From NCBI GenBank assembly GCA_044451405.1, contig JBIOKB010000014.1, positions 1-24,952 of the forward strand: DNA of 24,952 bases, in the 5' to 3' direction. The stretch comes from Candidatus Babeliales bacterium. Lineage in GTDB: Bacteria > Babelota > Babeliae > Babelales > Vermiphilaceae. Positions 1 through 24,952 of the stretch are shown piece after piece. The notes under the pieces were generated by a model. The model had not been told where the DNA came from. It saw nothing but the letters and a program-made list of their open reading frames with translations, and did no database searches. The stretch's first letter is position 1, and every line of letters starts with the position of its first letter. The position numbers and the translations under genes were made by a program.

Positions 1-1
1 A

Positions 2-322
2 TCCAATACTTGGTCTCTTACCTACCTCTTTTCCTATACCATTCCTGCTGCGTTAGTGTTACCGCGGAGTACTGATCGGATGTGCGAGGGGTTTTTGCCC
101 TTTGTGCCATGGTATGAGTCGGGGGCCATTTATTTCGTGGATTGTAGGGGCCTAGTTGAAGGTGGTTTAGGAATTTATTCCTATGATATAACTACCGGGG
201 TAACTTCGGAGATTATTAGGAATAGTACCTTATATTGTGCCCCCATGATAATAGGTAAAAACCTTATATATGGTGGGAAGTTACCTGAGATTTACGACTA
301 TTTTTCTTTTAAAGTCCTTTGA
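2..322 (+). CDS. 3' end of a hypothetical protein, truncated by the window edge; beta-rich, possibly propeller-like
   Basis: The frame of the 56..322 ORF is open back to position 2 (SNTWSLTYLFSYTIPAALVLPRS...FSFKVL*). Segments such as GAIYFVD and GIYSYDITTG resemble propeller blades. Confidence 0.6.
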   Translation, partial: SNTWSLTYLFSYTIPAALVLPRSTDRMCEGFLPFVPWYESGAIYFVDCRGLVEGGLGIYSYDITTGVTSEIIRNSTLYCAPMIIGKNLIYGGKLPEIYDYFSFKVL

Positions 323-365
323 ATTGATTGGTTGTTCCGTTATTTCGACTTCTTTTGGTTATTTG

Positions 366-393
366 TTTTAACATAATAGTCATTATCAGAATA
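366..393 (-). other. dif: dif-like XerC/XerD recombination site (probable chromosome dimer resolution site)
   Basis: The minus strand reads TATTCTGATAA-TGACTA-TTATGTTAAAA. This has 11-6-11 architecture, a XerD arm matching E. coli TTATGTTAAAT at 10/11, and a XerC arm ending ATAA. The site is intergenic. Confidence 0.85.
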
Positions 394-537
394 ATTTAAA
401 TTTATGCGTTTCTTTAGGGCTTTGTACCCTGTCCTCTACAAGCACAAGTCTCGACACCAATTAATACTCTATTTGAGTTTATAGAAAGATTCTGGTTTAT
501 AACCTGCTATTTTTATCTCTTTATTTCAAATCATGTA

Positions 538-565
538 TTGACATAATGCTAGGCCAGCTTACTAT
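538..565 (+). promoter_or_regulatory. sigma70-type promoter for the ankyrin gene
   Basis: TTGACA (538-543), 16-nt spacer, TACTAT (560-565). Confidence 0.65.
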
Positions 566-588
566 TAAATTAATATCGATCTTTCTTA

Positions 589-607
589 ATGGAGTCTTTC
601 ATGATCT
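589..607 (+). repeat. 19-bp direct repeat, copy 1 (RBS + start codon block)
   Basis: ATGGAGTCTTTCATGATCT is identical to 1381-1399. Confidence 0.9.
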
Positions 608-1356
608 TAACCGTATTCCGGTCTCTTTTAGTTACCCTGGTCCTTGGCGTTCCCCTGCTTCATGCAAGCGAACAAGAATCAGAATTATTATTAGCCGTCG
701 ACAGAGGGAACCTTGTTATAGTTAAACAACTCTTGTCTCACGGAGTTAACCCTAGTTGCGCACTTATTACTTCAATTAGGTATCGCCATGGAGAATATAG
801 TTTCAATAGTCACCGTTATGCCATTATACAAGAACTTCTTGCCCACGGAGCCAATCCAAACATGCAAGATAATGAGGGGAATACAGCTCTTATAATTGCA
901 AGCGACATGTCAAAAATATCCCCTGAATATTTGGAAGTAGTAAAACTACTCCTGCATTACAAGGCAAATCCAAATATTCAAAACAATGAAGGAAATACAG
1001 CTCTTCTACGTGCCGTATACAGAAGTGATCGTTACAACTGCGATGTGGTTAAGTTGCTTCTTGAACATGGCGCTAATCCTCATATAAAAAATAATAAAAG
1101 AAAAACTGCCATTGACTATGTTACCTATACATATCGTAGCCCCGTAAAACATAAAATAAGTAGCTTTGGTGGAAATGTTGTTGGAGCAACAGCATCACTC
1201 TTTGCATGCGGTGTTCCACTGTGGGGGTTTGGTGATGATATGCATAGAAAAAGCACGAATTCTGAAGCAATAAAAAACAAGCGTACTATTCTCAAATTAC
1301 TCAAGAAACGTGGCGTGAAGCTTACTCGCTGGCAACAATTTACATGGAAAGTGTAA
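601..1356 (+). CDS. Ankyrin repeat protein with N-terminal signal peptide
   Basis: Repeated ankyrin motifs (LLAHGANPNMQDNEGNTALIIA, LLHYKANPNIQNNEGNTALLRA, LLEHGANPHIKNNKRKTAIDY) and a hydrophobic N-terminus ending LHA-S. GGAG at 591-594 favours ATG 601 over ATG 589. Confidence 0.92.
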   Translation: MILTVFRSLLVTLVLGVPLLHASEQESELLLAVDRGNLVIVKQLLSHGVNPSCALITSIRYRHGEYSFNSHRYAIIQELLAHGANPNMQDNEGNTALIIASDMSKISPEYLEVVKLLLHYKANPNIQNNEGNTALLRAVYRSDRYNCDVVKLLLEHGANPHIKNNKRKTAIDYVTYTYRSPVKHKISSFGGNVVGATASLFACGVPLWGFGDDMHRKSTNSEAIKNKRTILKLLKKRGVKLTRWQQFTWKV

Positions 1357-1380
1357 TACATTTATTTTAATTACTTTTAT

Positions 1381-1399
1381 ATGGAGTCTTTCATGATCT
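1381..1399 (+). repeat. 19-bp direct repeat, copy 2 (RBS + start codon block)
   Basis: Identical to 589-607. Confidence 0.9.
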
Positions 1400-1685
1400 C
1401 AACTTTTGCTACCTGGTTATTAATCGTTGCCGCATTAGGCGCTCCTGAAGGCATTTTTATCGAAAACAATGCCGTTTGGGAACCGCACAACTCTTTCCAA
1501 GATCTTTAACTCCCCATAAACTTGATGATGCGCAAGCACACGAGTATCTCGAGAATTATGAGAGAGACGTAAGACACCATTGTACGAGAAGACATGAAAT
1601 GCCGTTTGGCAGAACGCCGTTAAGTATACCGTTTAGAATAATCGATGGACTTGCACGAGCAATAACAGCCCCGTTAGCTCGATAA
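1393..1685 (+). pseudogene. Probable frameshifted gene for a small secreted protein
   Basis: GGAG-ATG at 1393 opens a 38-aa ORF with a signal-like start (MISTFATWLLIVAALGA..., stop 1507-1509). An overlapping -1 frame is open 1449-1685 and ends flush with the ruvC stop. Confidence 0.5.
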
Positions 1686-2171
1686 TTACCGGTTTACTAA
1701 CACCGGATTCTTCCACAAGCCACATAGCGTGACGGCAATAGCATCAGTCACATCAGCTTTATCCGGTGCATTAAGCTTTGGAAATAGCTGCAAAATAACA
1801 CGCGCTACTTGATCTTTACTCGCGCCACCAAATCCCGTAATTGATTGCTTAACCTGCATGGGTGTAAACTCATGCAGGTTTAATTTGTTTTTGTTTGCTA
1901 ATAAATACAGAATGCCGCGCAGGTAGCCAAGTTTTAAAAAGTTCTGCGCATTTTTGCCTAAAAACGGTGTTTCAAGCGCCAGATCAGTAATGCCATAGAC
2001 GGTAATTTTTTCTTGTATCGCATCATGAAATATCCCCACGCGATCAACTAAGCTCTGCGTTGGTGACATTTTTACGTACCCACAATCGAGCATGAATGTC
2101 CTATGCCCCTCTTTTTTTATAACTGCATAGCCTGCGAATCGAAACCCCGGATCTATGCCGAGAATTGTCAT
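1686..2171 (-). CDS. ruvC: Holliday junction resolvase RuvC
   Basis: ILGIDPG, LALETPF, VKQSITGFGGASKDQV and DVTDAIAV motifs; 161 aa. Confidence 0.97.
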   Translation of the reverse strand: MTILGIDPGFRFAGYAVIKKEGHRTFMLDCGYVKMSPTQSLVDRVGIFHDAIQEKITVYGITDLALETPFLGKNAQNFLKLGYLRGILYLLANKNKLNLHEFTPMQVKQSITGFGGASKDQVARVILQLFPKLNAPDKADVTDAIAVTLCGLWKNPVLVNR

Positions 2172-2172
2172 G

Positions 2173-3735
2173 TTACCCTTTGGTTAACAATGCCTGCACC
2201 GTATCTGACAGCGGATACCTAAAATCACGTGACAACGTTACTTCTTCTTCTAACACTTTGTTATATGCAAGTACTACCAATACATGATCTGAGGCACGCG
2301 TAACGTTATCCGTTGCCTTGATGGTAAAATAGGTTTCGCTTACGGGATTTGCTATCGCTGCTTTAAAATCAGCTAACGTTTTTACCGGCATCCCGTTAAT
2401 TTCATTTAACGTCACCCCTACCATGAGTGTGCGTGATCTGAACAGTTGCGAGTTAGGGAAAATGTGCGTAACAACCAATACCGGTTCTAATTGATGCTTC
2501 ATATCAAGATACTTGGCAAGGCCGGGCGCCTGATTGATTAACGCCTTTACATGATTTAAGGTGAGTTCCATTACCACCATGCCACCAAAAATTTCATACT
2601 CTAACGGCTCATAGCCAGGATATATGCGGCGTATTGGCAACAATTTATTTTGTTCAAAAATAACCTGACATTCACTGCGTGCTCCGTGGCGATACACCGT
2701 AATATTCACCTGATCACCAAGCGCTAAACGGGAAGCAAAATCAGCGATGGTAATCTTGTCTTCTGACCACGGTACTTTCATTTCACCATAAATATCAAGA
2801 CGATACCCATTAATCTCATACAACATATCGCCACGCTTGACCCCTGCTTTATCCATTAAACTATCTTTTATAACTTCTACCGCATAACAACCACCCGGCG
2901 ATGGATTGCCAAGCAATTTGGTTAACTCTGGTGTGCCATACATGGAGAATATGCCGAGTGTTGGTTTACGCAATAACGGCGTTGTTTCTAAATCAGATTT
3001 AATAACATGCACTTCATTAATCGGCGTGATATAGCCAACATTTTGTGCTTCAATAATTCCTGCGCATGTTATCCCTATAACTTCACCAGCAAGATTAAGT
3101 AGCGGGCCTCCTGAGCTGCCCGGATTAATCGGCGCACTCATTTGAATAAGATTTTTTTCTCGCCCACTAATGACCCCGGTGGTACTTTTTAATGATTCTT
3201 GTCCGAGCGGATAGCCAAGTGCTAAAACCTCATCAGAGCGGCGCACCTTATCTGAATCACCCAATACAAGATAGGGAATATACCCAAGTTCAGAACGAAT
3301 ATAATCAACATCTTCATCTGCCACGCGCAATAACGCAATATCACGCTCAGGACATATGCCAACAACTATCACATTAATGAGCCGTTTACCGAGTGATGGG
3401 ATCTGAATCCATATGGCATGGGCTTGATCAATAACATGTGCGTTGGTAATAATATATCCATGTTCATTGATAAAAAAACCACTTCCGCGTGAGCCGTACT
3501 GGGTCGGTGTTTTATATGGTTGCATTAAATCAATTTCTGCAATTTGCGCAAACACTTGCACCACCGTATCACGCGCCATGTCTTGAATGAGGCGCCACGA
3601 TTGCCGTGTAGGGGTATCTGTCAGTGATTGCTGACATTCACTCGATACAAACATAAAACAGAAAATTATGACAAGATGTTGTGTTGGTGTGATGCATTGC
3701 ATCGTACGTACCAAAGCTGCCAAGAGGTAGTTCAC
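2173..3735 (-). CDS. HtrA/Deg-family trypsin-like serine protease with two PDZ-like domains
   Basis: GSGFFI, TNAHV (His), DIALL (Asp) and INPGSSGGP (Ser). PDZ-like AGVKRGDMLYEING plus a second C-terminal domain. GTG start with AAGGA RBS. Confidence 0.93.
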   Translation of the reverse strand: MNYLLAALVRTMQCITPTQHLVIIFCFMFVSSECQQSLTDTPTRQSWRLIQDMARDTVVQVFAQIAEIDLMQPYKTPTQYGSRGSGFFINEHGYIITNAHVIDQAHAIWIQIPSLGKRLINVIVVGICPERDIALLRVADEDVDYIRSELGYIPYLVLGDSDKVRRSDEVLALGYPLGQESLKSTTGVISGREKNLIQMSAPINPGSSGGPLLNLAGEVIGITCAGIIEAQNVGYITPINEVHVIKSDLETTPLLRKPTLGIFSMYGTPELTKLLGNPSPGGCYAVEVIKDSLMDKAGVKRGDMLYEINGYRLDIYGEMKVPWSEDKITIADFASRLALGDQVNITVYRHGARSECQVIFEQNKLLPIRRIYPGYEPLEYEIFGGMVVMELTLNHVKALINQAPGLAKYLDMKHQLEPVLVVTHIFPNSQLFRSRTLMVGVTLNEINGMPVKTLADFKAAIANPVSETYFTIKATDNVTRASDHVLVVLAYNKVLEEEVTLSRDFRYPLSDTVQALLTKG

Positions 3736-3801
3736 GGGTATCCTTTTTATTGCACTGCTTAAATATCATACGAATATACCCCGCATTTTTTCACAATACA
3801 A

Positions 3802-3860
3802 GTATAACCCGCCGTAGCTTGCCAAGTCTGAAGACCTGGATAAGCGAAGGCTGGGTGTAC
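3802..3860. repeat. REP-like long imperfect palindrome
   Basis: GTATaACCC-GCC-gta-GCTT-g-CCA-a-GTCT-ga-AGAC-c-TGG-at-AAGC-gaa-GGC-t-GGGT-GTAC forms a nested hairpin in the dnaB-protease intergenic region. Single copy in the window. Confidence 0.65.
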
Positions 3861-3865
3861 GCACA

Positions 3866-5251
3866 TTAATACTCGTGTACGTTTTGATCGACAAACTTAG
3901 TAAGCTCGCGCGCAAAGTTAAGAAACACCGTTCCGGTAGGTCCATTACGCTGTTTGCCGATAATGAGCTCAGCAAGCGCAGGATTTTCTGTTTCAGGGTT
4001 GTACATAACATCACGATATAAAAACATGATAAGATCTGCGTCCTGCTCAATAGCGCCTGATTCACGTAAATCAGAAAGCATTGGGCGTTTATCCATGCGG
4101 CTATCAACAGCACGTGAAAGCTGTGAAAGTGCTATGATAGGAACCTCTAATTCTTTAGCAAGCGCTTTTAATGAACGGGAAATATCAGACACTTCTTGAT
4201 GTCTATTTTCATGTCTTCTGCTTGCATGAATAAGTTGTAAATAATCGATAACCAGCAATTGTAAATTGTGTTCTGCTTTGAGTTTACGCGCTTTAGCACG
4301 CAAATCCATCAAAGTAAGCATGGCAACATCATCAATAAAAATTTTCATCTCCGATAGTTGCGCTGCAGCACCAGTTAATGATACCCATTCTTGTGAGCTT
4401 AACGTTGCATTTCTAATATTATGATGTGCAATACCCGATTGAGATGATAATAAACGCAAACTTAATTGTTCAGCAGACATTTCAAGTGAAAACACACCAA
4501 CGCTCGCACCACTTTCTGCTGCATGGAGCGCCATACCAAGAGCAAGTGCTGTTTTACCCATTGAAGGACGCGCTGCAAGTACTACCAGATCGCCATTTTG
4601 AAATCCTGACGACATGAGATCTAATTTTTTAAATCCTGAAGGAATACCAGTAATACCCTTACTGCTACTTTTGATGTTGGATAACTGTTTAAATGTTTTT
4701 TTTAGCCAGATATTAAGCTGTACAAACGATTGATTGGTACGCTTATTAGCAATCTGAAAGATAGTTTTTTCTGCATTATCAAGTACCACATCAATGTGTT
4801 TATCATCTTGCGCATAGCAGCTGGTAATAATCCCTGCTGCTGAGGTAATCAATTCACGCAACACCGCTTTTTCTTTGATAATGCGCGCATGCTGTTCAAT
4901 AAGACCAATAGCGGGAATATCTTCTTGTAGTGAGAGTAAAAATACAACACCGCCAATAACTTCAAGCTGCCCGCGCTTTGCAAGTTCATCTTGTAAAGTG
5001 ACAACATCTACACGCTTGAATTCGTGCATGATATCAACTATTGCCTGATACACTATTTTATGCGAAATCGCATAAAAATCTTCTGCCGTCAAAAATTCTG
5101 CTACCTGTGATAGGCTCGCATCATTTAATAATAAAGCAGTTAAAACAGCGCGCTCAGCTTCCAAGTTTGCCGGTAGATTTTTGCCAACCGTTTTTTCCGT
5201 ATCACCGATAGTTGGTTTTACTAATCCCTGCCGCTTTCCTTCTATGTGCAT
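3866..5251 (-). CDS. dnaB: Replicative DNA helicase DnaB
   Basis: EAERAVL N-terminus, AARPSMGKT Walker A, VIDYLQL, SQLSR, DLRESGAIEQDAD and KQRNGPTG. No intein. Confidence 0.98.
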   Translation of the reverse strand: MHIEGKRQGLVKPTIGDTEKTVGKNLPANLEAERAVLTALLLNDASLSQVAEFLTAEDFYAISHKIVYQAIVDIMHEFKRVDVVTLQDELAKRGQLEVIGGVVFLLSLQEDIPAIGLIEQHARIIKEKAVLRELITSAAGIITSCYAQDDKHIDVVLDNAEKTIFQIANKRTNQSFVQLNIWLKKTFKQLSNIKSSSKGITGIPSGFKKLDLMSSGFQNGDLVVLAARPSMGKTALALGMALHAAESGASVGVFSLEMSAEQLSLRLLSSQSGIAHHNIRNATLSSQEWVSLTGAAAQLSEMKIFIDDVAMLTLMDLRAKARKLKAEHNLQLLVIDYLQLIHASRRHENRHQEVSDISRSLKALAKELEVPIIALSQLSRAVDSRMDKRPMLSDLRESGAIEQDADLIMFLYRDVMYNPETENPALAELIIGKQRNGPTGTVFLNFARELTKFVDQNVHEY

Positions 5252-5277
5252 CTCATGGTACCTATAGGGAAATCAGA

Positions 5278-5721
5278 TTACTCAGGAAGAATCTGCAATT
5301 TGAGTGTAGGTTGTAATTTTGATGAAAGTTTAATGGTAACATCATACGTACCAGTTGTTTTAATCATTTTGCCAAATTCGATCTGATTTTTTGCAACTGA
5401 CACCCCTTTTTCTGCTAACAGTTCAACCACTTCACTCGCATTGATTGAGCCGTATAACCGTCCATCATCATGGATTTTGCGCTTAAGTGTCAGTTTTAAT
5501 GTTTTGATTTTTTCAGCAAGCATAGAGGTTTGTGTGGCAATAGTTTCTTGGCGCTTTTCAACCGTTCTAATCTTTTTTTGTAATGATGCTTCATTGTTTG
5601 GAGTAACTTCAACAGCAAGCTTGTGTGCAACTAAAAAGTTAACGCCGTAGCCGTCTGAAACTTTAACAATTTCCCCTTCCATACCCACTTTTTCAACATT
5701 CTTGAGTAAAAATACTTTCAT
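5278..5721 (-). CDS. rplI: 50S ribosomal protein L9
   Basis: MKVFLLKNVEKVG...VSDGYGVNFL and GRLYGSI. Start placed at 5721 (AAAGGG RBS), giving 147 aa. Confidence 0.96.
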   Translation of the reverse strand: MKVFLLKNVEKVGMEGEIVKVSDGYGVNFLVAHKLAVEVTPNNEASLQKKIRTVEKRQETIATQTSMLAEKIKTLKLTLKRKIHDDGRLYGSINASEVVELLAEKGVSVAKNQIEFGKMIKTTGTYDVTIKLSSKLQPTLKLQILPE

Positions 5722-5845
5722 AGGAACCCTTTCTGTGTACACATACTTCTTATGTACCATGGTAGTATACTCTAAATTTACGGTAGTTAAAGCCAGTCTT
5801 TGCCTTAGAGAATAACTGCGAAGTTTTATTGGGTTACGTCTGGTT

Positions 5846-7213
5846 TCACCATTCATTACCTAACTTGTCTATATACGCTCCATAGGTATAACTACTATAG
5901 ATAACGTCCTGCGATTGCTCACATGCAGTATACCGGGCAAACAAATACATAAGACGTTTAATGTAGGTACACGAAAACCAACTGTCATTAACCAGCGCAA
6001 GAACCGGGTACGGTAGATTGCGCGCATAGGCATCAAAGAAAAATTCAGAGCATAGAGCAGGGCACACTAAAAAATCAGGTGTTAAGGGTATGACATAGGG
6101 AGATTCTTTTGCTGAAAATCCGCATTTGTTTTTTAAAAAAAGCGTTCGCGTACAGGTAAGCAAACTCCATGGAAAAGGAACATACTCGGTAAATGGCATG
6201 CGGCAATTTTTGACATAATTAAAAATTACGCGACATTCTTTGATGCCATAGATACCGTTATACAAATTCCCTTTTTCTTTATAATAGGATCCTAAAACAA
6301 GCTGCTGCCCTTTATCTAACGCATTAATACTCCACAGATCAATGACATTTTCATGTGTATTAAGTTCAAATGGATAACTGGATTCGGGCAGTATAATAAT
6401 CTGCGTCTCTGGTTTATCGGCACACACCTGCATGATGCAGGCGTTAATATCCTGCGCTCGATCACGTGGGTGCATGGCGCCATAGGGTACCGGCGGGATC
6501 ACGGTAGCACAGATACGCACTAACGGCGGTTCAGGAATGTGTGTTGACGGCACAACCCACCCAATGCCAAAGGGAAGCAGCCCAGCAACACTCAGTACAA
6601 GCGCCATCTGTTGCTTACTCAGGCAATAGTAAGCAACTCCCATCGCGCTCACCAGTAAACAGACCAACAATCCTGCTGATGTTAGGTAGGGCAGAGCACC
6701 AAGACAGTGCGGATATTCGGCTAACACTAGTACTGGTAATGCCAGCGGATATCCGGTTGATAATCCGATAATCCAGAGTGATGCGTAGCGCATACTAAGA
6801 TAATAGAAACACACACAAAAAACCCAGATGCCAGCACCAACTTCTCTACTCTTGCCTCTACTCAAATGCGCTGCTCCATAAAACACTACAGCACTATACA
6901 GCGCACAATATATAACAAGCATGAGCGGAACGAGCATGCGAAAGGCGCCATAGCCATGCTCATACACCATCCAAAAGAGTGCATACAACTGCCCGCTCCA
7001 ACACAACAATCCCCACCAGAATCCATGCCAGAAGGTAAGACGATGCATTAATGCGGCATAAAAAAGCGGGACATAGGCAATAAACACAAGCCAACACAAA
7101 GAATGGGGGAAATAGAGTGGGATGGTGAGCAGCACTGCAGATAGAGTAACTAATGCAGTAGCATTACGACTTAACCGTTGACCATGCGGTAATAACTGCG
7201 CGCGTATCATCAT
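5846..7213 (-). CDS. lnt: Apolipoprotein N-acyltransferase (divergent, short C-terminus)
   Basis: Multi-TM N-terminus plus nitrilase-fold triad: LPES (Glu), YVKNCRMPFTEYVP (Lys), LCSE (Cys). VNDSWF corresponds to Lnt TNDAWF. Confidence 0.85.
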   Translation of the reverse strand: MMIRAQLLPHGQRLSRNATALVTLSAVLLTIPLYFPHSLCWLVFIAYVPLFYAALMHRLTFWHGFWWGLLCWSGQLYALFWMVYEHGYGAFRMLVPLMLVIYCALYSAVVFYGAAHLSRGKSREVGAGIWVFCVCFYYLSMRYASLWIIGLSTGYPLALPVLVLAEYPHCLGALPYLTSAGLLVCLLVSAMGVAYYCLSKQQMALVLSVAGLLPFGIGWVVPSTHIPEPPLVRICATVIPPVPYGAMHPRDRAQDINACIMQVCADKPETQIIILPESSYPFELNTHENVIDLWSINALDKGQQLVLGSYYKEKGNLYNGIYGIKECRVIFNYVKNCRMPFTEYVPFPWSLLTCTRTLFLKNKCGFSAKESPYVIPLTPDFLVCPALCSEFFFDAYARNLPYPVLALVNDSWFSCTYIKRLMYLFARYTACEQSQDVIYSSYTYGAYIDKLGNEW

Positions 7214-7619
7214 TACTATCTCCCGCTACTTCAGGTACATGCAACGTACACATAAGAGAACATACTTCGTGATTATCTACCTGCAATGCACTGCGTATCT
7301 GTATGTAGGTTGGCGTCTCTGCCGTAATAGTAATAGTACCACATCCAAAGATAGTATCGGTGATGGGCCATTGAGGTAACGTAATAACTGCCTGCTTGCC
7401 ACGATCGCGTATTATGCGGTCTTTATTATAGGAAGCTATGGTGCATCCACACAACAGTAACCCTTCTGTAGCGTAGCGCTGCTGATAATAGATTTCTTTG
7501 CTACGCACAACATCACTGAGTAACCAGGTATGTTGCCACACACTAAAACTTGCTATGATACCCGCTGATAACAGTACTAATACGGCAACTAATGCTGAGC
7601 CATGCACGCAATTGTTCAC
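7164..7619 (-). CDS. PilX/GspK-like minor (pseudo)pilin
   Basis: Class III-like leader G|SALVAVLVLL without Glu5. It is the last of three coupled pilin-like genes, with a GTGA start/stop overlap. Confidence 0.65.
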   Translation of the reverse strand: MNNCVHGSALVAVLVLLSAGIIASFSVWQHTWLLSDVVRSKEIYYQQRYATEGLLLCGCTIASYNKDRIIRDRGKQAVITLPQWPITDTIFGCGTITITAETPTYIQIRSALQVDNHEVCSLMCTLHVPEVAGDSNDDTRAVITAWSTVKS

Positions 7620-8113
7620 ACCACCCTCCCTACTCTGAGTGCGACATACCGTGTAACTGAACTATCGTCCCCTGCAATTTCACACGTTACTGCGCATATC
7701 GTGTCTGACGCATGCAAAGACGGTATCAGCGTACATGCCCATGCAGTAACGCCAGTTGACATAACACTGATAGTGCGCTGTGTCCATCGCTGTGAATTTC
7801 TATCATACGTACCAGTTACACGCATTAACTTTTTCTCTTTCACCAGCCAGCACATATCCGTTGTGCCACATCGAAATAGTATCGTATGCACATCTGGTTG
7901 ATACCACGTATCACGCGCATCGGATGCCTCATATACATCATGGGCAAACACATCACATGCGGTTGAGAGCATAGACATCTCATGCAATGAATGGTGTGCG
8001 CGTACTACACTGCTATAGGTATACATCAATGCTGTGGTGGTACATCCTATAATAAGCGTCACAATCCCGATATAGAGTAAGAATTCGATAATTGAAAAAC
8101 CAGGTATCTTCAT
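7616..8113 (-). CDS. Type IV prepilin-like protein (PilW/GspJ-like)
   Basis: MKIPG|FSIIEFLLYIGI prepilin cleavage motif. Start at 8113 overlaps the upstream stop (ATGA). Confidence 0.8.
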   Translation of the reverse strand: MKIPGFSIIEFLLYIGIVTLIIGCTTTALMYTYSSVVRAHHSLHEMSMLSTACDVFAHDVYEASDARDTWYQPDVHTILFRCGTTDMCWLVKEKKLMRVTGTYDRNSQRWTQRTISVMSTGVTAWACTLIPSLHASDTICAVTCEIAGDDSSVTRYVALRVGRVV

Positions 8114-8448
8114 CGCCCTGTCCAACTGCACAGCACCATACTCTGTGCACGCACGAGCACAGAGTGTGCCAACGGTGGTAGTACCAGATCAATGCCCGTG
8201 CACAGCGGCGATGTGAGTAGCGGAATTTTTTGTACCGTGCACGCTGCATGCGTGTGTGCGATACTTCCACTTAATACCCCTTCCATGGTTTCAAGCGCAC
8301 ACGATAATGCGTAAGAACGATTTCGTATGTCAGCACGTAATGTTGCCGCTTTTCCTAGATACAACACCATAATTGAACTCAATATGATACTCATAAGTAC
8401 CGCTATGGTTGCTTCCATGAGTAAAAATCCGGGGAGTATCTGTTTCAT
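8110..8448 (-). CDS. Type IV prepilin-like protein (PilV/GspI-like)
   Basis: MKQILPG|FLLMEATIAVL motif (G-1, F+1, E+5); GGGGA RBS. Confidence 0.8.
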   Translation of the reverse strand: MKQILPGFLLMEATIAVLMSIILSSIMVLYLGKAATLRADIRNRSYALSCALETMEGVLSGSIAHTHAACTVQKIPLLTSPLCTGIDLVLPPLAHSVLVRAQSMVLCSWTGR

Positions 8449-8563
8449 ACCGGTGTCCCCCTATTTCCTAGGTAAAGAACGGGCAATTTAAATTTCTAAA
8501 AAAACACGTATACTATTAGTAAATATCACTACTATAGGTTAAAAATAAATAAAAAGGTCTTAT

Positions 8564-10924
8564 ATGAAGAGCTATACCCGAACTACCCTCTTTCTTACCC
8601 TCCTTAGTATCGTATTAGGAAGCAGTCAGCCAGTAATGGCCATGAATGCTCCGGCAGCAAACAACGCTGATAACCTACCTGCCCAGAACAATTACCCTCC
8701 TGTAGCTCCCGGTGGCAAAATCGATTTTAATAATATTCCTCCTATGTCTCCTGATGAATTAGCTACATGGGAAGCAGAAGTAACAAAAGAAATCGATCAA
8801 TATGTAAGTACCCTATCGCCAGAAGACCAAGCACAATTTCATAAAGAAGTTGAAGAGCTTACCAATGTTATGAGCAAGATGTCTCCTGATGAACTCGTTA
8901 AGTTTGTTGATCAAATGCTGGTTGAAGAAAATCAACAAGCAATGCCGCAGCCAACACCGCAACCAACAGCACCGACACAACCTGAAGTTGTTGAAGAAAA
9001 ACCGGTGCACACAGAAAAAACACCAGAACTTCCTGCTAAATCAGTTGAAGCAGCCGTTAATCTCATTGACGATCTTATCATGCACATTGAACGATTCATA
9101 CGTAAATCAACCATGATTCCTGAATTGCCCGGCAACATTGAACAATGGGTATCCCGAAACAAAATAAGAGAATGGAAGAATAATTTAACGTGGGAAATTC
9201 TCAAAACTGATATTGAAGCGTTAAATAAACAGCTCAATCACTTAAAAGATCGCGATCCAAAAACTAAGAATTATTTATACTTAAGCAAACTTATCGAACA
9301 AGAAAGTTTATATAATAACTTGATCCATATCAGACAAGCACTTGTACGTCATGAACCAAAAATTCAGCCACCAGCATTTGGTTTAGGTAATGTCACACCA
9401 GAATCACATGAAGCAATCAGACAGGTATTAAATACGCTTGCAGAAGCTATCTACACATTACACGTGCCAACCGATATTGCTAAAGTACTAGGTACTTCAC
9501 AAGCACGTGAAAAAGAGCTCAAGGAAGAAGCAGAAAAAGAGCGCAAACAAGCCATTGAACATTCTAAGCGCCCACAAGTCCATGAAGGTAAACGTGAAAC
9601 GGTAATGCCACAACAAAGCAGAGGCGGCTATACTGGCGGTGAACAACCAGGATATCCATCATACTCAGGCGGCTATCCATATTCCGGTGGCGGATATTAT
9701 GGTGGCCCAGAAACATACACTAACAAACCGAGCACACCACCAAGCAAACCAGGCGCACCAGGAAAAGAAGCTCCAGGCAAAACAGAAAAAGAGAAAAAAG
9801 CTGAGCAAGAGAATAAAAAAGCTGCTGCTACCTTAGATGAAACAGGCAAAGGTTTAGTAACTAAAATTGATAAAGCGCTTGAAAAATTTGCTGAAGTGTA
9901 TGACACCAGTTCACTGCAGAACATCTATAATCAGCTTGCGGGCGGCGCTCAGATAGATAATACATTACACGATGCTATCACTAAAGCACAAACGCACATT
10001 AACAATGCGCTTGATTTAGCTAAGAAATTAAGAACCCGTGGCCGCACTAACCAATCATCAGCAGAAGCGATAAAAAATGCGTTGCGCGATGTAACTGCTC
10101 CATATACAGAACGCATTAATAAGCTCATTAATCAAATCAGCACTCTTAAAACAAAACGCGGTGTTGTGGTACCACCAGCAGTTGAAGCGCTATACACCAC
10201 GCTTACTGATTTCAATAAAGAAGTCGGTGCAAAAGCTGATACACGTGGAGGCATGTCTGCAGGTACGCCAGTAAAACCAACCAAGGCTATGCCAGAGGCA
10301 CCAGCTCCTGAAGTTAAAGGTGCACCAACACCGTCTGCTAAAGCTGGCAAGAAAGAGAGCACGCGCAAAGCAGCACAAGAAAAAGAGGAAGACCAAACGC
10401 CCTACGGAAGACAGAAAGCAAAATTATATGGCGCAATTATTGATGTAGGAATGGCCCTTAACCAAATAAAGGGATTAGATGAGCATATTATTAAGCAAGT
10501 AGATAAGCCAGCAGATATAGCAACTGCTCGCGCATTTACTGAAGTGGTTGATGCATGTAAAGCTGTACAAAGACAGGCAAAAAGCATGACAAGCGTCCTT
10601 CATAAATTACCAGCTGCTGTGCAAAAACAACATCGCACTGAGATGCGTAAAGAATATGCTGATGATTGTAAGATATTTGATAATCTCGTAACACAACTTA
10701 CTGCATTTGAACAACATGTGTTAAAACAGCCGATTTCATTGGATAAAGAATACGCATTCTTTGGTAAAGAAATAACTGAAGAGATGCTTGGTAAAGTTCA
10801 TCAAACAGATCCAGCAAAAGCGCAAGCGATTGAAGCTATTAGAAAAGAATTTGCAAAACCAACCACCATCTCTGATCTTATTAAGGCGCTACAAGCAGCA
10901 AGTAACGCGATACGCGATATATAA
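8564..10924 (+). CDS. Large secreted hypothetical protein (helical, with low-complexity linkers)
   Basis: 786-aa ORF with AAAGG RBS, signal peptide ending VMA, P/Q-, G/Y/P- and K/E-rich segments, followed by a terminator. Confidence 0.85.
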   Translation: MKSYTRTTLFLTLLSIVLGSSQPVMAMNAPAANNADNLPAQNNYPPVAPGGKIDFNNIPPMSPDELATWEAEVTKEIDQYVSTLSPEDQAQFHKEVEELTNVMSKMSPDELVKFVDQMLVEENQQAMPQPTPQPTAPTQPEVVEEKPVHTEKTPELPAKSVEAAVNLIDDLIMHIERFIRKSTMIPELPGNIEQWVSRNKIREWKNNLTWEILKTDIEALNKQLNHLKDRDPKTKNYLYLSKLIEQESLYNNLIHIRQALVRHEPKIQPPAFGLGNVTPESHEAIRQVLNTLAEAIYTLHVPTDIAKVLGTSQAREKELKEEAEKERKQAIEHSKRPQVHEGKRETVMPQQSRGGYTGGEQPGYPSYSGGYPYSGGGYYGGPETYTNKPSTPPSKPGAPGKEAPGKTEKEKKAEQENKKAAATLDETGKGLVTKIDKALEKFAEVYDTSSLQNIYNQLAGGAQIDNTLHDAITKAQTHINNALDLAKKLRTRGRTNQSSAEAIKNALRDVTAPYTERINKLINQISTLKTKRGVVVPPAVEALYTTLTDFNKEVGAKADTRGGMSAGTPVKPTKAMPEAPAPEVKGAPTPSAKAGKKESTRKAAQEKEEDQTPYGRQKAKLYGAIIDVGMALNQIKGLDEHIIKQVDKPADIATARAFTEVVDACKAVQRQAKSMTSVLHKLPAAVQKQHRTEMRKEYADDCKIFDNLVTQLTAFEQHVLKQPISLDKEYAFFGKEITEEMLGKVHQTDPAKAQAIEAIRKEFAKPTTISDLIKALQAASNAIRDI

Positions 10925-10945
10925 ACTATCCTATACAGATACTTA

Positions 10946-10973
10946 AAGAGGGCACTCACGAGAGTGCCCTCTT
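10946..10973. terminator. Probable bidirectional intrinsic terminator
   Basis: AAGAGGGCACTC-acga-GAGTGCCCTCTT perfect 12-bp stem between convergent genes. Confidence 0.85.
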
Positions 10974-11002
10974 CTGTTTAATAGATTCCTACTGGTGAGC
11001 TG

Positions 11003-13933
11003 TTATCTCAACACTCCCTGGCATCGTCTACATAAATCATGTTCACCAGGAAATTCATCCCAATTCCAACAACGTGGGCATTTGCGTCCAAGCGCATGTT
11101 CAACCTGCACAAAGAGTCCTGTCATCATAGATTCAGTAAGCCCTTGCGCTGATGGTGCAAACTCTAGTTGGGAAACAATTAAGAATTCTTTCAAGAAGCT
11201 TTTTTGTGTTTCAACAGCAGTATCTTCATGCACAAAAAAGGGTGCGAGCGAATTGCGCAATGCCATATCCATGTAAATAGTAAGACGCGCTTCGAGCGAA
11301 TGCTTGATGATCCCTTTTTCTCGCATGCCTTCAATGGCTTTTAATAACGCTGAGCGGAGATCTTTTAACACTACCCACTGTTGTTCATGGCTTTTTAACC
11401 ATGCTTGAATTGCATCAAAATTATACGCTGCTGGAACTTCGGTTAACAGCGCATGGGTAGTGGTGATATGCTCGCCACCTTCAGAGAGCATCTGCGTTTC
11501 AAAGAAATGGCGCAGCTGTGTTAATGGTGCAAACTGCTGCATATGAATCGATTGCTGTTTATCTTTTTGGTAATAATCTGAAATCTGTTCAGCGGTAAAT
11601 GAAAGTATTGGGGCCATAAGGCGGGTAAGCGTGTCAAGAATATACCAACACACCGTTTGTGCTGAACGCCGCTTTAACCCAGCCGCTTTTTCAACGTATA
11701 ACCGATCTTTTATAATATCAAGATAGGCGGCACTTAAATCTACCGCACAATAATCACCAAGCACATGGAATATACCCGTAAAATCAACGTTAGCATAATT
11801 ACGCATCACCGTTGCTTGTACATCCACTAATTGTTCTAGCGCGTGACGATCAATGAGTAACAGCTGATCAAACGGAACTGCATCGCGTGTATGATCATAA
11901 TCATACAGATTTTGGAGCAAGAATCGGCACGTGTTGCGAATCTTTTGTGCAACCTGTCCCACATTTTTTAAGAGCACATCTGAAACTACTACGTCACCTG
12001 AATTATCGATGCTTGAAGCCCACAAGCGTAAGCCATCAGTTCCTAACTGATTAATAATATCCTGTGGATCTACGCCGTTACCTAACGATTTAGACATTTT
12101 TCTGCCCTGCGCATCGACTGTGTATCCATGGGTTACAATGGTACGCATCGGTGCAACACCTTCAATAACCAGTGCAGTTAACAAGGAACTTTGAAACCAG
12201 CCGCGATGCTGATCTTTCCCTTCAATATACATATCAGCAGGAAACTGCAATTCCGGATTTTTTCTGAGTACCGCATAATGGCTGATACCAGAATCAAACC
12301 AGACATCTAAAATGTCATATTCTTTTTTAAATACAGTGGTGGTACACAGCGGGCACGCAAAACCTTTTGGTAGGAGCTGCTCAACCTCTACGCTATCCCA
12401 ATATTCAATACCTTCCTGTTCAACACCTTCTGCAACCCGTTCAATTAACCCTTGGGTGATATAGGTATAATCACACTTGGTACAGAGCAATGCCGGAATA
12501 GGTACGCCCCACACTCGTTGACGGGAAAGCACCCATTCAAGACGCCCTTCAATAGTTGCTTTTAACCGGTTAATTGATTTTTCAGGAACCGTGTTAATGG
12601 TATCAGTTACGGTGAGCGCGCGTTGTTTTAAATCACCCTGGGAGAGATTACAAAACCATTGACGCGTTGCACGGAAAATAAGGCCGTTACGGCAGCGCCA
12701 ACAATGGGGGTAACTGTGCTTGATACTTCCTTTATAAAGCATGCGTCCACGCTCAGCTAATTTTTTTATCACCCAAATTTGGCCATCAGTAACCAACATG
12801 CCTTCTAATTCTTGTGGCGCAATCCCCGCAGTATATCGACCATCAGGGCCTACCGGTGAAAAAATTTCAAGACTGTTGCGTACGCCAACTTCATAATCTT
12901 CTGGTCCACAGCCAGGCGCACAGTGCACTAATGCAGTACCATCTTCAAGTAACACTGATTTATCAGCAATAAGTGGCACTTTTAAGTCATCAATAAATGG
13001 GTGCTGTATTTTGGGATGTGCCGCTAATAACGTATCTGAATTAATGGTTGCAATTACTTGGTATTCACGTTGCAATAGGGATGCAAATTTTTCAATTAAT
13101 GCTTGTGCAATAATAAAATAGGTACCGCCAGTTTCAACAATCGCATATTCAGTTGATGGACGGATAAGCACAGCACGATTTAATGGCAACGTCCAGGGGG
13201 TGGTAGTCCACACTAAGAAATTAACTGATTTTCCTGCAAAGTCAGGAAATAGTTGATCGGTAAACGATTGTACAAGTTCAAAGAGCACGTAAATAGATGG
13301 ATCTTTACGTTCATGATATTCAATTTCTGCTGATGCAAGCACTGTTTGATCATGAAAACACCATGGTACGGTTTTATTTTTACGTTCGATGTACCCATTA
13401 GCAACAAAAATACCAAAGGCGCGCAACGTTGCCGCCTCATACCCCGGCGACATGGTAATATAGGGATGATCCCAATCCATTAACACGCCTAATTGTTTCA
13501 ATTCAGATCGCTGTACATCAATCCATTGTTGTGCATAAGCACGGCACGCTTTTTTCATTTCTTGGGGCGACAAACCGGGATTATCTTGGGCCACTTTAAA
13601 TTCAATAGGCAAGCCATGGCAATCCCACCCAGGAATAACGGGCACATGTTTGCCCATCATGCGCTGTGATTTAGTAACAATATCTTTTAAAATTTTATTA
13701 TAGGCGTGACCTAAATGAATGTGGCCATTTGCATAGGGAGGGCCATCATGGAGAATAAATTTGGTATGCCCTTTATTATGCTCAGTTGATTGGGAAAAAA
13801 GTTCTTGCTGCTCCCACCGCTTGATCATCGCCGGGTCTTCAGTTTTTGTATTCGCGCGGAGGGGAAAATCGGTGCGCGGCAAATTTAATGTATCTTTAAA
13901 ACTGACCGTAGTTTCTGCTTTATCAGTGGCCAT
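11003..13933 (-). CDS. ileS: Isoleucine--tRNA ligase (type 1)
   Basis: DGPPYANGHIHLGH, WTTTPWTLP, DQHRGWF, KMSKS and a C-terminal CPRC...LCRRC zinc finger. Confidence 0.98.
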   Translation of the reverse strand: MATDKAETTVSFKDTLNLPRTDFPLRANTKTEDPAMIKRWEQQELFSQSTEHNKGHTKFILHDGPPYANGHIHLGHAYNKILKDIVTKSQRMMGKHVPVIPGWDCHGLPIEFKVAQDNPGLSPQEMKKACRAYAQQWIDVQRSELKQLGVLMDWDHPYITMSPGYEAATLRAFGIFVANGYIERKNKTVPWCFHDQTVLASAEIEYHERKDPSIYVLFELVQSFTDQLFPDFAGKSVNFLVWTTTPWTLPLNRAVLIRPSTEYAIVETGGTYFIIAQALIEKFASLLQREYQVIATINSDTLLAAHPKIQHPFIDDLKVPLIADKSVLLEDGTALVHCAPGCGPEDYEVGVRNSLEIFSPVGPDGRYTAGIAPQELEGMLVTDGQIWVIKKLAERGRMLYKGSIKHSYPHCWRCRNGLIFRATRQWFCNLSQGDLKQRALTVTDTINTVPEKSINRLKATIEGRLEWVLSRQRVWGVPIPALLCTKCDYTYITQGLIERVAEGVEQEGIEYWDSVEVEQLLPKGFACPLCTTTVFKKEYDILDVWFDSGISHYAVLRKNPELQFPADMYIEGKDQHRGWFQSSLLTALVIEGVAPMRTIVTHGYTVDAQGRKMSKSLGNGVDPQDIINQLGTDGLRLWASSIDNSGDVVVSDVLLKNVGQVAQKIRNTCRFLLQNLYDYDHTRDAVPFDQLLLIDRHALEQLVDVQATVMRNYANVDFTGIFHVLGDYCAVDLSAAYLDIIKDRLYVEKAAGLKRRSAQTVCWYILDTLTRLMAPILSFTAEQISDYYQKDKQQSIHMQQFAPLTQLRHFFETQMLSEGGEHITTTHALLTEVPAAYNFDAIQAWLKSHEQQWVVLKDLRSALLKAIEGMREKGIIKHSLEARLTIYMDMALRNSLAPFFVHEDTAVETQKSFLKEFLIVSQLEFAPSAQGLTESMMTGLFVQVEHALGRKCPRCWNWDEFPGEHDLCRRCQGVLR

Positions 13934-14041
13934 GGCTATCCTTAATCAAAAAATCTTTTTTAGATAATAATAACTTTACCGTATTGCCCATTTTTTACTA
14001 GAAACTATAGCAGAATAACCATAATCAGGTATCCTACTCAT

Positions 14042-15403
14042 ATGGAATTTAAAAATAAAAACATTGGCATTTGGGGACTTGGCGTTGTTGGAACGTCAGC
14101 CGTACGTTATTTGCATGCACAGGGTGCCCATCTTCAGGTTTTAGATAACCGCATTCTCAGTGGGGAAGAAACAGCATTTCTTGCTCAATACAGCATCGCC
14201 TGGTTTAATGCCGATAAACTTCTCCCCTTTCTTGAGCATAATGAGTTCATTCTCCCGAGCCCAGGTATTGACCTGCGTCCATATGCTCACTACCAATCAA
14301 AGTGGCTTTCTGAACTTGATATATTTGCAGCGGCATATAAAAAACCGATTATTGCTATTACCGGCTCTATTGGCAAAACAAGTGTTACTCATCTACTATC
14401 TACTATTTTAAGTACCCAATTTCAGGTTGCTACTGGTGGCAATATTGGTACGGCCATGTTCGATTTACTTGCAACCCCATCGGACATCGCCGTCCTTGAA
14501 GTCTCCAGTTTTCAGTTAGATTTGTGCCAATCATTTGCCCCCGATCTTGCTATTTTGACCAACTTTTACCCGAATCACTTGGATAGGCATGGTACTGAAG
14601 ATGAGTATTTTAGGGCTAAAGGCAAAATATTTTCGCAGCAAAAAGAGCATCAAAAAACACTCTTACCATTAAACCTATATAAAAAAATATACCCGCTCGG
14701 CCAGCCTGCTCGTGCAAACACTGCGATTTTCTCTCTTTCACGGCCAACTGACATGGAACTGACTGCCATCGATCCTGCACTCGCCATCTTTTATATCGAG
14801 AACAACTATATTGTATTACATCATAATTATGGCGAACAAAAACTTATTGCGCTCAGTGATTTGCCAGAAGCATCGTTCATAGAAAATTGGCTTATCATCT
14901 GCAGCGCTCTTCATATGCTCAACGTCCGTCTTGATTCTCTTGGAGATATCAAAAATTCTCTCACCGTACCAGAACATCGTCTTGAAAAAGTAGCAACTAT
15001 CAACGACATCATTTTTTATAACGATTCAAAATCAACCACTCCCCAATCAACCCTAGCAGCAATTACACAATTGCAGGGAAAACCAATTCATCTTTTTGTT
15101 GGCGGCATCAGTAAAGGGATTAAACGAGAAGATTTTATTAAGCAATTACATGGACAGGTAAAACAGGTGCATTGTTTTGGTAAAGAACGTGAGCAACTCT
15201 ATTCCTGGTGCATGCAAGCAGCAATCCCTGCAACATGTAGCACAACCCTCGAAGAAGCGTTTGCTACGTGTGCCAAACAAAGCGCACCCGGTGAACAGAT
15301 TGTATTCTCTCCCGCGGGCGCAAGTTTTGATTTGTTTAAAGATTATAAAGAGCGGGGTAACAAATTTAAGGATCTGGTTAAGAAACTGACCACGCAAATT
15401 TAA
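14042..15403 (+). CDS. murD: UDP-N-acetylmuramoyl-L-alanine--D-glutamate ligase
   Basis: SPGI, ITGSIGKTS, GGNIG, LEVSSFQL, NHLDRH, HRLE, NDSKST and SPAGASFDLFKDYKERG. Confidence 0.96.
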   Translation: MEFKNKNIGIWGLGVVGTSAVRYLHAQGAHLQVLDNRILSGEETAFLAQYSIAWFNADKLLPFLEHNEFILPSPGIDLRPYAHYQSKWLSELDIFAAAYKKPIIAITGSIGKTSVTHLLSTILSTQFQVATGGNIGTAMFDLLATPSDIAVLEVSSFQLDLCQSFAPDLAILTNFYPNHLDRHGTEDEYFRAKGKIFSQQKEHQKTLLPLNLYKKIYPLGQPARANTAIFSLSRPTDMELTAIDPALAIFYIENNYIVLHHNYGEQKLIALSDLPEASFIENWLIICSALHMLNVRLDSLGDIKNSLTVPEHRLEKVATINDIIFYNDSKSTTPQSTLAAITQLQGKPIHLFVGGISKGIKREDFIKQLHGQVKQVHCFGKEREQLYSWCMQAAIPATCSTTLEEAFATCAKQSAPGEQIVFSPAGASFDLFKDYKERGNKFKDLVKKLTTQI

Positions 15404-15977
15404 TAAGAACTTTCTCTTTAGGAACGTACGTTTCACGCCGCTGAGGCTCCGTAGGTTCTACATGCATGGCATCTTCTAATTTTGCTTTATCATCAGACTC
15501 TTGTGCTTTTTGCGCTTTCCATTTCAGATATTCATAATAATGTTCTTTCAGCTCTGGATTTTCTTGCAGTTTATCCCAAAGATCTTCTCGCTCTTGTTCA
15601 GGTAGATCTTTATGCTGTAAAAAGAAATCATTTTTTTCTTGAAGCAGCTTTCTCCAATGAGCTTCCCGCTCTGCAACGGGAATATGCAGATATTGTAAAA
15701 AGAATTTCAGCTTCTCTAATAAATAAGCTTCGTTTTTAACAAGATGATCGTGTATATTTTCTTCAAAATCACTCTTAGGAATTTTGAGCAAACGACGATC
15801 TACCTCTTCTATAACAGAGAGTGGCCTGGGAGCCTCTCCCAATGCAGCATAGCGCCAAGCGGGTGAATCAAAATACGCTTCAGGTTTTTGAGGAGGCTTT
15901 GGCCTTGGCACCTGCTGTTGTCCCCACATCACTGATGCGCCCATCAACAACCCACCAAAAACTAATTTTTTTGTCAT
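15378..15977 (-). CDS. Secreted hypothetical protein (paralog A)
   Basis: AGGGAG RBS, MTKKLVFGGLLMGASVMWG signal-like start and a charged helical body. Similar to 16060..16464. Confidence 0.8.
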   Translation of the reverse strand: MTKKLVFGGLLMGASVMWGQQQVPRPKPPQKPEAYFDSPAWRYAALGEAPRPLSVIEEVDRRLLKIPKSDFEENIHDHLVKNEAYLLEKLKFFLQYLHIPVAEREAHWRKLLQEKNDFFLQHKDLPEQEREDLWDKLQENPELKEHYYEYLKWKAQKAQESDDKAKLEDAMHVEPTEPQRRETYVPKEKVLIKFAWSVS

Positions 15978-16059
15978 AACTTTACTCCCTTACTGTGATT
16001 AATTATGTGTCGGTAAATCTACGCTCAGGAGCTAGTGTAGACAGGAGCATCAGTGTTTA

Positions 16060-16464
16060 CTAGATCTTTGGTGTGCTATTTTTTGCTACTCCTGCATTTT
16101 GCTTTGCACAATGAGCAACAATATGCTTACCAAATACACTAAGCTCTTCAGCTTTTTGATGTTTCTCTAGCCACATAGCATTAATCTGTTTCTTTTTTAG
16201 GCGAAATAAATCCCGATTCTTTTCATCTAGATGCGCCCTATAATCATGGGCTACCAGGCTCTGTTGAAAAGAAAGTTTGTCTTGAAATACCTCATGGTTA
16301 ACGCTCACATGAGCTTTCTGTTGAACAGTTGGATAAAAAGAAGGTGTGAAACCGAGATAATCCTCAGGAGATTCTGGCTTTTTCCATGTCGTTTTTTGCC
16401 AGTCCATCCCATACATTCCTACGTTCAAGAATACTAATCCTGTTATAAATAGTTTTTTAACCAT
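16060..16464 (-). CDS. Secreted hypothetical protein (paralog B)
   Basis: AGGGGG RBS and MVKKLFITGLVFLNVGMYG signal-like start. Similar to 15378..15977. Confidence 0.8.
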   Translation of the reverse strand: MVKKLFITGLVFLNVGMYGMDWQKTTWKKPESPEDYLGFTPSFYPTVQQKAHVSVNHEVFQDKLSFQQSLVAHDYRAHLDEKNRDLFRLKKKQINAMWLEKHQKAEELSVFGKHIVAHCAKQNAGVAKNSTPKI

Positions 16465-16578
16465 ATATTCCCCCTACTTTATTAACGATCCATATTGAAA
16501 AAAGTGTTAAGGATACATAGTTTCTCATATTCTCAATTTATTTCAACCGGTAATAATAAATGTTGGATAGGTAAAGCG

Positions 16579-16608
16579 TTGACAGAAGAAAAAGGGGTTT
16601 ATTAAGGT
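16579..16608 (+). promoter_or_regulatory. Putative sigma70 promoter for ftsW
   Basis: TTGACA (16579-16584), 18-nt spacer, TAAGGT (16603-16608). Confidence 0.45.
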
Positions 16609-16631
16609 AGCAGAGTAATGAAAGGTATCCC

Positions 16632-17738
16632 ATGCTTCACCCCTATCGTGCCACCAGAAATGATCTGAGTATTATCCTCATAACCACCCTCGCACTGGTA
16701 ATTATCGGTCTCTTATTTATTTATTCATCAAGCTCAGTGTATGCGCTGGAACACTTTGGCACATCGTTATATTTTGTTAAAAAACAACTTATTGGATTGT
16801 GTGTAGGCTTCATCGCCTTTATCATCGCCTGCATGATACCGGTAGAAGTAGTAAAGCGCTATTGTCCGCTCTTTTTTTTTGCGGCCCTTGGCCTTACAGC
16901 ACTGACCTTAGTCCCCGGTCTTTCCCAGCACATTAATGGTTCAAGTCGCTGGATTAATCTTTACGGTTTTGTCTTTCAGCCAAGTGAATTATTAAAAATC
17001 GCGCTTATTCTCTATATTGTTCACTTTATTACCAAAAACCAAAAGCGAACTTCCTCATTTATAAACGGCTACGTGCCACCTCTTATCATTGTTGGAATTA
17101 CCAGCCTTATTTTACTCAAGCAACCTGATTTTGGTCTGACCGTAACGCTGATCATCACCATCTTTGCTCTCTTTTTTATCGCCCAATTTTATACGCTCTA
17201 TTTAGCACTCACCATGGCAGCAATGATTCCTGCAGGCATTGCGCTCATTATGTTTAAAACATACCGTCTCAAGCGTGTTTTAACATTTTTAAATCCGTGG
17301 GATGATCCCCAAGGAGCTGGGTTTCAAATTATACAATCACTCATTGCTATTGGATCCGGGCACATTATGGGTCTTGGAATAGCGCAATCAAAGCAAAAAT
17401 TCTTTTATTTACCGATGCAGCATACGGATTTTATCTTTTCTATCATCGCAGAAGAAACCGGCTTTATAGGCTGCCTCACCATAATTACTCTCTATATGAT
17501 TCTACTCTACACGGGCCTCAAACTTGCCTGGCAACTGACTGATCCCTTTTGCACCCTATCGAGTATCGGCTTTGTGCTTCTTATTAACCTCCAGGCACTC
17601 ATAAATCTGGCAGTAACCACCGGGTTAGTCCCTACCAAAGGGATCGGGCTACCGCTGGTAAGTTATGGGAACACCGCCTTGGTGTGCAATCTGGCCATGA
17701 TTGGCCTTATGGTGCGAATGGTTAAAGAATCGCGATGA
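16632..17738 (+). CDS. ftsW: SEDS peptidoglycan glycosyltransferase FtsW
   Basis: GSSRWI, QPSELLK, QPDFG, GFQIIQSLIAIGSG, QSKQKFFYLPMQHTDFIF and PTKGIGLPLVSYG. The QK-FYLP and PTKG motifs favour FtsW over RodA. Confidence 0.93.
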   Translation: MLHPYRATRNDLSIILITTLALVIIGLLFIYSSSSVYALEHFGTSLYFVKKQLIGLCVGFIAFIIACMIPVEVVKRYCPLFFFAALGLTALTLVPGLSQHINGSSRWINLYGFVFQPSELLKIALILYIVHFITKNQKRTSSFINGYVPPLIIVGITSLILLKQPDFGLTVTLIITIFALFFIAQFYTLYLALTMAAMIPAGIALIMFKTYRLKRVLTFLNPWDDPQGAGFQIIQSLIAIGSGHIMGLGIAQSKQKFFYLPMQHTDFIFSIIAEETGFIGCLTIITLYMILLYTGLKLAWQLTDPFCTLSSIGFVLLINLQALINLAVTTGLVPTKGIGLPLVSYGNTALVCNLAMIGLMVRMVKESR

Positions 17739-17830
17739 TACTCTCACAAAACTAAATTTGAATTGTCCTAAAAATTGGGGTACACCTAGTACGTGTTAAC
17801 AATGTATCTACATTACCTCAAGGAACATTC

Positions 17831-18556
17831 GTGGAAACCATTGATGTATCAACTGCATATACACAGAATCTCCCAACAACATTAGACAAATCAGATCCAC
17901 TTGGTGATGGCATTAGTTCACTTGAATTAATACGCGCATCAGGCTCTGATGTTGATGTAGTAAATGCAGCGCGTGTTTCATATGGCAAGCATACCACTAC
18001 GTTAACAGAACGTGATCAAGCACTCATTAATTATTTAGTAGAACATTCACACACCAGCCCATTTGAACACAATCAACTCTCATTCCGCGTTAAATGTCCA
18101 CTCTATGTCGCACGCCAGTGGATGCGGCATCGCATGAATTCATATAACGAGATTAGTTACCGCTATGTTAAAGCTCCACTTGAATTTTATGTGCCCAACA
18201 AGTGGCGCTATCAGGATAAAAAAAATCGCCAAGGGTCGGTGGGCGAATTTGATAACGAACACTTTACTCAGCAGTACAAAGATACCATCGCTACGATCGT
18301 AAAAACCTATGAACAATTATTAGAAAACGATGTGTGTCGCGAATTGGCACGCGGGTTATTACCGCTATGTACCTACACTGAGTTTATTTATACGTGCAAT
18401 CTCCATTCACTCACCCATTTTTTAAAACTTCGCTTGCATCCTGGTGCGCAATATGAAATCAGACAATATGCATTAGGCTTACTCGAGCTCGCAACGCCAC
18501 ATTTTCCTGCTTCACTGAAAGCTTGGAAGAAATTCCACATGCCTGAAAATTTTTAA
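17831..18556 (+). CDS. thyX: Flavin-dependent thymidylate synthase
   Basis: AARVSY, HTSPFEH, RHRMNSYNEISYRY (ThyX motif), ELARGLLP and AQYEIR. GTG start with AAGGA RBS. Confidence 0.97.
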   Translation: METIDVSTAYTQNLPTTLDKSDPLGDGISSLELIRASGSDVDVVNAARVSYGKHTTTLTERDQALINYLVEHSHTSPFEHNQLSFRVKCPLYVARQWMRHRMNSYNEISYRYVKAPLEFYVPNKWRYQDKKNRQGSVGEFDNEHFTQQYKDTIATIVKTYEQLLENDVCRELARGLLPLCTYTEFIYTCNLHSLTHFLKLRLHPGAQYEIRQYALGLLELATPHFPASLKAWKKFHMPENF

Positions 18557-18593
18557 CATAACTAACATTATCAAGTGCATGTGCTCAAAAATT

Positions 18594-18624
18594 AAGGCCG
18601 ACTCTCGCAAAGAAAGTCGGCCTT
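18594..18624. terminator. Probable bidirectional intrinsic terminator
   Basis: AAGGCCGACT...AGTCGGCCTT 10-bp stem between convergent thyX and pepA. Confidence 0.8.
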
Positions 18625-18640
18625 TGTTATTAACAAGTTA

Positions 18641-20149
18641 TTATTTATTCCAAGACATAATTAAATCTATAAACAGGCGAACGCCGGCGCCGGTGGCACC
18701 TTCAGGACGGTAAAATGGCAAATCAGGAACATCAAGCGCAGTCCCTGCAATATCAAGATGTGCCCATGGCGTATCACCAACAAAGCTTTGTAAAAAGAAC
18801 GCTGCCGTGATAGCTCCTGCGCGATATTTGCCACTGCCAATATTACATAAATCAGCTACATGGGATTTTACTGCTGCTTTATAATCATTATCAAACGGCA
18901 ACGGCCATACACGATCACCGGTGCGTTTACCGGATGCAATAATGCGTTCTGTAAGATCGTCATGCTGACTCATAAGCCCACTAAAAAATGGCCCGAGCGC
19001 ATGTGAGCAAGCACCGGTTAACGTTGCAATATCAATAATAACATCAGGCTTATAATGTTTTACTGCATACGAAAGTGCATCAGCCAAAATGAGGCGCCCT
19101 TCCGCATCAGTATTTTTAACTTCTGCTGTTTTACCATTATAAAAGGTTACGATATCACCCGGCTTGGTTGCTTTACCACTCGGTAAATTTTCAGCCATTG
19201 GCGCAAGTGCTATTACATTCACCTGCGGTTTTAATTGGGCAAGTGCACGCATCACGCTAATAACCGCAGCAGCACCGGACATATCATCTTTCATAGCTTC
19301 CATATTTGCAGCAGGCTTAATACTAATACCACCAGAATCAAAGGTGATCCCTTTACCCACAATAGCAATCGTTGGCGCTTTGGGTTTTTCTGTATGATAT
19401 TCAAGAATCGCTAAGCGACATTCTTCATCTGAACCACGGGAAACCCCTGCTAATCCACCCATACCCATTTGGGTTACTTCTTGTTCATTAAATACGGTAA
19501 CTTTAAGGCCATTTTTACGAGCAATTTCAACGGCATGATCTGCTAAAATGGTTGGCGTCATACCGCGCGGTGGCATATCAATCCAATGGCGTGCATCATT
19601 CACCGCATCAGCAATAATCGTACCTTCATCAACACCAGCTTGAAGCTCTGCTTCACCTTTACCGAGTAAAAACACTTCTGTTACATGCTTTTTCTTAGCT
19701 TCTTTATCGGTAATAAATTCATCAAACGTGTACGCTGCTAAGCGCAGGGCAATGGTTGTTTCTTTTGCTACATCGCTGGTTAACAAACCAAGCACAGAAT
19801 CATCAGGAAGATGTAAGGCAATATGGGCGCAGCGCAATGATTCAGCGGTACGGGCAATGCGGGCTACGGCGCGGCGATACTGTTCAACATCAATTAACCC
19901 ATCACTCGTTCGTTTTCCTAACCCCACCATAACCAGCTGTACTACTTTACCATTATGCATCGCAGGCAACGTAAAAACACTCTGCGCTTTTCCCGTAAAA
20001 TCACGGGTTTTAATATACGTGCGCACATCAACAAAGAGTGGCGACATACGCTCAAGTTCTGCAGGTAATGGCGCGTCTTGTTCTACAACAAAGGCTATAC
20101 ATTCAGGATTATGCTCAAGGGCATATTTAGAGCTTACTAACAATAACAT
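18641..20149 (-). CDS. pepA: Leucyl aminopeptidase (M17)
   Basis: VGKGITFDSGG, MKDDMSGAA, NTDAEGRL, DIATLTGA and WAHLDIAG. Confidence 0.96.
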   Translation of the reverse strand: MLLLVSSKYALEHNPECIAFVVEQDAPLPAELERMSPLFVDVRTYIKTRDFTGKAQSVFTLPAMHNGKVVQLVMVGLGKRTSDGLIDVEQYRRAVARIARTAESLRCAHIALHLPDDSVLGLLTSDVAKETTIALRLAAYTFDEFITDKEAKKKHVTEVFLLGKGEAELQAGVDEGTIIADAVNDARHWIDMPPRGMTPTILADHAVEIARKNGLKVTVFNEQEVTQMGMGGLAGVSRGSDEECRLAILEYHTEKPKAPTIAIVGKGITFDSGGISIKPAANMEAMKDDMSGAAAVISVMRALAQLKPQVNVIALAPMAENLPSGKATKPGDIVTFYNGKTAEVKNTDAEGRLILADALSYAVKHYKPDVIIDIATLTGACSHALGPFFSGLMSQHDDLTERIIASGKRTGDRVWPLPFDNDYKAAVKSHVADLCNIGSGKYRAGAITAAFFLQSFVGDTPWAHLDIAGTALDVPDLPFYRPEGATGAGVRLFIDLIMSWNK

Positions 20150-20246
20150 GGGGCCTCATGACGTGATATAATATGAAACAGCTATAAAATTACTCGATGT
20201 TGAGCATAGCAAAAAGAGTGGTAACCGCCAAAAACAACTTAGATGA

Positions 20247-20885
20247 TCACGGTATCGTAAAACCAAACCCTACATTCGCTGGATTTTCTTCATCATAGAC
20301 TGCGTTAAAGTTAGAATTTGGGTAGCCATAAAAGACGTTATCCCACGTTTGCTCATTAAGTCCTTGGTAATAGGCTTCCTGTTTATATTCCACACGAAGA
20401 TCAATTGCATGTCCTAAATGGCGCTCAATAAAGGCATGGAGTTGTTCAGGCGTTGCTGAACCAGACAGCACCGCGATACCGCCATTTTTAGCATGCACCG
20501 GCACCCCATGTTTAAATAACATAAAAGTTGGAAATTTTTTAATACCATACTCATTGGCAACGGCATCAAGACCTCTGTAGGCAACGTTCACTTTAATAAA
20601 CATGAGATCAGCTTTGTGATACTGCTTATTGTGTCTGGTTGTGTTTATAGTCCGTTGCGCGTTTTTATTTGTATGCACTTGGATATGACATGCCGCTTGT
20701 GGATGTTTTTTAGAACAGGTTACCAACTGTTTATCTTGATCGTAGAAAAAAACTACCGAAAATGGCTGTTGTTTTAACAGGCTATGAAACGTTGATGCAG
20801 AGCGCACTGCTTTATGCGGCGCACTACCCACACTCAGCGTAGGTATACACAATAATAGGCCTACTACTATACTGTATTTTTTCAT
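20247..20885 (-). CDS. Secreted thioredoxin-fold protein lacking CxxC
   Basis: Signal peptide, then FSVVFFY, FIKVNV and YGIKKFPTFMLFKHG thioredoxin-fold segments. TAATG coupling to the upstream hydrolase. Confidence 0.75.
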   Translation of the reverse strand: MKKYSIVVGLLLCIPTLSVGSAPHKAVRSASTFHSLLKQQPFSVVFFYDQDKQLVTCSKKHPQAACHIQVHTNKNAQRTINTTRHNKQYHKADLMFIKVNVAYRGLDAVANEYGIKKFPTFMLFKHGVPVHAKNGGIAVLSGSATPEQLHAFIERHLGHAIDLRVEYKQEAYYQGLNEQTWDNVFYGYPNSNFNAVYDEENPANVGFGFTIP

Positions 20886-21973
20886 TACCCTCTCCTTTGT
20901 TCGTGAAGTATCTCTTCAATATCTTCAACAATTTCTTGCTTTTGCGTGGTATATAACGTTCCTTGCAATGCTAGATCTAAAAAATTACGTACCGTCTCGG
21001 TATATTTCTCAGGATTATAAAAGTAGGAATCAAAATGCCAGCGTCCGTTGGTTAACCATAACTTTTTATAGCTTGCTGCTGAATTGTTATAGATTGCTTT
21101 TATACCTTCTATAGATACTCGCTTATCTTTTTTACATGATATAAAGAGCGATGGCACTGATACTTTACTCACCGTTTTCACCGGCGTTACAGGACACATG
21201 TGCGTAGTAATATTACGCGGGTCCATTTGGGCCACCGTTTTAAGAATAATCTTAACTAATGATTGCACATATGGATGGAATGCATATTTATTTAATAGTT
21301 CTCGTCCAGGAATATTAATTTCATAGCCTAATATTGAAAATTTTACATCATCCAGGCCACGACGTAATACATTTTCCATAGTGTCAAACGGACAATCAAG
21401 AATCATTGCTTTAAATAGTGAAGGATCTTTAGCTTGCGCTTCAATAGCAGCTACCGCTCCCATGGAAAAGCCATACACAAAAATTGGTGCATCTTTTACC
21501 TGAGGATGGTTCTTAATAAAATGTGCTGCAGCCAGTACATCATATGCTTCATCACGGCCAAAGGTACAACATTGCCCTCGCGTATTTTCTCCATGAGCCC
21601 TAAAATCAAAACTCAACACGTTAAATTTGCCTGCCGGAAACATACCACGCAGGATACCTTGGTCATATTTATCACACATAAAGCCATGGCACATAACTAC
21701 CGTACCCACCGCATCGGGATAACGAATTAAAAGGCCGCTCCGTTCTATTTTTTTATCTGATTGGGAGTTTTCCTGAGAAAATAGGGTAACTTTTTCTGCG
21801 ACAGCACCGTTAATATAGGTGGGATCACTATGGACTGTAGTGCCGTAGGGATTAACCGGGGGGGGTAATTGGCTTGCCTTCAGGAGGGGCATGACAAAGC
21901 TGCTGCTCATAAGCAACAGACAAAGCATGTTAAGTTTATAACCCCCGAGCATGACAGCTCCCTTATATAGCAT
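20885..21973 (-). CDS. Alpha/beta hydrolase, probably secreted (start uncertain)
   Basis: CHGF, FDFRAHGE, GFSMG nucleophile elbow, with candidate Asp (KKDKRV) and His (GRWHF). Confidence 0.9.
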   Translation of the reverse strand: MLYKGAVMLGGYKLNMLCLLLMSSSFVMPLLKASQLPPPVNPYGTTVHSDPTYINGAVAEKVTLFSQENSQSDKKIERSGLLIRYPDAVGTVVMCHGFMCDKYDQGILRGMFPAGKFNVLSFDFRAHGENTRGQCCTFGRDEAYDVLAAAHFIKNHPQVKDAPIFVYGFSMGAVAAIEAQAKDPSLFKAMILDCPFDTMENVLRRGLDDVKFSILGYEINIPGRELLNKYAFHPYVQSLVKIILKTVAQMDPRNITTHMCPVTPVKTVSKVSVPSLFISCKKDKRVSIEGIKAIYNNSAASYKKLWLTNGRWHFDSYFYNPEKYTETVRNFLDLALQGTLYTTQKQEIVEDIEEILHEQRRG

Positions 21974-22089
21974 ATTCTATTATATTTTAACCACCCGTTC
22001 CTATCTCGATCATAGCAAGTATGATTTTCTATTTGCAACATTTTTAATTTTATTTATATATAGCTACTAAAGTGCTTTAGAGCATCGAT

Positions 22090-22117
22090 TTGACATTCTG
22101 AGGTGGCACCTTAGGCT
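22090..22117 (+). promoter_or_regulatory. Putative sigma70 promoter
   Basis: TTGACA (22090-22095), 16-nt spacer, TAGGCT (22112-22117). Confidence 0.5.
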
Positions 22118-22148
22118 GATAACTACATCAACAAAGAAAGATTTTTTT

Positions 22149-23237
22149 ATGAACGTTATATATCGCTACTTCCATGCCCATTCACTGCTCCTTGCCGGCA
22201 TGCTCACCCTTACTGCACATGCAGATTCTTTTTTTGATACCCCAGGAACCAAGCAAACCTCCTACGTATATTGTCCCGGATTGTTAGGAAGCCCGGTAGT
22301 TATGGGCCGTTATTGCCCCTCATTTATGGCCCCCACTCATGAAGAAATTACCTGGGAACATGGTGGCCATGTTATTGATCACCCCTATAGCGCGGTTACG
22401 TTTGCTGAAATCGTTACAGAAAAACCTCGCTTTTGTTATAACCCCCTTACCTGGCCAACCAATGGATTTCGTTCTATAGCCTATCCTATTGCCAAAGCTA
22501 TCGGTAAAAAACGGTATGGATTACAGATTACCGAACATGAGCATACTGCAACCTCAATTGCTCACTATTTTTTTGATATAAGCGCGATAAATATTGGCCA
22601 AGATCATGATGTTGAACTTCTTAATACTACCCTTACCCAGCACCGCCTCTGCCATCCACATACCCATATTGTGCTGTATGGTGATTCACGGGGTGCTGCC
22701 ACCATTATCAATTTTCTTGGACTCGACTACGATTACACCAACATTAAAGCAGTCGTTCTTGAAGGTATATTTGATTCTATTGACCATCTTTTAACCCACT
22801 ATCGCGCATCTAAAATACCTGGCATGAAACGGGCACTCCATGCCACACTCAAAGCATGTGCAGGAACCTATAAAGAAGATGGGGTGTTTCCTCGCGATAC
22901 TATTACCAAGATACCAGCTCATATTCCGATACTCTTTGTAACATCACTTAACGATGAAATTGTCCCCTATCAATGCACCATGCGTTTATACAACACCATA
23001 CAAGAACGCCCTAACGCGCATCTACTGGTACTCAAAAAAGCAAACCATATGGATTATATGTATCATGAAAAAGAGAGGTATGAATCAGTCGTCCATGCAT
23101 TTTATAAAGAGTATGGTGTGGCTTATAACACACAAAAAGCCAAGCGTGGCACCAAAACATTTGCCACAACACGGCCTACAAAAGACTATCTGCGCACAAC
23201 CTATCATCTTCATGATGCATGCTGTGCGCAGATATAG
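22149..23237 (+). CDS. Alpha/beta hydrolase with signal peptide
   Basis: Signal ending AHA-D, YGDSRGA nucleophile elbow, AVVLEGIFD, NDEIVP (Asp) and ANH (His). Confidence 0.88.
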   Translation: MNVIYRYFHAHSLLLAGMLTLTAHADSFFDTPGTKQTSYVYCPGLLGSPVVMGRYCPSFMAPTHEEITWEHGGHVIDHPYSAVTFAEIVTEKPRFCYNPLTWPTNGFRSIAYPIAKAIGKKRYGLQITEHEHTATSIAHYFFDISAINIGQDHDVELLNTTLTQHRLCHPHTHIVLYGDSRGAATIINFLGLDYDYTNIKAVVLEGIFDSIDHLLTHYRASKIPGMKRALHATLKACAGTYKEDGVFPRDTITKIPAHIPILFVTSLNDEIVPYQCTMRLYNTIQERPNAHLLVLKKANHMDYMYHEKERYESVVHAFYKEYGVAYNTQKAKRGTKTFATTRPTKDYLRTTYHLHDACCAQI

Positions 23238-23256
23238 ATTCTCTTAATATACCGTT

Positions 23257-24696
23257 TTATTTTGCTTGTTCTGCCGTTATAAATTGGCTTACAAAATCCT
23301 TTAATTCCTGTCTATTCATAGTCTCATGATAGCGCGCTAGAAGCGTATCTTTTTTAACCACTACAAGACACGGCACTTTATATACAAAGAACTTTTGAGC
23401 AAGATCAACTGCTTGTTCAGCATTCACCTTAAAGAACTGTGCTTTACCGATAAATTCTCCCGCTACTGATGCCACAAGCGGCATCATCTGCAAGCAGGTA
23501 GGACACGTATCGGTATAAAAATCTAAGACAACAAGTGCATCAGTTGATTGGGTAATCTTGCCAAGATCAGCTAAAGATCCAAGAGAAGGAAGTTCTTCGA
23601 TTTTAAGTTCTTCAACCTGCAACGCGCCTTTAAATTGAGATGCCATTGATGGCGTAAAGCCTAGTTCAGTTAAAAAGTTAACTGCATCAAGTGCCGCACT
23701 TGCTCCCCGCCCTGCTGATACAATTGCCTGACGATAGCGATTATCTTCTACTTCTCCGGCAGCAAAAACTCCCGTAATACTGGTTTCTTGTGTTTTACCC
23801 TTGGTAAGAATGTAGCCATTATCATCGGTGGTCACTGAACCCTTCACGAGAAGAGAATTTGGCGTATGCCCTATGGCCAAGAATAACCCGCTGACGGCCA
23901 TATGATTTACTTCATTGGTTGTGGCATCAAGCAGTTCAATACCGGTGACATGATGTTCATCACCCATAACTTTTTGTACCTGGACGTTATAGCGTATGGT
24001 AATAGTTGGATAGCCTTTAAGCCGTTGCTGCATACGGGCAGCGGCACGCATTTTGTCTTTACGCACTAGAATAGTAACACTCTTTGCATATTGGGCTAAT
24101 TGAATAGCTTCTTCAATGGCAGAATCACCGCCACCTACTACCACCACGTCCTCATTTTTATAAAAGGCAGCATCACACACGGCACAGGTTCCCACCCCTC
24201 TTCCCCAATATTCCTGCTCTCCTGGGATACCTAAGGTAAAAGGTGTAGCGCCCGTTGCCAGAATGATAGATAAGGCATGGAGCTCTTTGCCGTTATCAGT
24301 TTCAATTGTGTAGGGCCATGAAGAGAAATCAATATTAAGAACCGTATCGTGCATAAATTCTACCCCCAATTTCTGAGCATGCTTTTCCATGTTGCCAATA
24401 AGATTGGGTCCCATAATCAGTTGCTCACCCGGCCAATTTTCTACATCGGTTGTTTGGGTTAATAATCCTCCTGGCAACGGCCCTTTAATAACAACCGTTT
24501 TAATCATGCTCCGCGCTCCATAAATGGCAGCCGGCAACCCCGCTGACCCTGAACCAATGATGACCAGCGGCACTACGTTTTGGAAACCCAAGGCTTTTTG
24601 AAGATCAAAGGAGTGTTCAGCCCGCGTCCACATGCACCCTTGCATCAGAAGCAATGAACTTATTAATAACCCACCCATAAGCATGCGTGAAACCAT
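23257..24696 (-). CDS. trxB: Thioredoxin reductase fused to a C-terminal thioredoxin domain, with lipoprotein-like signal peptide
   Basis: IIGSGSAG, VENWPG, ILATGA, CAVC active site, VVGGGDSA, FLAIGH and C-terminal VVLDFYTDTCPTC. ATG 24696 has an AAAGGG RBS and gives 479 aa. Confidence 0.92.
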   Translation of the reverse strand: MVSRMLMGGLLISSLLLMQGCMWTRAEHSFDLQKALGFQNVVPLVIIGSGSAGLPAAIYGARSMIKTVVIKGPLPGGLLTQTTDVENWPGEQLIMGPNLIGNMEKHAQKLGVEFMHDTVLNIDFSSWPYTIETDNGKELHALSIILATGATPFTLGIPGEQEYWGRGVGTCAVCDAAFYKNEDVVVVGGGDSAIEEAIQLAQYAKSVTILVRKDKMRAAARMQQRLKGYPTITIRYNVQVQKVMGDEHHVTGIELLDATTNEVNHMAVSGLFLAIGHTPNSLLVKGSVTTDDNGYILTKGKTQETSITGVFAAGEVEDNRYRQAIVSAGRGASAALDAVNFLTELGFTPSMASQFKGALQVEELKIEELPSLGSLADLGKITQSTDALVVLDFYTDTCPTCLQMMPLVASVAGEFIGKAQFFKVNAEQAVDLAQKFFVYKVPCLVVVKKDTLLARYHETMNRQELKDFVSQFITAEQAK

Positions 24697-24774
24697 ATAT
24701 TTCCCTTTGGTAGTTAGCCTGTCATTTCCCGCTAAAATAGTGTGCTTCATGCACACCAATGATGGGCAGGCATA

Positions 24775-24803
24775 TCGACAAACATGATAGACCAGTTTAT
24801 ACT
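24775..24803 (+). promoter_or_regulatory. sigma70-type promoter
   Basis: TCGACA, 17-nt spacer, TATACT. Similar to the 538-565 promoter. Confidence 0.6.
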
Positions 24804-24866
24804 CATCTTAATTCTTTATGTATTATCGTTCTATTTGTTTTCTCTTTAATGGAAGTCTTATCTCAT

Positions 24867-24952
24867 ATGAAAATATCAAATGGTAAAAAAATACTACTCG
24901 TCGTATTAATTGGTTCTGTCAGTATAACCAATCTTGGGTTAATCGCCAATGA
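24867..24952 (+). CDS. 5' end of a probable secreted protein, truncated by the window edge
   Basis: MKISNGKKILLVVLIGSVSITNLGLIAN..., open to the window end, with an alternative in-frame ATG at 24849. Confidence 0.6.
   Translation, partial: MKISNGKKILLVVLIGSVSITNLGLIAN

Follow-up and report, generated by a model that had tools for sequence, protein, structure and literature searches.

The 28-bp sequence at positions 366-393 of the window, on the minus strand, can be assigned with high confidence as the dif site on the chromosome of an uncultured bacterium of the Babeliales (Dependentiae/TM6), where it would serve dimer resolution of the XerC/XerD/FtsK type. The window is the whole stretch of DNA analysed (24,952 nucleotides) and corresponds to one entire contig (C14) of an assembly of 1,023,543 bases in 89 contigs. 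The assignment is based on the motif, its uniqueness, a concerted switch of GC skew, octamer polarity and gene orientation, a gene complement that includes all three protein partners, and the conservation of both site and neighbourhood in related genomes. A dif-like 28-mer had been reported here in the initial annotation; its sequence and coordinates were found to be exact, with a single match in the window. Two readings had been proposed for it. The first makes it the chromosomal dif of a lineage that has received little study and is sustained by the skew switch, the octamer flip, the uniqueness and the conserved site type and neighbourhood. The second, in which it is the att junction of an element that exploits Xer, is weighed below and was abandoned. 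The coordinates of the features are collected in Table 1.

Table 1. Features of the dif region, its protein partners and dnaA of related genomes (window positions unless a contig or genome is named).
Feature	Position	Strand	Remark
dif site, 28 bp	366..393	-	exact, unique; matrix score 35.3 bits; on the cumulative GC-skew maximum of joined C9+C14
Presumed XerD-binding arm TTATGTTAAAA	366..376	-	10/11 bases equal to the E. coli arm TTATGTTAAAT
Central region TGACTA	377..382	-	T1, G2, T5 and A6 kept in relatives
Presumed XerC-binding arm TATTCTGATAA	383..393	-	by position and analogy to E. coli dif
Overlap with the 3' end of C9 (C9:29119-29460)	1..291	+	puts C9 to the left of the window
Gene of unknown function, 3' end, last before dif	2..322	+	begins on C9 (L039:18814); frame continuous
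Ankyrin-repeat protein gene, first beyond dif	589..1356	+	Ank_2, 1.3e-25
ruvC	1686..2171	-	RuvC, 8.1e-35; syntenic neighbour of dif in relatives
dnaB	3866..5251	-	DnaB_C, 6.2e-106; syntenic neighbour of dif in relatives
Weak dif-like motif GCACTTGATAA-TGTTAG-TTATGTTAAAA	18551..18578	-	17.2 bits
XerD-like recombinase, 296 aa	C9:24785-25675		NCBIfam XerD best, 299.8 bits
XerC-like recombinase, 307 aa	C54:1284-2207	-	NCBIfam XerC best, 277.2 bits
FtsK with gamma domain, 564-aa open frame	C50		FtsK_gamma 75.4 bits, cut-off 30.6
dnaA in relatives	G013:C1:335784, G002:C1:219585, G024:C1:715931, G034:C1:370367, G039:C1:488458		

On the minus strand the site reads TATTCTGATAA-TGACTA-TTATGTTAAAA (TTTTAACATAATAGTCATTATCAGAATA on the plus strand), in other words two 11-bp arms around a 6-bp centre (11-6-11 layout) with an inner partial palindrome, ATAA/TTAT. 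It is intergenic, the preceding stop codon at 322 being 44 nt before it and the start of the ankyrin gene (589) about 195 nt away. The window contains the 28-mer a single time; no match appeared in 100 dinucleotide-preserving shuffles, even when up to three mismatches were allowed. In the whole genome, no other 28-mer was found within seven substitutions of the site. A weight matrix was then derived from 20 dif sites of other genomes, the window site being left out, and both strands of the 1.02-Mb genome were scanned: the site obtained 35.3 bits and was followed by matches of 17.2, 13.6, 11.4 bits and lower. The site is single-copy in the genome, with the reserve that the assembly is estimated to be 95.7% complete and that a copy in unassembled DNA is possible.

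A chance AT-rich and palindrome-like sequence with no function would be the simplest competing explanation. The genome contains 60% A+T, and looser patterns do match by chance: a search with a reversed pattern gave 10 matches in 63 genomes of the family, and one of the weaker matches in this genome falls inside a coding frame. Against this explanation, which we regard as extremely improbable, stand the absence of any match in the shuffled sequences, the gap of 18 bits to the next match, the position at the skew switch and the syntenic conservation in 20 loci of other genera.

Compared by eye with E. coli dif, whose sequence is quoted in PMC3025954, the whole site has 20 of 28 equal bases, of which the presumed XerC arm contributes 6 out of 11. 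Beyond the near-identical XerD arm, the E. coli XerC/XerD-dif-FtsK system shares with the present one the 28-bp 11-6-11 organization, the ATAA/TTAT inner palindrome, two recombinase paralogues and the FtsK gamma domain. The two sites differ in the outer part of the XerC arm, pyrimidine-rich here (TTCTG) and GCGC in E. coli, and in the centre (TGACTA versus TGTATA). The XerC arm also resembles that of B. subtilis dif, the target of CodV/RipX (ACTTCCTAGAA, with a T-T-C-Y core), and that of the predicted dif of Frankia alni (...GCCGATAA), as both are given in PMC3025954, although these organisms belong to another phylum and their sites have another centre. Among the 20 sites of relatives, position 5 of the XerC arm is C in 17 and position 7 is G in 18, and the ATAA is invariant; in the XerD arm, positions 1-6 and 8-9 are invariant. 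An XerD-arm variant, TTATGTAAA, occurs in nine of these 20 sites and is identical to the B. subtilis arm core (PMC3025954). The column counts of the 20 sites, read by eye, give the lineage consensus nnnyCYGATAA-TGnnTA-TTATGTWAAAA.

The central hexamer had been described as non-canonical. This is correct only by comparison with the TGTATA of E. coli and does not hold within the lineage, where 16 different central hexamers were counted among the 20 sites and where TGACTA itself was found again at the locus L076. The conserved hexamer columns are T1 (18/20), G2 (18/20), T5 (16/20) and A6 (20/20), positions 3 and 4 being free. Three reference dif centres already differ from each other (TGTATA, TATATA and TGCACA, as listed in Kono et al. 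2011, PMC3025954). Since hexamers vary both in the lineage and among reference sites, TGACTA is unremarkable.

A skew inversion had also been announced at the site. Within the window this part of the claim has only 365 nt to rely on, because the contig is no longer than the window and ends 366 nt from the site; the switch is therefore not visible inside it. It became testable, and then clear, once contig C9 had been joined through an overlap. The opening 99 nt of C14 are found again at C9:29119, close to the 3' end of this 29,460-base contig. Alignment of the two contigs showed identity over C14 1-124 and again over 225-291, the second block reaching the final base of C9, whereas the sequence between the two blocks diverges. 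Measured by piece, the identity is 96% for C14 1-150 and 100% for 225-291. The join thus consists of one 291-nt overlap, interrupted where about 100-150 nt diverge. Public sequencing runs contained a share of 0.14 or less of the sampled words, and the contigs built from them were 151-nt pieces at a depth of about 2, of which none covered window positions 1-450. In addition, arithmetic on the coordinates indicates that an open reading frame begun on C9 (L039:18814) runs in phase into C14 2-322. The overlap and the in-phase reading frame across it place C9 before C14.

The gene that spans the join matched no Pfam family; its homologues ('Hyp395') stand directly before dif in 15 of the 41 loci of relatives. 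The version carried by C9 is also open to its end, with a length of 395 aa. Its C-terminal part was observed in two forms, at window positions 125-224 and at C9:29243-29393 (L039 ~19783-19933), which diverge from each other between identical flanks and whose lengths differ by about 51 nt with the frame preserved. From their sequences, we read these forms as alleles of a single gene that coexist in the population sampled; they would have broken the assembly at this point, and dif itself would not be the cause.

The contigs of the assembly are strongly skewed, by about +/-0.09, and the overall values were +0.099 for C9 and -0.086 for C14. The earlier hand count of bases 1-360 (about 84 G against 63 C) was reproduced exactly (84 G, 63 C, skew +0.143), and the excess of C over G reported to the right of the site was recovered as a skew of -0.089 over bases 394-24952. 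A value of +0.143 was reached by only 0.4% of 484 windows of 365 nt taken in the rest of the contig. In 2-kb windows along the joined C9+C14 sequence (C14 coordinates), the skew was +0.06 to +0.17 up to position -3118, close to zero from -3117 to +882, and -0.04 to -0.13 thereafter. The cumulative GC skew of the joined contigs switches at the site, its maximum being a plateau from -2420 to +435 within which dif is located. With a width of about 2.9 kb, this plateau is too broad for skew by itself to fix the position of dif. No internal plus-to-minus skew maximum with an amplitude above 100 was detected in the contigs of at least 8 kb. The location at a GC-skew shift point is in agreement with that reported for the dif sites of 641 strains (Kono et al. 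2011, PMC3025954).

The polarity of oriented octamers was analysed with a set learned on 53 other contigs. The 100 most leading-strand-biased octamers were distributed 83:39 (forward:reverse) on C9 and 41:78 on C14 from 394 to the end, so that their polarity flips across the junction, a signal that is not independent of the base skew. Their cumulative maximum is situated about 3.7 kb to the right of dif, which makes this a coarse signal. A pooled set was used, as no single KOPS-like octamer stood out among the candidates, the top ones having 22-46 copies and a strand bias of 85-93%. Gene orientation, as read from the lists of open reading frames, changes in the same region: 15 of the 21 plausible genes of the window are on the minus strand, and over the final 20 kb of C9 the plus strand carries 18 of 21. 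The genes consequently converge on dif, and the earlier remark that most housekeeping genes point toward the site was accurate.

Two genes encoding a Phage_integrase domain were found in the genome (155.5 and 147.9 bits). The XerD-like protein remains under the equivalog cut-off of 329.6 bits and is over that of the subfamily NF001399. The XerC-like protein is barely nearer to XerC than to XerD (270.2 bits for the latter) and is below the equivalog cut-offs. For both recombinases the closest solved structure is that of E. coli XerD (1a0p), not XerH. The third partner, an FtsK with its gamma domain, is also encoded.

In E. coli, strand-polarised motifs guide FtsK to the synapse at the septum and sequential strand exchanges resolve the dimers. 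By analogy, the left arm TATTCTGATAA would be the target of XerC and the right arm TTATGTTAAAA that of XerD. Sister chromosomes become joined as a dimer after an odd number of crossovers; septal FtsK, on which the reaction presumably depends, would move the DNA toward the terminus until it meets the XerCD-dif synapse, and its gamma domain would activate XerD. The dimer would then be resolved by two pairs of strand exchanges spanning the central 6 bp (TGACTA), in an order of cleavage assumed to follow that of E. coli.

The conservation of the site was studied in Dependentiae/Babeliales genomes, in which 41 loci were found with the XerD protein. A site was present 3.3-7.9 kb downstream of xerD in 20 of these 41 loci, with scores of 23.7-38.1 bits that are partly circular because the sites of the matrix had first been picked by a 14/16 match to the core of the window dif. 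When only the loci with at least 6 kb of downstream flank are counted, the proportion becomes 20/30. The orientation is the same as in the window for 19 of the 20 sites, and none was found upstream of xerD. In the xerD loci lacking a site, the best score did not exceed 14.4 bits.

A simple pattern, GATAA-N6-TTATGTTAAA, was present in 12 of the 40 relatives searched, and the flanking skew was determined at ten such sites. A clear plus-to-minus switch was obtained at six of them (G023, G002, G013, G007, G024 and G022) and a weak one at two (G034 and G039). No switch accompanied the matches of G010 and G028, which have aberrant centres and are probably due to chance. In the closed chromosomes G013 and G024, each sampled by 22 stretches of about 20 kb, there is one global plus-to-minus switch and it coincides exactly with the site. 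The search for copies gave a site that is unique in this genome, of a type that is conserved and located at the skew switch in relatives. The strict core ATAA-N6-TTATGTTAAA was detected in 17 of 62 other genomes of the family, to be read against the ten matches of the reversed-pattern control. This limited number, together with the nine sites carrying the TTATGTAAA variant, indicates that not every member of the family has this exact XerD arm.

The gene order around the site is also shared across genera. The common arrangement is proS-xerD-dnaN-recF-(hyp)-dif-ruvC-(degP)-dnaB, with dnaN next after xerD in 37 of the 41 loci and proS before xerD in 38. In the 13 loci where ruvC is in range, dif stands between recF, or a hypothetical gene, and ruvC. 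One locus, L073, has a different order: the hyp-dif-ruvC block, dif included, is inverted relative to xerD, and dnaN-recF now lies upstream, on the opposite strand. The pattern suggests that the terminus region was rearranged and that dif was carried along.

In the present genome xerD is located about 3.8 kb from dif, a proximity which, like the 3.3-7.9 kb of the 20 relatives, distinguishes this lineage from classical systems. In the latter, the xer genes are described as distant from dif (Le Bourgeois et al. 2007, PMC1914069) and xerD as mostly near the origin (Kono et al., PMC3025954), according to the parts of these papers that deal with the question. The linkage of a recombinase gene to its site, conserved in a clade, recalls the XerS/difSL module of streptococci and the XerH/difH module of Helicobacter, as these are presented in PMC1914069 and PMC3325230. 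In contrast with these single-recombinase modules, two recombinases of the XerC/D type and a classical 28-mer are found here, and xerD does not abut dif but is parted from it by dnaN, recF and one further gene.

The best of the remaining matrix matches in the genome, the weak motif at 18551-18578, overlaps the end of thyX (last codon and stop), and a hairpin follows it in the interval between the convergent genes thyX and pepA. It departs from the invariant central A6 and from the conserved C5 of the arm. The 10-mer TTATGTTAAA has four copies in the genome, two of which are preceded by GATAA six bases upstream. We consider this motif to be probably a chance match or a decayed pseudo-site, outside the working system.

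It is with this motif that the proposal of an att junction has to be judged. The sequence at 366-393 would then be the attL or attR junction of a Xer-exploiting integrative element (IMEX), and its partner either the motif at 18551-18578 or a copy that disappeared where the contig breaks. The second motif has an identical XerD arm and the GATAA, it is 18.2 kb away in direct orientation, and its 17.2 bits exceed all the background, both in this genome (at most 13.6) and in the loci of relatives (at most 14.4). Moreover, the assembly breaks 366 nt from dif, and in G030 the site is likewise at two contig ends. The content of the 18 kb between the two motifs is, on the other hand, that of a bacterial core chromosome: ruvC, a gene for a DegP-like trypsin-like protease, dnaB, rplI (L9), ileS, murD (Mur ligase), ftsW (FtsW/RodA) and thyX. 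Genes for an integrase or of phage or plasmid type are absent from it. The dif-proximal part of this stretch, in the succession dif-ruvC-(degP)-dnaB, is syntenic in relatives. The second motif, for its part, overlaps the thyX stop and lacks A6 and C5, and its centre, TGTTAG, was found in no other family genome searched. Two in-frame alleles account for the contig break, which removes the need for an insertion at dif, and no further dif-like half-site was detected within 29 kb to the left of dif. Because the sole second dif-like site encloses core housekeeping genes, an element junction is a very unlikely explanation and the proposal was dropped.

One may also suppose that 366-393 is the true dif and that 18551-18578 is a second functional Xer target, either a dock for mobile elements or the relic of a former terminus. 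Its perfect XerD arm with GATAA at the right spacing, a combination found in two of the four genomic TTATGTTAAA copies, could be understood in this way. The score of 17.2 bits is nevertheless below the range of 23.7-38.1 bits of the 20 sites in relatives, and the motif is away from any skew switch and was not seen in other family genomes. A mismatch between the centres of two Xer sites would hinder complete strand exchange, and the centre of this motif differs from that of dif at four of six positions. There is very little likelihood of a second working target. A further candidate, 'site 3' at C3:28230-28257, was discarded as a chance match, as it scored 9.7 bits and is embedded in a coding frame within prophage-like DNA. 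This region (C3 ~24000-33000; L042 4000-12700) has matches to a terminase large subunit, a phage replication initiator and a RusA-like resolvase, and a minus-to-plus skew minimum, at C3:26443, adjoins it.

Elsewhere in the genome, ten DnaA boxes (at most one mismatch to TTATCCACA) are grouped within 244 nt at C22:10765-11008, at the skew minimum of that contig (10675). This cluster is likely to be oriC. The dnaA gene is on another contig, C11, and is found 34-62 kb from dif in the five closed or near-closed relatives, five out of five. With dnaN-recF and dnaB next to dif, it makes up a grouping of replication genes near the terminus in Babeliales. An origin near dnaA, at about 50 kb from dif, had been suggested by a minus-to-plus switch on C11 situated 12 kb from dnaA. 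It was rejected because in G013 and G024 dnaA is terminus-proximal, shows no local skew switch and is far from the single, distant origin defined by skew, and because the DnaA boxes of the present genome are on C22. The switch itself, at C11 ~23600, is not associated with a DnaA-box cluster and could reflect a rearrangement or foreign DNA.

Taken as a whole, the site is very probably a classical XerCD-dif site, a routine element whose report is new for this lineage, a relative of amoeba parasites that has a small genome and has been little studied. The literature searched on Dependentiae revealed no dif site of the phylum, and xer genes are named only in a list in the accessible part of PMC6561590. 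The immediate use of the site is to fix the replication terminus of a fragmented assembly, in which it orders C9 and C14 and orients both replichores; the lineage consensus can likewise locate the terminus in other Dependentiae genomes. Beyond that, the system is a textbook one, and only the conserved neighbourhood (xerD, dnaN, recF, ruvC and dnaB, with dnaA nearby) might interest specialists.

For this neighbourhood, a more ambitious proposal can be formulated, which we hold to be doubtful: dif would be the hub of a conserved, terminus-proximal cluster of replication and recombination genes in Babeliales, and this placement would have been selected. If so, the dosage of the initiator, clamp, helicase, XerD and RuvC would be tied to the completion of replication, and xerD-dif would constitute a loosely cis-linked module inside a classical two-recombinase system. 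Such a dosage link could matter for parasites growing into large replication bodies before division, as such parasites are described in the part of PMC6561590 devoted to them.

Two minor observations concern the assemblies of this group. In G030, the same dif with identical flanks was found at the ends of two contigs (G030:C1:318-338 and G030:C2:17-37; L006 and L016), and the assemblies of Babeliales seem prone to break beside dif. Furthermore, L076 and several other loci are labelled as Pseudomonadota or as gammaproteobacterial species despite a proS-xerD-dnaN-recF-dif order typical of Babeliales, and these are likely to be mislabelled bins.

Follow-up and report, generated by a model that had tools for sequence, protein, structure and literature searches.

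A thioredoxin reductase-thioredoxin fusion with a lipoprotein-type leader in Dependentiae: a candidate enzyme of the extracytoplasmic space

A gene of a Candidatus Dependentiae (TM6) MAG (1.02 Mb, 95.7% complete) encodes a low-Mr thioredoxin reductase (TrxR) and a thioredoxin (Trx) in a single chain behind a lipoprotein-type leader. On balance, we posit from its sequence that the product is an NTRC-like NADPH-TrxR/Trx enzyme that is tethered outside the cytoplasm via a Sec-type lipoprotein signal, with NADPH and FAD probably supplied by the host. In textbook bacteria, NADPH-dependent disulfide reductases are cytoplasmic and electrons move outward via DsbD/CcdA, a rule that a TrxR-type flavoenzyme outside the cytoplasm would break. 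The fusion is kept in roughly two thirds of a phylum of intracellular parasites (about 127 of the 201 Dependentiae genomes sampled). If our reading is correct, host pyridine nucleotides and flavins would be used directly in the parasite envelope, and the enzyme would provide a concrete and testable way into the question of how Dependentiae withstand the oxidants of the host or keep the proteins of their envelope reduced. Should the anchor face the cytoplasm, the fusion would still represent an undescribed membrane-tethered NTRC-type enzyme.

Within the window (the whole stretch of DNA analysed, 24,952 nucleotides), the open reading frame of the fusion occupies 23257..24759 on the minus strand (500 aa counted from TTG), and the ATG at 24694-24696 yields a 479-aa protein starting MVSRMLMGGLLISSLLLMQGC. 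This ATG is preceded by a well-spaced Shine-Dalgarno-like motif, and no AAGGGA-like motif was read in the sequence ahead of the alternative upstream ATG at 24747; the leader is retained whichever of the two starts is used. The parts of the gene are as follows:

23257..24696, minus strand: whole fusion gene, 479 aa (leader, TrxR, linker and Trx), stop codon included
24702..24707, minus strand: Shine-Dalgarno-like AAGGGA, 5-nt spacer to ATG 24696
24637..24696, minus strand: leader, residues 1-20, with n-region MVSR, hydrophobic core MLMGGLLISSLLLM and lipobox L-M-Q-G
24634..24636, minus strand: Cys21 codon TGC, putative lipidated +1 Cys
24568..24633, minus strand: residues 22-43, tether and short conserved FD..A...N.VP segment ahead of the Rossmann strand
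23671..24567, minus strand: low-Mr thioredoxin reductase module, residues 44-342 (profile, structure and fold matches)
24175..24186, minus strand: CAVC, redox-active, residues 171-174 (alignment)
24118..24135, minus strand: GGGDSA NAD(P)H Rossmann motif, residues 188-193
24043..24069, minus strand: LVRKDKMRA basic site, residues 210-218, aligned with LVRGERMRA of NTRC
23551..23670, minus strand: inter-domain linker, residues 343-382 (Pfam domain limits, AlphaFold)
23287..23550, minus strand: thioredoxin domain, residues 383-470 (Pfam)
23494..23505, minus strand: CPTC, Trx active site, residues 398-401 (motif alignment)

The architecture proposed in an earlier, sequence-only reading of this DNA was borne out. 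A lipoprotein-type leader with Cys21 precedes a complete low-Mr TrxR, which has CAVC, GGGDSA and a basic site for NADPH, and a linker connects it to a Trx domain with CPTC. Pfam assigns residues 44-329 to Pyr_redox_2 (E 2.5e-45) and residues 383-470 to Thioredoxin (E 1e-14). The NCBIfam TrxB profile TIGR01292 aligns over residues 44-342 with its positions 3-300 of 300, scoring 341.3 bits, or 342.8 bits in the whole-genome scan, both narrowly short of the cut-off of 343.45 and practically at it. The FAD Rossmann motif GSGSAG is found at residues 48-53, and both CxxC motifs (CAVC and CPTC in this protein) are invariant as cysteine pairs in the alignment (119/119 homologs). The Trx active site reads TDTCPTC here, the commonest motifs of the family being CP[ST]C. 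Across the family, LVRK..MRA and GGGDSA of the NADPH site show strong conservation, which argues that the fusion still binds a pyridine nucleotide, and the basic site LVRKDKMRA would bind the 2'-phosphate of NADPH. The AlphaFold model displays an isolated helix (residues 2-23), a low-confidence tether (residues 23-31, with pLDDT <50 at residues 23-26) and, from residue 41, a TrxR fold that matches low-Mr TrxR in structure comparison with a TM to target of up to 0.95.

Leaders were called with our own regexes, hydropathy and charge counts, and the lipobox rule was a self-coded PROSITE-type pattern (basic n-region, hydrophobic core, [LVI..][ASTG..][GAS]-C, Cys at 15-35). The leader of the fusion passes this rule with R4, its hydrophobic core and L-M-Q-G-C21, and the protein is thus among the 27 lipobox candidates in 1029 crude ORFs of the genome. 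The Q at -2 is unusual, though permitted by the rule. In a family of roughly 150 members, the N-terminus is hydrophobic in 117 of the 120 best homologs, a relaxed lipobox occurs in 77 of them and a strict one in 40, and a Cys occupies the column of C21 in 95 of 119 aligned homologs. The conservation of leader and Cys across orthologs that had been suggested as a check was thus found, and it indicates that the leader is real and not a start-codon artefact. All 25 fusion- or TrxR-type proteins from 21 loci and 10 families likewise bear a leader. The genome encodes both Lgt (PF01790, 157.7 bits) and LspA (PF01252, 97.5 bits). Tat is the usual export route for cofactor-bearing enzymes. As noted from the sequence alone, no RR pair is present in the leader; TatC, moreover, gave no match in the 95.7%-complete genome, in a search whose control was positive in 11/14 genomes, and both results speak against a Tat route.

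The predicted lipoprotein status holds only for the lineage of this genome; in other Dependentiae families the lipobox is mostly missing, and most leaders there resemble a simple membrane anchor. The N-flank carries more positive charge than the C-flank in 100/119 homologs and 17/25 phylum-spread copies; the bias is neutral in 2/25 of the latter and reversed, with a more basic C-flank, in 6/25. An atypical Q at -1 occurs in 16 of the 77 relaxed lipoboxes. Given the neutral or reversed bias in 8/25 copies, the Q at -1 and the many copies without a lipobox outside family f1, the ancestral state may be a plain anchor, and its orientation is uncertain.

It is on these copies that the most serious alternative builds, namely that the anchor is uncleaved and inserted N-out/C-in, so that the enzyme sits on the cytoplasmic face and passes electrons from cytoplasmic NADPH to a membrane client such as a CcdA/DipZ-like transporter or multi-TM thioredoxins. 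NADPH and FAD are normally cytoplasmic, the genome encodes G6PD, and a CcdA/DipZ-like acceptor is available. Even the relaxed lipobox is missing from 43/120 homologs, and one fusion of the cultured Babela massiliensis (gene_809, 480 aa) is listed with TMHMM = 1 and no signal peptide called (PMC4378268, supplement 9). We nevertheless consider this arrangement rather unlikely for the window protein, whose lipoprotein signal is of textbook length, a basic n-region and a core of 14 residues leading up to the Cys at 21. The conserved Cys and the prevailing charge bias described above point the same way, as the positive-inside rule disfavours N-out insertion of a basic N-terminal tail. Lipobox-bearing orthologs in the same family would place at least those copies outside, and signals that look cleavable are present on the small thioredoxins of these genomes. 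In the prediction tables for B. massiliensis, SignalP = 1 is given for a second fusion (gene_827, 473 aa) and for a TrxR-only protein (gene_545, 369 aa), SignalP is at least 1 in 3/4 small Trx proteins, and the canonical TrxB (gene_980, 309 aa) has neither a SignalP nor a TMHMM call; the tables present these values without comment (PMC4378268, supplement 9). Signal peptides have been reported on 44% of CDS in Dependentiae, and the proteins are assumed to be secreted into the host cytoplasm (PMC6561590, PMC4378268).

If the fusion is a tethered extracytoplasmic enzyme, as we favour, its signal (MVSR / MLMGGLLISSLLLM / QG-C21) would direct the unfolded chain across the membrane by Sec, Lgt would lipidate Cys21 and LspA would cleave ahead of it. 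The protein would end up membrane-tethered, its TrxR and Trx modules both lying beyond the cytoplasm, in the periplasm or at the surface, and would bind its FAD there. Electrons would then pass from NADPH to FAD, CAVC and CPTC, the latter probably that of the partner subunit as in NTRC, and on to extracytoplasmic disulfides or peroxidases, candidate acceptors being the PrxQ/BCP peroxiredoxin and those thioredoxins of the genome that likewise have a leader. We infer export, lipidation, cofactor supply and substrates alike. The host would supply NADPH and FAD, a suggestion based on the obligate intracellular lifestyle and on NAD kinase (NadK) and FAD synthetase (RibF) not being found in the genome search. 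A cytoplasm devoid of NADPH, in contrast, was rejected as an argument: G6PD is encoded despite the missing NadK, so that NADPH may be present in the cytoplasm. We know of no precedent for a Sec-exported enzyme with non-covalent FAD that needs NADPH outside the cytoplasm.

The separate cytoplasmic trxB, whose presence had been put forward as a check, does exist as a canonical, leaderless TrxB of 309 aa, in which the NADPH site reads HILDKLTAS, and a leaderless TrxA is also encoded. Three other Trx-domain proteins bear leaders, as does the only strong peroxiredoxin. A thioredoxin with WCGPC is predicted to be exported. Apart from this one peroxiredoxin, which looks like BCP/PrxQ by eye, the AhpC/TSA family was matched by a Trx-like domain within the DipZ-like protein and, weakly, by two Trx genes. 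The genome encodes three or four TLC/NTT transporters. The CcdA/DipZ-like protein (563 aa) could, judging from its sequence, supply periplasmic reducing power by the usual membrane route, and the fusion is therefore not the only possible source of it. We tentatively extend our reading to a complete NADPH-dependent Trx system that Dependentiae might export to the periplasm or cell surface, comprising the fusion, in some cases a TrxR on its own, and also free thioredoxins and PrxQ, and powered by host NADPH and FAD that reach the envelope. If so, it would constitute the first case of an NADPH-driven disulfide reductase system beyond the cytoplasm of a bacterium, and with it the parasite would protect or remodel the thiols of its envelope, or target proteins of the host, at the host's metabolic expense. 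PrxQ as an obligate partner was rejected, since its distribution in a 201-genome sample of the same kind does not follow that of the fusion: it was found in 89/201 genomes, including the fusion-less genus g2 (9/10) and family f10 (10/23), and was not found in many of the fusion-bearing genomes of that sample.

An exported fusion might also run in the opposite direction, as a thiol oxidase or isomerase that passes electrons from a dithiol via CPTC, CAVC and FAD to O2 or another acceptor, following the logic of QSOX and needing no external NADPH. The predicted extracytoplasmic location, the lack of a DsbA family match in the genome and the CP[ST]C site in place of CGPC fit this idea, a Pro at the first X being typical of more oxidising Trx-fold proteins. 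We regard it as improbable, and a QSOX-like oxidase as the main reading is weakened by two observations: the NADPH site (LVRK..MRA and GGGDSA) is strongly conserved, and a VKOR encoded in the genome is available for oxidative folding. Low-Mr TrxRs are, in addition, poor oxidases. That the leader is an annotation artefact and translation begins at Met22, right after Cys21, which would give an ordinary cytoplasmic NTRC-like enzyme, appears highly improbable: AAGGG lies just upstream in codons 19-20 and Met stands at +2 in 16 of the 77 relaxed-lipobox homologs, but the AAGGG is spaced only about 3 nt from ATG-22 while ATG 24696 has its well-spaced AAGGGA, Ala replaces this Met in the closest homolog (P0002, 88% identity), no conserved internal Met precedes the Rossmann strand, and the hydrophobicity of the leader survives sequence divergence in nearly all homologs.

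The surroundings of the gene were compared over 21 loci, with the following neighbours in the window:

20247..20885, minus strand: 212-aa Trx-fold protein with signal-like leader and no CxxC, weak OST3/Thioredoxin match (cluster 8, 10/21 loci)
20885..21973, minus strand: alpha/beta hydrolase with signal-like leader, downstream neighbour (cluster 2, kept in 17/21 loci)
22149..23237, plus strand: second alpha/beta hydrolase with signal-like leader, convergent to the fusion gene (cluster 16, just 2/21 loci)
24759..24952, plus strand: open-ended divergent ORF with hydrophobic leader MKISNGKKILLVVLIGS from 24868, running to the contig end

Judged by position, the divergent ORF is the putative counterpart of an FtsH-like AAA+M41 neighbour that 19/21 loci have. 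The nearby exported Trx-fold protein had been proposed to form a thiol-redox system together with the fusion, and this was not confirmed. It is a conserved neighbour, but in place of a CxxC it has only C57-x8-C66, at most one Cys is present there in its orthologs, and we therefore reject it as an ordinary thiol-redox partner. Synteny includes the housekeeping genes PGK and RpiB, so that the neighbourhood provides weak evidence of function. A search for related loci used generic TrxB motifs as patterns, and 76 of the 80 loci retrieved were ordinary TrxB genes of other phyla, family members being restricted to L013-L016. Long matches occurred at six non-Dependentiae loci, of which three (L042, L090 and L091) were checked and rejected as fusions, each consisting of a leaderless TrxB and a separate trxA. 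The long match at L051 lies in a different frame.

Among known systems, the fusion most resembles NTRC, a soluble stromal or cytoplasmic enzyme of chloroplasts and cyanobacteria that has a WCGPC Trx site and reduces 2-Cys peroxiredoxin. In both, a single chain joins a low-Mr TrxR, a linker and a Trx in this order. Among solved structures, the best relative is the 487-aa TrxR+Trx chain of Chlamydomonas (7p9d), which aligned over both domains, including LVRKDKMRA of the fusion with LVRGERMRA. In the Atlas, the nearest clusters consist of TrxR+Trx proteins from cyanobacteria, and the best RefSeq matches listed for the Babela fusions are also cyanobacterial (PMC4378268, supplement 9). In contrast to NTRC, the fusion bears an N-terminal hydrophobic or lipoprotein leader, has CP[ST]C where the aligned Trx domain of 7p9d has CGPC, and comes from a non-photosynthetic intracellular parasite instead of an oxygenic phototroph, and the one strong AhpC/TSA match of its genome looks unlike a typical 2-Cys Prx.

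Other comparisons are more distant. Mycobacterium leprae TrxB-TrxA is likewise a bacterial TrxR-Trx in a single polypeptide, but it is cytoplasmic and not known to carry a leader. AhpF also joins a TrxR-type flavoprotein to Trx-fold domains, and TIGR03140 scores 245 bits on the TrxR part of the fusion, far under its cut-off of 502.9; the Trx-like domains of AhpF are N-terminal, and AhpF is cytoplasmic. DsbD, CcdA-TlpA and DipZ perform the same task, as they supply extracytoplasmic Trx-fold proteins with reducing equivalents. In these systems electrons cross the membrane from a cytoplasmic Trx, whereas the fusion would place the NADPH-oxidising flavoenzyme itself outside. Eukaryotic QSOX is secreted and combines a Trx domain with a FAD redox module, but this module has the unrelated Erv fold, works in the oxidative direction and uses no pyridine nucleotide. 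Shewanella FccA, together with the FAD exporter Bfe, exemplifies a Sec-exported protein that takes up non-covalent FAD in the periplasm, though as an unrelated enzyme that receives its electrons from cytochromes and not from NADPH.

The view that such an enzyme is undescribed agrees with our search of the literature on periplasmic, exported, secreted or membrane thioredoxin reductase, in which no description of an exported TrxR was found. There the phrase is applied to quinol-dependent membrane reductases, and the other match concerns, according to its title, fungal secreted proteins. Literature on Dependentiae and thioredoxin reductase merely lists the gene, and titles and abstracts on NTRC and Chlamydiae held nothing on the topic. 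The Atlas also contains a TrxR+Trx cluster of Chlamydiota (464 aa, 184 members).

The sequence-only reading had described a thioredoxin reductase-thioredoxin (TrxR-Trx) fusion with a lipoprotein-like leader, possibly exported, and this architecture was borne out by Pfam, motifs, AlphaFold and Foldseek. The gene and its motifs are as follows:

24759 to 23257, minus strand: open reading frame of the fusion; start taken in the sequence-only reading, ATG 24694-24696, giving 479 aa with the N-terminus MVSRMLMGGLLISSLLLMQGCMWTRAEH
Residues 171-174 of the fusion: CAVC
Residues 188-193: GGGDSA
Residues 398-401: CPTC

In Pfam, Pyr_redox_2 covers 44-329 and Thioredoxin 383-470; TIGR01292, the TrxB equivalog, scores 341.3 bits, practically at threshold (2 bits below cut-off). 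In the AlphaFold model (25-sequence alignment; mean pLDDT 87.1, pTM 0.79) an isolated helix (2-23) precedes residues of pLDDT <50 (23-26), the TrxR fold from residue 41 and then the Trx fold, and Foldseek matched the model to low-Mr TrxRs with TM to target of up to 0.95. The leader contains no RR, in line with the twin-arginine absence noted earlier. AAGGGA lies 5 nt upstream of ATG 24694-24696; no AAGGGA-like motif lies upstream of ATG 24747, an alternative start from which a gene caller derived the 497 aa of P0001, an identical entry in the database. The leader is retained with either start.

The 120 best database matches all carry PF07992 and PF00085 and measure 474-527 aa, except P0005 (775 aa). 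A hydrophobic leader, defined as a 15-residue window of mean Kyte-Doolittle >=1.6 ahead of the Rossmann strand, is present in 117/120; the lipobox pattern, a PROSITE-type rule, is found in 40/120 in its strict and 77/120 in its relaxed form. When 119 sequences were aligned with MAFFT (P0005 was left out owing to its length), 95/119 had Cys in the Cys21 column and the four catalytic Cys proved invariant. The two nearest relatives (88% and 84% identity) retain the leader with conservative substitutions, and one has Ala in place of Met22, so that an internal start there is not conserved. Leaderless orthologs are thus not the pattern, nor is the true start likely to lie downstream of the Cys, and the leader stands as a genuine part of the protein. 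Four homologs have an organism name at NCBI, in each case 'Candidatus Dependentiae bacterium', and the related loci are Babeliales MAGs.

A TrxB-like gene occurs in all 201 sampled genomes of the phylum, and a full-length fusion-type match in at least about 127/201, counted by hand among the 150 matches listed (316 further matches lie beyond these). Among the matches listed, some genomes hold tandem fusion pairs, several encode a leader-type TrxR without Trx domain (frames of 370-430 aa), and families f6, f9, f10, f11, f12, f15 and f16 as well as genus g2, which belongs to the same family as the window, apparently have the canonical type only, as judged from best E-values and match counts. In the tandem fusion-type genes of loci L096, L098 and L112 (genomes G198, G176 and G012) the second copy has a differing Trx motif (CPVC, CPIC, CVCC), which suggests paralog specialisation.

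Across 21 loci from 10 families (the window and 20 fetched loci), each of the 25 proteins of fusion or TrxR type has a hydrophobic N-terminus. Clear lipoboxes (LGAC, LVGC, LPGC, MQGC) are mostly found in family f1; outside it the leader resembles a plain anchor, in many cases with K/R next in sequence and at times with a juxtamembrane Cys. Counted without an amino-terminus bonus, charge is higher on the N-flank in 17 of these phylum-spread proteins, equal in 2 and lower in 6. Among the 119 aligned homologs, with +1 added for the free amino terminus where the N-tail is short, the N-flank carries more positive charge than the C-flank in 100, the same in 13 and less in 6. The lipoprotein claim therefore holds in part: the window protein, in this genome, has the sequence hallmarks of an SPII lipoprotein, but lipoboxes concentrated in f1, plain anchors elsewhere and mixed charge bias indicate that the 'lipoprotein' is, to judge from these sequences, a lineage-specific version of a membrane segment found phylum-wide, whose predicted orientation may not hold in every lineage.

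Independently published predictions for Babela massiliensis in supplement 9 of PMC4378268 list the fusions gene_809 (480 aa; TMHMM 1, SignalP 0) and gene_827 (473 aa; TMHMM 0, SignalP 1), the TrxR-only gene_545 (369 aa; TMHMM 0, SignalP 1) and the canonical TrxB gene_980 (309 aa; both 0), with SignalP 1 or 2 for 3/4 small thioredoxins of this cultured species. In the pertinent main text, a thioredoxin reductase 'expansion' is the sole remark (PMC4378268).

We posit that the fusion is most likely an NTRC-like enzyme tethered to the membrane with its catalytic modules outside the cytoplasm, as suggested by the textbook lipoprotein signal together with Lgt and LspA, both encoded in the genome (1.02 Mb, 89 contigs, 95.7% complete; the window is contig C14). 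A search of this 95.7%-complete genome turned up no TatC, DsbA-family protein, MsrB, NAD kinase (NadK) or FAD-synthetase domain of RibF; its TLC/NTT transporters number three or four. The apparent lack of NadK and RibF hints that the cell would draw NADP(H) and FAD from its host across the envelope, which would make an external NADPH/FAD enzyme less implausible here than in free-living bacteria. The separate trxB named earlier as a check is present and leaderless, as is a CGPC thioredoxin, and the genome (G000) further encodes candidate electron acceptors for the fusion:

G000:C44:2821-3750: canonical TrxB, leaderless, 309 aa, 375.7 bits, above the TIGR01292 cut-off
G000:C9:18747-19274: candidate acceptor; BCP/PrxQ-type peroxiredoxin (PGCTKEAC), sole strong peroxiredoxin of the genome, hydrophobic leader of ~30 residues
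G000:C32:4-498: candidate acceptor; signal-bearing WCGPC thioredoxin, 164 aa
G000:C67:1000-2453: candidate acceptors; two adjoining multi-TM thioredoxin-domain proteins, WCGPC and CSAC

Frames resembling the leader-bearing PrxQ occur in 89/201 Dependentiae genomes; as a constant partner of the fusion, PrxQ failed the co-occurrence test. A crude hydropathy filter of 1029 crude ORF calls found 253 ORFs of >=110 aa with a leader at the N-terminus but no TM segment beyond it, in agreement with the 44% signal-bearing CDS given for Chromulinavorax in the relevant part of PMC6561590.

The best solved relative is Chlamydomonas chain 7p9d (487 aa), to which both domains align. It has LVRGERMRA where the fusion has LVRKDKMRA, a stretch that presumably binds the 2'-phosphate and reads HRRxxxR in E. 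coli TrxB. Conservation of this site and of GGGDSA in the fusion family points to selection for pyridine nucleotide binding, most likely of NADPH. The fusion would work like NTRC, yet without its CGPC site, its soluble location in a phototroph and its typical 2-Cys Prx partner; the family consensus at the Trx site is CP[ST]C, which recalls CcmG of E. coli (CPTC) and other reductants of the periplasm. The canonical TrxB has HILDKLTAS in place of LVRKDKMRA and lacks the Arg residues of the presumed NADPH 2'-phosphate site; this cytoplasmic enzyme may use another reductant. The identical string occurs in Babela gene_980, whose best RefSeq match is archaeal.

A cytoplasm-facing anchor in place of export seems somewhat unlikely to us; in its favour are the 8/25 copies whose charge bias is neutral or reversed, the G6PD of the genome and its DipZ-like protein (563 aa; CcdA, TlpA-like and C-terminal domains). 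We regard it as improbable that the exported protein acts as an oxidase or isomerase, given the conserved NADPH site and the VKOR in the genome. That the leader is a start-codon artefact is hardly credible in view of its family-wide conservation. At G000:C17:11699-12392 the VKOR homolog is preceded, at a distance of 22 nt, by a leaderless thioredoxin of 100 aa whose CPHC site is DsbA-like, an odd pairing if this thioredoxin truly has no signal.

The predicted extracytoplasmic fusion would challenge the rule that confines NADPH-dependent disulfide reduction to the cytoplasm, and this is directly testable. Our literature search, judged partly on titles and abstracts, found no published description of an exported or periplasmic TrxR; in the pertinent parts of Dependentiae papers, TrxR genes appear just in lists (PMC4378268 among them). 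In an Atlas cluster of 184 members (464-aa TrxR+Trx proteins) Chlamydiota are the commonest phylum, and NTRC-like fusions may thus occur in another intracellular lineage.

Gene order around the fusion is conserved across the 21 loci, with the following genes:

LolC/E-like FtsX permease: 15/21 loci
RpiB: 16/21
FtsH-like AAA+M41 protein, 800-950 aa, divergent: 19/21
Fusion gene: 21/21
Alpha/beta hydrolase with leader: 17/21
Trx-fold protein with leader: 10/21
M17 aminopeptidase: 10/21
PGK, on the permease side of the block: 12/21

A small lipoprotein gene also lies on the permease side. As the block includes housekeeping genes, its synteny is weak evidence for the function of the fusion. The fusion gene of the window is followed by an inserted second hydrolase gene on the opposite strand, and base 20885 is common to the neighbouring hydrolase and Trx-fold genes. 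Matches of the Trx-fold protein to OST3/OST6 and Thioredoxin are weak, and inspection of its sequence found no CxxC.

Three further regions of the window were observed:

589-1356, plus strand: ankyrin-repeat protein with signal-like leader
5278-5856, minus strand: ribosomal protein L9 ORF, with ~45 residues ahead of the L9 N-domain
7164-8448, minus strand: three small overlapping ORFs without Pfam matches, two with prepilin-like N-termini (..GFSIIEFLLY.., ..PGFLLMEATIAV..)

Ankyrin-repeat proteins are described, in the relevant section of PMC4378268, as typical of the secreted-effector repertoire in Dependentiae. The L9 start codon was probably called too far upstream, and the small ORFs probably encode type IV pilins or pseudopilins.
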